Part shown: one piece after another, positions 1-64,000 of the stretch
Position numbering within the stretch: the stretch's first letter is position 1
Layout of the letters: each line of letters opens with the position of its first letter
Virus record (IMG/VR): IMGVR_UViG_3300032304_001168
DNA length: 64,000 nt
DNA from: a virus
Reading direction: 5' to 3' (one strand)
Notes under the pieces: model-generated
What the model was told of the DNA's origin: nothing
Seen by the model: only the letters and a program-made list of their open reading frames with translations
Databases searched by the model: none
Translations under genes and position numbers: made by a program

Positions 1-1067
1 ATGAATACATTTGATTGGATTTCAGGTTCGGAGATAACATTTAATAAAACTTCATTTTTGGTAATTGCTGAACAAACATAATCAACTGAAGATACACCAC
101 TCACAACAAAAATTGTTAGATTGTCAGGGTAATCAAAATAATCTAAATTATTAATGGTATATGCCGTATAATCAGCGTTTGGCGGAGTTCCATAAAAAAT
201 ACCAATAGCCCCACTTGACCCAGTTACCGTTTCATTAGGTTTGTATTTACCCCCAATTAATTGTGTTTTAGGGCCATACACTTGTAAATCACTTAAACAA
301 GATTTTGTATATCCACTAATTATCAATGGTTGACCTTGTAAGTAATCATTAAAACCATTTATTGTCGCATCACAAGTGCTATCACCGCTAAAAATATAAT
401 CATACATAATTGGTGTACCTGACCAACTTCCACCTAATGGTGTAAAATATGCAGTTCCATTAGGATTATTGATTGTTACTCCAGTTATTGGTATATTGAT
501 TGTTTTTTGTATCAGATTATATCCCCAAGGACTCATACCAGTTATTGATATTGTGTACTCACCATCAGACGAGTACGTATGTGGGATTGGTAATGGGGTA
601 TATGGTGATACTGGTTCAGTTTGACCATCACCCCAAGAAATTTGATAACTAGAAAAACTTAAATATTTTTTAAGTTCATTTTCTGAGGTGTTATACAAAA
701 TAACCGTATAATATGGGAAAATTGAATCCCCTGTAAAGATGAAATTATTCATTACATCTTGTTGTAAAATCATTCCATCAAAAACAGAATAATACCCAAT
801 ATCAGTTGCAGTTTCTGTTAATAAAATTGGAATTGTTATACCCGTTAATAAAGATGTTCCATTAGTACCACCAGATAAAAGTTGTGTCATTGACGAATAA
901 ACATATGTCAAACCAGTAAAATTACTTGTTGTGGTTGTTGTTGTAATGTCACAACAAGGGTCTGGTTCAACAATATTAGTTGTACCATCAACATTATATC
1001 TAACCAAGAATAAATCTTTATTTATTACTTCAGGTGAAATTCTAATATGTCTATTTTGTGTTCTCAT
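1..1067 (-). CDS. Partial hypothetical virion structural protein (runs off the left edge)
   Basis: Not in the ORF track. ATG at 1067 reads MRTQNRHIRISPEVINKDLFLVRY...EPDPCCDITTTTTTS, and the same frame reads VLLNVISEPEIQSNVF at the edge. Starts 1 nt after the stop of the upstream gene. Confidence 0.75.
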   Translation of the reverse strand, partial: MRTQNRHIRISPEVINKDLFLVRYNVDGTTNIVEPDPCCDITTTTTTSNFTGLTYVYSSMTQLLSGGTNGTSLLTGITIPILLTETATDIGYYSVFDGMILQQDVMNNFIFTGDSIFPYYTVILYNTSENELKKYLSFSSYQISWGDGQTEPVSPYTPLPIPHTYSSDGEYTISITGMSPWGYNLIQKTINIPITGVTINNPNGTAYFTPLGGSWSGTPIMYDYIFSGDSTCDATINGFNDYLQGQPLIISGYTKSCLSDLQVYGPKTQLIGGKYKPNETVTGSSGAIGIFYGTPPNADYTAYTINNLDYFDYPDNLTIFVVSGVSSVDYVCSAITKNEVLLNVISEPEIQSNVF

Positions 1068-1068
1068 C

Positions 1069-1890
1069 TTACTGCGGCGGATTTATATATTCATACCATT
1101 TCATAGGATTAATACTTGTTCCAATTCTTGTATTTGGATTATTCCCATCAAAAATTTGATATGTTTTATTACTATAATCCAAAACAACTTTATTATAAAA
1201 TAACTTATTACCATCAAAAACAAATTTATTAGGTAATATCGCTTGAGGTCTATTCATCATTTTCACAAAAACCCCCAATTTCGCATCAAAGAATTTTGCT
1301 GACATATAAAATGTATCTATCTCCAAATAATTAAAATCATTCAACCAATAAAAAAAGAATCCCTCTTGGTCACCAATAAAATCCAATATAAAATATGGCT
1401 TTTTTATATTAACATTACTTAATGAACTTGAAGTTGAGGCTGTTTGGGTTAATCCTTGTTGTGTTGGTATTATTACAGTAAAATAGTTAGTATGACTTTT
1501 AACATTAGTTGTGTCATAAAAATCTAATTTAAAGAAAGAATTCCTAAATGGTCTACTAAAATAGTATACTTCAGTTGAAGTAAATCCTTCTGATAGATAA
1601 CTATTTTTCCAAAGATTAATATCGGTAATAGTTGTTGATGTTACCGTAATTGGCGGTCTTCCATAAAAATTAAATTCATAATTAACTGCAGTTCTACTAT
1701 CATTTGAGGAATATTCACTATGATGAAATCTTGAAACTTCAAAATCTGTCGCAGTTCCAATTATCTCTTCAATAACCGTAGATTCGTATTCTTCAATACT
1801 ATCTTGTTTACCTAAGAAATCCCAATTAATTTCAATTGGTAGTTCAAGTCCTTGATTAGTATCCGAAAGTCTTAAATAATATTTATTCAC
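1069..1890 (-). CDS. Hypothetical virion/baseplate-associated protein
   Basis: 273-aa ORF translationally coupled within the structural operon. Confidence 0.6.
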   Translation of the reverse strand: MNKYYLRLSDTNQGLELPIEINWDFLGKQDSIEEYESTVIEEIIGTATDFEVSRFHHSEYSSNDSRTAVNYEFNFYGRPPITVTSTTITDINLWKNSYLSEGFTSTEVYYFSRPFRNSFFKLDFYDTTNVKSHTNYFTVIIPTQQGLTQTASTSSSLSNVNIKKPYFILDFIGDQEGFFFYWLNDFNYLEIDTFYMSAKFFDAKLGVFVKMMNRPQAILPNKFVFDGNKLFYNKVVLDYSNKTYQIFDGNNPNTRIGTSINPMKWYEYINPPQ

Positions 1891-3721
1891 AAGGGTCTAT
1901 TATTGGTTCTGATGTTATGGTTTGTTCAATATAATTAGTTCCCTCTGGAATTATTCTAAAAATAAAATTATTATAAGGGTAATGAACACCGTTTAAAAAT
2001 GGATAATCAACACCTAATCCACTACTATCAACATATCCATAAGGATATAAATCTCGCCAAATAAATTGGTCATTTGTTGTTGTGAAATATGAATAATTAG
2101 GAATATTTTCAACAATTCTTTTGTCTCCACTTTCAATATAATCCGAAAATACTCTTATTGTCATAGGATGTAATGGATTGTAATAATAACCTCGTTGATT
2201 TGAATTTGTTGTACCCAAAGACTGATTAATATCAAATAAGTTGGGGTTAAATTTTATCTTATGGTAAACACGAGATATGACCCTCTCTTTTTGTTCAAAA
2301 TCATTCCATTCACATAAATCACCATCCAATTCATCCCCCTTTTGTAATGTATCTAAATAGGTAAAATTATATTGATTTCCGTTTACTATTCTTTGATAAT
2401 CTGAAAATGAAAATGTTGTATTTGATAATGAAAAATTATTATCCCACCAATTGTTTGGTGTATTATTATTGTTAACTGATGGAATATTAAAATCCCATCC
2501 TTGTTTCATTGGGTAATAATTATTAGTTTGTGAATCATTGATACCAAATGTCCACCCAAAATATCCTTTCCACATTACAGTGAAAAAAAGTTCAGATATT
2601 GGTCTTTTTTGATTATCTAATAAATTATTAATATCCAAAATATTGTTTACTGTTACAGAATACGCTTGTGAACCTTCCTTAACCGAGATTCTTGATGTTA
2701 AATTTGGGGTTAAATTTGCTGGTTCATATTTTTTGACATTTCTAAATGCTGTTTGTTCGAATCCTGTTTTTGTTACAACAATATCATCAATATTTGTTAA
2801 TATTTTATTTTTTCTTATATAATATTTTGATATTGTATCAGTAACATTATCTTTAAGTAATAATCTTTTAGCAGTTCCTTGTCCACCATCATTAAATGTT
2901 GACCCAGTGAATCCAATATTAACAATATTAAACACATATTCATCACTACCAAAAGTATCGTCACCCAAGGAATAAACTTGATGTATATCAATAATACTAC
3001 TACCAGTATATCTAAAATTAGAACTAACTTGAAAAAATTCACCCACGCTTAATCCGTGTTTAATTGGACTTCTAAACTCAATAATATTTCTACCATTATA
3101 AGTTGAGTTTTTAATCCCAAATGGGATTCCATTACTTACAGTCCAATTTACTGTAGGATAAAGTGGTGTTGGGTCGTTTGGAACTTTAAATGTTGCTTGT
3201 AATTGTTTACTATAGTCATTTTCAAACGCGTAACTTATAAAGAAATTCCAATTATAACTTGATGCACTCTTTGCGACAAAATTAATATGTGGTGGTGTTG
3301 AACCTGATGTTGTTGTATACCCTGATACATTATAATCATTTCTTATAAAATCAAATTCATTATATAATGGAAATCCACCCCAAGGAAAATTTGAATTTGG
3401 ATTACACCTTTGAATTACAGTTTCTTGAGCATTAACATAATATAGATTTTGTTCAAATGGTGGATATGGTGGGTTGCCAATTGTTTGACCACTATAAGCA
3501 TTTTTGAATATTATTGAGAATTTACATGTTGGTCTAAATTTATTTGAGGATTGTCTTTCATCTTGAAATACTTGTTCCAAATTTATATTAGAAGTTCTAT
3601 CATACTCAACTTGTTGTTTTTGTGTTTCTTCTAACCCAAGTTGAATTGATAAATCTGTATTTGGTGACCCCTTATATCTTAAAGAACCTAAAACTATTCT
3701 TGTATCATTAATATTCCCCAT
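1883..3721 (-). CDS. Hypothetical virion/baseplate-associated protein
   Basis: 612-aa N/Y/F-rich ORF abutting its neighbours in the baseplate cluster. Confidence 0.6.
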   Translation of the reverse strand: MGNINDTRIVLGSLRYKGSPNTDLSIQLGLEETQKQQVEYDRTSNINLEQVFQDERQSSNKFRPTCKFSIIFKNAYSGQTIGNPPYPPFEQNLYYVNAQETVIQRCNPNSNFPWGGFPLYNEFDFIRNDYNVSGYTTTSGSTPPHINFVAKSASSYNWNFFISYAFENDYSKQLQATFKVPNDPTPLYPTVNWTVSNGIPFGIKNSTYNGRNIIEFRSPIKHGLSVGEFFQVSSNFRYTGSSIIDIHQVYSLGDDTFGSDEYVFNIVNIGFTGSTFNDGGQGTAKRLLLKDNVTDTISKYYIRKNKILTNIDDIVVTKTGFEQTAFRNVKKYEPANLTPNLTSRISVKEGSQAYSVTVNNILDINNLLDNQKRPISELFFTVMWKGYFGWTFGINDSQTNNYYPMKQGWDFNIPSVNNNNTPNNWWDNNFSLSNTTFSFSDYQRIVNGNQYNFTYLDTLQKGDELDGDLCEWNDFEQKERVISRVYHKIKFNPNLFDINQSLGTTNSNQRGYYYNPLHPMTIRVFSDYIESGDKRIVENIPNYSYFTTTNDQFIWRDLYPYGYVDSSGLGVDYPFLNGVHYPYNNFIFRIIPEGTNYIEQTITSEPIIDPCE

Positions 3722-6700
3722 CTATTCAGTTATGTTTTCAAAATTTATCCATTTTTTTATAAATCTATCCCAAGCTGTTTTTCCTTTTTTTAATCCAAAA
3801 TAAAAATAAAATGGTGAACCTACTGTAATTGTATTATCTGGAGATGAATTACGTTCCCAAGAATTTATATCTGGATTATATTCGTTAGTTGTACTATTAT
3901 AAGAATAGATATAACCTTTATCATCTCTACTATATGTACTAGTATTTCTAAAGTATCTTGAACTAACGTCTAATCTATTCAATGATTGATATTTTTTATA
4001 AAAGAAACTTCCATCATCTATAGTATTCGTGTACCAAGTATTACTTTGATTACCAAAAATATTATCATACTGATTATTATTTTTATTTATTTCCCATTGA
4101 TAGAATGGTACTTCTTGTGAATAAACATAGAAATTGTCAAATGCACAATTATTACTAGGGTCAACCAATTCATTAATAATATTTCGTTTAGGTGATATAA
4201 AATCTCTTGTTTGAGAATCTGATGAGAAAAATATACCAAAAATAGCATTATTACTATTAGTGTCATTGAAATAAATAGGGTCTTGTCCACTAGGTATTGG
4301 TAAATAATTTGATGATTCAAATTCCACAACACCTAATTCTGAACTTATTGATATCATTTGAGCATAATCACCATCAACAAATCCTTTATAATCATCTCTA
4401 CTATCAAAATATTTTGTAACATTAGCTCCACCACCACTTATTAACGATTGAATGAAATTAAGATTTACCAATCGACTAATAATTAATAAATTTAGAATTT
4501 CTGAAACATCTTTATATGTTGTTTCGGATAATCTATCCATAACATATCCATCAAATTCATTTGAGAAAACCAATTCTTGTGTATAATTTGTTTTTGGCCC
4601 TAAATCAATTATTGTTGTTGGAAACTTAAGATTTTTTTTGTTACCTTTATATAATGGATTAAGTGGTGGCGCACCAACAAATCTAGGAGATAAACTAGTA
4701 TTACCTAAAAAGTACGGACTACTTCTATAATAAAAATTATTAGTAGGATGTAAAATTATAGTATCTTTACAATAAACACTTATAGGTTCGTTGTTTATAT
4801 TAAATCGTTTATCATTTTTAAATGAAAACGCATACAATGTTCCATTTATCCAATTATTTGTAAACATATGTGACCATACATTTCTACAAGCAGCAAATGT
4901 TATTTGTAATCTATTAGTCCATTCATTTAATAATTGAAAGTCTTTAACTAGACTCAACACTGGAACTGTTATTAATACATAACAACCATTTTCCATAATT
5001 GGTGTTTGATTTAAACCATTATCATAACACGCATTTGGTGGGGCTATCACATCAATCTCACTATTATTACTTTCATAACAACCTAAAGGAACTAATTTTG
5101 AACAAGAAAAAGTACTTAAAATGGATATTCCAGGAGGTTGGTCATCTAAATTCTGTAATTCACTACTAAATGTTGGTGTTCCCAATTCTGTGGTCGAACT
5201 AGTACCAAATACACCAACACCTGAAGTTTCATCATCACTAACAAAATAAACGGTAAACTTTGGATTTGAGAACAATGGAAAAGTGTTTTCCAAATCTTGT
5301 ATATAAGATGTAGATGTTGGAAGCCTATCTGACCTCATAACAATCCGTCCTGAACTTACCATTGTATTAGTATAATTATAGTTTGAATTATATAACAAAT
5401 AAGATGGTGCATAATAATATGATACACCTTTAGGTCTGTCATCATTTGGATTAAGATTAGGACCCAAATTACATGGATCAATACCATTTAAACATAGTAT
5501 TTGATTCATATAAGAACCACCTTCAACAATTTGGTTAGACCAGTAAGAACGATAAAAAATATTTGGACTTCTATGTTGTATTTTCTCGTCACCATTTAGT
5601 ATCGCTCTTTGTCTTGTAAGTAAATCACCTCCATTAATTCTTCTAAATTCAACTTGAAATGCGTTTTGAAGTTCCTCAGTTGAGAAAGGTGGTGTCACCC
5701 CATTTCCATTTCTAGACCCATAATCTCGATTTAGTTTTAAATAAGGTATTGGGTCTGGAATTGTAGGACTATTATTAGATGTTACATTTAATCCTATAGA
5801 ATTAGTTAAATAATTCCAAGGTGTACTTTTATCTAACAACGAATAATAATTAGGTAATTTAGAATTAAATGGAATAAAACCATTTTGTCCACCTATTGTT
5901 GGTCGATAGTGATAGGATTGGTAATATAAATATTGATTAGTTGTAGGGTCAAAACCATCAGTATTAGGATTGTGTCTTGTGTTTTGTATACCTCCATTAA
6001 TTGGGATGTTTAGTTTATAATTATCACCTCTAATTATAAATTTACCACCATCATAATCGGGATTTATTCCACCTGGATTATAAAATGGGTATACAATATT
6101 ACCTAAAATTCTATTGTATATTACCGAACCTCCTATAATTCCAGATAAATCATATTCAACTTCACCTCTAGTTGAGTATGGGTCAACACCTCTTACTAAA
6201 AATACTAACCCTTGTTCTGCAAAATTATTGAATGCCAAAGCTGGGCTAATTCGATAAGTCCCAACATCTCCATCACTAAAATTATTACGAATAAATTCAT
6301 TTTGATTATTCATCGTAACAATATTAATACGCGTAAATAACGCATGTGTTAATGTTCCTGGAAAATTTCCCCAAAATAATCCTGGGGGTGAATTTAATGA
6401 ATCTTGTTGTAAATCAATGTCATCATATCCATATATGTCACCAATTGTCATTGCTGTTATTACTTGGAAATATTCAATATCCATTGGATATTTAGCATAC
6501 TGAGCATCATCAACACCTTGGTCAATTTGATATGTCGTTGTATTGTTACCACTACCATCAAATCTAGCCCAATCAACATTTATTGAATTATTATTTTGAT
6601 TTATAGTAATTCCAGTTGTTGCATTATTACCGAATTGATTTGTTGTTGAACCTGTTATATTTGGGTCAGTTGATAGCTCAGAAGACTGAAATGTGACTAA

Positions 6701-9040
6701 TGCCCCTGCGGTAAATTCACTTAATTTTTCAGGTTTTACCATTAAAAGCATCACATTATCAAAATGATAAGGTGTATTAACACCAGTTGTTAACCAATCA
6801 CCTAGTGTTGTACCTGCTGTTCTAGCGTATCCATTTAAAGTTGGTCTAAAAGATACTCTAATTCTATTACCACCACCCCAAGGATTATAAGTATTTCTTA
6901 CATCAATATTAGTTTGAGGGTTTAAATAATCCTCCCAAGTGTTAGATAATGTCCAAATTTTTCTTAACCCACCATCATAATATGCAGATTTTAAATTAAA
7001 TAAATTTAATCTTTCAAAGATAGGAATACTTGTTGTAAATATTTTTTTATTATTACCAATATCTTGCATTTGTGGTGCAAACGTACTAGGTGATGGTAAT
7101 CCAGGATTATATGGTTGCCCTGTAACCAAAAGTTGTTCTGAAAAGGTTAAATAATTTGCGGGATTTGTATTAGGGTACGTTGACCCCACGTATGAACCAT
7201 CAAGATTTATTGCGTAGTCACCAAATTGACCAAAATTATTACCATCTCCAGCCCATAAACCAGCGGGTCTATTATACTGACTAAACGACCATAATGGCGT
7301 TAAATAACCATCCCTTAATAATTCAGTATCAACTGCCACTTGAAATTCACTTGGAGCAGGTCCTGTCGCTTCACCCCCTTCTTTGCAACTACATAAATCA
7401 CAATCAGGATAAGATAAATTTGGTAATCTTAAATTGGCAATTCTTCTCCAAAATGGAATAAATAGAGCAGCTAAAACACCTGCAAGTAAATGTGAGACAA
7501 TTAACAACAGATATAAAATAGGTCTTGCAATATACAAAAGTATGATGAATAACAAATATACTAAATCAAATCTATATGCGGCATCATTTGTTGGGAATTT
7601 TACATTATCACTCTCGCATGTTTCATCTAATATATTCTTAATTGAAATAATTCTATTCTGTAGATACCCACTTCTATATTGGTCAATTAATTGTGATACA
7701 CTATAGACTTTATTATAACTCATTAAATAAAAATAATCCTCACAATCAATGGCAACTTGTGGGTCAACATAATCATTCCAATCTAAACTAAAAGCATAAG
7801 ATTTAAAAACGTTTGGGTTTGGATTTGGTACTTGGAGTGGGTCAGAACTCCCTGAAGAATCCCACCCGTATTCTCTAATATTTGGCACTAAAAAATATGC
7901 TCTTTTAATTGGTTCTGATAGTTTTGGTGATTGATTCCATTTAATTTTAAATCTATATTTTCCTCTAGTAGGAATACCAATAGTGGAGTCATTAGATAAT
8001 ACTCTATTCCCAAATTCATTAGTAAACACATAATCCAAGTTCATAGGAACATCAACAAGCCAAGTTCCATTTTCATCAATAACTTGACCACCAGATTCTA
8101 AATCAAATTGTTCTAATATTGGTAATCCTTGATTATCCAAAGATATTGTTTGTCTTATTGCCAATATTTCACCAGCACCAGCTACTAAATTACATAATTC
8201 ACCTTGTTTTAGTTTTGATTTACAATTTGATTTTTGAAATTGTTCATCTGATGATGAAAATATTGACCCCATAAAAATTGCTGTTGGTGTAATCTCAATA
8301 TTCACTTCCCCACTTACATCAAAGTCAGTTCTTGTTATACCAATACTACAAACTTCAGGTTGTCCCCAAAATGGGTCAACATTTATTGTTCTATTAAAAG
8401 AAACTATTTGGGGTAAAGAATTCAAGTTACTAGATGATTTAAAACTAACTCCAGCGACTTGGGATTCCGTAGCCACACCCATTCTAATCAAATCTTGTGG
8501 TGATAATGAAAATTCACCAATATCTGATAAATCAATGTCAACGTGAATTGTTTGTGATCCTAATGGAATACCAAATAACATATAATCACCACTATCATTT
8601 GTTTGGGTGGTGAACTTATAATATTTGTCATAAACTTCAATAACGTTATTATCAACTAAAGCATCCTCTCTATCAGGAAAACTACCAGTTGGAACGTGAG
8701 CACTATACGATTTTGTATAAGGTAAAAGATTATACCTATATCCATCTTCATTAACTGATGATAATGATTTATAAGGATATAATGTTGATATTATTGGATT
8801 ATTTTCATCTTGTTCTGAGAGCGGAATAAAAATAGATACCTTACAATTTGGTAATCCAAATCCATTGTTTATTGATATTCTACCAACAATAACACCATAA
8901 TCCGAACATTGTCTATTATAGATTTGGTCTGATAAAATCTTAAGAGAAAGTATCTCTAGTTGTTCAAAATCTTGGTCTAATAATATTTTTACGGATTTAT
9001 CAACCCCAAGTTGGGTTCTTATTCTATATGAATTTGACAT
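3722..9040 (-). CDS. Large baseplate/virion structural protein (N-terminal beta-sandwich-like region, one hydrophobic stretch)
   Basis: 1772 aa, downstream of the gp6-like wedge gene. GRISINNGFGLPNCKVSIF and TQTNDSGDYMLFGIP resemble CarboxypepD_reg-type domains; hydrophobic LVYLLFIILLYIARPILYLLLIVSHLLAGVLAALFIPF. Confidence 0.6.
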   Translation of the reverse strand: MSNSYRIRTQLGVDKSVKILLDQDFEQLEILSLKILSDQIYNRQCSDYGVIVGRISINNGFGLPNCKVSIFIPLSEQDENNPIISTLYPYKSLSSVNEDGYRYNLLPYTKSYSAHVPTGSFPDREDALVDNNVIEVYDKYYKFTTQTNDSGDYMLFGIPLGSQTIHVDIDLSDIGEFSLSPQDLIRMGVATESQVAGVSFKSSSNLNSLPQIVSFNRTINVDPFWGQPEVCSIGITRTDFDVSGEVNIEITPTAIFMGSIFSSSDEQFQKSNCKSKLKQGELCNLVAGAGEILAIRQTISLDNQGLPILEQFDLESGGQVIDENGTWLVDVPMNLDYVFTNEFGNRVLSNDSTIGIPTRGKYRFKIKWNQSPKLSEPIKRAYFLVPNIREYGWDSSGSSDPLQVPNPNPNVFKSYAFSLDWNDYVDPQVAIDCEDYFYLMSYNKVYSVSQLIDQYRSGYLQNRIISIKNILDETCESDNVKFPTNDAAYRFDLVYLLFIILLYIARPILYLLLIVSHLLAGVLAALFIPFWRRIANLRLPNLSYPDCDLCSCKEGGEATGPAPSEFQVAVDTELLRDGYLTPLWSFSQYNRPAGLWAGDGNNFGQFGDYAINLDGSYVGSTYPNTNPANYLTFSEQLLVTGQPYNPGLPSPSTFAPQMQDIGNNKKIFTTSIPIFERLNLFNLKSAYYDGGLRKIWTLSNTWEDYLNPQTNIDVRNTYNPWGGGNRIRVSFRPTLNGYARTAGTTLGDWLTTGVNTPYHFDNVMLLMVKPEKLSEFTAGALVTFQSSELSTDPNITGSTTNQFGNNATTGITINQNNNSINVDWARFDGSGNNTTTYQIDQGVDDAQYAKYPMDIEYFQVITAMTIGDIYGYDDIDLQQDSLNSPPGLFWGNFPGTLTHALFTRINIVTMNNQNEFIRNNFSDGDVGTYRISPALAFNNFAEQGLVFLVRGVDPYSTRGEVEYDLSGIIGGSVIYNRILGNIVYPFYNPGGINPDYDGGKFIIRGDNYKLNIPINGGIQNTRHNPNTDGFDPTTNQYLYYQSYHYRPTIGGQNGFIPFNSKLPNYYSLLDKSTPWNYLTNSIGLNVTSNNSPTIPDPIPYLKLNRDYGSRNGNGVTPPFSTEELQNAFQVEFRRINGGDLLTRQRAILNGDEKIQHRSPNIFYRSYWSNQIVEGGSYMNQILCLNGIDPCNLGPNLNPNDDRPKGVSYYYAPSYLLYNSNYNYTNTMVSSGRIVMRSDRLPTSTSYIQDLENTFPLFSNPKFTVYFVSDDETSGVGVFGTSSTTELGTPTFSSELQNLDDQPPGISILSTFSCSKLVPLGCYESNNSEIDVIAPPNACYDNGLNQTPIMENGCYVLITVPVLSLVKDFQLLNEWTNRLQITFAACRNVWSHMFTNNWINGTLYAFSFKNDKRFNINNEPISVYCKDTIILHPTNNFYYRSSPYFLGNTSLSPRFVGAPPLNPLYKGNKKNLKFPTTIIDLGPKTNYTQELVFSNEFDGYVMDRLSETTYKDVSEILNLLIISRLVNLNFIQSLISGGGANVTKYFDSRDDYKGFVDGDYAQMISISSELGVVEFESSNYLPIPSGQDPIYFNDTNSNNAIFGIFFSSDSQTRDFISPKRNIINELVDPSNNCAFDNFYVYSQEVPFYQWEINKNNNQYDNIFGNQSNTWYTNTIDDGSFFYKKYQSLNRLDVSSRYFRNTSTYSRDDKGYIYSYNSTTNEYNPDINSWERNSSPDNTITVGSPFYFYFGLKKGKTAWDRFIKKWINFENITE

Positions 9041-9113
9041 TAAATTATCTTTTTAAATAAATACTTTATTTGACTTTTTAAAAAGATAAATCAATAACTG
9101 GGGAAATAAATTA

Positions 9114-10952
9114 TTACGAGAAATTAATAGTTTTAAAATTCTTAACCCTTACATTAATATCCTTAGTCGCAAATCTAACTTGATATGTTTGACTAGGTTC
9201 TGCAAATATAGTATCGTCCACTAATTCAATTTGTTTAGTTTCACTATCCAAATATCTTTGTGATGTTTGAGATGAAGAATATTGACCTCCAACCTTATTA
9301 AACGCTTGGATTTCCGCTACGGCAATAATACCATTTTGAGATTGAATTATTCTTCTTATTTCAGATACATTAACATTTTGACCCATTTCTCTAGTTTTAG
9401 GACTCATATATTCATTAACACTATCAACTATTTGTGCTATTACAGCACCTTGATTTTGACTATTATCTAATACAACATCAATATTAAACGCTAAATCAAT
9501 AACATTTGCAGATTCTATTGATATGTAATCATTTAACATTCTATAGTTAGATAAATAATTAGCGATATTACTTTTTAAAGTATTTGATGTAATTTCAGTT
9601 AAATTACCAGATTCATCATAAGATAAAATCTTAATTTTAATTTTGTTATTTTCTTCAGTTATAGATGCTTTAGCTGGAGCCCCAAATTGGGATGGCATTG
9701 TTCTAATTATTGACTCATAATCATTAATTGTAACCGCTCTATTTTGTGCCGCAAAATTAAACGAGACCAAATTTCTAACTTCTTCTGTAGTTGGGTTAGG
9801 TGCACCACCAATTGCCGCTGTTACATTGTTACAAGACAAAGAATTTATAACACTTGTATTTACAGAATCAGAAGGTCCATTAACGAAAAATGAAACAGTA
9901 CCGATTTGATTTATCACATTAACACCTAAATTACTAGTAGTGCCTCCACCAATTCTATATTGTACAAATAATGTAGTATTTGCTTTAAGAGTACTTCCCA
10001 AAGCAAAATTATTTGAATACTTATATAAATCTAATTTATACCCATTCCTAGCAAACTCTCTTAATTGTTCATCCGCTGATTGACTTCCTCCACCAAATGT
10101 CATTTTCAAAAACCCTTCTGGTGTATATTCAGTAATAAACTTACTTGTTGCTGTAATATATTTACCAACTTTAATACCTGGATTGTCGGCTACTTTAGTA
10201 GGGTCTTCAATAAAAACTCTTTCTTCGGCTAAAGCCTTAACTTCATACCATCTGTTGTCCAATCCTAAAAATTCTTGTACAGATGGAATATTCGCATATT
10301 GAGTACCATCTTTTAGTAGTACACTAGTAACACCTAATACATTTCTTTCAGGTAAAAATAATTCAAAAAATGGTTTAACATCATTTGGTGTTACAACACG
10401 TTTGAATACCTTTGTTATACCATTTACCACCGTTTCCCTCTTGGTGATGGTATAATTTAATAATCGGTTATTTGAATCAAAATTGGGTATTTTTAATCTA
10501 TTGGGGAAACCTTCGGCATTGACTGCGGATGCAAAATCAATATCATACACAGTTTCAAAAACTTGACCAGCACCATTGATTTGTGCTCCTCTTCTTAGAA
10601 TACCACAATATCTTAAATCTTCTCTATCACCAAAACCATCAACTGTAATTGAAAAATCAACTAGGGCAACTGAAGGTCTTTGTCCTGGAATTTTAAGTCC
10701 ATAAGTTTTGGCAATATTAAAAATTGATGACCTTTGTTGTGCAAATTGTAGTACCGTTTCTTGAATACTCCTATCAATATTAAATTGTAGGTTATCCGAT
10801 ACCGCAGCATTTAAATCTAATAACGCAGAAAAAATGGAAGCGTCATTAAAATTATCAATTAAATCAGGATAATATGTTCGTGTAAAATTTATTAATTCAG
10901 TTCTAATTGACTGAAAATCTCTAGTTGTATATGATATTTTTTTATTAGCCAT
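9114..10952 (-). CDS. Baseplate wedge subunit (T4 gp6 / baseplate J-like)
   Basis: YTTRDFQSIRTELI N-terminus, AQQRSSIFNIAKTYG, and AQNRAVTINDY motif; adjacent to gp25-like gene. Confidence 0.88.
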   Translation of the reverse strand: MANKKISYTTRDFQSIRTELINFTRTYYPDLIDNFNDASIFSALLDLNAAVSDNLQFNIDRSIQETVLQFAQQRSSIFNIAKTYGLKIPGQRPSVALVDFSITVDGFGDREDLRYCGILRRGAQINGAGQVFETVYDIDFASAVNAEGFPNRLKIPNFDSNNRLLNYTITKRETVVNGITKVFKRVVTPNDVKPFFELFLPERNVLGVTSVLLKDGTQYANIPSVQEFLGLDNRWYEVKALAEERVFIEDPTKVADNPGIKVGKYITATSKFITEYTPEGFLKMTFGGGSQSADEQLREFARNGYKLDLYKYSNNFALGSTLKANTTLFVQYRIGGGTTSNLGVNVINQIGTVSFFVNGPSDSVNTSVINSLSCNNVTAAIGGAPNPTTEEVRNLVSFNFAAQNRAVTINDYESIIRTMPSQFGAPAKASITEENNKIKIKILSYDESGNLTEITSNTLKSNIANYLSNYRMLNDYISIESANVIDLAFNIDVVLDNSQNQGAVIAQIVDSVNEYMSPKTREMGQNVNVSEIRRIIQSQNGIIAVAEIQAFNKVGGQYSSSQTSQRYLDSETKQIELVDDTIFAEPSQTYQVRFATKDINVRVKNFKTINFS

Positions 10953-10956
10953 AATA

Positions 10957-11415
10957 TTAAATATTGATAATTATAAAATCACTTGAGTTAAATGCTGTAT
11001 CAGTAACCAAGTAATCTATTTTGATTTTTGCTGTATGTTCAGCCTGACTAATACCTGGTACAGTAAAAACTCTTTCATTGTTGTCGTTTATATACGTACC
11101 CTTATCTTCCTCACCTTCAGAAGCTGGATTTATTGTTATATTTGTTATAGTCAAACCTGGCAAATATTCACTAACTGAATCTCGTATTTCTGCTTCCAAA
11201 TCAGAGAATGTTGGTCCATCCATAGGTTCAAATATATATTCATATAATCTTGTACCAAAATTAGGTAAATAATATCTCGTACCTTTCCTTGTTAATAAAA
11301 GGTGAATTAAATTACTTCTAATTTCGTCATCAGTTGTTTGTGATAAAGATAAATAATTACCCTCGTATGAATCTCTAAAAGGGAAATTTATTCCGTATGT
11401 TATTCCATCTGCCAT
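10957..11415 (-). CDS. Baseplate wedge protein, gp25/GPW family
   Basis: IRSNLIHLLLTRKGTRYYLPNFGTRLYEYIFEP is the gp25-family signature. Confidence 0.9.
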   Translation of the reverse strand: MADGITYGINFPFRDSYEGNYLSLSQTTDDEIRSNLIHLLLTRKGTRYYLPNFGTRLYEYIFEPMDGPTFSDLEAEIRDSVSEYLPGLTITNITINPASEGEEDKGTYINDNNERVFTVPGISQAEHTAKIKIDYLVTDTAFNSSDFIIINI

Positions 11416-11461
11416 ATTGATAAATATAATGTTTGAATTATTTCTATAAATACCTCAAAAC

Positions 11462-11488
11462 AAAAAATCACGACATTATGTCGTGATT
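11462..11488 (-). terminator. Intrinsic terminator after nrdA
   Basis: AATCACGACA-tta-TGTCGTGATT stem followed by a T-run on the minus strand. Confidence 0.75.
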
Positions 11489-11496
11489 CTTATTTT

Positions 11497-13914
11497 TTAA
11501 GATGAACAACCGAAACAATCGAATGGTGAATCAATTGGTTTACTAATTACATCAACGTGTGGTAATGTCGGTGTTGTTTTTGGTTTATCTATCTTTGATA
11601 TATCTACAGCCAAATGTTTTGCACCAGTTGATATCGCCTTAGTTCTAACATAATAACATAATGTTTTCAATCCTTTTTGCCAAGCGTGGAAATGTGATGA
11701 AGTGATTTTTGACAAAGTTGGATTACCCATATAGATATTCATTGATTGTGATTGGTCAATAAAAGGACCTCTATCTGCCGCCATATCAATCAATTCTCTC
11801 TGTGATATTTCCCATATTGTTTTATACTTCTTCATCAAATGTTCAATTCTTTTAACTTTGAAGTTGTATTTCTTATCTTCTGTATCTAAGTAATTGTTGA
11901 AGTTTATATTTTGAATTGACCCTTCATTTAGAATAATTTCATTTTTCAAATCTTCTCCCCAAATACCAAGTTTCTCAAAGTCAGCAATTAGATATTTGTT
12001 AACAATCATAATTTCACCACCAACTACTCTTCTATTAAAGATTGCTGAATGTGCGGGTTCAGTCATTTCGTAAGAACCTGTTATCTTAGCAGAACTTGCA
12101 ACTGGCATCTGTGCTGTAAACAATGAATTACATATGCCATAATTTTTAACATTTTCTTTTAATCCATTCCAATCCCATCTACCAGATAAATCAGATTCAG
12201 TTAATCCCCACATATCAAATTGGAATATACCTTTTGACATTGGTGAACCTTTGAAATATTCATACCTTTGGTATTCTTCATCGTGAGCCAATTTATTACT
12301 CTCAGTAATTGCTGCAAAGTATATTGTTTCAAATATTTCTTTATTTAACTTTTTAGCCTCATCTGATGTAAACTCATAATCCATTAGATAGAATACATCA
12401 GCCAATCCTTGTGTTCCAATCGCAATTGCTCTTTGTTCTCTACCACCCTTTTCACCCTTACTTGTTGAATAATTGTTGATATCAACAACTTTGTTCAAAG
12501 CTCTTACTACTTTTCTAGTTTCGTTATAAAGTTCCTCAAAATCAAATTGTGCATCGTGTACAAAGTTCTTTAATACCATTGAAGATAGGGTACAGATTGC
12601 TGTAAAGTTAGACTCGTCACTAAATTGTACAATTTCCGCGCAAAGATTTGATTGTCTGATAGTTCCAATATTTTGATGATTACTCTTCTTGTTTACATTA
12701 TCTTTTGATAAAAGATATGGAACACCTGTTTCAATTTGTGATTCAACAATTTTATTCCAAATATCTTGAGCTTTAACTTTTTTACCTAAACCTAAACTAA
12801 CAGCTTGATTATATACTGACTCATATTCTTCACCATATACTTCTTGTAATGCTTTCAATCCAGCTTTTTTAATGTCATTAGGACAAAATAAATACCAATC
12901 ACCATTTTCTCTTACAGCTCTCATAAAGTTATCAGGTATCCACAATGCCGTAAATAAATCTCTAGCTCTTAGTTCTTCAGCACCAGTGTTCTTTTTGATT
13001 TCCAATAAATCAATAATGTCCTTATGCCAAGGTTCAAGATATATCGCAGCAGAACCAGGTCTTCTACCTTGTTGATTAAAGAATCTTAATGACTCGTTAA
13101 CAATCTTTAGATATTTTAACAATCCACCAGCAAAACCACCTGATGTACTTAATCTACTCTCCTTACTTCTGATATTTGACATACAAAGTCCAATGCCAGC
13201 AGCATCAGCCGAATAAGTGGAAATATCAGTCATAGTATTTAATAAACCTTCTCTTGAATCCGCATCATTATAATGTAATACACAAGATGCTAATTGAGGT
13301 ATCTTTGTACCAGAATTAATCATGATTGGTGTTGCTGGAGAAATAAGTTGGTTTGATAGTGACTTGTAGTATTCTATAGCCTCTTCAAATGATTTTGTAA
13401 CCCATAAAGCTACCCTCATATACATATGTTGGGGTCTTTCAATAGTCACACCTTCTGGTGTTTTAAGAAGATACATTTCATATAATGACCTCCAAGCAAA
13501 ATAATCAAAGTTATAGTCATTATCGTGATTGATTATGTTATCAATATTAGATGCCCCATAACTTTCAATGGTTTTCATTAATGTCTCATTAACAATCCCA
13601 TCAACGTGTAAAGTGTGCATTGTATTTGAGAAACTTGGGTCAGTTTCTTTGTGATATGATGATATAGCAACAGAGGAAGCCAATCTTGAATAATCGTGAT
13701 GACTTCCAGTATATGATGCCGCAATTTCATAAATCAACTTATCAAGTTGTTTGGTTGAAATTACCCCCTCAGTTGGTACTGAGGTGATAACTTTAATGAA
13801 TATTTGGTCAGAATTAACGTTTAGGTTTTTACTTGCTCGTTTAATTCTTGTTTGTATTTTTGTGGGGTTAAATGCGACCACTTCCCCATTTCTTTTTTTA
13901 ATTCTTAATGACAT
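11497..13914 (-). CDS. nrdA: Ribonucleotide reductase class Ia alpha subunit with ATP cone
   Basis: N-terminal ATP cone (IKKRNG...FNPTKI), QLASC, SNLCAEI, AICTL, YYVRT, C-terminal CFGC. Confidence 0.97.
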   Translation of the reverse strand: MSLRIKKRNGEVVAFNPTKIQTRIKRASKNLNVNSDQIFIKVITSVPTEGVISTKQLDKLIYEIAASYTGSHHDYSRLASSVAISSYHKETDPSFSNTMHTLHVDGIVNETLMKTIESYGASNIDNIINHDNDYNFDYFAWRSLYEMYLLKTPEGVTIERPQHMYMRVALWVTKSFEEAIEYYKSLSNQLISPATPIMINSGTKIPQLASCVLHYNDADSREGLLNTMTDISTYSADAAGIGLCMSNIRSKESRLSTSGGFAGGLLKYLKIVNESLRFFNQQGRRPGSAAIYLEPWHKDIIDLLEIKKNTGAEELRARDLFTALWIPDNFMRAVRENGDWYLFCPNDIKKAGLKALQEVYGEEYESVYNQAVSLGLGKKVKAQDIWNKIVESQIETGVPYLLSKDNVNKKSNHQNIGTIRQSNLCAEIVQFSDESNFTAICTLSSMVLKNFVHDAQFDFEELYNETRKVVRALNKVVDINNYSTSKGEKGGREQRAIAIGTQGLADVFYLMDYEFTSDEAKKLNKEIFETIYFAAITESNKLAHDEEYQRYEYFKGSPMSKGIFQFDMWGLTESDLSGRWDWNGLKENVKNYGICNSLFTAQMPVASSAKITGSYEMTEPAHSAIFNRRVVGGEIMIVNKYLIADFEKLGIWGEDLKNEIILNEGSIQNINFNNYLDTEDKKYNFKVKRIEHLMKKYKTIWEISQRELIDMAADRGPFIDQSQSMNIYMGNPTLSKITSSHFHAWQKGLKTLCYYVRTKAISTGAKHLAVDISKIDKPKTTPTLPHVDVISKPIDSPFDCFGCSS

Positions 13915-13924
13915 AGTTATAATT

Positions 13925-14875
13925 TTAAAAATCGTCTGTAAATGAAATCGTTTCGTTCAATTTAGCTTTTTGGTATTCCATTGTTCTTGATTCAAAGAAA
14001 TTACCCTTTGTTTCAACCGCAATTTGTTCCATAAACTTGAATGGTTGTTCAACATTAAAATGTTTACTACATCCCATCTTTATTAGTAACCCATCGACTA
14101 CAAATTCTAAATATTGCTTCATTAGATTTGAGTTCATTCCAATTAAAGAAACAGGTAATGATTCTGTAATAAATTCTTTTTCAATTTCCAAAGCAGACAA
14201 TAGAATTTCTTTAATTCTTTTTTCACTTGGTTTATTTTCAACGTGATTATTCAATAAATGAATCGCGAAATCACAATGTAAGTTTTCATCTTTAAAAATC
14301 AATGAATTAGCATTAGAAAGTCCTTGCATTACACCTCTTGATTTCAACCAAAAGATTGAACAAAATGAACCTGAGAAAAATATACCTTCAACAGCGGCAA
14401 AAGCAACCAATCTTTCTTGAAAAGAAGCCTTCTCAATCCAATCAAACGCCCATTTGGCTTTCTTTTGAACTGCGGGTAATCTATCAATAGCATTGAAACA
14501 TTCGTCTTTTTCCTTTGGATTTGATATGTAAGTATCAATCAATAAAGAATACATTAAAGAATGGATATTTTCCATCATTAATTGAAATCCGTAAAAGAAT
14601 TTTGCTTCAGGGTATTGAACTTCCTTATAAAAATTCTCAGCCAAGTTCTCATTGACAATTCCATCAGATGCCGCAAAGAATGACAATATGTTCTTGATGA
14701 AATATTGTTCGTTCTCTGACAAGTTCTGCCACTCTCTGATGTCACCAGTCAAGTCAACCTCTTCTGCTGTCCAAAATGCTGCTTGGTGTTGTTTGTAGAA
14801 TTCCCATATATCATTGTATTGAATGGGGAAAATCACAAAACGATTTGGATTGGTTGTTAATATTTTTTCTGTCAT
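13925..14875 (-). CDS. nrdB: Ribonucleotide reductase class Ia beta subunit
   Basis: [50 protein letters not shown]. Confidence 0.97.
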
Positions 14876-14877
14876 AA

Positions 14878-16257
14878 TTAATTATTTTGTTCTCTTTGTT
14901 TTCTTTTTTCTAATAAATCTTTAATTCTTTGTCTATTGTTTTCTTCTTTTTGTTCTTCGTGGCCCAAGAATGTTACTGAAGATTCCGTATCGATTTCCAA
15001 CATACTATTATCAAATTTACAATTTTCAAAGACAATACCATCATCCCCAATTCTAGATTTTGTTACTGCCATTGTTGCCAACTTCATTTCTTTTTGCTGA
15101 AGCGATTTAGCGATTGATATGATAACGTGACCAACTTGTGCTTTCTTAATTGACCCACCCATTTGGTCTGTTGTTACAACCTCAGATGATATTGAACTTC
15201 TATTACCCTGCGTTGCAGTCCATCCAACCAAGTCTAACTCGTGACACATTGCTTCAAATCCTCTCATTACCGAACCCTCTGATTTCCATTCATCACCCAA
15301 GTTTTTCTCAGGGACAACACAATCAATATAATCCAATAAAACCATATCTACTTTGATACCATCAGCAATCTTTTTTCTAATTAGATTTTTGATTTGAGTC
15401 ATTGTCATAGTATCAGAAGGAAGCTTCTCCAAGACAAGTTGATTTGTCATTTTATTTTCAATTTCTCTTACCTTGGATATTACTTCATCCTTTTTATTAG
15501 ACATATCATCAGGATGGATTTTTGTCCACAACGTAAAATGTTTTCTTTGAATAACCTTGGGATTATCCTCAAAAAATATTTGAAGTACATTATATCCCAA
15601 ATTAAAAGCATGGTTGGCAATCTTGGTTAAGATAGTTGATTTACCTACACCAGTAGGAGCTAATATAACCCCGATTTCACCTTTTGCCAAACCACCTTTT
15701 AGAAGTCTATCAATTCCTGGTATTCCCATTGGAATTGGATGTCTATAGTCTTCATTTAATACATCATCCAAATTAGAAAATACATTCAACGTTCCACTTT
15801 CAACAATTCCGACTTGAAGAGCTTCACGTATCATTTCTTCAAGAGTATCGTAATTTTCAAACTCACCACCATCAATTACTTTTTGTGCTTTAGTAATCGC
15901 TTTTTGTAGTTCTTGTTGTTTGCAAAACTTTAATGCTTTTTCTTGAACAAACTCTCCACCAGATATTGGAGCTTCTTTAATTTTTCTAATTGTGTCAATA
16001 ACAACTTTAGCAACATTTTCTTGTTGGAACTCTGATTTTGTTATCTGTTCTAAAGTGTCAAAAGATGGTACACCATCCCATTTTTGACTATACTCTTTAA
16101 TCATTTGGATAATGATTTTAAAGTACTTGTTATCAAAGTAAGCTGGTTCTATTACATCAACAATAGACCTCGAAAATTCTTTATCTAGTACAATTTGATT
16201 AATAAGTTGTATTTGAAATGAGCTTCCTAGATAATCGAAATTTTTGTTAGATGACAT
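14878..16257 (-). CDS. dnaB: Replicative DNA helicase (DnaB / T4 gp41-like)
   Basis: Walker A APTGVGKS, Walker [20 protein letters not shown]. Confidence 0.9.
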
Positions 16258-16284
16258 ATGTTTGAATTGTTGTATGAATAAATA

Positions 16285-16740
16285 TTAGACTAGTGTGCTA
16301 TATCCCAAATAATTAAATGTTAAATCTTTTTCGGACAAAATATCCGTTAAATCATATAAAACACCCTTGATTTGTTGACGAATATCCACCGTATATCTGA
16401 TTTTTGGGGGATATATCTTAGCATCAATTCTTCTATGTGAAATTATTTTATCATTTTGTTTTATGAAAATGTTAAAATATTCAGGACCTTCTACGAAAGA
16501 AGTATTAAGAATTGTTGGGTTGTGTGTGATGTCATATTGGTTTTCCAATAGATAACTCACTGATTTCATTTTTAACGAATAATTAATATTTTCAATCAAC
16601 CCATCCATATATTCCAAGAACTCAATTGAATTTTTGGCTTTTGAATTGTAATCTCTTACATTAAAAAATCTTTGTACGATAATGTTATCGTTTACCATCA
16701 TCAAGAATTCCAGTTTGGTTACATCATTTTGTTCTCTCAT
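16285..16740 (-). CDS. Hypothetical protein
   Basis: 151-aa ORF in the replication operon. Confidence 0.6.
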   Translation of the reverse strand: MREQNDVTKLEFLMMVNDNIIVQRFFNVRDYNSKAKNSIEFLEYMDGLIENINYSLKMKSVSYLLENQYDITHNPTILNTSFVEGPEYFNIFIKQNDKIISHRRIDAKIYPPKIRYTVDIRQQIKGVLYDLTDILSEKDLTFNYLGYSTLV

Positions 16741-16746
16741 TGTTAA

Positions 16747-17754
16747 TCATTTTTTTGTTTTAAAATTGTGTTTTTCTTTTCTTGTAAGTTTCAAAAATGG
16801 TTTTAAAAAATTTACCCAAGCGTCGTCACCTTTTGGAAGAAATTTAAAGAATCCATCTTCCATCATCATCTTTATTAGATTTCTATGTCCTCTACCATTG
16901 GGGTCTAATGTTTCCTTATAATAAAGTTCAACCATCTCTTTTCCTTCATCATCAATTAATGGTTCTGATAAATCTACAATCTTTTTATTGATTTCAAAGA
17001 ATTCATCACCATATATTCCTGTCTTTGTTTTTCCTGTTAAAAGGTTTTTAATGGTGTTGTTTTCTTTATCTTCTTTCAAAAGGTTTTCAGCCTTGGTTAA
17101 AATATCGTCAATTGTTACGTCTTGTTCAAGTAGTTCGGGAAAAAACTTGAATAAAGTTTTATCACCCAAATAATATATCCCATCAATATTATCTGATTTA
17201 TCCCCACATAATACTTTATATGTTAATATATTGTTATGGGGAATTGAATGTTCTTTTAATTTAATCTTATCCCCATTTCTATATATTTGTTTTGCGGATG
17301 GTGAATAAATTGATACATTTGGGGAAATAAGTTGTGTTAAATCCTTATCAGATGAGAATATTGTAATTGATTCATCTTTAGCAATTTGACAATAATAAGC
17401 AATTAAATCATCAGCTTCATTATTATCTATGTTAACTTGTCTAATAAACATTTCTTCCAAATATTGTTTAACCCTTTCCTTTTGATATGAGAAAGATTCT
17501 TCTTTAAACACATTGGAATCAACTACCCTATTTTCTTTGTATTGGGGGTATATAATTTTCCTTTTACTTGAATTACCTTCATTATCCCAAAAAGCAATTA
17601 CTTTATCAAAATTGTATTCCTCAATAAATCTTTTAGTTGTGTTAAGGAAGTGCCATATACCCCCAATATGATTACCATTGTGGTAATAATCTTTAACCCC
17701 ATAGAAACCTATTTTTAATAAGTTATTAGAGTCAACTAATAATGTTTTTATCAT
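16747..17754 (-). CDS. 5'-3' exonuclease / flap endonuclease (T4 RNase H-like)
   Basis: LLVDSNNL, YPQYKENR, EADDLIA, SSDKDLTQL, GDKSDNIDGI. Start moved to ATG 17754 (MIKTLLVD) because the track's longer start overlaps the methylase. Confidence 0.92.
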   Translation of the reverse strand: MIKTLLVDSNNLLKIGFYGVKDYYHNGNHIGGIWHFLNTTKRFIEEYNFDKVIAFWDNEGNSSKRKIIYPQYKENRVVDSNVFKEESFSYQKERVKQYLEEMFIRQVNIDNNEADDLIAYYCQIAKDESITIFSSDKDLTQLISPNVSIYSPSAKQIYRNGDKIKLKEHSIPHNNILTYKVLCGDKSDNIDGIYYLGDKTLFKFFPELLEQDVTIDDILTKAENLLKEDKENNTIKNLLTGKTKTGIYGDEFFEINKKIVDLSEPLIDDEGKEMVELYYKETLDPNGRGHRNLIKMMMEDGFFKFLPKGDDAWVNFLKPFLKLTRKEKHNFKTKK

Positions 17755-17764
17755 TAATTTTTTT

Positions 17765-18772
17765 TTAAGGGTTAACAAAATTGTTTTCTTCTTTTTTGAA
17801 TTCAGATGTAATGTATTCACCCAAAAATTCTATAAATATTGCTTCCATTACTGGAACACATATGGAGTTACCAGCTAACGAAATGTGATTGTTTGTTGTT
17901 AGACTTGTTGATAATAATTTATCAATATCTTCTTCTCTAACACCCATAAATCTATAGGCTTCTCTACTAGTAATTGTTCTTATTCTACCATCCTCAGTCA
18001 TAATTTGTGGTGAACCAGTTGTCGTTAAACAAGGGGAACATCCTTCAATAGAATAGATACGTCTTGCTTGGTCATATTTAACATCGTTTCTACGTCCTAC
18101 AAGTCTGCACACACTATTCTTTTTAGGTTCGTTGGGTGTTATGTCACATTCAATAAATAAGTTCTCCACAATGTCATTTTCTATGAATGGTCTCATTGGT
18201 ACTCTATCTTTTCTATGTTTATCAACTCCGTTCATTATTGATTCAACTTCATCATTTGTCATTCCAAAAACTGACATCATAAAGACTCTCTCCCTATTTT
18301 GGGGACAACCATAGTCAGCACCATTTAAAACCCTCCAAGAACATCCATATCCCAATTCATTTAAAAATGATATATGAGCTTTAAAGTTATCTATATGATT
18401 GTGAGACACCAAGTTTTTAACATTTTCCATCAAAAGATACTTTGGTTGATTCTTTGTTAAAATCCTTTCCACTTCATATAATAAACCACTTCTTGTACCT
18501 ATCTTAATCCCTTCTTGTTTGCCTGATATTGAAATACTTTGACAAGGGAATGAATAAGTCATTAGGACACATTGGGGGTAATTGTCCTCGTTTACCTTCG
18601 AAATGTCCCCCAAGTTACCCAATGTTGTTGTATGTAATGAATCGTAAGCAATATTTGCGGTTTTAAGGATGTCACAATTTGCAACATTCTCAAAATCAAC
18701 ACCAATGTATTTTAGTGCCAATTCTTGTGTCCCATAACCTGAAAATAGTGATATAACTTTTAATTTATTCAT
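17765..18772 (-). CDS. DNA (cytosine-5) methyltransferase
   Basis: Motif I SLFSGYG, catalytic motif IV SFPCQ, motif VI LMENV, motif VIII QNRERVF, motif X AGNSI. Confidence 0.93.
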   Translation of the reverse strand: MNKLKVISLFSGYGTQELALKYIGVDFENVANCDILKTANIAYDSLHTTTLGNLGDISKVNEDNYPQCVLMTYSFPCQSISISGKQEGIKIGTRSGLLYEVERILTKNQPKYLLMENVKNLVSHNHIDNFKAHISFLNELGYGCSWRVLNGADYGCPQNRERVFMMSVFGMTNDEVESIMNGVDKHRKDRVPMRPFIENDIVENLFIECDITPNEPKKNSVCRLVGRRNDVKYDQARRIYSIEGCSPCLTTTGSPQIMTEDGRIRTITSREAYRFMGVREEDIDKLLSTSLTTNNHISLAGNSICVPVMEAIFIEFLGEYITSEFKKEENNFVNP

Positions 18773-19647
18773 AATAAATTTTTTTCAATTCTTTCTTCAA
18801 ATTTTTTTTGGTATCGTTGTATCCAAACAATATTCCCACAATTATAGTGAAATAAAATTTCTTTGTCAGTAAGTTTGGGTACTTCTCTCAATTTATAAAT
18901 AAAATTATTTTCTTCACAAAATATTTCTGCAGCTTTTTTCTTATCCTCGACTAATAAAGTATTCCATAGTTTTTTCGGTTTACATTCAATTATATACTTA
19001 TTTTCTAATACAAAATCAGGATAATAATTTTTTTTACGATTTTTGTGTTCAAATCTTATTCTGTATTTTTCAGATTCTCCAGTTTCCCACTTAATATTAA
19101 ATTTCTCAATAACATTTATCATATATGATAGTTCTAACAAACTTCTAAAATACCATCCTTTATACCATCCAGACCACCCATTACCAGAACCAAAAGGTGG
19201 TGTTTTGCCAAACCAATAGTTTTTTTCCCCCTTAGTTGCTTTTTTTAATGAACAAACCTCATTCATTTCTTTAGCTTTTTCTTCACCATATTTTTCTATC
19301 CATATTTTTAGGTAGGAATTACCTAACATAGGGGGGTTTTCTCTCATCTTTTTACTTAATTCGTCTCTATATTCCTTTGATTTTATTTTTTTATAGTATT
19401 GTTTTCTACATTCACTATTGTTAGAAGATTCTATCATTTTTATCATAGATTCTTCACTATGATTTTTGTTATAAAATGGATTCCTATCCCCTTTTTTCAA
19501 ACATGACGAACACAAACCAAAATTTTTACTTCTTTTGGTGGCATTTTTATAAGTGTTTAAGGTACGATAATTGATTACTCGGTTACACTCTTTACAATTT
19601 ATATAACAAGGGGTTTTGAACCCCTTTGCTTTTTCACAATTACACAT
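18769..19647 (-). CDS. Free-standing homing endonuclease-like protein (Zn finger, NUMOD3, TnsA-N-type PD-(D/E)XK domain)
   Basis: N-terminal CxxC pairs, GDRNPFYNKNHSEES and GEKNYWFGK (NUMOD3-like), FRSLLE...YYPDF...IIECKP. Confidence 0.8.
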   Translation of the reverse strand: MCNCEKAKGFKTPCYINCKECNRVINYRTLNTYKNATKRSKNFGLCSSCLKKGDRNPFYNKNHSEESMIKMIESSNNSECRKQYYKKIKSKEYRDELSKKMRENPPMLGNSYLKIWIEKYGEEKAKEMNEVCSLKKATKGEKNYWFGKTPPFGSGNGWSGWYKGWYFRSLLELSYMINVIEKFNIKWETGESEKYRIRFEHKNRKKNYYPDFVLENKYIIECKPKKLWNTLLVEDKKKAAEIFCEENNFIYKLREVPKLTDKEILFHYNCGNIVWIQRYQKKFEERIEKNLL

Positions 19648-19700
19648 ATACTATAAATATCAATAAATCAGGTAAAAGAATGTCCCATTAACATTTTTTT

Positions 19701-20699
19701 CTACTCATTATCTGTTGTGTCTATTTCTATTTTTTCTTCATCATAAATTAGTTCACCAGTACCAGAAAGGATTACATTCCAATATTGAGAGTATTCTTTT
19801 TTATATTTGTCTAAAGCTTCCTTTGTGTCTGATATATAACCTTGTGGAACTGCTAAAATTTTACCATCCTTATAACTAATACCATTGACATGATTTTTTA
19901 AAACTGAGATTTTAGTTCTTATAGCAAATGTCACAGTTCTACCATTTTTTGTTGCCGTAATATGATTAATACCTGAACTTTTTTGGTTACCAAACAAAAA
20001 TATTAAACTAGATGCCAACCATAATGCTTCACCACCTTTAGCTTTAATTGTTGGTTGTCCAAAAGGATTATCAGGTAATTCAACCCAAGGTTGGTTGATT
20101 ACAATCATTGTATTATAATATGGATAGTCCTCTTTTTTTGATTTTGTTATTCTCGAATGAATTCCCATTCCGATTTTGTCTGCGAGGGCTGCCGCATTGT
20201 GCATTTTTCCACCTTTACCCTCAAAAGTCATTTGACATGGGATTGAACCAATTGAGTCCCAACAAATACATAAATTATAGGGTAGTTCACCCTTTTCTTG
20301 AGCATCTAATAAATCATTTATATATTCAGTAGCCTGTTCAATATAATCAAAACTATCGTTGAATAGAAAATTTCCATCCCAAGTACCATCTTCCATTTGT
20401 TCGGCCTGTAACCCCAACTCAACAGCATGTGACCAAGACCATTTTTTTTCTGTGATTATAAAAGCAGGTAAGTCCCCCCTTTTTTGGGCATTTGCTGCCG
20501 CTAAAATCATTGCTGTTGTCTTAGAACCATTTGAGTGTCCCAACATCATATTAATACCCCCTAACACAGGCCCTGGTAGTCCACAGGCTTCCATAAATGC
20601 TTCACCACAATTGTAGAATGTTTCTGGTTTGTATTTTGTTTTAGTTGAAAACTTGGATTTAATTGAATCCAAACTTATTTCTTTTTTCTTAATTGCCAT
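19701..20699 (-). CDS. recA: RecA/UvsX-like recombinase
   Basis: P-loop variant GHSNGSKTT, catalytic TEK, WDSIGS, INQ, KGGEAL, KNHV. Confidence 0.85.
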   Translation of the reverse strand: MAIKKKEISLDSIKSKFSTKTKYKPETFYNCGEAFMEACGLPGPVLGGINMMLGHSNGSKTTAMILAAANAQKRGDLPAFIITEKKWSWSHAVELGLQAEQMEDGTWDGNFLFNDSFDYIEQATEYINDLLDAQEKGELPYNLCICWDSIGSIPCQMTFEGKGGKMHNAAALADKIGMGIHSRITKSKKEDYPYYNTMIVINQPWVELPDNPFGQPTIKAKGGEALWLASSLIFLFGNQKSSGINHITATKNGRTVTFAIRTKISVLKNHVNGISYKDGKILAVPQGYISDTKEALDKYKKEYSQYWNVILSGTGELIYDEEKIEIDTTDNE

Positions 20700-20916
20700 A
20701 GTTTAGATTGTATTTTACAAATTCTGTTAATGTTTCCAATTTATCTTTTGCGTTAGCCAATTGTTCTACAAACTTGTCCATTTCTTCCAAATGTTGTGGA
20801 TGTTCTCCAATAGCAACAGGATTAGAAAAATAGATTAACAAGGTCGCTTCAGCCTCTGCAATCTCACTCTCATACTTAAGAGTAAGTGCATCAATCATTT
20901 TCTTTTGAATTTTCAT
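20689..20916 (-). CDS. Small helical hypothetical protein
   Basis: 75 aa with NPVAIGEHPQHLEE; overlaps the recA start. Confidence 0.7.
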   Translation of the reverse strand: MKIQKKMIDALTLKYESEIAEAEATLLIYFSNPVAIGEHPQHLEEMDKFVEQLANAKDKLETLTEFVKYNLNYGN

Positions 20917-20927
20917 TTAATTGTTTT

Positions 20928-20959
20928 AAAAAAGAACCCCACCTTCAACAATGGGGTTC
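20928..20959 (-). terminator. Intrinsic terminator after the SSB gene
   Basis: GAACCCCA...TGGGGTTC stem followed by a T-run on the minus strand. Confidence 0.65.
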
Positions 20960-20975
20960 ATGTTAGATAATAATT

Positions 20976-21821
20976 TTAGAAAGGTAAATCACCATCAGCA
21001 TCAAAGTCAACCTGTGGGTCTTCATAAGATTTTTTACCACCAAAGGATACTTCACCAACCTCAGAGTTACCATATACATAACCACCTTTTTCACTATCCC
21101 ATTTAGGTGTTTCACCTCTCGCAATAGATTCTAGGTATTCTACAGGTTTTTTAGAATATACATCAGCCCAACCTAATTCATCGTTCACCCAACCATCAGC
21201 AATTGATTTGTCTGTGTGAATTGGTGCTGGGTCATCATACATAATTGTTTGTATAACTGTGTATGTCGCGCCTTTTGGTGTTTTAGCTTTGGTCATTTCA
21301 AGGATAATGTCTCTACCTTTTTCAGAGTCAGTCACATCACCTTTTGCACGGAAGATAGGAATTAGTTTGTCTAATATACCTTCGTTTTTATAGTTGTGTT
21401 TAAATCTCCAAAATTTTACACCATCTTGTTCGTTGTCACGATCAATTAATTTAACGATGTAAAATTTACGAGGTTTATATTGTTTGGCAAGTTCTTTGTC
21501 AGCCTCTTTACCAGTTGCCATTAGTTCTTCATGTACCTCAGAAAGCGGTGAACGTTCATTGTCGTTCTTTCCTGGGTCGTAGAACTTTTGCCATTTACCA
21601 TCAACTTGGATTTCGTGAAACCACACTTCTTTAAAAGGAGAAGTTCCATCGTTGGTTGGTAAAATTCTTAGTCTTTTTTGTCCTTGTTTTTCATTGTCTT
21701 TAAGAAGAGCTGCGAAGTATTTCTTCATTCTCTCATCTTGAGACATTTTGTTAGTGTTAGTACTTGATTTTTGTGATTGCTCGTACTGAGCCAAAATCGC
21801 ATCTAAGGGATTTGTCGCCAT
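20976..21821 (-). CDS. Single-stranded DNA-binding protein (T4 gp32-like)
   Basis: RLRILP, FKEVWFH, GRDIIL, acidic tail ending DGDLPF. Confidence 0.85.
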   Translation of the reverse strand: MATNPLDAILAQYEQSQKSSTNTNKMSQDERMKKYFAALLKDNEKQGQKRLRILPTNDGTSPFKEVWFHEIQVDGKWQKFYDPGKNDNERSPLSEVHEELMATGKEADKELAKQYKPRKFYIVKLIDRDNEQDGVKFWRFKHNYKNEGILDKLIPIFRAKGDVTDSEKGRDIILEMTKAKTPKGATYTVIQTIMYDDPAPIHTDKSIADGWVNDELGWADVYSKKPVEYLESIARGETPKWDSEKGGYVYGNSEVGEVSFGGKKSYEDPQVDFDADGDLPF

Positions 21822-21859
21822 GTTTTTTTAAATTTTTTGATTAGAAAATATTATACACA

Positions 21860-21888
21860 ATAATAAGTGTCAGCCGTGAGTTTGTCAA
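21860..21888 (-). promoter_or_regulatory. Host-type (early/middle) promoter for the SSB-recA operon
   Basis: TTGACA-N17-TATTAT; also fits TTTG-N20-TATTATTG (Bacteroidota-like). Confidence 0.7.
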
Positions 21889-21896
21889 ATAAAGTT

Positions 21897-22598
21897 TTAA
21901 TATAATTTTTTAAATCTAGACATATCAGTGTTTTGTGTCATTTCATCATCACCAAAATCTCTAAAACTTTTTTGTATTTCGTTTGGTGAATAACTTTCAA
22001 CATCATCAGGGGTTATAATATATTGTTCTCTTCCTGATTTTTCAAAATCTTCTTCTTTGTCTTCAAAGAATTGACTTAATTTTTGATTAAAAGGACCTGA
22101 ATCCAATGTTCTTAATTCTAGTTTTTCTTCAGGACTCTTTGTTCTATATTTTTCAATTTTAGTTTCTAATGAATTTAATTTAGAAATTATTTCATCCATT
22201 GTACCTAATTTATTTTCCAAATCATTTAAATGACCAAAAAGAGTATCAAAATATTCTTCTTGTTTTTCTTCAACAGATTTTTGACTTTTAACTAAATCAG
22301 TAACTTCAATTTCTTCTTTATTACCTTTGTCTTTTTCGTCTCCAATTTTTTCAACATCAGGATCGTTTTCAATATCAACTGGTGTTGGTTCAGTCGCTCC
22401 TGTTGGTGCTGCTGGTGGTGGTGCTCCTACACCTGGAGGTGGTGGGGGTAATTCTCCTCCTGGAGGTGGTGGGGGTAATTCTCCTCCTAGAGGTGGTAAC
22501 TCTCCACCTGGAGGAGGTGGTAACTCTTGTTCAGTTATATAATTATTAATTTGATTATATCTCCTAATTTCTTCAATAATTTTTAAATCAATTTTCAT
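21897..22598 (-). CDS. Hypothetical head-associated protein with Pro-rich linker and acidic coiled coil
   Basis: Leader ending ITEQ, GGELPPPPP repeats, heptad-rich C-terminal half. Confidence 0.55.
   Translation of the reverse strand: MKIDLKIIEEIRRYNQINNYITEQELPPPPGGELPPLGGELPPPPPGGELPPPPPGVGAPPPAAPTGATEPTPVDIENDPDVEKIGDEKDKGNKEEIEVTDLVKSQKSVEEKQEEYFDTLFGHLNDLENKLGTMDEIISKLNSLETKIEKYRTKSPEEKLELRTLDSGPFNQKLSQFFEDKEEDFEKSGREQYIITPDDVESYSPNEIQKSFRDFGDDEMTQNTDMSRFKKLY
22410..22527 (-). repeat. Tandem repeat encoding (GG)ELPPPPP
   Basis: cctggaggtggtgggggtaattctcct occurs twice, plus degenerate copies. Confidence 0.85.
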
Positions 22599-22605
22599 TT
22601 TTAAA

Positions 22606-22830
22606 TTATCCGTTTAATAATTGTTTTATACCTGTTGTGGTTTCAACTTGAATTTTTTTGTTGGTTTTCAAAGTATTGTCAACTCTTTCAATTAATCCAT
22701 CTTTCATTCTTATAGTGTAACATTCACCTGTTTGTAAGTCACAAACTTGTTTAGTTCCATCACCCATATCTCTTTCAGTTGTTTGGGTTTGTCTACCTAA
22801 GTAGTTTTCTAGTATATTTTTTACGCTCAT
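22606..22830 (-). CDS. Small hypothetical protein
   Basis: 74 aa with VCDLQTGEC; TATTTATA motif upstream. Confidence 0.7.
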   Translation of the reverse strand: MSVKNILENYLGRQTQTTERDMGDGTKQVCDLQTGECYTIRMKDGLIERVDNTLKTNKKIQVETTTGIKQLLNG

Positions 22831-22872
22831 ATTTTTTGTTTTATTATAAATATTACAAATTAATAAAAAAAA

Positions 22873-25800
22873 TTATCTAATTGTTGTAGAACTATATAAA
22901 TTATATGCTTCAGTAACGACTTTAGTATAATCAGATAATGTACCATCTTGTACTAATTTATTATAATAAGTTTCACCTTCACTATTGTTATTGAACCCAT
23001 TAACAATGACAAATTTAGTTACAAAATTTATAATATCAGTTTTATTATTCCTTGATGGTAATGTTTTATAACCATCAAGTCTAGGTCTCCATCTTTCATT
23101 TAAGAAATTAACATTCTTAGTTAAATTTCCAAAAATTAAATAAGGTGTATTATTATTAGAACAATAAAATTTATTTTCCGTATATGGTGTTAAGTCTCCC
23201 CAATCACTATTTAATGCTAATCCAATAAAATTATATCCATATGCTTGTATTGTTGATTGTACGCTCCTACTTCCAATATAAAGTTTAGCAAATATACAAA
23301 TAGATAATAAATCTCTATTAGCTTTTAAATTTTCTGGGGTTGGTATTGATAATATTTCAGTAACTATTCTTGTAATTACATCTTGAACAGATACGGTACT
23401 TCTTGTTGGTGATTCATTTATGAACTTTTCATATCTACTAATAGTTGGTGTACAAGTTTGACTTCCATTAATTGTATTAGAATTTGTCGCCAATAAACTT
23501 TGACCTTGAGTTGATAACCCTAAAATATTTGTAGGATTTTTGGCTGTATCAGCATCCTTTTCTTGAGTGATAACTTCATTAATTTTACTTATTAAATTAG
23601 TTTTTAACGCTTGTAAATAATTATCAATTTTAGGTAATGATGCGGTTGGTTGTCTAATGCCTTTTATATCAGTAGAAAAATTACCATCACCAATTTGGTG
23701 GTTAACTTCTAATATCATATAAGGTCCACTAAACATTGGTACATTCCTCAAATTAAAATACATTGTTGGTTGGATTAACGCATTCCCTAACATACTAATA
23801 TCACAAGAATAACTTCTGTTTTTATATAAATTATATAATGAAACATTTTGAGTTGACCCCCCTCGATTTCCACCTTGATTAGCCATCTGATTCAAAATTT
23901 CTAAAGATTCTGCCGTAGCCAATCCCGAATTTTGTCCAACGCTAAATGATTTAAATACACCTTGATTTTGAGGTCCAATGTCAACATTGAATCCGACAAC
24001 TTTATTTGATTTATCCCAATCTTTTTTTCCTGTTAAATCTTCAATTAATGGATTATCACTAGCTCTTCTCAAATCAAATGCGTCATTTCTAAATCTATAG
24101 TCAACATTTTTTATATCCAATTGTTCACTTGGTTTACCTCCATAAAAACAAACCATTTTAGCGGATGATTCTCGATAATCAACATTTAAAAATGTACCAA
24201 ATAATGTATTGGCAAAATCGACACTTCCATCAACTTTTGGTTTAGGATTTTTGGTAGCCTCTTGAACATTATAAAAATTAACATAAGAAGGTATGTTCAT
24301 TACAACAAAATTGTTTTCAATTATTATTGTTTGAACAAATGATAACATATTCACTTTTGGTGAAATTGTTGTTAAGGTTTCTCTTAATTTAAAGATATCA
24401 ATTAGTACTTTATCTCCAATATTTCTACTTGCTCGGTCTAATAAAAGAATATCTTCAAATAATGTTTTATTTTTAAAATCATTACCTGCAATCCATTTAT
24501 CATTTAATGCTTTAAATGATTCCCATAATTCAACTTTAGGTTGCGGTTCACTTGTTAATTCACTTGATTTAATAGGTTCTATCGTATTATTAACATTTGG
24601 TAAATCTTTTTGTAATTTTGGTATTAATATGTCTAATATCTTACCTTGGAAATCCTCAACCCCATTTAAAAATGTTGTCATTCCATTTGAAAAAGCATTG
24701 TATCCATTCTTATTCAATGAATTAGGTATTTGGTCATATGTTGGAGAGTCAACTTCCTCTAATCTAATAATAAATTGTGGGTCATTTGGATTGGTTGACG
24801 TACTACCGTAAACTCCAATAATAACTTCGTCAATTAATTTTTGAACATCATTAGGTGTACCAACAACATAAGAACCATCAAACAATATTAATCCTTCAAC
24901 ATTTTTATATATCGTTTTTAATTTATTACCTAAACTTAGTACTGAAATTGTATAATAGTTTTTAAGTAAAGCAATCGCAATTGTAGTTGGAGGTGTACTT
25001 GGTATAGGTGTTGGTGGACTAATAACATTACTCTGAAATTGATTTAATTTTTGAGTAGCATACATCTTTATAATCTTAGCAAATTGTTGAATATTCAATT
25101 CAGTGAATGCTACATTCAAATCAATAAAAAAGTCAGTTATATATGAACCATTATTACTATAAGTTAATTTTGGAATGTCCGAGAATCCAATATAAGTTTC
25201 CAATGCTTTCCAAGCAGTTGGGTAGTTTGTTCTTGATGACAATAATGTAACACCCCCACCATTTGTTGGTAAAGCATTAGGTGTTGCTATAGTGTATTTA
25301 TCCCATTCATACGAATCAACTAATGGTGAATTAGAAAACGAATAAAATAATTTTTTGTCGTAGTTTGATGGATTACCAAATTTGAAATAAACATCGAATT
25401 GTATAAACTGATTGATGTAACTATTGAATATTTCAAATTGTTTCGATTGGTATTTAGAAACTATTTCAGTCCCAGTGTTTCCAGTTATGTTTGGTAATTT
25501 CATCATTTCTCTCATAAATGATTGGAAATTACGGATATTTTTTTCTGAGACAGTACTACTATCTTGGTTTGTTTGATTTTGTGTTATATTAATAATTTCT
25601 AAAGACCCAATACTATCATCCGTATCGTATGCTGATTTTGAGAATTTTAAAAATTCAGTTTCAAATCCATCCAATACTGATTTTTCAAAGACAGATAAAA
25701 TCTCATCCATTTTTGTATAAGCAGACACCCCATTCAATGAAAAATTTTCTTGATTTATTCTATCTGAAAATATTTTTTTAATATATTCACTTGGTGAAGG

Positions 25801-28800
25801 TTTGTTAATTTTAGTATTGTCATAGTACCCATAATTTGGTGCTGTCCAAAATAATCTAACAGAACCATTGTGCATTGATGTATTACCAGTTAATTGAATT
25901 TTTAAATCATTATCTTTAAACGTTTCATACTTAGTTTGATTTAATAAAGACCCATGTGATGGTATTAAATATGCAAACTTCTTATCTAAGGTATTAATGG
26001 TTAAAGACCAAGGAATAACCCTAACACTTTTAGTTTGATTAGGATTAGTCCAATCAATAATTGAGTCCTTAACATAGTTTAATGTTAAACCAGATAAAAA
26101 TGAATCATTAATACTCGCACTAGTAAATCCACCAAAAGGAACATTAGTCACACTAAATAATGCAGTTGTTGTTGTTTGTGATATATTAATTTCATAATCA
26201 CCAGTTCCACCTGTAGCACCATTTAAAAATGAAACTATAGTTGTGTTTGGTAATAGATTTAATCCAGCAAGTACATTTCCTACTTGTAGTAAACCCCCAT
26301 TAATTTGATTTATAGTTAATGTAGTTCCATTAATTGTACAAGCTCCATTAACTTGGGTATTAGTTTTTATGATTTCAAATCCTTGTAAAAATAAATTAAA
26401 GTCATTAATTAATTTAGGATAAAAACCTGTGTTTATAATAACTGATGTCTGTGAACCTAAAACATTTATATCCTCCAATATAATATCAATATTAGAACCT
26501 TCATATGTCAAACTATATGTTTTAGTTAAAGCTGAAGTACCTGGGTCGTAATTGGTTAAACTATCAAAGTTTTTCCAAGAATCATTTAAAATATCAATAC
26601 CAGTCTCAGTATACTTTTTATACCTATGCCAAATTGAACCCATCTTTAATACCCAAGAGTAAGGCATCTTATGTACTGCACCAAATTTTTTAAGTGATGC
26701 GAAAATATAATTTAAGTCTTCAGATTGACTATTTGTATGTGATTTAAATTTTTCTCTTAAAGTTGATAAGGGTAAACTATTTAAAAACAAATATGCCGCA
26801 GAAACAAATGGATACTTATCATATTCCCTAAATTTTTTAACACCTTCTTGTATAGCATTAATAAAATATGGAGTATTCAAAATAGATGTAGTTTGCTCCG
26901 AATTAACAAAACCACTATAATTTTTATATCTTAAATTTCCTTCAGTTATTATCTGTTTATCAAATGTATTAATTCTATTTTCATAAAATGTTTTTAAATT
27001 AATACTTTGATTTTGTCCAATAGGTTGTGGTTCTTGAGGTGACTTTGTAATAAAATTAGTATATGGTCTAATTTTATCTGTACTAGTTGTATCACTAAAA
27101 TTAGTTATAGTCTTTCTACTTTGACTATAATTCAATACTTTTCTAGTATCAAAACTTGACTTAATATCAGATATTGAATTACCATCAGACAAATTTAATT
27201 TTACCCATTCTAGATTAGTAAATGGAAATGTGTCACTATAATCAATTGTATTTGAATCCGTTGTACTAGTAATGTAATTAATTAGTTTATCCTCGCCTGT
27301 TATTGAAACTTGTGGTTGTGATAATCTACTATTGAAAACCGAAGGTGATATAAATTCAAATTGACTATTTTCAACTATATTTTTTATATATTTCGTATTA
27401 AAAATACCACGTATATAGTTTTGCCAACTAATGCCAGTTCCTCCATTTGAGAATTGTTTTAGTATTGTTGTTATATTACTTGAATTAATTCCATAGTTTT
27501 TAAGTTTCTGGATAATAAAAGGATTATTATTAGATAAACTATTAACTATATTAATTTTTTCAGTCTCAGCTAAAATTTCAGTTATTTGACCAACATATGA
27601 ATTTGAAAGATAAGCCCTTGATAATTTTGAATAATTTGAAATGAATATTAATCTTTCATATATTTCATAAAAATATTTAACTTCTTCTTTATTACTAAAT
27701 AATTGATTTGTAACTGGGAATTCTATCGCATTAAAAGTTACTCTATTAATATCATATAACTCATTTTGTGTTGGTCCTAGTTCTTTCTTAGGATTAGTTC
27801 TTTGAACGTATCCTTTAATGAACTCCTCAACAAATTCAATTTCAGGCCAAGCGACATAATCGTCACCTTTTGTTATTTTAATTAACGAATTATCACCAGG
27901 GTATCTTATTTCATATTTCTCTTGACCTTTATCTCCATTGGTCGCCAAGATGACTTGAGGCCAAGGATAAACTGGGTTATTTGAATTGTCCCCAGAATTT
28001 AAATTATCTTGTGACGCACCCGCAACTTCTTTATTAAACACAACATTTTTCCTAACATCACTATTTCTTTGTTCCCAAGCTTTTGTATGTACATCATCCA
28101 TTAATCGAATAAAAGCTTCACCACTTGCGAAAATAACCGCAAGAACATTTCTAAGATTTGGCACAAATCCAACACCAGTATTATTATTTTTTAATAAATC
28201 AGATAATAAATTTGTAATCTCAGTTTCAACATTTTCTTTTATCTTTAATCTTTCAACTTCCATTTCTTTGGTCAAGTCCATAAATCTACCCTGTCCTTCA
28301 AAAATAAAAAAATCTGAGGCTGAAGTTGTTTCACCATTTTTAATAGTGGTTTCAGTTGATTTAAATTCAGTGTTCTTTAATTCCGCTTTTAATTCTTCAA
28401 TTTTATCTGTAGTTGGTTCTTTCCCAGTTCTTTTTATATAAGTTTCATTTAAATCTATATCCTCAACATTTAATATTGTTTTGAATATTTCTAATGTTAT
28501 TTTGTTTGGTATTGAAGCCGGAACAAATTTGTCACCAATTTTATATCCTGTTTGGTCTAATTGACCAGTACCACAAGTTTTGTTACTATTTAATTTTTTA
28601 TTATAGGTTTCAATTAATAATTTAAGTTTACTAAACGCTTCTTCTCTCTTTTTAGACGTATTAAATTCAGATTTAAATATATAAACTTTAGTTGTCAAAT
28701 CTTTTAATACATAAAAATTTTTAGTATCCATATAGGTGTTAAACCAAGATTTTGTACCCGCAACAAATGTATAAACCTCACCTTGATAATCAACTAATTG

Positions 28801-29820
28801 TGTTCTATATGTCTCCAAATTTGTTAATGGAGTCATATTTTGTTTAGCAAAAGTTTCTAACTTGTTTTTTATAAAAAAATCAAGTCTATCTCTTAATTGT
28901 AAAATAGTTAACTCAGGAAAATCATCAGGAATTAATCCCTTTGATTTATATTCACTATATAATTCTTGTATTTTTTGATACCCTCTCTCAACTTCACCAT
29001 TACTCATAGTGGTGAAATTACTAACACCACCTTTAGTATTTTGTATACTTAATTTGGATTTATACATATGTGGTGTTGCTAATAGATTTCCCATTGAGAT
29101 TTCCGCTAATATTGTATATTTGTAAGTCACAAAATCCAAATCTACTTTAAAATTACCACTCCCAGTATTATATGAAGCACCAAAAGATTTTAACATTAAT
29201 GATAATCTAACAGCTTTACCTAGAAATCCTTTGATAGTTAAATAAAAGGTTGGGTATGGTAAATTGAAAAATGCCGCATATGGTGATTGGTCTCCAGATT
29301 CAAATAATGCTCGACCTTTAATATCCTCTAAAGTTATCTTAACTTGAGGTGTAAATGATGTATTTTGTCTAATAGATATACTTTTAATCCCCAACAATCC
29401 ATTGTCAGTTGGTCCTGGTTTTCCTCCTGATAATATTGTTTGTCTAATATAGTAATCATTTGACTGATTAGGGTTTTTAAGGGATGTTATCTTTGGTTGA
29501 TTAACGCCCTCACCTTTAATTGTATCTTTACCAGTGATTTCATCCGTATAAGAATTGTCTAAAAATTGTTTTCCACCTGGTTTTAGAAAATTAATAGTCG
29601 CAATTGATACTGTTTGAATTGCATCATTATTTGCTACCCCAATAGCCAATTTAGTTCTTGGTAATAAACTACATTCCAAGTTGGCATACATAACCAAATC
29701 TTCACTTCTGATTAATCTTTCTTTTGCAACACCAAATTCATCAACAACCTTATTGGGGTCAATTATTGTAATATTGTTGTAATCAAATTCTACTAATATA
29801 TTTTCAGGTCTATTTACCAT
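22873..29820 (-). CDS. Large baseplate hub-like protein (gp27/GpD-related termini)
   Basis: 2315 aa; hub-like motif SCDISMLGNALIQPTMYFNL...GPYMILEVNHQI...FSTDIKG near the C-terminus; follows the gp53-like gene. Confidence 0.65.
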   Translation of the reverse strand: MVNRPENILVEFDYNNITIIDPNKVVDEFGVAKERLIRSEDLVMYANLECSLLPRTKLAIGVANNDAIQTVSIATINFLKPGGKQFLDNSYTDEITGKDTIKGEGVNQPKITSLKNPNQSNDYYIRQTILSGGKPGPTDNGLLGIKSISIRQNTSFTPQVKITLEDIKGRALFESGDQSPYAAFFNLPYPTFYLTIKGFLGKAVRLSLMLKSFGASYNTGSGNFKVDLDFVTYKYTILAEISMGNLLATPHMYKSKLSIQNTKGGVSNFTTMSNGEVERGYQKIQELYSEYKSKGLIPDDFPELTILQLRDRLDFFIKNKLETFAKQNMTPLTNLETYRTQLVDYQGEVYTFVAGTKSWFNTYMDTKNFYVLKDLTTKVYIFKSEFNTSKKREEAFSKLKLLIETYNKKLNSNKTCGTGQLDQTGYKIGDKFVPASIPNKITLEIFKTILNVEDIDLNETYIKRTGKEPTTDKIEELKAELKNTEFKSTETTIKNGETTSASDFFIFEGQGRFMDLTKEMEVERLKIKENVETEITNLLSDLLKNNNTGVGFVPNLRNVLAVIFASGEAFIRLMDDVHTKAWEQRNSDVRKNVVFNKEVAGASQDNLNSGDNSNNPVYPWPQVILATNGDKGQEKYEIRYPGDNSLIKITKGDDYVAWPEIEFVEEFIKGYVQRTNPKKELGPTQNELYDINRVTFNAIEFPVTNQLFSNKEEVKYFYEIYERLIFISNYSKLSRAYLSNSYVGQITEILAETEKINIVNSLSNNNPFIIQKLKNYGINSSNITTILKQFSNGGTGISWQNYIRGIFNTKYIKNIVENSQFEFISPSVFNSRLSQPQVSITGEDKLINYITSTTDSNTIDYSDTFPFTNLEWVKLNLSDGNSISDIKSSFDTRKVLNYSQSRKTITNFSDTTSTDKIRPYTNFITKSPQEPQPIGQNQSINLKTFYENRINTFDKQIITEGNLRYKNYSGFVNSEQTTSILNTPYFINAIQEGVKKFREYDKYPFVSAAYLFLNSLPLSTLREKFKSHTNSQSEDLNYIFASLKKFGAVHKMPYSWVLKMGSIWHRYKKYTETGIDILNDSWKNFDSLTNYDPGTSALTKTYSLTYEGSNIDIILEDINVLGSQTSVIINTGFYPKLINDFNLFLQGFEIIKTNTQVNGACTINGTTLTINQINGGLLQVGNVLAGLNLLPNTTIVSFLNGATGGTGDYEINISQTTTTALFSVTNVPFGGFTSASINDSFLSGLTLNYVKDSIIDWTNPNQTKSVRVIPWSLTINTLDKKFAYLIPSHGSLLNQTKYETFKDNDLKIQLTGNTSMHNGSVRLFWTAPNYGYYDNTKINKPSPSEYIKKIFSDRINQENFSLNGVSAYTKMDEILSVFEKSVLDGFETEFLKFSKSAYDTDDSIGSLEIINITQNQTNQDSSTVSEKNIRNFQSFMREMMKLPNITGNTGTEIVSKYQSKQFEIFNSYINQFIQFDVYFKFGNPSNYDKKLFYSFSNSPLVDSYEWDKYTIATPNALPTNGGGVTLLSSRTNYPTAWKALETYIGFSDIPKLTYSNNGSYITDFFIDLNVAFTELNIQQFAKIIKMYATQKLNQFQSNVISPPTPIPSTPPTTIAIALLKNYYTISVLSLGNKLKTIYKNVEGLILFDGSYVVGTPNDVQKLIDEVIIGVYGSTSTNPNDPQFIIRLEEVDSPTYDQIPNSLNKNGYNAFSNGMTTFLNGVEDFQGKILDILIPKLQKDLPNVNNTIEPIKSSELTSEPQPKVELWESFKALNDKWIAGNDFKNKTLFEDILLLDRASRNIGDKVLIDIFKLRETLTTISPKVNMLSFVQTIIIENNFVVMNIPSYVNFYNVQEATKNPKPKVDGSVDFANTLFGTFLNVDYRESSAKMVCFYGGKPSEQLDIKNVDYRFRNDAFDLRRASDNPLIEDLTGKKDWDKSNKVVGFNVDIGPQNQGVFKSFSVGQNSGLATAESLEILNQMANQGGNRGGSTQNVSLYNLYKNRSYSCDISMLGNALIQPTMYFNLRNVPMFSGPYMILEVNHQIGDGNFSTDIKGIRQPTASLPKIDNYLQALKTNLISKINEVITQEKDADTAKNPTNILGLSTQGQSLLATNSNTINGSQTCTPTISRYEKFINESPTRSTVSVQDVITRIVTEILSIPTPENLKANRDLLSICIFAKLYIGSRSVQSTIQAYGYNFIGLALNSDWGDLTPYTENKFYCSNNNTPYLIFGNLTKNVNFLNERWRPRLDGYKTLPSRNNKTDIINFVTKFVIVNGFNNNSEGETYYNKLVQDGTLSDYTKVVTEAYNLYSSTTIR

Positions 29821-30133
29821 AATAAAAAAAATAATTTTCTAATTCATTTTTATAATCTTGTAGTGATGCTATCAATGGGTATGGTATTGTTAAAATAGCT
29901 CCATCAGGAATGTTCCATTCTAATCCGCCATAAATTGGGTTACCCATTAAAATTAACCAACCAAATGTAGGACTACCATAATATTGTTGTGATACTTTAT
30001 CCAATCTTGTCATACCTACTTTATAAATGTATCTCTTATCAGTTGATTTACTTTGTAAATTTATATATGGAACAACTGTCTGTTGTCCATCCACAAGAAA
30101 TTCATTATATCGATTATAAATTTGTCTAGCCAT
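29810..30133 (-). CDS. Baseplate wedge protein, gp53/LysM (tail X)-like
   Basis: TRLDKVSQQYYGSPTFGWLILMGNP...IPDGAILTIP. Confidence 0.85.
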   Translation of the reverse strand: MARQIYNRYNEFLVDGQQTVVPYINLQSKSTDKRYIYKVGMTRLDKVSQQYYGSPTFGWLILMGNPIYGGLEWNIPDGAILTIPYPLIASLQDYKNELENYFFYYGK

Positions 30134-30135
30134 AA

Positions 30136-33100
30136 TTAAAATTCTAATCTATTTGTTTTTTTTGTATATAGTGCTAATATTTGAGTTTTTTGTGTTGAGT
30201 CATTTGGTCCTAGAACTGTAGTGTATTCAAATTTTCTTGGTTTACCTTTTGCATATAATTTTACTAATGGTTCGTCAACATATTTTTTGAAGTCTTTATT
30301 TTTTCTAAATTTTTCAAATACTTTTTCTCCATTTCTTAATTCTTTTGAATACTTGTTTTGTAGTTTCTCGACAACTTTTTCCAACTTATTTTTAAAATTA
30401 TTTTTACTAACTGAAGTTCCTTTAGTCATTTCAGTTATAAATTCTTGTTTTTTATTTTTGTTATCTAATATCCTAGAAATTAACATAAAGAATAATTTGT
30501 CTTCTAAATCCCAAGTTTCACCAGCATTTGCTAATAAGAAATCACCTCCATTATATTCATCACTTGTTGTAATACCACTAGTATCTAATAAATCCGAATA
30601 ATTTTTAAGTGAATCTATTGTATTTTTATAATCAAAATCAAGTTCTTGAAATGTATTTTGTGGAATACTAGCCGAAATCTTACTTGACTCACTTACTTCG
30701 TTAGTTTGAGTTATATTATATACTCTAGGTACGTTACTTTCTAAAATTTTACCATCCGTTTTAGTTTCCAATAAATTTAATTTTCTAAAGTATTGCACAT
30801 AATTATTTTCAAAATTCACAACCTCAGAATAAGTAGTAACAATACCATTTGAAAAGTCTGAAGTTAATTTTTTAATATAATTTGTTAAATTTAATTTTAA
30901 TTCTTTTATTTCAGGGTCTGTTATCTCCCATCCACTTTGACTATTTGTTTTTAATAAACCTAAAATTAATGGATTATAATTAGATTCAATTTGTTCTAGA
31001 ACATCAGTAAATAAATTAGTTAACCGTTTATCATCTCCAGCTGGTTGTCCCCAAATTATACTTCTTTCTTGAGTTGTATCAGGTACTCCATTTTGATAAA
31101 TCGTACCTTTTTTATAAACTCTTACATCGTTTATTAATTTTAAAATACCCCAATTATAAGTAAGATTAATTTTTTCCATTTGGTTAATCACCGTATTGAA
31201 ATATGTAACAGTTTCATCAAAGAACTTATCCATAAATTTTTGATATGAAGTAACACCAGTTTGTCCTGCTGGTATTGGGATATTTGTTTGAATTTCACCA
31301 ATAGTGTCTCCACCATCATTTGTTGGTGTATTAGTAACATTATTAATTGTTGCTGATTTTTCCCCAGCCAAAATTACTTGTTCTAATTCTTTATCAATCT
31401 TTTTATATGAATCATCTGTAGGTGTTGCCCTTTCATCGTAAATTTCAGTATTCGCATAATAATTGAATGATAAAGCATTTTGTAATTGTTCAACAGGTTT
31501 TGCCAATCCATGACCTCCAATCATATTAAATCCTAAACTTACTTTTACAATCATAGGTTGGATACCTATTCCTTCAGGATTCATATCTAATAAATTATTT
31601 TCATACGTGAACCCAACCGTTGTTGGGATAATTTTTGTATTATAAAAATCACCAACCCTTAATACAAGTACTGGTGGTGCTCCAAATGAAGTATTTACCG
31701 CGTCATTGTATTTTGGTCTTCCATCCGCCCCAATTACTGGAATAGTTTCACCAGGTCTAACACATTGATTTAAAAATGTTAAACGTGCATTTAAACCTTC
31801 AGGAGTCATAGAATGAAACGCTGGATTAAAATATTTTATCTTCTCCTTGATTGTTTGATATATCATAGGATTTTCTCTTTGAATTACTTCAAAGTAATCA
31901 CATTCCGAAAATAAATTTCTTAATATTTTTTTACTAATACCATCTTTTAATTTTTTTGTAACACTAACATTTGGTTGTAATCTAGGTGGAATGACTTTAT
32001 TTTTTTCAATTGTTTTTTTTGGTAAAGGGTCTTGTTTTATTTCAACTTTTTCTTTTACCTCTATTTGTGGTAATTTAGCAATAATATTTTCAATTTTAAC
32101 TCTTCTGCACGCCATCGCATAAACGGAATATATCTGAGCGTTATAATTATCTGTAGCACTCTGTGTTCCTCCTTTTATATCTTGTGTACAATTTACTTCA
32201 AAACCAAACGTGTTACCAGTTCCTGCTTTTGGTATTGATATTTCTTCACCCTTACCTTCTGCGGACTTTATAATAAATTTTTTATCAGCAATAGCTTGTT
32301 TTAAATTTGCATTACCTATAGTAGTTTGTTCAAAGAATTTTTTAACCGAATCAATTCTTCTCTTTGATAAATCAACATTATAATCAGCACTACCAGGAGC
32401 TGAGGCTGAACCAATCATATTAATTGTAATTTCCCCACCACTTTGTATAATATTATAGGCATCAACGATAAAATTTTTAGGATTTTCTGCAGCTAATTTA
32501 AAATTACTATCAATAATAGTATCAAAAAATTCTTTAACATTTTTAGCCTCATTACAATATTGTTGATAAGATTTACTAGTGTTAGGAACATTACCACTTT
32601 TACTACAAAAAGATGTACCATATAATGATTTGGAATAACTTTCATATGACGGCATTAATCCTTTATAAGCATCATAAGTTTGTTTATATGGTTGATTTGA
32701 AATTGTTCCAGATTGTGGGCCTGGTATATCATTATGAAAGTAAAATGCTAATTCATTATAATTAGTTTTAAATTCTTCCGCTCTAGGGTCATCTTCAAAT
32801 TTTTTCAACTCAACACCACTTAAACTACCAAGACCATTACCATTAGTTGACCCCTTTTCTGGTGGTGGTATTGTTATTGTTTTTTGAATTTCAAAATTAA
32901 CACCTTCTAGTTCTTCCCTTGTTAATCTTGGATTATTTAATATTTCTTGATATTCATATATGTCAGACGCTTTTAACATATTGAATTTTTTAGCCAATTC
33001 ATAAATATCATATTTAACGCAACCAGCAAAAAATGAATCAATGATAGAATCAACTCTTTCTTTTTGTTGACCTTTTAATTGTTTCTCAATTATCGTATTC

Positions 33101-35181
33101 ATTACTGAAGGATGGTCAACAATAATTTTCCAAGATATACTACCCGTTCTTGTTGTATTATTATATGTATATATAGGTTCGGGTCTACCTAAAAAAGTAG
33201 TCGATGGAAAATTAGCAGTACTTGTATCATTAAATGATAAATCATATGGTGGAAACCACATAACTCTACCGCCATTAGGACCTCTTTCACAAGCGGGTAA
33301 ATCGTCATAAGTTAATCCTGGTCTACTTGATGTTCGCCAAGCTAAGTTCTCAATTGAGAACATATATTTTTTTGCGATTAATTGTCCTTTCTCATTTGGT
33401 TGTAGGTTAGTTGAACCTGGATTTTTTAATGGTGCTATGTTTAAATTATAAGTGTTATCAAAAACAGAATTAACAAATCTTCTACCTGATGTTGTAATAC
33501 CATCTGTTTTTTGTAAATCATTATATGTGTAGTATGGAGTATCTTTAGTGAAGATTCTGCAATATTCAATCCCAGCTTCACCTCCAGTTGTATTGTCAAC
33601 ATAAGATAAAACTCTAGAACCTTTAGTTATTTCTTTGTACCCATCATTAAAAACCTTACTTACTTGATTGATTGCATTACCAACATGTTTTAATTTTGTA
33701 ATACCCGCAACATTATCAGCTGATTCTATTAATCTTTGTGTTGAATCTAATATTGATGATGGTTTAAATGTTACATTAGTTGATTCATTACTAGTATATT
33801 GTGAACTTATTTGATTGAATTCACTATCTAACGAACCAACACCCCCTCCAGGTGTTGCTTTATATCCAGCATTTGCCTTATATTTTGGAGATGTCCAAAC
33901 AAATTGACCATCAATTCCTCCGCCATTTGTAAAGGATTTTCCAGCCAATCCAAAATTTAATTTGTTTTCATTACCCTCAAATAGGATTCCCAATTCTGAA
34001 GGACCATAAACTGGTGTTTGTATTTGTCTACCAAAATTATCAACGGGGATTTGATTTGGTGGTGATGTTATTGTTGATGGGTCAGCATTCTTACTACCAA
34101 CATAATAACCTCCACTAAGTCCAAGAGCATTTAATGCGAATGGTACTACTGAAGCTCCACCCAAATTTTTATCATATCCTGGTTGATATCTATTGTAATC
34201 TAAATTTGAGAAAAGAATTGACCTTTGTCCGTTTCCAGTATTAGCTAAAAATATTTGAGATGGATTTCTAATCACATTAAGAATTCCTCCCAACGCTCCA
34301 CCCGTTAATTGATTAATCGTATTAACCCCACTAGTAATTTGAGCACTAGCACCTCCATTTAATGGACTTTCCTTAAAGTAATCTCCAGGTATTGGTGATG
34401 CTGGAAAATAATTTTCAGATAATCTTGTTGTTAATGATTGTAAAGTACCAAGCCCTTGTTCTGGTATTGTTATTTTATAATTCTTATTAGTAGTGTCAAT
34501 TCTACCAGACACAAGTAAACTTGCACCAAAAGGATTACTAAACACATCTAAATTACCCGCACTACCATTAATTTGAGCGTTCTCGACATCTATTCTATCT
34601 TGTAATAAATCTTTAAGAGTCTTAGCCCCTAATTTAATTATAAATGAATCTTGAGATAATAACCCATCTGAACCATTAGGGTCGTTTGATAATAAGATTT
34701 GATATGGAGCATATGATGATGGTATAAATGTAGGTGGGTCCCAATATGGAGCATATAGTCTATTTTTATTCTCCAATGAGTCAATCACGACCATACTCAT
34801 ATATCCACCTCTAGGCCCATATCTATTTTCAATATAAGCCGTATCAATATAGAATTCATTAACCAAATCTAATTCGGTATCATTAGGGTCATATTCCCCT
34901 CTATTTGGCTTAATGGGGTATTTGTTATTAATTACTGTATTAACATATCCACCATTAGGACCATATTCGTTTAAAGGATATAATTGGTCAGGGAATGGAC
35001 TATCACTAATAAGATTATTTGGTGAGTCAATAACATTTAAATCTCCAATAATGGTTGGATAGTTTATACTAGATACTGGTGGTGAATATACACCTTGTAT
35101 TGTATATGGACTTAAATTACGAGAAATTAAACTATTCCTAAAACTAGCGGTAGATATAAATGATAATGTACTATCTGACAT
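30136..35181 (-). CDS. Baseplate/tube-initiator-like protein with an inserted OmpA-like domain
   Basis: FLGRPEPIYTYNNTTRTGSISWKI and PPVLVLRVGDFY (tube-like halves) flank an OmpA-C-type motif IGSASAPGSADYNVDLSKRRIDSVK...EGKGE...CRRVKI. Confidence 0.65.
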   Translation of the reverse strand: MSDSTLSFISTASFRNSLISRNLSPYTIQGVYSPPVSSINYPTIIGDLNVIDSPNNLISDSPFPDQLYPLNEYGPNGGYVNTVINNKYPIKPNRGEYDPNDTELDLVNEFYIDTAYIENRYGPRGGYMSMVVIDSLENKNRLYAPYWDPPTFIPSSYAPYQILLSNDPNGSDGLLSQDSFIIKLGAKTLKDLLQDRIDVENAQINGSAGNLDVFSNPFGASLLVSGRIDTTNKNYKITIPEQGLGTLQSLTTRLSENYFPASPIPGDYFKESPLNGGASAQITSGVNTINQLTGGALGGILNVIRNPSQIFLANTGNGQRSILFSNLDYNRYQPGYDKNLGGASVVPFALNALGLSGGYYVGSKNADPSTITSPPNQIPVDNFGRQIQTPVYGPSELGILFEGNENKLNFGLAGKSFTNGGGIDGQFVWTSPKYKANAGYKATPGGGVGSLDSEFNQISSQYTSNESTNVTFKPSSILDSTQRLIESADNVAGITKLKHVGNAINQVSKVFNDGYKEITKGSRVLSYVDNTTGGEAGIEYCRIFTKDTPYYTYNDLQKTDGITTSGRRFVNSVFDNTYNLNIAPLKNPGSTNLQPNEKGQLIAKKYMFSIENLAWRTSSRPGLTYDDLPACERGPNGGRVMWFPPYDLSFNDTSTANFPSTTFLGRPEPIYTYNNTTRTGSISWKIIVDHPSVMNTIIEKQLKGQQKERVDSIIDSFFAGCVKYDIYELAKKFNMLKASDIYEYQEILNNPRLTREELEGVNFEIQKTITIPPPEKGSTNGNGLGSLSGVELKKFEDDPRAEEFKTNYNELAFYFHNDIPGPQSGTISNQPYKQTYDAYKGLMPSYESYSKSLYGTSFCSKSGNVPNTSKSYQQYCNEAKNVKEFFDTIIDSNFKLAAENPKNFIVDAYNIIQSGGEITINMIGSASAPGSADYNVDLSKRRIDSVKKFFEQTTIGNANLKQAIADKKFIIKSAEGKGEEISIPKAGTGNTFGFEVNCTQDIKGGTQSATDNYNAQIYSVYAMACRRVKIENIIAKLPQIEVKEKVEIKQDPLPKKTIEKNKVIPPRLQPNVSVTKKLKDGISKKILRNLFSECDYFEVIQRENPMIYQTIKEKIKYFNPAFHSMTPEGLNARLTFLNQCVRPGETIPVIGADGRPKYNDAVNTSFGAPPVLVLRVGDFYNTKIIPTTVGFTYENNLLDMNPEGIGIQPMIVKVSLGFNMIGGHGLAKPVEQLQNALSFNYYANTEIYDERATPTDDSYKKIDKELEQVILAGEKSATINNVTNTPTNDGGDTIGEIQTNIPIPAGQTGVTSYQKFMDKFFDETVTYFNTVINQMEKINLTYNWGILKLINDVRVYKKGTIYQNGVPDTTQERSIIWGQPAGDDKRLTNLFTDVLEQIESNYNPLILGLLKTNSQSGWEITDPEIKELKLNLTNYIKKLTSDFSNGIVTTYSEVVNFENNYVQYFRKLNLLETKTDGKILESNVPRVYNITQTNEVSESSKISASIPQNTFQELDFDYKNTIDSLKNYSDLLDTSGITTSDEYNGGDFLLANAGETWDLEDKLFFMLISRILDNKNKKQEFITEMTKGTSVSKNNFKNKLEKVVEKLQNKYSKELRNGEKVFEKFRKNKDFKKYVDEPLVKLYAKGKPRKFEYTTVLGPNDSTQKTQILALYTKKTNRLEF

Positions 35182-35218
35182 ACTTTTTTATAATAAATAG
35201 ATATTTTTATTTTTTTTA

Positions 35219-37084
35219 TTAGTTTCTATTAACACTATTCAACGACCTATTAACTTCATTAGGATTTTTATTACCACTTGGGTTATTAATATAATTCATT
35301 AACCATTCTTTAAATGTAACATCATTAGTTAATTTATCACTTAAAGATTTCCAATCATTTTCTGACATTCCCGCTGGTGCGTTAATATTTAAATCAATTT
35401 TACCACTATATGTTATTTCTGATTTATTTGGAGTGTTGTTTTCGGATTTACTAGTAGTAACATTATTTAATTTTTCTTGAACATTAGTTTCATTAGTTTT
35501 TGGTTTAACTGTTGTTTCTTTTAAATCATTATTATAGTTTAATATTTCTTTACTTTTTAAATCAAGACCAGTTACAGATTCAATACCTTTAGCGACACCA
35601 CCAATTGTTCCTGTTACTAATTTATTTTTACTTAAAAAATCTTGGAAAGTTTCTTCGCCTCTTTCAACGACACCTTTTACCGTTGTTTCAAAAAATCCAC
35701 CCATATTACCAACAATACTTTCAGCCGCGCCAGCTAAATCACCTTTTTTTAAAGCCTCAGTGACATCACCTAATCCTGTTTCTGCCGATTGTCTTAAATT
35801 TTTGGCTGTCAAATTACCTTGTTCAAAAATACTAGGTAAGGCACCAGTTCCAGCGAGTCCAGTTTGCATTAAGTCTTCAGCTGATTTTGTAGAACCAAGT
35901 GCAACACCTGACCTATATCCAATTTGTTTTATGGCTTCTAAATTTCGATCCATTCTTTCACTTACAGTTATTTGTTCTCTAGCCAAATCTTCCATACTTT
36001 TTTCAGCTTGAGATTCCATAAATTTATCCAACTTAGTTTTATCTTTATTGAATAAATCAATAGCTTTATCCAAGCCAATGTCTTCACCATCAACTTTTAA
36101 TTTATATTCACCCCCAGGACCCATATTTGCCATATTAGCAATAAATTTCTTTTGGTCTTCACTAAAGTTGTCTGGTAATTTTATTTTAGATAATTTATCG
36201 TCAAGTTCCGCCCCAGCTAAAGCCATTTTTGATAGTTGACCCGCAGGTAGTTGAAGTTCTTTCTCAATTTCTCTTAATTGTCTTTTAGCTCCAGGCATAA
36301 TTTCAAATTGACCCTTTTCATTTAATCTTACAAATTCCTTACTCATTTCAGCAAGTTGATTCTGTAATTCAGCTGGGTCATTTTGAGCCATATCCATCAA
36401 TCTTAATGGGTCAAGTAAAGCACTTTGTTGAACACCTAATCTCTGCATCGCTGATGCCATATCAATTGCTTTTTCCGGGTCAAAAAGTTTGTCAGCCATA
36501 GCTAATGTTGAACTCATATCAATTCTAAGATTAACCGCCTGTGCTGCCATCTTAGCCATACCTTCAACACCACCTTGGAAATTAAATTGGGTTGTTTTTG
36601 CTAAGTTACTAAGAACCATACTTGAAACTTTTTCAGTATCGACACCTATGGCTCTTGATGAGTTAACAACTTTTTGCATTTCTTCTCCAGCTTGTAAAAC
36701 TGACATACCGGCATCAGCAAATGATGTTGTTATGCTTGCAATATTTTGACCAGTTGCGTCAGTCATAGCTTTTAACTTTCCAAATGATTCAGATGTTAAA
36801 AGACTATTTCTACCTATAGCTTTTGAAAAATCATTTTGTAGCTGACCAGCAATACTAATAGCATCAGTTATACTAACACCAACCGCCCTAAGACTATCAG
36901 TTGCATCAGATAATGATGCTTTTATATTCAATATATTTTCTCTACCTTGTCCAAATTGTTTTGCAACAGTTATTGCTGCTCTTTCCATATCGCCAACAGC
37001 AGTAGTAAATTGTCTTGTTAACTCTGATACAACTGGTAGATTACTTGCAATATCCTTACCAATATTTGATTGTCTTTTACCCAT
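35219..37084 (-). CDS. Tape measure protein
   Basis: 621-aa helical A/Q/M-rich ORF in the usual position after tube and chaperone genes. Confidence 0.8.
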   Translation of the reverse strand: MGKRQSNIGKDIASNLPVVSELTRQFTTAVGDMERAAITVAKQFGQGRENILNIKASLSDATDSLRAVGVSITDAISIAGQLQNDFSKAIGRNSLLTSESFGKLKAMTDATGQNIASITTSFADAGMSVLQAGEEMQKVVNSSRAIGVDTEKVSSMVLSNLAKTTQFNFQGGVEGMAKMAAQAVNLRIDMSSTLAMADKLFDPEKAIDMASAMQRLGVQQSALLDPLRLMDMAQNDPAELQNQLAEMSKEFVRLNEKGQFEIMPGAKRQLREIEKELQLPAGQLSKMALAGAELDDKLSKIKLPDNFSEDQKKFIANMANMGPGGEYKLKVDGEDIGLDKAIDLFNKDKTKLDKFMESQAEKSMEDLAREQITVSERMDRNLEAIKQIGYRSGVALGSTKSAEDLMQTGLAGTGALPSIFEQGNLTAKNLRQSAETGLGDVTEALKKGDLAGAAESIVGNMGGFFETTVKGVVERGEETFQDFLSKNKLVTGTIGGVAKGIESVTGLDLKSKEILNYNNDLKETTVKPKTNETNVQEKLNNVTTSKSENNTPNKSEITYSGKIDLNINAPAGMSENDWKSLSDKLTNDVTFKEWLMNYINNPSGNKNPNEVNRSLNSVNRN

Positions 37085-37119
37085 TTTTTTTAATTATATA
37101 AAATAAATACCCCCAACAA

Positions 37120-37254
37120 TTATTTATTGTCAGGGGGAGTATTAACTTCGATTAATTTATTTATTAGATACTTTCTAACATATGTCGGCATTACCAAATA
37201 ATCTGAATATGATGTCCCAATAAATTTTCCAAGGGCAAAATATTCATCAAGCAT
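37120..37254 (-). CDS. Short gp51-like / tail chaperone C-terminal segment, probably reached by +1 frameshift from the upstream gene
   Basis: Not in the track. MLDEYFALGKFIGTSYSDYLVMPTYVRKYLINKLIEVNTPPDNK; the frame is open back into the end of the upstream gene. Confidence 0.75.
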   Translation of the reverse strand: MLDEYFALGKFIGTSYSDYLVMPTYVRKYLINKLIEVNTPPDNK

Positions 37255-37267
37255 TAATTGTCGATAA

Positions 37268-38026
37268 CTAGAAGAAAGGGCGAAAAAACTCCACCCCAAA
37301 GGTAATCCTAAAGGATACCTTTTCTCCTGATGGGGCCATAACTGTTTTTTCTAAATCTAATGATGGAACATTGTCCTTAACAAAATTTCTAATGTGTTTT
37401 GAATCCATAATTGGTAATGTTTCAATAAATGCTGCTATTTTTTCTCTATCTGTAATACCATCAATTTCTTGAACCATTTTATTCAATCTCCATGTTATAG
37501 TTGGTGCAATTCTACCAACAGGATATTGGTCGGTCATTCTATCTAGTTCAAGTATTTCAGAGTAAGTTAATGGTCTTATTTTTACATGATTACCTGAACG
37601 TGGTAATTTAGTTACAAACATACCATTTTCATCTGGATTAAATTCAGTTCTTTTAATATTTAATTCATCTAATAATATTGTAGCCTCAAAACTTTTACCT
37701 GTCTTTGGGTCTGTAATAGTATAAACATATTCTGAACCAAAAGAAGTATTTCTTAAATATATTAAGATAGCTTCAATATCACCCTCCAATAGTTCTTCTG
37801 GTCTTAAATCGTGTTCATAAATTTTATTTCTTAACAAGGTTAAAATAATACTCTGATTTGAATTTTGTACAGAACCAACTAATGTATTCTCATCATTAGC
37901 TGTTAGGTATCCAACCTTTATTGATTTTTTTTTGTTTTTATAAAATAATCCACCAGATGGTAATTGAACAACATCGTGAGGTAAATTAAAATTCTCCGTT
38001 GCCGCATTAAATAAATTTGAATCCAT
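37268..38026 (-). CDS. Tail assembly chaperone / baseplate hub assembly protein (T4 gp26-like)
   Basis: VQLPSGGLFY, LTANDEN, GDIEAILIYLR, LPRSG; ends FGVEFFRPFF. Confidence 0.8.
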   Translation of the reverse strand: MDSNLFNAATENFNLPHDVVQLPSGGLFYKNKKKSIKVGYLTANDENTLVGSVQNSNQSIILTLLRNKIYEHDLRPEELLEGDIEAILIYLRNTSFGSEYVYTITDPKTGKSFEATILLDELNIKRTEFNPDENGMFVTKLPRSGNHVKIRPLTYSEILELDRMTDQYPVGRIAPTITWRLNKMVQEIDGITDREKIAAFIETLPIMDSKHIRNFVKDNVPSLDLEKTVMAPSGEKVSFRITFGVEFFRPFF

Positions 38027-38070
38027 ATTTTTTTATTTAAAATAATAATAGTTAAAAACTAAAAGTAACT

Positions 38071-38110
38071 AAAAAAATCCTCTTATTACAAAATTGTAAT
38101 AAGAGGATTT
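38071..38110 (-). terminator. Intrinsic terminator after the tail tube gene
   Basis: Perfect stem of about 16 bp, AAATCCTCTTATTACA/TGTAATAAGAGGATTT, followed by a T-run. Confidence 0.8.
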
Positions 38111-38133
38111 AAAAATATTTTTATTAAAAAAAA

Positions 38134-38622
38134 TTAGTATACTAAAATACAACGGTCAGGTCTCAATGTTGCTTGAATCGTCGCAAGAGCTTCTGAATTA
38201 TATGCTAAGGTATTAAAGTTAACATTAGTTAAAAATGTACCTTCCATAATCCATTTTTCAACAACAACTCCTGTTGGGTCTAACATTTCTAAGTCAATGT
38301 TTTTCTTATATCCAGCTGCATACCCCATTCTACCTGTAACAGATTCAGCATGAAGACGTACCCACTCCATTAAAGCTTGTGATGCTGAAGGACCAATTGG
38401 GTCTCTGAAAGTTACATTTATAGTACCCCAAGTAAAACGACCTGCAACATATGTTGAAGTATTAAGGAATGGAATTTCTGTGGTATTAATTGTAATCGCA
38501 GGTCTACTAGTACTTTCTACATACCATTCATTTATCCCCAAAGAAGAAGGAAATCTTAAAATAAACCTATTCTGCCTTTTGGGTTCATACGGAATAGGCA
38601 TTTTCATTAATAAATCAGCCAT
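38134..38622 (-). CDS. Tail tube protein (T4 gp19-like)
   Basis: YEPKRQNRF, YVAGRFTWGTINVTFRD, WVRL...GYKKNIDLEMLDPTGVVVEKW. Confidence 0.9.
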   Translation of the reverse strand: MADLLMKMPIPYEPKRQNRFILRFPSSLGINEWYVESTSRPAITINTTEIPFLNTSTYVAGRFTWGTINVTFRDPIGPSASQALMEWVRLHAESVTGRMGYAAGYKKNIDLEMLDPTGVVVEKWIMEGTFLTNVNFNTLAYNSEALATIQATLRPDRCILVY

Positions 38623-38770
38623 TTTATATTGTTTTAATTTTATTCATTTATTTTATAATAAATATTATACTATTGAAAATTTTTCTATTTACTTTTACTT
38701 GAAAAAAATTATTCATTAATAAATTACATTATAGATTAGTTATTATATATAATTTTAATTATATTAATAA

Positions 38771-39604
38771 TTAGTTATTTATTTCTATATTAATATATTT
38801 CTTTTTAACATCTTTAGGATTTGAAGTATCATATATAACAAATTTTACTTTTGGATATTTTTTAACTAATTCTTTTTTGATGAATTCTTCCATTTTTTTA
38901 ATATTCCCCAAGTCATCGTCACTGAATCCAATTTTAATACCTTCTCTTTCAGGATGGTCAACCAAATCCCCAACTTTTTTCACAACACTATCAACATATT
39001 TTTCAAATGCCATAGTTTTCGCAACTTCAGGATTTTCAGCACCACCAGTTGATTTGTATTCAGTTTTAAATTCATCTGACGATACTGCAGATAATTGTTG
39101 GTCTTTTAAATAATCATCAATACTTGAATATTTTTTTTCTTTTAAATTTTTATTCATTTCTTCTTTTTCTTTATCAGAAAAAGTCATATCTATTAAGACT
39201 TTAATACCTTTTTTCAATGAATCTTTACTAGTACCACGTGCGGTTATGATTGAAAAATCAACAACATTGATTAATGTTTTTTTGAATTTTTTAAAACTAG
39301 GTGCGAATTCATTATTATTAATTGCATCTTTTGTGTGTTGAATAAAAATTTCAGTTTTGAAATCTTGGAATGCGTCATTTGGATTATTGTTTTTTAATCT
39401 CAATTTTTCACCATCAATATTATGTCTTATTTCTCTAAACTTCTCAGTTGAAACATCATAGTCTTTCCAAGTATCTTTAGACTTTTTTTCTAGATGTATT
39501 TTGGTTGGCATATTTAACACATTGTCATCCCAATCAAATGAATAACCTTTTTCATAAAACTCAACCAATGATTTAAGTTGATTTTCTGTTACTAATATTC
39601 TCAT
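38771..39604 (-). CDS. HAD-superfamily phosphatase-like protein with N-terminal leader
   Basis: Motif I FDWDDN, motif II ITARG, motif IV GFSDDD; leader MRILVTENQLKSLVE. Confidence 0.7.
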   Translation of the reverse strand: MRILVTENQLKSLVEFYEKGYSFDWDDNVLNMPTKIHLEKKSKDTWKDYDVSTEKFREIRHNIDGEKLRLKNNNPNDAFQDFKTEIFIQHTKDAINNNEFAPSFKKFKKTLINVVDFSIITARGTSKDSLKKGIKVLIDMTFSDKEKEEMNKNLKEKKYSSIDDYLKDQQLSAVSSDEFKTEYKSTGGAENPEVAKTMAFEKYVDSVVKKVGDLVDHPEREGIKIGFSDDDLGNIKKMEEFIKKELVKKYPKVKFVIYDTSNPKDVKKKYINIEINN

Positions 39605-39633
39605 ATTTTTTTAATTATAAATATATGTTAAAT

Positions 39634-39662
39634 AAAAAAAGGGGAGATTAGTCTCCCCTTTT
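39634..39662 (-). terminator. Intrinsic terminator after the tail sheath gene
   Basis: AAAAGGGGAGA-ttag-TCTCCCCTTTT. Confidence 0.85.
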
Positions 39663-39676
39663 AAAATTTTATTCAA

Positions 39677-42600
39677 TTAAATATTCTCAAATGATGCGCC
39701 TGTTGGGGTGATATAGAATGTAATATCAATGAATTCTAACGCTTTAGTCGGTTTAATGTAGATACTACCAGTTAATTGATTTCTATCCAAATCAGCTGGG
39801 TCTGAAGAAACTGTTACACGGAAATCGTATAAACCTCTATCTCTTCTAATGGCATCTAAGATTGGATTAACAGCATTTAAGAAATCTTGTCTAACTTTAT
39901 CATCATTTTGTTCAAACAATAATCGTACTGATACTGCAGAAATTAATTTACGTGCTTGTAATAACAATCTTCTAACATTAATTCTATCTAAAGCAGATTC
40001 TCTAATTTGAAGAGTTTTGTTACCCCAAATTACAGTTCCTACATCTGAGAAAGTTGCAATTGGATTAATTCTACCTTTGTATAAGGTATCTCTATCTTCT
40101 TGAGTTAATTTCTTTCTAGCTTTAATTGCGTTTACAATACCACGAGTATAACCTGCCGCAGCAAACCAAGGGAAAGCGATATTATCAGTTAATGCTAAGT
40201 TTTTACATACTTCCGCAGTTGGTGGAATATAGATTTGAGTATTATTAACCGTATCTCTTGTTAATACCCAAGGGTAATAAGTTGCTGTATAGTTTGAATC
40301 TATACCTGCGGTTTCTAGGTTATCAACAGCTTCTTGTGGATAAATCAAATCTAATTGGTCACCAGTTGTTGGTGTAAACATCTTATAGTCAGGTGTTGTT
40401 ACTATATAAATTGAATCCGCTCTATCAAATTCAACCATTTCTATTGCTGCCTCAACAAGATTAGAGTGATTAACATAATCAATACCTGGTGTTACAAATA
40501 CATTTATATTTACAGCTTCAGGATTTGAAAATGTTTGTTGACCTAACAAGTAAGCATAATAGTCAGTATTTCCGTAATCGACACTATTATTACCAACGGT
40601 TATAGTTTTAAACGCACCCCATCCAGTTGCGGAAGGATATCTAAATGAAGGACAAGAACCATTAAGATAACCATTTCTACCCAAGATGAACTTATCTTCA
40701 TTTGTTCTACTTTCTCTATAGATGTCCCAACCATCAAAACCACCTTGACACAATAAAGTAAATTTACGTGCAAACAATCTGTAATATGGATTTGATTCAC
40801 TTGTTGGGTCTGATGTGAAAGTTCCCGAACCAACATAGAATGCTGGAGTTCCACTTGTCGCGAATGAATTACCAATGGTGATACCACTAGCATTTATATC
40901 CATATGGAATCCCTTTGTTTTATATAACCAATTGTCACCACTAGTATCAGTACAAACTGATAAAGGTAGTTGTTTACCTTTGTAAGCGTAAAAATCTAAA
41001 TCATAACCAATTGTATCTGAAATACCTAAATAAGTTCTTCTAACATTATCTCCAGCACTTCTTATTATATCATCAGAACCTGAAGATAAGCCAAAAGGTG
41101 GATTATAAATTACTTCACCAGGAAAATCGTATTTAGTTTTATAGATTGGGAATGGAGGTCTTACACCAGCATATTCTCTGAATTGATATCCTTCAAATCC
41201 ACAAGGCAAGGCATCAACTGGAGCATCTTCATTCATTACTAACATAACAAATTTAGAATTTAATGCGTACTCACCATCCATAGTACCAATTTTCTTAGCA
41301 ATGAAGTTATTTTCATTTGGATTCATTGAACAATTTGTGAACTTCTCAAGTACAACAGGATTGGAATCGTTATCAAAGAAATCTCTAACAAACACATCAA
41401 ACGTTCCATTGTTAAATGATATATTAGAAATCGATAATTTAACTTCATAATTTGCATCATTACCATCAGCAATAGTAACAAACTTGAATAAGTTGAATAC
41501 TTTATTACCTCTTAATTCAGAAACTACCCAAGGTGATTCAGGTGATTGATATTTTTCTAAATACCAAGCAATTGATGTTGGGTCAGTTTGTTGTCTAGCA
41601 TTAGGTAATGCTGTTAAAGAACAATTTAAACCTCTAATATAACCCTTTCTATATCCATATGTTAATAAAGATTGGAATATCTCCTCAACAAATAAAGGAA
41701 CTGTAGTTCTTTGTTTTGAGAAATTAGTTACCCCAAAAACTTTTGATAGATATTTTGGGTCTGAATTTGTAAATGACGTTTCAAAGAAAAACGTTTGATT
41801 ATCTTTATTTGTTACATTTAATCCAAATGTTGTAAAAGGATTTTTAGTGACACCTGAATAAGATCCAGTGCATGTCATACTAACATCAGTTAAACCTGAC
41901 ACTTCATAAACAGCGCCATCGTCAGTGGTATATGTGGCCAAACCTCTTGAACGTAATGTTGCAATAACCAAATCATCATAGTCAGTATAAGATTTACCTG
42001 AATAAACAAATGCTTGTCCTGATACAGTGCCACTATAACAATTTAATGTTGTTCCAGTATTCGGTGTTCCTGTATTACCAGAAGCACATAATCCACAAGG
42101 GTCAAATAGATTTAAGTTTACAGTCCAATTTGTAATGACTGAACCATCTTCAGATGTTACAACATAACTTTTAGTTAGAGCGCTAAAGTTAACATTAGTT
42201 GTTGTTGCAGACTGAGTAACGTTTTCACTTGTTACACCTGTGTCACAAGAACTGAAAGTTATTGTCATAGCAGTTGTATCTGCAGTTGTTGAACCTGAAG
42301 GTAGACAAACATTAATAACGTTTGTATTATAATTAATAGAACCAAAAACTTCACCAATTGTCGCAGCACTTACAGAATAACTAAATATTGTTGCACAATC
42401 AGAGAGTGTAGGTGTTTGAACTATACTATCTACAATATTATAGAATGAATATCCTGTATAATCAGTATTACCTACATTATCAAATGTTGCATAATACCAA
42501 GTATCATTAACCGATGCTGTATAATCAGCCAAATCTGAACTTACGTTGTCAACACCAAATACATTTGTACTTGCAGTATATGCGGATAATGTATCATAGG

Positions 42601-43249
42601 TTCCTCCTGAAATAGTACCAAAATAACTTATTGAAGTTGCTGAAGTTGCTGGAGTATTTAAGACATTAAAAATTTGATTTTGTAAATCAGTGTTTATTGT
42701 TGATGTTGACCCATTAAATAATTCATATGTGCTATTGATATCCGATGATAAGAAATCTGGTAATGTAGTTGTAAATTGTATTGAATCCACATTATTAGTA
42801 CATCCTGTAAAACCGATAGTATAATCAACGATTGTGAACCCAGTACAATCAGTTACACAATTTACTGTTGTAAATCCTGTACATTCAAAACCAACTGTTG
42901 ATTGGTCAACATTAGCCACTGTAACAATAGACCAAGAAGGTCCCGCATCATAACCTGATAACCCAAGAACTCTTGTTACGAATAATTGGTTTGATTGTTG
43001 TAAATATGCTTTAGCGATATATGCCGCTTCATATTTTGGAATTTGTGTGTTAATAAATTTCTCAGGTGAAGTTCCACCAAAGTAAGCTTGAAATTCGTCA
43101 AAGTTTGTAATAAAGATAGGTTCGAAGGCTGGACCTTTAAGAGTTTCACCAACAATACCCAAAGTTGTTACACCAACACTTTGAGAAACAAAGCTTAAAT
43201 CGACCTCGGAAGTATAAACACCAGGAGAAACGAATACTTTATTTGCCAT
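39677..43249 (-). CDS. Contractile tail sheath protein (gp18-like) with large insertions
   Basis: VSPGVYTSEVD N-terminus; PWFAAAG, RINPI, IWGNKT, RINVRRLL, FEQND, KPTKALEFI. Confidence 0.95.
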   Translation of the reverse strand: MANKVFVSPGVYTSEVDLSFVSQSVGVTTLGIVGETLKGPAFEPIFITNFDEFQAYFGGTSPEKFINTQIPKYEAAYIAKAYLQQSNQLFVTRVLGLSGYDAGPSWSIVTVANVDQSTVGFECTGFTTVNCVTDCTGFTIVDYTIGFTGCTNNVDSIQFTTTLPDFLSSDINSTYELFNGSTSTINTDLQNQIFNVLNTPATSATSISYFGTISGGTYDTLSAYTASTNVFGVDNVSSDLADYTASVNDTWYYATFDNVGNTDYTGYSFYNIVDSIVQTPTLSDCATIFSYSVSAATIGEVFGSINYNTNVINVCLPSGSTTADTTAMTITFSSCDTGVTSENVTQSATTTNVNFSALTKSYVVTSEDGSVITNWTVNLNLFDPCGLCASGNTGTPNTGTTLNCYSGTVSGQAFVYSGKSYTDYDDLVIATLRSRGLATYTTDDGAVYEVSGLTDVSMTCTGSYSGVTKNPFTTFGLNVTNKDNQTFFFETSFTNSDPKYLSKVFGVTNFSKQRTTVPLFVEEIFQSLLTYGYRKGYIRGLNCSLTALPNARQQTDPTSIAWYLEKYQSPESPWVVSELRGNKVFNLFKFVTIADGNDANYEVKLSISNISFNNGTFDVFVRDFFDNDSNPVVLEKFTNCSMNPNENNFIAKKIGTMDGEYALNSKFVMLVMNEDAPVDALPCGFEGYQFREYAGVRPPFPIYKTKYDFPGEVIYNPPFGLSSGSDDIIRSAGDNVRRTYLGISDTIGYDLDFYAYKGKQLPLSVCTDTSGDNWLYKTKGFHMDINASGITIGNSFATSGTPAFYVGSGTFTSDPTSESNPYYRLFARKFTLLCQGGFDGWDIYRESRTNEDKFILGRNGYLNGSCPSFRYPSATGWGAFKTITVGNNSVDYGNTDYYAYLLGQQTFSNPEAVNINVFVTPGIDYVNHSNLVEAAIEMVEFDRADSIYIVTTPDYKMFTPTTGDQLDLIYPQEAVDNLETAGIDSNYTATYYPWVLTRDTVNNTQIYIPPTAEVCKNLALTDNIAFPWFAAAGYTRGIVNAIKARKKLTQEDRDTLYKGRINPIATFSDVGTVIWGNKTLQIRESALDRINVRRLLLQARKLISAVSVRLLFEQNDDKVRQDFLNAVNPILDAIRRDRGLYDFRVTVSSDPADLDRNQLTGSIYIKPTKALEFIDITFYITPTGASFENI

Positions 43250-43338
43250 TTTTTTTTATTTTTAAATAATTTATTTTAAGATAAATATTACCCAAAAACA
43301 CAAAAAACTTTACTTTGTAATATGTATTAATAAATTGA

Positions 43339-43365
43339 GTAGAATAAATTCTACCTTTTTTCTAC
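43339..43365 (+). promoter_or_regulatory. Putative operator for the RHH gene: GTAGAA-N4-TTCTAC plus a third TTCTAC
   Basis: GTAGAA 43339-43344, TTCTAC 43349-43354 and TTCTAC 43360-43365, directly before ATG 43367. Confidence 0.45.
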
Positions 43366-43366
43366 T

Positions 43367-43531
43367 ATGGATAGTGAAGGCAAAAAAATAAAAAATTTAA
43401 AAATATCTCTAGAGGTTCACAATATACTTAAAAATTATTGTGATAAGAATGGGATTAAAATGTATAGATTCTTGGAAAGACTTATAATTGAAAAATGTAA
43501 GGAGAAAAAAGATATCTATGGGGATAGTTAA
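43367..43531 (+). CDS. Ribbon-helix-helix-type DNA-binding protein (54 aa)
   Basis: Below the track cutoff. MDSEGKKIKNLKISLEVHNILKNYCDKNGIKMYRFLERLIIEKCKEKKDIYGDS has the beta-strand, helix, G-turn, helix pattern of RHH proteins. Confidence 0.75.
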   Translation: MDSEGKKIKNLKISLEVHNILKNYCDKNGIKMYRFLERLIIEKCKEKKDIYGDS

Positions 43532-44565
43532 ACCAATAAAGGTCTTTCTATTTTAATCATTGATTGTAATGAGTTATCAGTTTTATCTACTTCAATTCTC
43601 AATACATCCCCAGTATTAATTTGAATCTCGTTAATATCACTCCCATAATAATCGTTATTTATATAAACATCAAAATTTTGAACATTATCAGTTTCTAATA
43701 TTGATAGATTTGTTGTATAATCTAATGTTTGTGATAATGTGGTATTACCAACAACAAATACAGCATCAAAAATATTAGGTAATGATGTATTTCTATTTTT
43801 TCCCCTCTTTATTGTGGTAGTATCTACTTCTAAAACTTGTAATACTCTAGTTATTGCTGGAGAAACCTCAAACTCATCTTCATCAATTAAAAATCCTAAC
43901 ATTATAAAATCATAACTTTGGATATAATATTTTCTTTTTTCCATATCCATTACTGATTCATCAGATATATTGCTCATTATTATTGGAATATAATGACCTT
44001 TAATTACTTGGTATGCTTGTCTAGAACTAAATTTTTCAATAACATTTTTATTAAATTTATTTAATTCTCTCATTCTATTACAAACAATTTTTACTTGAAA
44101 TGTAATATCTACAGGAACTGGTTGTGGTATTTTGTAAATATCCATACCACTTCTTTGACCATCCCAAGTTGGTACTTGAGCATAAAAATATTGTCTTCTA
44201 TTTGGTATAGTATATAATGTAGCTGGATTTGTACCATACTTTACTTCAGGGATTCTAACAATTGAAATAAATGGGGGCTCAACATTATTATCCAAATTTT
44301 GTATATCCCAAGTTTCAGTAAATTGTGCCCAATTTTGAGTTGTCATTAATATATCAATTGTTGGTATAACTTTACCATCAACAATAGTCTTTAATTCATT
44401 CTTAACAAAATCCAAAAAACCGCCATCCAAATCTGCGTGTAATAAAGACTTGGGTAAATAAGTACCATCTTTGTTAATCTTACCAACCAATTCTCTTCTT
44501 CTTTCCAAAAGAATCTTTGATTCAGTTAATGGTATATCTTTTTTTATTTTTTTTGGTAATGGCAT
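43528..44565 (-). CDS. Tail terminator / sheath stabiliser (T4 gp15-like)
   Basis: PPFISIVR and PQPVPVDITFQV; located between neck and sheath genes. Confidence 0.6.
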   Translation of the reverse strand: MPLPKKIKKDIPLTESKILLERRRELVGKINKDGTYLPKSLLHADLDGGFLDFVKNELKTIVDGKVIPTIDILMTTQNWAQFTETWDIQNLDNNVEPPFISIVRIPEVKYGTNPATLYTIPNRRQYFYAQVPTWDGQRSGMDIYKIPQPVPVDITFQVKIVCNRMRELNKFNKNVIEKFSSRQAYQVIKGHYIPIIMSNISDESVMDMEKRKYYIQSYDFIMLGFLIDEDEFEVSPAITRVLQVLEVDTTTIKRGKNRNTSLPNIFDAVFVVGNTTLSQTLDYTTNLSILETDNVQNFDVYINNDYYGSDINEIQINTGDVLRIEVDKTDNSLQSMIKIERPLLV

Positions 44566-44567
44566 AA

Positions 44568-45086
44568 TTACAATCCTCTAAATTCATTATCAACAACTGC
44601 CGAAGCTATTATTGTTCTATAATATGGTTTATAACCAGCATAGTTATGTTTATTGTCAGATACAACCCTTCCATCATTATTCACAACATAATATCTAATT
44701 CTATTCTCAGTTTCATTATAACCCAAATAATCACCAAAAGTTATATCAATTCCCAACTCATCCAATTGTTTTTGATATATTGAGAACCTCATATTACCAG
44801 GTTCGGTTTGGTTAATACCTGGTTTACTTCCCGCAATCTGTTTATTTTCAGGTGCTGATATTTGAACATATCCTTTTAATTCAATTGGGGGTAGAAATTT
44901 AATCCCATCCTTTAATGCTTCACCATATACATCATCAGTCTTTGTTTTCATTCTATCTATACGATATAATACAATGGTAAAGTTCATATCCCCATATAAC
45001 CATTCTTCACCGAATGAAATTTCCATTCGGTAGTCATTTTCATCAAAGAATTTACCAATTCTTGTTATAGGTATTTTATTTGTCAT
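44568..45086 (-). CDS. Neck / head-closure protein (T4 gp14-like)
   Basis: DDVYGEA...KFLPPIEL and GDYL...YYVV pattern; synteny. Confidence 0.6.
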   Translation of the reverse strand: MTNKIPITRIGKFFDENDYRMEISFGEEWLYGDMNFTIVLYRIDRMKTKTDDVYGEALKDGIKFLPPIELKGYVQISAPENKQIAGSKPGINQTEPGNMRFSIYQKQLDELGIDITFGDYLGYNETENRIRYYVVNNDGRVVSDNKHNYAGYKPYYRTIIASAVVDNEFRGL

Positions 45087-45133
45087 ATTGATAAATATTA
45101 AGATATCAACTATTTTTATGTTAAAAATTTACT

Positions 45134-47992
45134 TTGAGTTTAACAGGTAAAACATCTAATCTTATTGAATCTAAAGCACTTGATATTTTGGACACATATT
45201 CAGGTGGAAATAACTTTATTTTAAAACTAAAACATTATAAAGAAACCAATAAGAAATTCTATCCCACACGTTCCCAAGCTGAGTACATAATTAACTATCA
45301 TTCAGTTGAACCAAAGATTGCCAAGAAGTGGGTTAACATTGAACCCTATTTTGCAAATAAAATTGCGGATGAAAAAAATATGTTAACAATCCCAACTGAT
45401 ATTTGGGTTGAAAAGTTATTGGTGGATAAAGATAAATCATATCATATTTGGGGCAGATTTAACTCAGGTGACACTTTAACTGATATTTGGTTACCCAAGG
45501 CCGCATTACTAAAAACTCACAACACAGAGGAAGTTAAGATTAATTATTCAAAGTATAACCATAGACCCCCACTTGAACACCAAAAAATTGCAATAGAAAA
45601 ATTGGTTGGTAGTAAACGATTTATTTTAGCAGACGACATGGGACTGGGGAAGACGACCTCAGCAATAATTGCAGCACTTGAAACTAATGAAAAAAAGATT
45701 TTAATCGTTTGTCCTGCTTCACTTAAGTTAAATTGGGAGAGGGAAATTAGGAATTATACTGATAGAAGTGTATTTGTTGTTGATGGTAAAAACTTTTCCA
45801 ATGACCACGATTTTGTAATTGTTAATTATGATATACTTAAAAATTTCCATGACACAAAGAATCATAACGAATCAAAAATATTAAATCAATTTGATGTTAT
45901 ACTTGCTGATGAATGTTTTACCTATGATACATTAGTTAAAACAAACAAAGGTGATTTTAAAATTGGTGAAATCGTTGAAAACAATTTGGATGTTAAAGTA
46001 TTAACATATAATCATACCCACAAAATTATAGAATATAAAAACATATTAAGGAGATTAATTAAAAATACAGACACTATATATGAAATAAAATTACAAAATG
46101 GAGTATTTATAGAGTGTACTAATAACCATAAATTTTTTGTAAAAAATAAAGGATATGTCAGGGCAGACCAACTTTCAACCAACGATTTATTGTTTGAATT
46201 GTCAGAAAATATTAACCAAGAAACAAGTTTGGAAAAAAATACAAACTTGTTCACAAAGTTGTGGTACAACTTATCGTTACAAAATGAACCCCCCAAAGAA
46301 AAAAGAAAAAGAATTAAAATATACAAAAAGTTGTTTAAATTGTGGCAAAATTATGAACTTTTATACCATAAGTCAAATGAAAAAACAGAATTGTTGTTCA
46401 GTGGGTTGCGCATCAAAACTAAATTGGGAAAAAGGGAGTACGAGAGAAAGATACACAGAATCAATGAAAAAACACAATCGGTCTCAAATTATGAAAGACA
46501 TACACAAAAGAAATCCAAATCTTTCCAAAATGTCTTCACAACGTATGAAAGAGAACAACCCAATGAAAAATATAGAATCTGTAGAAAAAATGAGGAAAAA
46601 GTTAACTGGACGAACATTTCTTTCAAGAGGTGGGAACGGAAAATTAACACCACAACAGATATTATTACACCAAATGTTAGGAGACGAATGGATTATGGAA
46701 TTGCCTATACCTACGAGGGAATACAAAGGAACAGAAAAAAGTTTACCATTTTGTTACAAAGTAGACATTGCCCACCCAAAACAAAAAATTATTATAGAAA
46801 TAGATGGAAAATCTCACAAGACAGAAAAATGGAAATTTTTAGACAAACGGAAGACCAATATATTAACTTCGTTGGGGTGGAAAGTATTAAGATTTTGGAA
46901 CGAGGAAGTTGCGGAAACCCCTCAAATTTGTTTACAAAAAATACAAGAGTTTATGACTTAGAAACTGAAGATAATCATAATTATTTCGTTAATGGAATAC
47001 TTGTTAGTAATTGTCATTATGTTAATAATCCTCAGTCCCAAAGAACAAAGTTATTCAATGACTTTGTAAAGAAATCAAAATACCTTTGGTTGTTAACTGG
47101 TACACCAATGACAAATAGACCAATCAATTATTACAATTTATTGAATCTAATTGAAAGTCCTGTGGCTCAAAATTGGATGGCTTATGTCATTCGTTATTGT
47201 CAAGGTTATCAATTTAAGGCTGGGAATAGAAAAGTTTGGAATGTGAATGGGGCATCTAACTTGGAAGAGTTAAGAGATAGAACATCAAGACAAGTGTTGA
47301 GAAGATTAAAAACTGATGTATTAGATTTACCTGAAAAAATTATTACCCCAATCTATTTGAGATTAAAATCAAAACAATATGAAGAATTAATGGGGGAATA
47401 TTATGAGTGGTATAATAAACATCCAGAAGAATCAAAGTCATTAACTGTTCAATTCAACAAACTTATGAAAGTAAGACAAGTTATTGCTGATGAGAAAGTT
47501 CAGGAAACTATTGGTTTGATTGAAAATATATTGGAACAAGGTAAAAAAGTAATTGTATTTACAAACTTTACAGATAGTTTACAAAAAATACATTCCCATT
47601 TTGGAAAACAATCAGTTTATTTGGATGGAACTTGTAGTAAAGCTCAAAGACAATATTCGGTTGACCAATTCCAAGAAAACGATAAAATAAAAGTATTCGT
47701 TGGGAATATTCAAGCTGCAGGTGTTGGTATTACATTAACTGCGGGTGAGGTTGTATTGTTTAATGACTTATCTTTTGTTCCCGCACATCACCAACAAGCG
47801 GAAGATAGAGCATATCGTTATGGTCAAAAAAATTGTGTTTCAGTTTATTATCCCATATTTGAAAACACAATCGAAGGTGTTATCTATGATATGTTAATTA
47901 ATAAAAAGAATATCATTGATACTGTAATGGGGGACAATTTGGATAAGGCCGAATTCATTGAGCAAATTATGAATAGGATTAATAATATTTAA
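45134..47992 (+). CDS. SNF2-family (HARP/SMARCAL1-like) helicase containing an intein; about 586 aa after splicing
   Basis: LADDMGLGKT, VCPASLK, DE[intein]CH, LTGTP, LRRLKTDV, AGVGITLT, QAEDRAYRYGQ. Confidence 0.93.
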   Translation: MSLTGKTSNLIESKALDILDTYSGGNNFILKLKHYKETNKKFYPTRSQAEYIINYHSVEPKIAKKWVNIEPYFANKIADEKNMLTIPTDIWVEKLLVDKDKSYHIWGRFNSGDTLTDIWLPKAALLKTHNTEEVKINYSKYNHRPPLEHQKIAIEKLVGSKRFILADDMGLGKTTSAIIAALETNEKKILIVCPASLKLNWEREIRNYTDRSVFVVDGKNFSNDHDFVIVNYDILKNFHDTKNHNESKILNQFDVILADECFTYDTLVKTNKGDFKIGEIVENNLDVKVLTYNHTHKIIEYKNILRRLIKNTDTIYEIKLQNGVFIECTNNHKFFVKNKGYVRADQLSTNDLLFELSENINQETSLEKNTNLFTKLWYNLSLQNEPPKEKRKRIKIYKKLFKLWQNYELLYHKSNEKTELLFSGLRIKTKLGKREYERKIHRINEKTQSVSNYERHTQKKSKSFQNVFTTYEREQPNEKYRICRKNEEKVNWTNISFKRWERKINTTTDIITPNVRRRMDYGIAYTYEGIQRNRKKFTILLQSRHCPPKTKNYYRNRWKISQDRKMEIFRQTEDQYINFVGVESIKILERGSCGNPSNLFTKNTRVYDLETEDNHNYFVNGILVSNCHYVNNPQSQRTKLFNDFVKKSKYLWLLTGTPMTNRPINYYNLLNLIESPVAQNWMAYVIRYCQGYQFKAGNRKVWNVNGASNLEELRDRTSRQVLRRLKTDVLDLPEKIITPIYLRLKSKQYEELMGEYYEWYNKHPEESKSLTVQFNKLMKVRQVIADEKVQETIGLIENILEQGKKVIVFTNFTDSLQKIHSHFGKQSVYLDGTCSKAQRQYSVDQFQENDKIKVFVGNIQAAGVGITLTAGEVVLFNDLSFVPAHHQQAEDRAYRYGQKNCVSVYYPIFENTIEGVIYDMLINKKNIIDTVMGDNLDKAEFIEQIMNRINNI
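46104..46111 (+). promoter_or_regulatory. Putative late promoter motif TATTTATA inside the intein
   Basis: Same motif found before most structural genes; about 43 nt upstream of the overlapping endonuclease ATG. Confidence 0.45.
46155..46961 (+). CDS. Vsr/DUF559-family homing endonuclease overprinted in the +1 frame of the intein
   Basis: Two CxxC...CxxxC Zn-finger units, NUMOD3-like MKENNPMKNIESVEKMRKKLTG, and KVDIA...IIIEIDGKSH...DKRKTNILTSLGWKVLRFWNEEV. Confidence 0.9.
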   Translation: MSGQTNFQPTIYCLNCQKILTKKQVWKKIQTCSQSCGTTYRYKMNPPKKKEKELKYTKSCLNCGKIMNFYTISQMKKQNCCSVGCASKLNWEKGSTRERYTESMKKHNRSQIMKDIHKRNPNLSKMSSQRMKENNPMKNIESVEKMRKKLTGRTFLSRGGNGKLTPQQILLHQMLGDEWIMELPIPTREYKGTEKSLPFCYKVDIAHPKQKIIIEIDGKSHKTEKWKFLDKRKTNILTSLGWKVLRFWNEEVAETPQICLQKIQEFMT

Positions 47993-48046
47993 TCTAAATC
48001 TCTATATTTTTGTGGTACTATTATAGTATATATCAAAAATATTTTC

Positions 48047-48757
48047 TTATAATATTTCTTGATTTTTGTATAGTGTAAGAGCAAGTTCCCAGTTGTTTTC
48101 TGCTATATCTATTAGTTTATCAATTGTTTCTTTGTCTTTTTTTACACGTCTTAATTTTTTTAAGTAATAAGCCATCATTTCGCCTGGATCCGCTACAATA
48201 GTCAAATTACGTTCTCTTGCTTGTTTAAATTCAAATGCAGATTTTATTACGTAATCAGAAAAAAAGTAATTTTTTACGCTTAATTTAACTTCCCCTGTTG
48301 TAAAGAAATATTTAGCTTCATTAGCAGTTAATTTATAGTAGGTTTCATTAGAATCTTCAGATTTTATCAAATTATTTTCAAAAGTCCTAAGAATTTTATC
48401 ATATGATAGTAGATCCCCACTAGGATTGAAAATACTATTAGTTGAGCGTTTAAATCCATTACTACCAACTTTTTCAGAATATATTTTTTCATATTCTTCT
48501 TTAGTTTTTATCTCATTTAATTCATCCCAAGAAATATTATTTAAAGGCATACCAAAATAAAAACCCCATTTTATTTCAACGCCATTTTTATTTACAAATA
48601 CACCTATACCATCAGGTTTTCCTTTTTCAATATTTCCTGTAAATTTTCCTCCTTCATAAGGAAAATTTTTAAAAAAAAACTCATTCAATAATTTTTTGTT
48701 TTCTTTATTTACACCCATCATTGACTTCATTCTATCTATTTGTTCGTTAAGCTTCAT
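48047..48757 (-). CDS. Hypothetical protein with one MORN-like repeat and an N-terminal leader
   Basis: Leader MKLNEQIDRMKSMM...LLNE; YEGGKFTGNIEKGKPDGIGVF. Confidence 0.6.
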   Translation of the reverse strand: MKLNEQIDRMKSMMGVNKENKKLLNEFFFKNFPYEGGKFTGNIEKGKPDGIGVFVNKNGVEIKWGFYFGMPLNNISWDELNEIKTKEEYEKIYSEKVGSNGFKRSTNSIFNPSGDLLSYDKILRTFENNLIKSEDSNETYYKLTANEAKYFFTTGEVKLSVKNYFFSDYVIKSAFEFKQARERNLTIVADPGEMMAYYLKKLRRVKKDKETIDKLIDIAENNWELALTLYKNQEIL

Positions 48758-48821
48758 TTTAACTAAATTTATTTATAAATATAAATGATTAAAGTAATCT
48801 TTTAGAAGATATTTATATTTT

Positions 48822-51539
48822 ATGGAAAAGAAATTAGAACTATTAAAAGAAACTATATTATTAGGTGAGAGTTTAATAACTGAAGCTAAAAAAATTGGTA
48901 TTGATAAATTACCTTATGGTTATGACTCATTAACCAGATTCATTGATGTAAAAACAATGAATGTTCATTATAACAACCACTATAAAGGATATGTTAAGAA
49001 ACTTAACGATGCCTTATCAAAAAAGAATTATGGTAATGTTGAATTGGAAGATATTATCAAATCAATTACAAGATATCCAAAAGTAATTAGAAATAATGGT
49101 GGTGGTGCTTACAACCATTCATTATTTTGGAAAATGTTATCCCCTGAGAAACAAACAATCAAAGGAGAAATATTAACCAAAATTAATAAAGAATTTGGGT
49201 CTTACAAAGAATTTAAGAAGAAATTTGAAGAAGAATCTATTGGAAGATTTGGGTCAGGTTGGGCTTGGTTGGTATTAACCAAAAACAATAGATTAAAAAT
49301 TATGACAACACCAAATCAAGACAATCCCCAAATGAATGACATTGATGGTGGTTATCCTTTATTGGGTTTGGATTTGTGGGAACACGCATATTATTTGAAA
49401 TATCAAAGCAAGAGAGATGAATACATTAAAAGATTTTGGGATGTTGTGAATTGGGAATTCGTTAATGATGTTTATTTATCAAAACTAAAAACAAAATTAA
49501 AGGAATCTATAAAATCTAATAAAGTTATTACTGAAGAAGGTTCATACAAAAATTTCAAATACAACCCAGTAAAAGATTTTGGTAAGGTTACTGAATTTAT
49601 TAAGGAAAATGGTAGAATTAATCCAAAGGTATTTGATGTGATGTTACCTAAAGTATATCCAAAATGTTCACCTGAAATTATTAATGACTATAATAAAGAC
49701 ACACATATAACAGAACCTTGTTTTGGAAAAATTAAAACCAATGATTGTGAAACAAACTATGGTGTAATAGGCGGTAAATATGCTGTAAGTCAAAGAGGTG
49801 GAATTGGTGAATGGTCAGTTATAAATTGGTTTGATGCTAATACCAAAGTTAGTGATAAAATATTAGAATATTTTGAAAAATACAATAAGGAGGGATTAGA
49901 TTTTATTAGTTGGTTTTTTAAATTAAAAAAAACATTACTAAGTGATGATGGTAAATTTACTGGTGAATTAGCTGATTTTATAATGAATCCCCAAACTAAA
50001 AAGGGTACTTTAGATTATGGTTCATCTCGTGAAAGTTTGGCTATTGAAATCTTGAATAAAGAATATGGTAACTCAAATATTACTAGATTTTGTGATGGTG
50101 ATGTTAGAGACAAATATAAAGGTCAAGATATGAAATTAACAAGGGAGTATATCTCAGAATATATTCAAGTTAAACCAACAAGAGATTTATATGAAACTAA
50201 TATTGATGGTCAAGTAAAATATGTTTTCAAAAGTAAAAATAAATATACACCTAATAATATTAATATATTTGCATTTATTGATAATATTAAAAACTATGTA
50301 TTTTTTGATTTTAAAAATGTTGAGGTGAAAGATGATGGGGGACAATCCAAAGAAAGATATTCTTATATTTTCAAATCTGAAAATATTAAATTTAAATCGG
50401 ATAGACTATACCTGTCAAAAATTAATTTAACTGAATCTATAACAAAAAGGGAATTATTAAATGAAGCTAAATCTGATTTTCCAAATTTTAGAACTATGCG
50501 TAGTATAATTCAAAGTGTTTATGATAAATGTGATAGTAATAATCCAATTGATGGTTGGGTTAATGGTTGTAAAGGTGATTTAAATATACCAGAATGTGGT
50601 CCAACTAATATTGGTATTATTGGAGGTAAATATACTGAAGAAAAATATGGTGGAAAAGGTAATTGGTCATTAGTAAATAGATGGGATGCGAATGGTAATG
50701 TTCATAGCGAAATAGAAAAAATATATAAAGAAGAAGCTGAAAAATTTAAAACAGAAAAAAAAGTAAAATATCTCATATCATTGAGAGAATGGATTAATGA
50801 AAATAGAGTTGAATTATTTTCAAATGATGGAGAATGGATTGATAGATTGGCAAAAGTCTCTATTGAAAACTTTAAACAAGGTTTAAAAAATGAAGAATAT
50901 GGTAGAGATATGATTAATTTAGCCTTTGGTTTAGATAAATATAAACAAGATATTGAATATAAAATTAATTTTAATTGTGGGGGTTCAAAAGCGGATACCA
51001 TAAAAGGACAAGACATTGTTTTACAATTTGAAAATGAAGAACCAATACACTTCCAAATAAAATCTATGAAAGAAGGGTATGTTAAACTTTTTAATTCTGA
51101 TAGGGGTAAGTATTATAGGGTGGCATCTTGGCATGAACACACAAAATATAAAGAAGATAATGTTGATTTAATAGTTTATGTTAATCAAGAAAATAAAGAA
51201 TATATCATTTTTGATAATGATTTTTCAAAAATAATAACAACACCAAATTCTAATTATAAAAGAAATAATCTTGAAGGTGATATAAATATACCTAAATACA
51301 TTTATTATTATGAAGAACCTTTTAATACTAATATGACTAATATAGAGTTAATAGCTCCACAATTAAAAGCTAAGGTAAATCCAAGGTTAGAAAAAGATAA
51401 AGACCAATTAATTAAACAATACCAAGAAAGAATATCTTATTATAAAAACAAATTAAAAGAATTGGGAATAAATGATGAAAATATTTCTGAAGCTATTAGG
51501 TTTTATAAAAATAAAATAAATAAACTACTTTATAGTTAA
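48822..51539 (+). CDS. sodA: Mn/Fe superoxide dismutase fused to two tandem PD-(D/E)XK-like domains
   Basis: HYNNHYKGY, NNGGGAYNHSLFW, FGSGWAWL, NQD and DLWEHAYY in the N-terminal quarter (GGG plus NQD indicates Mn type); duplicated C-terminal domain. Confidence 0.85.
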   Translation: MEKKLELLKETILLGESLITEAKKIGIDKLPYGYDSLTRFIDVKTMNVHYNNHYKGYVKKLNDALSKKNYGNVELEDIIKSITRYPKVIRNNGGGAYNHSLFWKMLSPEKQTIKGEILTKINKEFGSYKEFKKKFEEESIGRFGSGWAWLVLTKNNRLKIMTTPNQDNPQMNDIDGGYPLLGLDLWEHAYYLKYQSKRDEYIKRFWDVVNWEFVNDVYLSKLKTKLKESIKSNKVITEEGSYKNFKYNPVKDFGKVTEFIKENGRINPKVFDVMLPKVYPKCSPEIINDYNKDTHITEPCFGKIKTNDCETNYGVIGGKYAVSQRGGIGEWSVINWFDANTKVSDKILEYFEKYNKEGLDFISWFFKLKKTLLSDDGKFTGELADFIMNPQTKKGTLDYGSSRESLAIEILNKEYGNSNITRFCDGDVRDKYKGQDMKLTREYISEYIQVKPTRDLYETNIDGQVKYVFKSKNKYTPNNINIFAFIDNIKNYVFFDFKNVEVKDDGGQSKERYSYIFKSENIKFKSDRLYLSKINLTESITKRELLNEAKSDFPNFRTMRSIIQSVYDKCDSNNPIDGWVNGCKGDLNIPECGPTNIGIIGGKYTEEKYGGKGNWSLVNRWDANGNVHSEIEKIYKEEAEKFKTEKKVKYLISLREWINENRVELFSNDGEWIDRLAKVSIENFKQGLKNEEYGRDMINLAFGLDKYKQDIEYKINFNCGGSKADTIKGQDIVLQFENEEPIHFQIKSMKEGYVKLFNSDRGKYYRVASWHEHTKYKEDNVDLIVYVNQENKEYIIFDNDFSKIITTPNSNYKRNNLEGDINIPKYIYYYEEPFNTNMTNIELIAPQLKAKVNPRLEKDKDQLIKQYQERISYYKNKLKELGINDENISEAIRFYKNKINKLLYS

Positions 51540-51566
51540 TTTGATATTTATAAATAAAAACTAACT

Positions 51567-52688
51567 ATGTCAATAATTGCTGAACCAGAAAGAACCCAAT
51601 TATACACAAGATTAAGACATCTACTAGGTGCTCCTCTTAGAAGTATTGAATTGGAAGACGAACAATTGGATTCGCTATTAGCTTTATCTATTGAAGATTA
51701 TTCTCAATATATTCAAGATTGGTTAATTGAATCTCAATGGTCATCACTATATGGATTAAATTTAGATACCGAATCATTAACCAAAGCATTCATTACCAAA
51801 AGTTTTGATTTTGAAGACCGTTATTCTTACGCATATTCAAAAATAGTTGGATTACAAGCTGGAGGCGACAATGTAATGAAAAAAGATTATATACAACTTG
51901 TACATAATCAACAAATATATGAAATACCTGCTGGTAGAGAAATAAATGAATTATTATGGTTTACACCTAGTACAATAAATAACATTTTTTTTGATGCCTT
52001 TTCATTTGGGGCTTTAGGTGGTACTGGTGTAGGTGGTCCTGGTGGATTCGCCCAAATAGGTAATACCGGTTCATATTTTATGGCTCCAGTCTTTGATATG
52101 TTATTAAGGATGCAAGAAGTCAACATCCAAAGAAGAATTATTGCTGGTGATTTGACTTATCGTATCACAGCCCTACCTGAAGGTAAAAAAGCCATTCATT
52201 TAATGCAAACACCTGGTGGTAAATTTGACTTTGGAAATAGGTCGTTAATGGGTGGTAGAGTTTGGTATTGGTATTATGAAGTTGATGGCCCAGATAGAGA
52301 TGATTGTTTGAAAAAAAATCCTGATATTATTAAATTACCCTCAGATGTTCCACTTAATAAAATTGGTTGGACTGATTTAAATAATCCTGCACAAATATGG
52401 GTACGTAGATGGTTCTTTGCCACAGCCAAAGAAACTTTATCAAAAGTAAGAGGTAAGTTCAGTGGTAATATCAAAACACCTGATAGTGAACTTACAATGG
52501 ATTATCAAACATTAGCAACTGAAGGTAAAGATGAAAAAATTAAATTACTTGAAGAATTAACTGGCACTGAAGGTAAATTAACAAGACTAAGACCAGAAAA
52601 GGTTATGGAAAGAGAAGCGTTAATTGCTGAAAACTTAAACAAGGTAAAGAAATTCCAAGCTATGCCTAGACAAATATATGTAATCTAA
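51567..52688 (+). CDS. Neck protein (T4 gp13-like)
   Basis: LRHLLGAPLRSIELEDEQLD; WVRRWFFATAKETLSKVRGKF. Confidence 0.8.
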   Translation: MSIIAEPERTQLYTRLRHLLGAPLRSIELEDEQLDSLLALSIEDYSQYIQDWLIESQWSSLYGLNLDTESLTKAFITKSFDFEDRYSYAYSKIVGLQAGGDNVMKKDYIQLVHNQQIYEIPAGREINELLWFTPSTINNIFFDAFSFGALGGTGVGGPGGFAQIGNTGSYFMAPVFDMLLRMQEVNIQRRIIAGDLTYRITALPEGKKAIHLMQTPGGKFDFGNRSLMGGRVWYWYYEVDGPDRDDCLKKNPDIIKLPSDVPLNKIGWTDLNNPAQIWVRRWFFATAKETLSKVRGKFSGNIKTPDSELTMDYQTLATEGKDEKIKLLEELTGTEGKLTRLRPEKVMEREALIAENLNKVKKFQAMPRQIYVI

Positions 52689-53227
52689 TGAGAGATATTA
52701 TTAGAAAAATATTAAAAGAAGAATTTGAATACACAGATGAAATATTAGATTTATTATTATCTCCTGATTCATCAAATAATGAACTAGGATTTACTTTTAT
52801 AAAGTACAATGATATTCCAATAGAACCTATTGTTGATAAAATTATTAATTCTTTTCGTATTAAAAATGAAGAAATTAATGATTTACAAAAAGAAATAGAT
52901 AAATTGATAGAGAATGAATCTGGTTATATTTTATTTGATTTCTCAAATAATTGGATATCAATTGAATATTCTGTTTATAAAGATTATGGTGATGAAGATT
53001 ATTATGATGATGATTACGATGATGAAGATTGGGAACTAGATGAAAATTTAGCTAATTATACATTATCATACGAAATAAGAATTGGTGACCAAGAAAAATT
53101 TAATGGATTTAGTGATTACGAAGTAGTAACCCAATCAATATTAGATATAATAACAATAATAAATTTTATTTTAGAAAAACAAATAAAACCTGGAATTTTA
53201 AAATATTTTAATAAAAAAATTAAATGA
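52688..53227 (+). CDS. Acidic hypothetical protein with MRDIIRKILKEE leader
   Basis: 179 aa with an Asp/Tyr tract; coupled to the neck gene by a TAATG overlap. Confidence 0.6.
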   Translation: MRDIIRKILKEEFEYTDEILDLLLSPDSSNNELGFTFIKYNDIPIEPIVDKIINSFRIKNEEINDLQKEIDKLIENESGYILFDFSNNWISIEYSVYKDYGDEDYYDDDYDDEDWELDENLANYTLSYEIRIGDQEKFNGFSDYEVVTQSILDIITIINFILEKQIKPGILKYFNKKIK

Positions 53228-53236
53228 AAAAAAATA

Positions 53237-53265
53237 TTGATTAAATTATAAATCATATCTATAAT
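53237..53265 (+). promoter_or_regulatory. sigma70-like promoter
   Basis: TTGATT-N17-TATAAT, about 20 nt before ATG 53285. Confidence 0.5.
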
Positions 53266-53284
53266 ATGGTAAAAACAAGATAAT

Positions 53285-53623
53285 ATGGAAAAGAAAAAAA
53301 TTGGAGAAGTTACCAAAACACTAAGATATGGTCAATCACCATCTACCAAAATTAAAAAGATTGTCAATACACCAATTTATGAAACAAATGGTGAATATCT
53401 TTTAATTGTTAAAGATGTTGATAAATGTACAATTACTTTGGATGGTTATACCACAGAATCTGTTAAAATTAAAGTCTTAACCAAAACAAGTATTATTCCA
53501 AAATATTCTTTGATTGATGAACAATATGATGAAATTGAAATTGACAATGGAGCTTGTGTTGAACTTGAATATGTTGAAGGTGGTTGGTATATAATCTCCT
53601 CAGATGGAATGAAATTAGAATAA
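53285..53623 (+). CDS. Hypothetical beta-rich protein
   Basis: 112-aa ORF followed by a terminator. Confidence 0.65.
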   Translation: MEKKKIGEVTKTLRYGQSPSTKIKKIVNTPIYETNGEYLLIVKDVDKCTITLDGYTTESVKIKVLTKTSIIPKYSLIDEQYDEIEIDNGACVELEYVEGGWYIISSDGMKLE

Positions 53624-53629
53624 AAATTT

Positions 53630-53656
53630 AACCCCACCTTTTGAGTGGGGTTTTTT
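53630..53656 (+). terminator. Intrinsic terminator between convergent genes
   Basis: AACCCCAC...GTGGGGTT followed by a T-run. Confidence 0.75.
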
Positions 53657-53659
53657 ATT

Positions 53660-53983
53660 TTAGTATTCACCTACATCAGCAAACGCATCACTTAATTGTT
53701 TACACGTAAAATCATCATAACCAATTTCAAGATTATTGTTTTCATATTTTATTTTAACAATTCCATTTTTTGTTAATAATTTAAAATTATTATCCACTTT
53801 TATTTTTTTTGTAGTGTTTAATTCTAAATTAATACCATTAATTTTTGCAGTACCTTTCTTTAAAGTGAATTCTGCATATTTACCTGAACAAAAATCTAAA
53901 CCAAAATTATCTGATTCTTCTTTAATTACTCTTTTCACCAATCTTATTAAATCCGATTCTGTTAATCTTACTATTCTTTTCAT
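53660..53983 (-). CDS. Hypothetical protein with MKRIVRLTESDLIRLVKRVIKEE leader
   Basis: 107 aa; TATTTATA upstream at 54013-54020. Confidence 0.7.
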   Translation of the reverse strand: MKRIVRLTESDLIRLVKRVIKEESDNFGLDFCSGKYAEFTLKKGTAKINGINLELNTTKKIKVDNNFKLLTKNGIVKIKYENNNLEIGYDDFTCKQLSDAFADVGEY

Positions 53984-54062
53984 TGTTTTTTTTATATTTG
54001 TTTTTATTTTAATATAAATATCACATCAAAAAAAAAAACCACTTTAAATGGTGTTTTTTTTA

Positions 54063-56861
54063 TTAGTCAATATATCTTTCCCATCCCTCTTCCGCCAAGT
54101 CATAGATATAGTTGGGGTCAATTCCTCTCTTTTCCCAATACTCCAATTCCTTTGGTTCTAAATCTAATAAGTCTTCTTGGATTCTATCTTGGTCTTTTTC
54201 TTCAAATGGAACACCATTAATTAATTCACATTGTTGACTTGTAAAGAAAGTTCTTTTCTCAGGATTATCAACAATTAAGTTATCTCTAATATCTTGTTTA
54301 AATACAATCAATAAAGGTTCAATACGATTATTGAATGTTGTTATTGCTCTTGGTACATTGTAATCCCCAGTCATATTAGGATTATTTTCAATGTCTTTTG
54401 AATTTAACATATAACAATTAAGTTGAATAACAGAATCAATTTGGTCTGGATTAATTTTAGTATTTTGAAAATAAGTTTTTAATTGTTCTTCACTCCATCC
54501 TTTTTTTGGTTTGTTTACTTTTTGTACATCTCCGTGACTTGCTTTAGTTCCATTATTAACATAATAAATTACTTCACCAAGATTAACTTTAAGATTGTGT
54601 TTAATTACCAATTCCATGTGGGCCATTCTAGACATAGCACCACCTGATTTAGTAGTTTGTTTTGATCTATCAATATAATCTTTAATACTCAATTTTACTT
54701 TTGCTCTTTGTGCAATTTTAAGGAGTGGAATTTCTTTATTATAAATCTTTGTAAGGTATTCATAGTACCACTCAACAAAGTCTTGTCCCTTTCCTTCTAA
54801 TAATTGTTTAATTCCTTTGTCCAAGAAATCCTCAATATACAATGGAAGTTTTTTGGATTTGATTGAATTACCTGTAAGTTTAACTTTACCATTATGTTCC
54901 ATTGTGGCATAATTCTTTCTTGCCAAGTTAATACAAGACTTCCAAGTACCATCGCAATCAAGTGCCATTGCTCCCCTCATAAATATATCATTAAACTCAG
55001 CTACATCAGCCTCGTAACCTTTATATTCTTTATCCTTTTTAACTTTCCAATTTAATCCTCTACCAATATAGACCCTATCATCCACACCACCTTCAGGTAA
55101 TGAGAAGTTCTGACCATCCGTATCACATACAAGTGGGGTATAACCCTTCTTAATAAAGAACTTTGACATCTGACGAAGATATTGTCTTCCAGTACAAGTA
55201 ATCTGTTCACCCATAAACATATCACCCCATGGGAATACTTGTGGAGCTGATAACGCACCAAAGAGTGAGTTTATAAAAATCTTTATAGGGAGTTGTTTTC
55301 TATCATAAGAGAGAGATTTTTTCTTATCTTTTTCATACCACTCTGCCGCCAAGTTCTTATAGTTAATACGGGCATTTCTAAAATAACCTAACTTACCTTT
55401 CATTGCCCCCATTATATCACAAGTTGGAAATACATCATGAACTAATTGTATTGATGGATATAGAGAAGAAAAGTCAAGCTTTAACACATTCTTTGAATAA
55501 CCAACTTTGAACAATCTTGATAAACCCCCAACAAAATCTTTCTTTTGTTCTTTTTGTGGAATTGCCAATTTGTATTTATAAGACCAAGCCAACATCAACA
55601 TTTTCCAAATCGTTGCCGTTCCCATAGTTGAAACCCTTTCATATGTTGTTGGAATCATTGAGGCCAACATAAATGTACCTTGATTGAATTCTTCATCCAC
55701 TTTAAGGGTTTCTTCCAAGTCATCATCCAAATATCTCTCAACAAGATTATCTCCAGTTGTTTTAATGTACACTTTATCGTGTTTCTCACAAATAGAATCA
55801 ATCTTGGGGTCAACACCCACTTTTCTATATTTACCATTCTCAATATTCAACCAATACTCTTCTTTTTTTGAATAGAATGGTGCAATGTCCAAGTGGTCAA
55901 TATAAACTCGGTCTTTGGCTTCAGCATTAATATATTGGATAATATATTTAAGACCAGCTGATTTGATACTTGAATTGATTGCTTGAGCTCTTCTAACTGA
56001 GTGTAGGACATCTATAATATTGTATCCCCACATACTAACTTGATTAAAGGATTCAACTTCATTGGCCAACTTTAACATCCCATTAGATTGTTTAAATTTA
56101 TATTCAGGATGTAGAGTCTTACAAATCTTTTTAATATCCAAATGTAGGGCTTTACATCTTTCCATAATCCAATACCAGTCGAAGTTGAATGAATTGTATC
56201 CTCCAATAATACTTGGTTTAATTTCATCAATTAGTCTAAAGAATTCTACTAAACCAGCTCTTTCTTGGTCTTCATTGGAACATTCGATTACTTTTTGTAA
56301 TCCTTTATTTGTTTTAATTCCAATCATAAAGATTCTACCATCTTTAGGTTCTAAAGAGGTAGTTTCTAAGTCGAATCCAAATCTTGTTACATCATTGTAT
56401 TCTTCATAACCTTTAAACAATCTTTTTTCTTTTTGAATTAGGTATTGTTCAACTGGGGGTAGAACTAACACTAAGTCCTTTGTTTTTTCACCCCAAGGAT
56501 TAACTCCACCTTCTTTAAAGAATTGGATTAGGTTTCGATAACCTTTAAGGGACTTAACCATAAATTTAAGTCCATTCTCCAATCTTTCATTGTCACCAGT
56601 TTGTAATTTTTCTATTAGGATTCCGTGTTTTGTCATCGCTTCTTTTTGGAGACCTTTGGATGACTTATAGAAATTAAGACCATGTAAATCACCAACCCAC
56701 GCAAAGGCTGTGAATGTGTCTTTTCTTATTTCTTTCCCTTTACCAGGAATTTCTTTGATTTTAAAAACGGAATCTGTTGCGTAATCGTATTCTACTGCTA
56801 CGATAAATTGTTCGGGGTCGTTCCCATTAAGGAACATTTCAATTTGTTCTTGTGATATCAT
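54063..56861 (-). CDS. polB: Family B DNA polymerase with 3'-5' exonuclease
   Basis: ExoI FDLETT, ExoII YNSFNFDW, ExoIII YLDDD; motif A DFSSLYPS, motif B KIFINSLFG, motif C DTDG. Confidence 0.95.
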   Translation of the reverse strand: MISQEQIEMFLNGNDPEQFIVAVEYDYATDSVFKIKEIPGKGKEIRKDTFTAFAWVGDLHGLNFYKSSKGLQKEAMTKHGILIEKLQTGDNERLENGLKFMVKSLKGYRNLIQFFKEGGVNPWGEKTKDLVLVLPPVEQYLIQKEKRLFKGYEEYNDVTRFGFDLETTSLEPKDGRIFMIGIKTNKGLQKVIECSNEDQERAGLVEFFRLIDEIKPSIIGGYNSFNFDWYWIMERCKALHLDIKKICKTLHPEYKFKQSNGMLKLANEVESFNQVSMWGYNIIDVLHSVRRAQAINSSIKSAGLKYIIQYINAEAKDRVYIDHLDIAPFYSKKEEYWLNIENGKYRKVGVDPKIDSICEKHDKVYIKTTGDNLVERYLDDDLEETLKVDEEFNQGTFMLASMIPTTYERVSTMGTATIWKMLMLAWSYKYKLAIPQKEQKKDFVGGLSRLFKVGYSKNVLKLDFSSLYPSIQLVHDVFPTCDIMGAMKGKLGYFRNARINYKNLAAEWYEKDKKKSLSYDRKQLPIKIFINSLFGALSAPQVFPWGDMFMGEQITCTGRQYLRQMSKFFIKKGYTPLVCDTDGQNFSLPEGGVDDRVYIGRGLNWKVKKDKEYKGYEADVAEFNDIFMRGAMALDCDGTWKSCINLARKNYATMEHNGKVKLTGNSIKSKKLPLYIEDFLDKGIKQLLEGKGQDFVEWYYEYLTKIYNKEIPLLKIAQRAKVKLSIKDYIDRSKQTTKSGGAMSRMAHMELVIKHNLKVNLGEVIYYVNNGTKASHGDVQKVNKPKKGWSEEQLKTYFQNTKINPDQIDSVIQLNCYMLNSKDIENNPNMTGDYNVPRAITTFNNRIEPLLIVFKQDIRDNLIVDNPEKRTFFTSQQCELINGVPFEEKDQDRIQEDLLDLEPKELEYWEKRGIDPNYIYDLAEEGWERYID

Positions 56862-56927
56862 TATACTTAATTTTAGGTGGTGTATTAGCTGTCATACTAA
56901 AGTGATGACATTTACCTTGTCCTTATA

Positions 56928-56956
56928 AGTATAATGATATCGTTAGAACTTGTCAA
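56928..56956 (-). promoter_or_regulatory. Consensus-like promoter of the DNA polymerase gene
   Basis: TTGACA-N17-TATACT. Confidence 0.75.
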
Positions 56957-56960
56957 TTTT
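56946..56960. repeat. 15-bp direct repeat, copy 1 (copy 2 at 59802-59816)
   Basis: gaacttgtcaatttt is identical at both sites. Confidence 0.9.
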
Positions 56961-56980
56961 TCATTATTAGTGTTTCGTTT

Positions 56981-57226
56981 TTAACGAATGTACTTTAAAT
57001 TATTTCTTTCAAGAAAGTCTTTTGGTTCTGCAATTTCCATTATGGTGAACTCTTTTTTAGCCATAAGTTTATCAGCTTTCTTTTGATCTACAACCATTGT
57101 ACAGAAGTAATGTGTTGCGGGTTTTTCACCCGTTGGTGACAATTCAATTGTTAATATTTTATCGTTACCTTCTTTTTGTCTTGCTTCTTCAATACGAGAA
57201 GCTTCACATAAAATACATATTCTCAT
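56981..57226 (-). CDS. Small hypothetical protein (possible fibre chaperone)
   Basis: 81 aa directly downstream of the beta-helix fibre-like gene. Confidence 0.55.
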   Translation of the reverse strand: MRICILCEASRIEEARQKEGNDKILTIELSPTGEKPATHYFCTMVVDQKKADKLMAKKEFTIMEIAEPKDFLERNNLKYIR

Positions 57227-57257
57227 AATTATATTTTTTTTAGTTTTATTTATTTGG

Positions 57258-59132
57258 TTAATCTGTAATTAAAGCATATGTAGGCGTTCCACCACTAACA
57301 AATTCAACTTGTGTAAGACCATCTGCAGTTTTTAATATTGTAGTATTATAATCACCATAGACATAAGTTGCACTAGAAAAGTTTATTCCGTTTATTGGAT
57401 ATCCAACTTGATTAAATTGGAAGGTGTCTAATATTGCATTATTTTGGAAATTGTCGCATATAACATTATCATAGAAATCTACTCCGATTGTATTATTGTA
57501 GAATTCATTTCCAATAACATTTCCTCTTGGGATAGAACCCCCAAATCCAAAGTCACTACCAATAGTATTATCTTCAAATGAATTAGCAATTTTATTATAT
57601 CCAAAATTACTATCTATAGTATTTAAAAAAGCATTATTTCCAATAATATTATTAGTAAAATTATCTTCAGTTGTATTTGAAACAAAGTCAGTACCTATTT
57701 GATTATTTATAAATGTACCTTTTGTTGCATTACCTTTAAAATTATTTCCAATTACGTTATCTTCAAAATTTCCTACCCCAATATCTTCAATATCACCAAT
57801 AGTGTTATTATTAAAATCATTGGAAATGTTATTGTCATAAAAATCTTGATAAATTTCATTATCGTCAAATCCATTACCAATAGTATTATCATCAAAATCT
57901 CTAAAGATAGTATTACCATTAAAGCCTTCACCGATTTGATTATGATCAAAATAAAGTCCCGAATTTCTATCTATCCAATTGTTGGTAAAATTGTTACCAA
58001 TTCGGTTATTTTCAAAACTAGTATCCGAGTCAATAATAACATTATTCTCAAAGAATTCTCCTATTTGGTTATATCGGAAGTCTGCAGTAATTAGATTATT
58101 ACCAAAGAAGTTGCCGATAACATTTTCATCAAAATCATTATTTGTAATATTGTTATAACAATAATTTCCTATTGTATTATTGTTACAATCGTCATTTAAA
58201 GTATTGTTATAAGAACCATTACCAATTTTATTGTTGTGGTATTCCCCATCTTTGAAAACATTATTTGCAAGAAGAAAATCACCTTCACCATCTTCAAGGT
58301 GTAAATTACTGTAATCCCCAATATAATTATTTATTACGCCATCACCAATTGCATCACCGAATGTGGTATACAAATTGAAATCAGTTACATCATCAACATT
58401 ATTTCTATAGTAACTGTCATAACCTCCGGAATCTGCTAAATAAAATTCGAAGCTTCCACCAAAAGAATTAATAGATAATCCGCTTACAGTCATACCAGTG
58501 TTAGATGAAATGGTATCTATTCTAAAAAATACTTCACTTGAATTAGGATATGCGATGACTTGTCCAGGAGAGTAATTTGTGAATGTTGTACCTAAACCAG
58601 TAACAGTACCAGTTTTTAATAATTCCATTGTACCTGTTTCAGGAGTTTCTTTACTAAAGTAATAAAATACATATCTTTTGAATTCAATAGTTCTATGGTC
58701 GTAATCTGTTCTGTTGTTATAGTTATCAACTCTTTCAGTAATTCTACCAAATGCTGCACCTCCAGATTCTGTTGTACTATAAGTAACATCATATTTAATT
58801 TTGTCGTTTGGATATGTTGATTGGTAACCATCAATCGCTAAAGTATTATTTGATGTTGCAAAAACAATAATTGGTTCAATAGGTCCTTCAAAATATGAAG
58901 ATGATGAAACCGAAATAGGATTTTTGTTTTCATCATAATCTGGTCTATCATAACAAGTTCTAAAATCTGTAATTAGATAGTTACCTCCAAGTTCTAATCC
59001 ACTTGTAGAGATTAAGTTAGTTAACTCGGAATAAGTTATTGGAGTAAAACCACCACCAAGCGGAATATTATTTCTAAGATACGTTTCAGCGTTTATACTC
59101 CCAGTGTTAATTGTGTCTATTACGTAAGGCAT
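57258..59132 (-). CDS. Beta-helix/solenoid tail fibre or adhesin-like protein
   Basis: Many (F)xxNxIGNxF repeats in the C-terminal half; ITYSELTNLISTSGL...YLITDF module near the N-terminus. Confidence 0.65.
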   Translation of the reverse strand: MPYVIDTINTGSINAETYLRNNIPLGGGFTPITYSELTNLISTSGLELGGNYLITDFRTCYDRPDYDENKNPISVSSSSYFEGPIEPIIVFATSNNTLAIDGYQSTYPNDKIKYDVTYSTTESGGAAFGRITERVDNYNNRTDYDHRTIEFKRYVFYYFSKETPETGTMELLKTGTVTGLGTTFTNYSPGQVIAYPNSSEVFFRIDTISSNTGMTVSGLSINSFGGSFEFYLADSGGYDSYYRNNVDDVTDFNLYTTFGDAIGDGVINNYIGDYSNLHLEDGEGDFLLANNVFKDGEYHNNKIGNGSYNNTLNDDCNNNTIGNYCYNNITNNDFDENVIGNFFGNNLITADFRYNQIGEFFENNVIIDSDTSFENNRIGNNFTNNWIDRNSGLYFDHNQIGEGFNGNTIFRDFDDNTIGNGFDDNEIYQDFYDNNISNDFNNNTIGDIEDIGVGNFEDNVIGNNFKGNATKGTFINNQIGTDFVSNTTEDNFTNNIIGNNAFLNTIDSNFGYNKIANSFEDNTIGSDFGFGGSIPRGNVIGNEFYNNTIGVDFYDNVICDNFQNNAILDTFQFNQVGYPINGINFSSATYVYGDYNTTILKTADGLTQVEFVSGGTPTYALITD

Positions 59133-59149
59133 AATTTTTTTTGTTTTTT

Positions 59150-59620
59150 TTAAATTTCGTTTATTTTATATGTTATTTTTACTTTTAAAGTACCATCACC
59201 ACTTGTTATTGCACTAGGACCTGCGTATCCTAATTCAACATTTTTATTTAGTTCAAAAGAACCTTTACTTTCTAAAAACATATTAAATGTAGCCATATTT
59301 ATGTTTTCAGATTCTAAATCAACATCAACTATGTAACTTGATTTATCCATATTAATTTCTAAATCTCCTGAAACTGAGTAAGCATTTGAACCTGGAAAGA
59401 ACTCTACAACACCATACCAAGTATAATATTTATTTTCCCCTGGTACAGGTAAGAGTTCGATAGAACCTCCTAGTCCTCCCAAATTTAAAATTTCAGCACT
59501 TGAAACATTGATGGTTTCAGTAATCCAACCATCTCCAACACTTATTGGTTGCCCATTAAGTGTTATTGATTGTGTTACATCAATTGAACCGGCTTTAAAT
59601 GTATCTACTACTAAAGGCAT
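59150..59620 (-). CDS. Hypothetical virion decoration/fibre-associated protein
   Basis: N-terminus MPLVVDTFKAGSID is paralogous to MPYVIDTINTGSIN of the next gene. Confidence 0.6.
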   Translation of the reverse strand: MPLVVDTFKAGSIDVTQSITLNGQPISVGDGWITETINVSSAEILNLGGLGGSIELLPVPGENKYYTWYGVVEFFPGSNAYSVSGDLEINMDKSSYIVDVDLESENINMATFNMFLESKGSFELNKNVELGYAGPSAITSGDGTLKVKITYKINEI

Positions 59621-59717
59621 TGTTTGTTTTTTTTATTAAGTTTATTTGATAATAAATACTTTACTTTATAATAAAAATATCTATTTTCAAAACTTATTAA
59701 AAAAAATAACAATTATA

Positions 59718-59813
59718 TTATGGTGTGGTTGTCGTTGTTGAAGTACAAGGACAACATTCGGTTGTGGTTGTGGTAGTATAGGGTCTGTTAACACAACAAG
59801 GGAACTTGTCAAT
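59718..59813 (-). pseudogene. Start-less 3' gene remnant: alternative C-terminus of the 60613..63000 gene
   Basis: Reads IDKFPCCVNRPYTTTTTTECCPCTSTTTTTP*; 59782-59804 matches 62579-62601 (FPCCVNGP) at 21/23 nt. Confidence 0.75.
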
Positions 59814-59817
59814 TTTA

Positions 59818-60573
59818 TTATTGTTTAATCATTAATATACCTGGTACATTTAATGGTGCCGCACTTGTACCATCTGTTTGAAATATAGTACCTGTAGGTA
59901 ATGCTGATGCTGCTACGTCATCAGCATATGCTGGTACATTTTTTAGATAAAATCCACCGTCAGAAATTCTAAATTCATAATCCAAAGCACCTCCTTGATT
60001 ATCATAAATTAATTTTATTTCATCTTGTAATATTTGTAATCTATTTTGATAGCCTGTTGTATTATTAATATAATTTAATTCAACTTGTGAATTATTACCA
60101 AACATACTTGCAAATATATCATTAGTAACATCATTATATTGTACATTGACAGAATTTTCGCTAACTGATAAAGTATTTGTAACATCATTTGTTTGATAAC
60201 TTAAAGATGAACTAATATAACTAGTATCAAAAACAGATTGTTTAGAATTAATTGTATCAAGTACTATACGACTATATCCAGATGATGCCATATATGTTAA
60301 ATTTTGATAAGTTGCATCCGTAACCTGAGTATTCAAAGTTGTATCAGCAACATCCAATATTGTAAGTCCATCAGGTGATGTAATTGATAGATTACCCGTC
60401 GAAGCACCTTGTGTTAAGACTTGTTCTAATGTAGGTGTTGTGTCACTAGTTGATAATCCTGAATAAGGTATATGATATGTTACACCACTAAGTTCTACTG
60501 CAAACAAAGTGTCTGATGTTATTCCTGTTAGTAGTGCTAATTCACCAATTGTTTTTCCTGTTAAAGTTGCCAT
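59818..60573 (-). CDS. Tail fibre/spike-like hypothetical protein
   Basis: KTIGELALLTGIT N-terminus, TLEQVLTQG, beta-rich body, VPAYADDVAASALPTGTIFQT C-terminus. Confidence 0.55.
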   Translation of the reverse strand: MATLTGKTIGELALLTGITSDTLFAVELSGVTYHIPYSGLSTSDTTPTLEQVLTQGASTGNLSITSPDGLTILDVADTTLNTQVTDATYQNLTYMASSGYSRIVLDTINSKQSVFDTSYISSSLSYQTNDVTNTLSVSENSVNVQYNDVTNDIFASMFGNNSQVELNYINNTTGYQNRLQILQDEIKLIYDNQGGALDYEFRISDGGFYLKNVPAYADDVAASALPTGTIFQTDGTSAAPLNVPGILMIKQ

Positions 60574-60612
60574 TTTGTTTTTTTTATATATAAATATTCT
60601 AATTTATTTAAA

Positions 60613-63000
60613 TTATGGTGGACAAGTTCCCCAAGCTGGTCTTGGTAATACCCAAGATGTTGCATTAGTGTCAAAATCAGTTGGTATTGATGGAACATTA
60701 GTTACACACCAACTACTTAAATCTTGATTAAATGATGATGCGTTATAAAACATATAACTCATAGTAGTAACACCGCTCACATTCCAATTTCCAATGTCTT
60801 GGTTAAATGGTGTTGCGTTATAAAACATATTAATCATATTAGTTACACCACTAACGTTCCAACTTCCAATGTCTTGGTTAAATGGTGTTCCAAAAAACAT
60901 ACTACTCATATTAGTAACACTACTCACATTCCAATTTCCAATGTCTTGATTAAATGGTGTATTAGCAAACATAGCACCCATATCAGTAACATTACTAACA
61001 TCCCAACTACTTATGTCTTGATTAAATAATGTATTATAAAACATATAACTCATATTAGTAACACTACTCACATTCCAATTTCCAATGTCTTGGTTAAATG
61101 GTGTACCATAAAACATAAAATTCATACTAGTAACACCACTAACGTTCCAACTACTAATATCTTGGTTGAATAATGAACTATTAAACATAGCATTCATATT
61201 AGTTATACTACTTACACTCCAAGAATCAATATTATTAATTGTTGTAATATTTGTACAATTTTGAAACATACCAACCAATGAAGTTATTCCCATTAAATTA
61301 ATTGCATCTGTAACACCAGATAAAACTAAATTTGAACAATTATAAAAATAATTATTATTATTAGTAAGTCTCAAACAACCCCACCTTTGAATCTCAATTA
61401 ATTTTGGTGCTTCAGTTGGGTAGTCATAAAAACGATAACCAATTAATGTTCCTTCAATTGTAACAACATAATCACCAGCAACTGAGTATGTATGAGTTCT
61501 TTCTGTTTGATTCCAAGATGTTATTGTATCTATATTTCCATCACCCCAATCCACAATAAAACTATATGTTCCACTACTTTCTAATGGTAATGTTATTGAT
61601 TCAGATGGAGATGTTGTTCTCCATACAGATATGAATGGATTTGGTATTGGACTTGGAGTAGGTGTAGGAGTCTGCGTTGGTGTCGGAGTTGGTGTCTCTG
61701 ACGATGTAGGTGTTATTGTAGGTGTAGGTGTCAGAGTTTCTGTAGGTGTTGGTGTAATCGTTGGAGTTATTGTAGGTGTTGGTGTAATCGTTGGAGTTAT
61801 TGTAGGTGTTGGTGTCGGAGTTGGGGGTTGTTCAAATTGTATTTGATTTGCCAAAAAATTAATTGGAAAATTAATACTTGGAGAATCAATGAACAATTCA
61901 CCAATTTGATTCAAACTATAAAAATTCAAAGAAGAATTGTTAGTAATAGTTTGACCTAATGTTTGATTTATAGGAATAATAACCGTTGACGAAATGTTTA
62001 CACTTCCACCACCAATTAATCCCAAATTAAGAGATAATGGTATTGAAACAACTTCATTTATAGGTATATTAGAAGTTATTGTAAATGTTGTTATAACCGA
62101 ACCACTTGCAATATAAACGTTTACAAGATATTCAAGAGTTGGGTCAACATAACTCAAATATTCATTACTACCTACCTCAACATATACATCAGTTTCTTCA
62201 GTTAAAATTGCGTCAATTATTTGTTGTACTGGTGATGGTGTTGGTGTTGGTTGTGGAGGAAATATTGTATTAAATGATTCTACAAAATTATAAGCTATTG
62301 GATAAACAACCGAAATATTACTAAATGTGGAAGTTCCATCCAAATTATAGTAATCATCAGGCAATATAACCTCACCAAACCCAATGTTTGAGCCAGCATT
62401 TATTGCAATACTAGTTGAAATTGTTAATCCAGTTCCGACTAATTGTCCTAAAGTATTTGTAAAATTTAATGTTAGTGCATCCGTTAATATATCAGAAGAT
62501 GTAACAACATAGTCAATCTTTACTGAACTTACTGTTACAACACTTACTATATTTAAATTTATTGTAATTGCTGTTGTAGGTCCGTTAACACAACAAGGAA
62601 ATTCTGAGATATAACAAGAATCGTATTCCAAATCATCAGCAATAAATGATTCTTGGACATTTATATATAATTTTTCTCTAATTGGTAATATTAAAACACC
62701 ATCAGAACTTCTTAACATAAATTGTCCCTCATATCTTCCAACTCTATTTGTATCTCTATTTTGGAATTGATAATATAGGTAATATTCCTTTTCAGCATTT
62801 GGGTCAACATTTGTCTTCTCAACAAACCCAGCTGGTCTTGAAACAATTTTAGCGACGCCACTTTCAACATCAACCATAGAAAAAAATAAAGCAGATTGTT
62901 CTATTAAACTCATAAAGTTGTTATAGTCCAATCTACCATTCTTAACCACTTGTAATTTAAGAAGTGGAAGTGTCGAATTTTTACGTATGAAGAATTCCAT
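60613..63000 (-). CDS. Adhesin: BppU-like anchor, Ig-like domains, Pro/Thr linker, PKD-like domain and DUF285/BspA-type repeats
   Basis: [13 protein letters not shown]...[12 protein letters not shown] anchor; (PT)n linker; VDWGDG; repeated [20 protein letters not shown]. Confidence 0.85.
60700..61230 (-). repeat. DUF285 tandem repeats (about 22 aa / 66 nt unit)
   Basis: About 7 to 8 copies of FNQDIxxWxVSxVTxMxxMF. Confidence 0.9.
61645..61828 (-). repeat. Pro/Thr linker repeat
   Basis: Exact 30-nt tandem tgtaggtgttggtgtaatcgttggagttat at 61741 and 61771, plus degenerate copies. Confidence 0.9.
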
Positions 63001-63063
63001 TTAGTTTTTATATATAAATACTATGAAAAATGAAATCCCATTAATGATTTTTCATTAACCAAA

Positions 63064-63582
63064 TTACAAATAGAAAATTTTGAAATTATAATTTTTAATA
63101 TTTTCTATAATAAATCTATCCGCACTTTTTTGTCCTCCAAATTTTTTTAACCATTCTCCATCATCTGAGAAAGCTGATGTTATTATTTTAATTTTATAAA
63201 TTGTATCATTTGGGTCGAACCTAGGTTTTATTTTTTTAAAATCAATTAAATATTCAATATAATCACTACCTCTATCAAAACTATCAACTAAAATAATTGG
63301 TTCAGTATCATCTTCATTCTCTAATATATCTAAAATTTCGTAGAATTTATTTCTAATTGATTTTAGGATTATATTAGTATCAACACCAGATTTATATTGT
63401 TTATTTATTAAAAGTGATTCAATTTTACTATTAAATGATTTTTCTCCACCCCTTTCAAATCTTTGGTGATAAGTATCAAACACCAAAAAGATATTATTAT
63501 CGTTTTTGATTGTTTCAAGTTTATAATTCACAAAATCGTCTGATTCACAAATTATTTGTTTTAATGTATCTAATAATTTCAT
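63064..63582 (-). CDS. Hypothetical protein with MKLLDTLKQIICE leader
   Basis: ATG 63582 preferred because the track's start lies inside a terminator hairpin; TATTTATA upstream. Confidence 0.6.
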   Translation of the reverse strand: MKLLDTLKQIICESDDFVNYKLETIKNDNNIFLVFDTYHQRFERGGEKSFNSKIESLLINKQYKSGVDTNIILKSIRNKFYEILDILENEDDTEPIILVDSFDRGSDYIEYLIDFKKIKPRFDPNDTIYKIKIITSAFSDDGEWLKKFGGQKSADRFIIENIKNYNFKIFYL

Positions 63583-63586
63583 ATAT

Positions 63587-63621
63587 AAAAAAAATGTCCT
63601 CAATATAAATATGAGGACATT
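63587..63621 (-). terminator. Intrinsic terminator with the TATTTATA motif in its loop
   Basis: AATGTCCTCA-tatttatat-TGAGGACATT followed by a T-run on the minus strand. Confidence 0.8.
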
Positions 63622-63778
63622 AATTATAAGTTTTTTGAACCCCTCACAAGGCGGGTGGTAATCTTACAACCAATCTGGTATATACTCAACCAGCACCTGT
63701 TGACACTTATGGTAGTCCATCCTAACGATGTTTATACACCCCTAACTTTTATTGGTAAGTCATCAACCATTTATTGTC
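63587..63778 (-). ncRNA. Candidate structured non-coding RNA (about 190 nt)
   Basis: Promoter upstream, terminator downstream, higher GC than other intergenic DNA, several stems, only 12- and 18-codon ORFs noticed. Confidence 0.5.
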
Positions 63779-63781
63779 CTA

Positions 63782-63812
63782 CAAAGATAGGAGTTCTCTA
63801 TAAATATCCAAA
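63782..63812 (-). promoter_or_regulatory. Bacteroidota-type promoter
   Basis: TTTG-N19-TATCTTTG (consensus TTTG / TAnnTTTG), with TATTTATA in the spacer. Confidence 0.65.
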
Positions 63813-63918
63813 GAGTTTGTAAGTTTTTTTTAATTTTATTTTCTTAAATACTATTACCATATTTATATTGACATATTATTTTACTATAATAGACAATAAA
63901 TCTTAATTAAAAATAAAA

Positions 63919-64000
63919 ATGAAAAAAGTATTAATCACATTAATTATAACTCTAACAAGTTTTTTAGCTAAAAGTCAAACTTGTATTGACACAATAGCAT
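63919..64000 (+). CDS. Partial secreted protein (signal peptide only)
   Basis: MKKVLITLIITLTSFLAKS-QTCIDTIA; open to the window edge. Confidence 0.65.
   Translation, partial: MKKVLITLIITLTSFLAKSQTCIDTIA

Follow-up and report, generated by a model that had tools for sequence, protein, structure and literature searches.

A class-1 intein inserted in the DE|CH motif of a phage SNF2-type helicase is very probably a mobile element whose homing endonuclease is a separate gene of 268 amino acids, overprinted on the intein in the +1 frame. The window, i.e. the whole stretch of DNA that was analysed, consists of 64,000 nucleotides from the IMG/VR virus record IMGVR_UViG_3300032304_001168. For splicing, internal initiation and cleavage specificity we infer the following course. 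The helicase mRNA would be read in frame 0 into one chain, the two Hint lobes (N-terminal, about 99 amino acids; C-terminal, about 50 amino acids) would fold together across a disordered linker of roughly 217 amino acids, and the intein would excise itself, restoring the DE-CH motif. Ribosomes initiating at the internal ATG at position 46155 would produce a Vsr-like/EDxHD-type endonuclease with two zinc fingers, which would cleave intein-less helicase alleles (I-D-E-A-H-Y) in co-infection, and repair would copy the intein together with some of the flanking extein. Selection for the essential helicase would keep frame 0 free of stops, and selection for homing would keep the +1 frame intact.

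The helicase precursor is composed of the following features.

45134..47992, + strand: ORF of the SNF2-type helicase precursor, 952 amino acids including the intein (Pfam SNF2-rel_dom, Helicase_C and ResIII)
45134..45913, + strand: N-extein, ending with residues A-D-E of motif II (intein-less relatives have a contiguous I-I-D-E-A-H-Y)
45914..47011, + strand: class-1 intein of 366 codons, beginning at Cys1 and ending at the terminal Asn of V-S-N; the +1 Cys of C-H-Y-V comes next
45914..46210, + strand: N-terminal Hint lobe, intein codons 1-99, with blocks A, B and N4 (AF2, Foldseek and conservation)
46211..46861, + strand: frame-0 linker, intein codons 100-316, stop-free, rich in K, R, E and N, predicted to be disordered
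46862..47011, + strand: C-terminal Hint lobe, intein codons 317-366, with blocks F and G
47012..47992, + strand: C-extein, beginning with residues C-H-Y-V-N-N; motif II would read DE-CH once spliced

The helicase ORF matched the phrog_62 DNA helicase family (E 5e-100). Its frame is open for 955 codons in the window, rather than divided into the separate N-part, endonuclease and C-part ORFs of a fractured gene, and the intein is inserted at DE|CH in motif II. The Pfam family Intein_splicing (PF14890) matched in separate parts across helicase amino acids 274-626, and the isolated intein matched it with an E-value of 2.5e-17 and 63.6 bits (cut-off 35.8), both ends of the 366 amino acids being covered. 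The catalytic residues Cys1, T69-N-N-H72 of block B, the terminal N366 and the +1 Cys were all found. Among 35 relatives C1, H72 and N366 do not vary and T69 is nearly invariant, and the penultimate residue in the clade of the window is Ser instead of the usual His. The PF14890 match and these residues bear out the first-pass annotation, which had proposed from the letters alone an intein with splicing blocks A, B, F and G in the DE|CH motif of a helicase.

The Hint lobes (residues 1-99 and 317-366) were modelled by AF2 with a pLDDT of 80-95, the N-terminal lobe exceeding 90 and containing beta strands. The linker reached a pLDDT of only about 40-50, the middle of the model standing at about 43, with almost no secondary structure. 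A Foldseek search with the frame-0 intein model gave 67 matches at E<=0.001, headed by the DnaX, NrdJ-1, DnaE and DnaB inteins; the top matches of the Hint model are mini and split inteins, and the mini-inteins had a probability of 1.00. According to these models, the two ends of the intein frame together still form a complete Hint fold, with a disordered linker between them.

The endonuclease ORF in the +1 frame

Four features were assigned to the second reading frame.

46155..46961, + strand: homing endonuclease ORF, +1 frame, 268 amino acids (Pfam, profile, fold and alignment)
46155..46157, + strand: endonuclease ATG, built from the frame-0 codons (GGA TAT GTC) of the conserved Hint residues G-Y-V
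46155..46210, + strand: dual-coding segment 1, the endonuclease N-terminus over the end of the N-terminal Hint lobe
46862..46961, + strand: dual-coding segment 2, the nuclease L-G-W-K-V-L-R-F-W-N over the Hint strand V-G-V-E-S-I-K-I-L-E and the start of block F

The ORF calls agree with the earlier description of a 268-amino-acid ORF with its own ATG. Its position, said to run from the KGYVRADQL segment to a TAG in block F, was also reproduced, since the ATG is formed from the G-Y-V codons and the TAG lies within the frame-0 codons for Y-D-L-E, inside block F. The G-Y-V/ATG arrangement recurs in several other clades. In the +1 frame a TAA precedes this ATG by four codons. An AGGA lies 1 nt from this ATG, too close for a canonical Shine-Dalgarno site, and the sequence upstream of the ATG showed no conservation between clades.

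The predicted protein begins with two zinc fingers of the Cys4 type (amino acids 13-36 and 60-85), continues with a helical region containing the motifs R-M-K-x-N-N-P-M and G-R-T-F-L-S-R-G-G-N-G, and ends with a Vsr-like/DUF559 nuclease (amino acids ~175-268). HMM searches of both frames placed the intein (PF14890) in frame 0 and DUF559 in the +1 frame, the latter at amino acids 201-267 with an E-value of 4.4e-15, in line with the two zinc fingers and the Vsr/DUF559 nuclease proposed initially. The NUMOD3-like segment of the same proposal was not confirmed: the +1 product had no Pfam match to NUMOD3 or other NUMOD families at E<=1, although the R-M-K-x-N-N-P-M motif is conserved. The endonuclease profile matched 3hrl at 4e-12 and 3r3p at 0.04. 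The structural model had a pLDDT of 83, and its top Foldseek matches were 3r3p (I-Bth0305I), 3hrl (DUF559) and 1vsr (Vsr), with probabilities of 0.92-1.0 and weak E-values of 0.01-0.07; as none reached E<=0.001, this ranking is weak when taken alone, but it agrees with the sequence profile. The alignment of the endonucleases contains 32 invariant columns. The residues D204, E215, D217, H221 and D230 are invariant across 27 homologues and fall within the stretch aligned to the active-site region of I-Bth0305I, a correspondence at the level of the alignment.

The second dual-coding segment carries the most conserved motif of the nuclease, L-G-W-K-V-L-R-F-W-N, and the Hint strand formed by residues 317-329 was modelled there with a pLDDT of 89. 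Codons 321-330 are conserved in both frames (0.76 and 0.91).

Relatives of the element and traces of its mobility

The relatives in IMG/VR were sampled as the 80 top-scoring hits of an endonuclease profile centred on the protein of the window. In 74 of these 80 loci the host ORF is uninterrupted and the endonuclease occupies its +1 frame, as in the window. The same layout was found in cultured phages, namely the Vibrio phages K391, 1.194.O and 159E43-1b and the Pseudomonas phage MR14, as well as in metagenomic relatives. Over GC contents from 26% to 65%, the frame relation holds unchanged in more than 60 distinct sequences, some of which are finished cultured-phage genomes. The overprinted relatives are located in Walker-B/motif II (DE|CH) inteins of several families of P-loop NTPases, and the +1 frame is open throughout in 61 distinct ORFs whose protein sequences differ by as much as about 65%. 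These relatives were recovered by an alignment-based scan of IMG/VR; a pattern scan with the single protein gave none there, and a blastn search of the helicase gene against the phage collection gave no match.

Other arrangements of the endonuclease also occur. In the fractured relatives L088 and L092/93 a homologous endonuclease lies between the two halves of a split intein, the halves being in frame 0 and the endonuclease in +1, with 15 (L088) and 35 (L092/93) frame-0 stops in the middle of the loci. Homologues are found free-standing at L011 and L013, and an in-frame relative was seen once (P0097), where the frame may be due to an assembly error. Locus L009 was considered as an in-frame fusion of N-intein and endonuclease and rejected, as one indel breaks both genes. 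Among the 80 best-matching viral contigs, overprinting is much the most frequent arrangement. In the endonuclease tree the fractured and free-standing forms are scattered among the overprinted ones; the tree is unrooted, 27 of its 72 branches are open, and polarity is unproven. To judge from these sequences, the layout is common to a large, previously unremarked family of phage inteins and is a stable, widespread architecture, not a fleeting intermediate. The first-pass annotation had suggested an intermediate between contiguous and fractured inteins; the link with fractured forms was strengthened by L088 and L092/93, which share the frame relation, whereas its transient nature did not hold in view of the 74 loci.

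The intein itself is absent (DEAH) from 79 of the 80 closest helicase relatives of the window, and the intein-less relatives read D-E-A-H-Y across the junction. Identity to the nearest of these defines a further feature.

45554..47071, + strand: approximate co-conversion tract round the intein

This tract reaches about 360 nt into the N-extein and about 60 nt into the C-extein, and within it the identity to the nearest intein-less relatives falls from 95-100% to 55-83%, which suggests that it marks a recent invasion by the intein. The helicase of the intein-less Vibrio phage 141O35-1 reads Q-D-E-C-H-H-V-L, identical to the predicted spliced product of K391. The sporadic distribution and the co-conversion tract suggest that the element is mobile.

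Stop avoidance and selection on the two frames

Over the endonuclease stretch the third frame contains 26 stops and the helicase frame none. Both frames had been noted at first sight to remain stop-free for ~800 nt, and this proved far from expectation: 2000 synonymous-codon shuffles of the +1 ORF gave a mean of 13.4 helicase-frame stops and a minimum of 5, compared to the 0 observed. None of the 92 vulnerable codon junctions in the window follows a T-ending codon, for a T3 use of 0.37 elsewhere (analytic P about 4e-19). When the comparison was extended to the homologous inteins, as the first-pass annotation had proposed, the 61 distinct ORFs showed 0 stops at 5508 vulnerable junctions, where about 1639 were expected, and 1718 stops in the third frame. 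The free-standing homologues L011 and L013 served as natural controls, and their corresponding frame contains 18 and 22 stops, matching the shuffle prediction.

The substitutions between the window and locus L014, counted by frame-0 codon position, came to [20,10,9] for the overlap, as against [1,1,21] for the C-extein. They peak in the overlap at frame-0 position 1, which is position 3 of the endonuclease codons. Substitutions at endonuclease positions 1 and 2 are not rare, so that the constraint on the nuclease is moderate, and part of this apparent constraint could stem from the overlap itself. The conservation profile changes frame at codons ~90 and ~340, frame 0 being the better conserved in the N-terminal Hint lobe and the +1 frame throughout the middle of the intein. 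Stop avoidance, substitution periodicity and conservation profile agree in supporting the earlier proposal that selection holds both frames open, and within the overlap it is the nuclease frame on which purifying selection acts.

Homing endonucleases commonly decay after fixation, according to the homing-cycle model, and the +1 ORF might be a silent relic in a mini-intein with a long junk linker, open merely through recency. This is unlikely, as the +1 frame is open in 61 of 61 distinct ORFs, the 32 invariant columns include the putative catalytic acidic and His residues, the substitutions are concentrated at endonuclease third codon positions, and conservation over the entire overlap is higher in the +1 frame than in frame 0; the lack of the intein in 79 of the 80 closest helicases and the co-conversion tract also point to a recent invasion.

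Conditional splicing is known in other inteins, and about 200-290 linker residues are retained in all members. The frame-0 linker might then be functional as well, for example as a regulated spacer for conditional splicing, both frames encoding a functional polypeptide throughout. We consider this quite unlikely. The linker is predicted to be disordered, its conservation stays below that of the +1 frame all along the middle, its few near-invariant residues, such as R295 in R-x-R-W, are explained as a shadow of nuclease motifs such as E-I-D-G, and the corresponding stretch of the fractured relatives has decayed to 15-35 stops. The impression that the centre of the intein reads like off-frame translation was upheld by the same disorder and conservation, and we infer that the linker is merely a stop-free shadow of the endonuclease frame.

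It is highly improbable that the nuclease is produced by programmed +1 ribosomal frameshifting out of the helicase frame, as a fusion with the N-extein and the N-intein lobe. An A-rich run (A-AAA-AAT-AAA) is present just upstream of the ATG and some relatives have a +1 frame open up to 39 codons upstream of their first ATG, but the +1 stop is only 4 codons upstream of the ATG in the clade of the window and 0-3 codons in several relatives, and the clades have no conserved slippery motif in common. In every distinct locus examined except L054 the first CxxC comes after an ATG, and the fractured and free-standing relatives encode the same protein from its own start.

The notion that two compensating homopolymer errors of sequencing or assembly mask an ordinary in-frame endonuclease domain can practically be dismissed, even though the region is A-rich with many homopolymer runs and the short metagenomic contig L009 has a single frame-shifting indel, because contigs from four runs in four other studies have no indel over 45800-47100, one contig across 45800-46995 has 36 substitutions and 0 gaps, and the more than 60 distinct sequences, finished cultured-phage genomes included, share the identical frame relation. 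With a stop four codons ahead of its ATG and its end within block F, the +1 frame could not be made into an in-frame domain by any small pair of shifts, and the compensating frameshift errors against which the first-pass annotation had cautioned were absent from the independent contigs of the four studies.

Known systems and significance

Out-of-frame intein endonucleases have already been described (Gorbalenya 1998; Gosselin, Arsenault & Gogarten, bioRxiv 10.1101/2025.01.02.630785; Phillips, DeSimone & Gogarten, bioRxiv 10.64898/2026.09.14.751524). The published cases, which were called rare, are antisense LAGLIDADG, antisense VSR-like, frame-3 endonuclease VII-like and +2 LAGLIDADG enzymes, hosted by actinophage polymerase, capsid, terminase and thymidylate synthase genes and by cyanobacterial dnaX, and such non-canonical inteins are proposed to have arisen when a free-standing endonuclease invaded a mini-intein. 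The element of the window resembles them by its complete splicing domain, a centre free of stops in the extein frame and an endonuclease in another frame or strand, and the dnaX preprint reports an equivalent pattern of frame-specific selection. It differs by its same-strand +1 endonuclease of the VSR-like/EDxHD type, its location in motif II inteins and a frame relation that is invariant in more than 60 sequences.

In the fractured genes of Dassa et al. 2009 (PMC2677866), split inteins are parted by a free-standing Vsr-like endonuclease gene. The type of endonuclease, its strand, its position between the lobes and the overlap of its 3' end with the C-terminal intein part are alike, whereas the host frame of the window is stop-free, predicting one helicase polypeptide and a cis-splicing intein, and there is no non-coding spacer before the endonuclease. 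I-Bth0305I, encoded in a group I intron of recA (2011, PMC3239194; PDB 3r3p), is the top Foldseek match to the endonuclease, although its profile match is weak. It shares the Vsr-like C-terminal nuclease, the association with mobile intervening sequences of phages and an N-terminal DNA-binding region with NUMOD-like motifs, these motifs being putative in the protein of the window; the latter has two N-terminal zinc fingers and is nearer to DUF559 (3hrl) in sequence. The ShiLan insertion in phage methylases (PMC11855218) is, as far as that account goes, actively homing and likewise conceals an endonuclease ORF of another frame in an insertion that is stop-free in the host frame; as described there, the enzyme is of the HNH type and the insertion cannot be recognised as an intein.

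One endonuclease family shows four architectures here, i.e. free-standing, fractured (with a split intein), overprinted in +1 and in-frame. The acquisition of endonucleases by inteins and the origin of split inteins are open questions, argued so far from few rare cases. As the four architectures occur in related sequences, with the overprinted one commonest, the order of events can be tested by phylogeny. We tentatively raise the possibility that the overprint did not arise by accident on insertion but is an adaptive 'entanglement', the fractured, free-standing and in-frame forms being derived side branches. If so, since the endonuclease gene is embedded in the coding frame of an essential helicase, any frameshift or out-of-frame deletion that sets off its decay would also kill the phage, the endonuclease would be shielded from homing-cycle degeneration, and the dominance of the +1 layout in this endonuclease family in phages would be accounted for.

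Cultured Vibrio phages are available as laboratory systems: K391 and the 1.194.O group carry the intein, and 141O35-1 lacks it. The element is also a natural example of long dual coding, over about 268 codons, with a structured protein predicted in both frames at the two ends. Because of the two-frame layout, annotation pipelines miss the endonuclease or break the helicase. If the overprint is indeed such an entanglement and the other forms are derived from it, the family would show concretely how a cis-splicing intein can give rise to naturally split inteins.

The intein and the endonuclease ORF of the helicase gene

Three nested features were found again in the helicase region. The endonuclease ORF lies in the +1 frame relative to the helicase and intein frame (frame 0).

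45134-47992 (+), helicase ORF of 952 codons, with Pfam SNF2-related, ResIII and Helicase_C matches
45914-47011 (+), intein of 366 codons, starting with a Cys straight after the A-D-E of helicase motif II
46155-46961 (+), endonuclease ORF in the +1 frame, with a 268-aa product

The match to the intein splicing domain PF14890 was split between residues 274 and 626 of the helicase ORF, and the 268-aa product matched DUF559 with an E-value of 4.4e-15 (both Pfam). The coordinates and description in the first-pass annotation, an intein carrying an overprinted endonuclease, were correct. Block B of the intein is T-N-N-H and its end is V-S-N, followed by C-H-Y-V. As the intein is bounded by A-D-E and C-H-Y-V, splicing would rebuild the DE-CH box. 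Compensating frameshift errors, which that annotation had named as a possible refutation, were ruled out because contigs from four runs of four studies, aligned on 45800-47100, showed substitutions and no insertions or deletions, a single contig over 45800-46995 having 36 substitutions and no gaps.

The endonuclease ATG arises from the frame-0 codons GGA TAT GTC, which encode the conserved Hint residues G-Y-V, and the TAG is contained in the block F codons that encode Y-D-L-E in frame 0. The same G-Y-V/ATG arrangement recurs in several other clades, and still other clades start slightly further 3'. The window has an in-frame TAA four codons 5' of the ATG, and no usable Shine-Dalgarno site was found upstream of this internal ATG. 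Since every distinct locus examined, with a single exception, has an ATG 5' of the first CxxC, and +1-frame stops are often located 0-4 codons 5' of it, independent initiation of the endonuclease is favoured over a frameshift fusion.

Two other genes of the window were noted. The 905-aa ORF at 48822-51539 (+) resembles Fe/Mn superoxide dismutase (SOD) by eye at its start and has a long extension after this part, with two similar halves; the related loci L005-L008 have a separate SOD gene of about 238-239 aa, with Sod_Fe_N/Sod_Fe_C domains, and a T4 gp13-like gene after it. The 1190-aa structural protein at 39677-43249 (-) contains a long Thr/Ser/Asn-rich insertion, and its L008 homologue has a weak Phage_sheath_1C match.

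Coding constraint in the two frames

With the endonuclease in the +1 frame, a frame-0 stop can occur only where a T-ending endonuclease codon precedes a codon starting with AA, AG or GA, which makes the junction before any such codon vulnerable. None of the 92 vulnerable junctions in the window has a T-ending codon before it, whereas T is the third base in 37% of the other codons. Synonymous-codon shuffles of the ORF gave a mean of 13.4 frame-0 stops and a minimum of 5 (2000 trials), and the third frame contains 26 stops, in line with the shuffles. Stop avoidance, which had been proposed as a check in homologues, was confirmed over 61 distinct overprinted ORFs, where 5508 vulnerable junctions yielded no stop in the intein frame against ~1639 expected; the third frame of these ORFs contains 1718. 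Free-standing homologues served as natural controls: the frame corresponding to the intein frame contains 18 stops in L011 and 22 in L013, in agreement with their shuffles.

In gapless comparisons inside the clade of the window, substitutions were counted for each codon position of frame 0 (given below in the order 1, 2, 3). The exteins and the non-overlapped intein showed ordinary third-position variation, and in the overlap the peak shifted to the third position of the endonuclease codons (frame-0 position 1). Between the window and L014, the counts were 20, 10 and 9 in the overlap and 1, 1 and 21 in the flank (C-terminal intein end and C-extein); between L005 and L008, they were 46, 18 and 23 in the overlap and 18, 8 and 45 in the N-extein flank. 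At the amino-acid level, frame 0 was the more divergent of the two in the overlap. In a profile of 12 relatives, conservation was higher in frame 0 for intein codons 1-80 and 341-366, and higher in the +1 frame for codons 91-340. Both frames are conserved at codons 321-330 (0.76 in frame 0 and 0.91 in +1), where the nuclease motif L-G-W-K-V-L-R-F-W-N is superposed on the Hint strand V-G-V-E-S-I-K-I-L-E. Near-invariant residues of the frame-0 linker, among them the R-x-R-W patch, are a shadow cast by nuclease motifs (E-I-D-G, for example).

The AlphaFold2 predictions agree with this frame-specific picture. The frame-0 intein, modelled with a 35-sequence alignment, had pLDDT values above 90 for residues 1-99, about 40-50 with secondary structure nearly absent for residues 100-316, a confident strand at 317-329, and 80-93 for residues 345-366; Foldseek matched the model to mini and split inteins with a probability of 1.00. 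The +1 protein model had a mean pLDDT of 83, and its best structural matches, with weak Foldseek E-values, were I-Bth0305I (3r3p), a DUF559 protein (3hrl) and Vsr, a ranking with which the profile matches agree (3hrl 4e-12, 3r3p 0.04). Across 27 endonuclease homologues 32 columns are invariant, including the zinc-finger cysteines, G-G-N, D204, E215, D217, H221 and D230.

Distribution, insertion sites and signs of mobility

A tblastn search of deposited phage genomes with the endonuclease gave 40 matches, and all those listed fall inside annotated helicase or equivalent genes of Vibrio or Pseudomonas phages. In the Vibrio phages K391, 1.194.O and 159E43-1b and the Pseudomonas phage MR14, the helicase ORF is unbroken, the intein lies at Q-D-E|C-H-H and the endonuclease ORF is in the +1 frame. 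The same overprinted arrangement occurs in metagenomic relatives from the phage lineage of the window, whose endonucleases are 62-93% identical to its own. Among the best 80 loci of an IMG/VR scan with the endonuclease profile, the host frame was open across the whole endonuclease in 74, whose host ORFs range from about 640 to over 2200 codons; two were cut by contig ends, four had no read-through, and the other alternative frame was open in none. The interpretation first given to the sequence, that both frames are kept open by selection, is supported by stop avoidance, by frame-specific conservation and by the recurrence of the layout in relatives.

Gene callers were inconsistent at L005, L008 and in the database annotations of L001-L004, some calling the endonuclease alone with the helicase uncalled or fragmented, others the helicase alone, with the endonuclease missed ('coil containing protein'). 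L009 (204-1921) has an intein closely related to that of the window. A single indel in mid-overlap breaks both its helicase and its endonuclease frame and gives what looks like an N-intein-endonuclease fusion ORF; either the indel is an error in the sequence of this 2-kb contig, or the copy is dead. L044 differs from the near-identical L035 close to the endonuclease end (near 3700-3770): its host frame stops 5 nt past the endonuclease ORF, cutting off the C-terminal intein lobe and C-extein, while the L035 host ORF is intact (1369 codons).

Both intein junctions were located for 55 distinct family members. The insertion is at D-E|C-H in most of them, and in a minority it is shifted two residues towards the C-terminus (D-E-A-H|C or D-E-A-H|S). 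The downstream register, in which the +1 nucleophile is sometimes Ser, was seen in L043, L062, L071, L087, L091 and others, and suggests that the unit has shifted its target inside the same motif. By extein sequence, the hosts include SNF2-type and DEAD/ResIII-type helicases, very large helicase-containing ORFs and clamp-loader-like AAA+ proteins (L-L-D-E|C-H … L-E-x-P-P). Since inteins are found in several host families, the intein-endonuclease unit has moved from one kind of P-loop NTPase to another, at their Walker-B/motif II sites, with its internal frame relation kept.

Among the 80 helicases in IMG/VR that come nearest to the C-extein of the window (76-98% identity), a single one has the intein; in the other 79 it is absent and I-I-D-E-A-H-Y is contiguous. 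Nucleotide identity between the window and its nearest intein-less relatives, L095 and L099, is 95-100% far from the junction and drops to 55-83% between about -360 and +60 nt of it; right at the junction (-60 to +60 nt), the intein-bearing L019 is instead the closer match to the window. This pattern is the one that would be expected of double-strand-break repair with co-conversion of the flanks. Cultured Vibrio phages include both alleles with the intein and alleles lacking it, at about 92% identity, and the sequence of the intein-less helicase of 141O35-1 (Q-D-E-C-H-H-V-L-R-D-N-K-W) is exactly the one that splicing is predicted to give in K391.

Related architectures and known cases

In L088 and L092/93, an N-extein and N-intein ORF is followed by the endonuclease in +1 and by a C-intein and C-extein ORF back in frame 0, with 15 and 35 frame-0 stops in the middle, respectively, and overlaps kept at both ends. 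This is the arrangement of the fractured genes of Dassa et al. 2009 (PMC2677866). Free-standing copies occur in bacterial contexts (L011 and L013) and in L079, at 2458-3405, directly 3' of an SNF2 helicase (81-2324) without motif II intein (I-I-D-E-A-Q). In its P-loop, the L079 helicase seems to have another, different intein (C-F-S-A-D-T … S-G-N|T-G-K-S). The sole in-frame relative found, P0097 (819 aa, UvrD-like, from a Logan contig and seen as protein sequence alone), has DUF559 within an intein at D-E|C and lacks the zinc fingers. When the endonucleases were placed on an unrooted tree, fractured and free-standing forms were interspersed with overprinted ones (3 state changes; mean after shuffling, 5.0), a result compatible with an overprinted ancestor for this sample.

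The concept of an out-of-frame intein endonuclease is already known, because out-of-frame or antisense endonucleases were noted by Gorbalenya 1998, as reported by citing papers, and further cases have recently been described: antisense LAGLIDADG, antisense VSR-like and frame-3 endonuclease VII-like genes in actinophage inteins, and a +2 LAGLIDADG endonuclease in cyanobacterial dnaX (bioRxiv 10.1101/2025.01.02.630785; 10.64898/2026.09.14.751524). The cases in these preprints were analysed by the same kind of frame-specific selection test as the intein of the window. The literature searched by full text contained no description of a same-strand +1 VSR-like overprint, of the Walker-B intein family with its breadth and invariant frame relation, of a coding overlap reaching into Hint structural elements, or of four architectures within one endonuclease family. 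The finding at 45914-47011 is real, and the intein belongs to a large variant group among the recently recognised non-canonical inteins; its splicing, internal initiation and cleavage are predicted.
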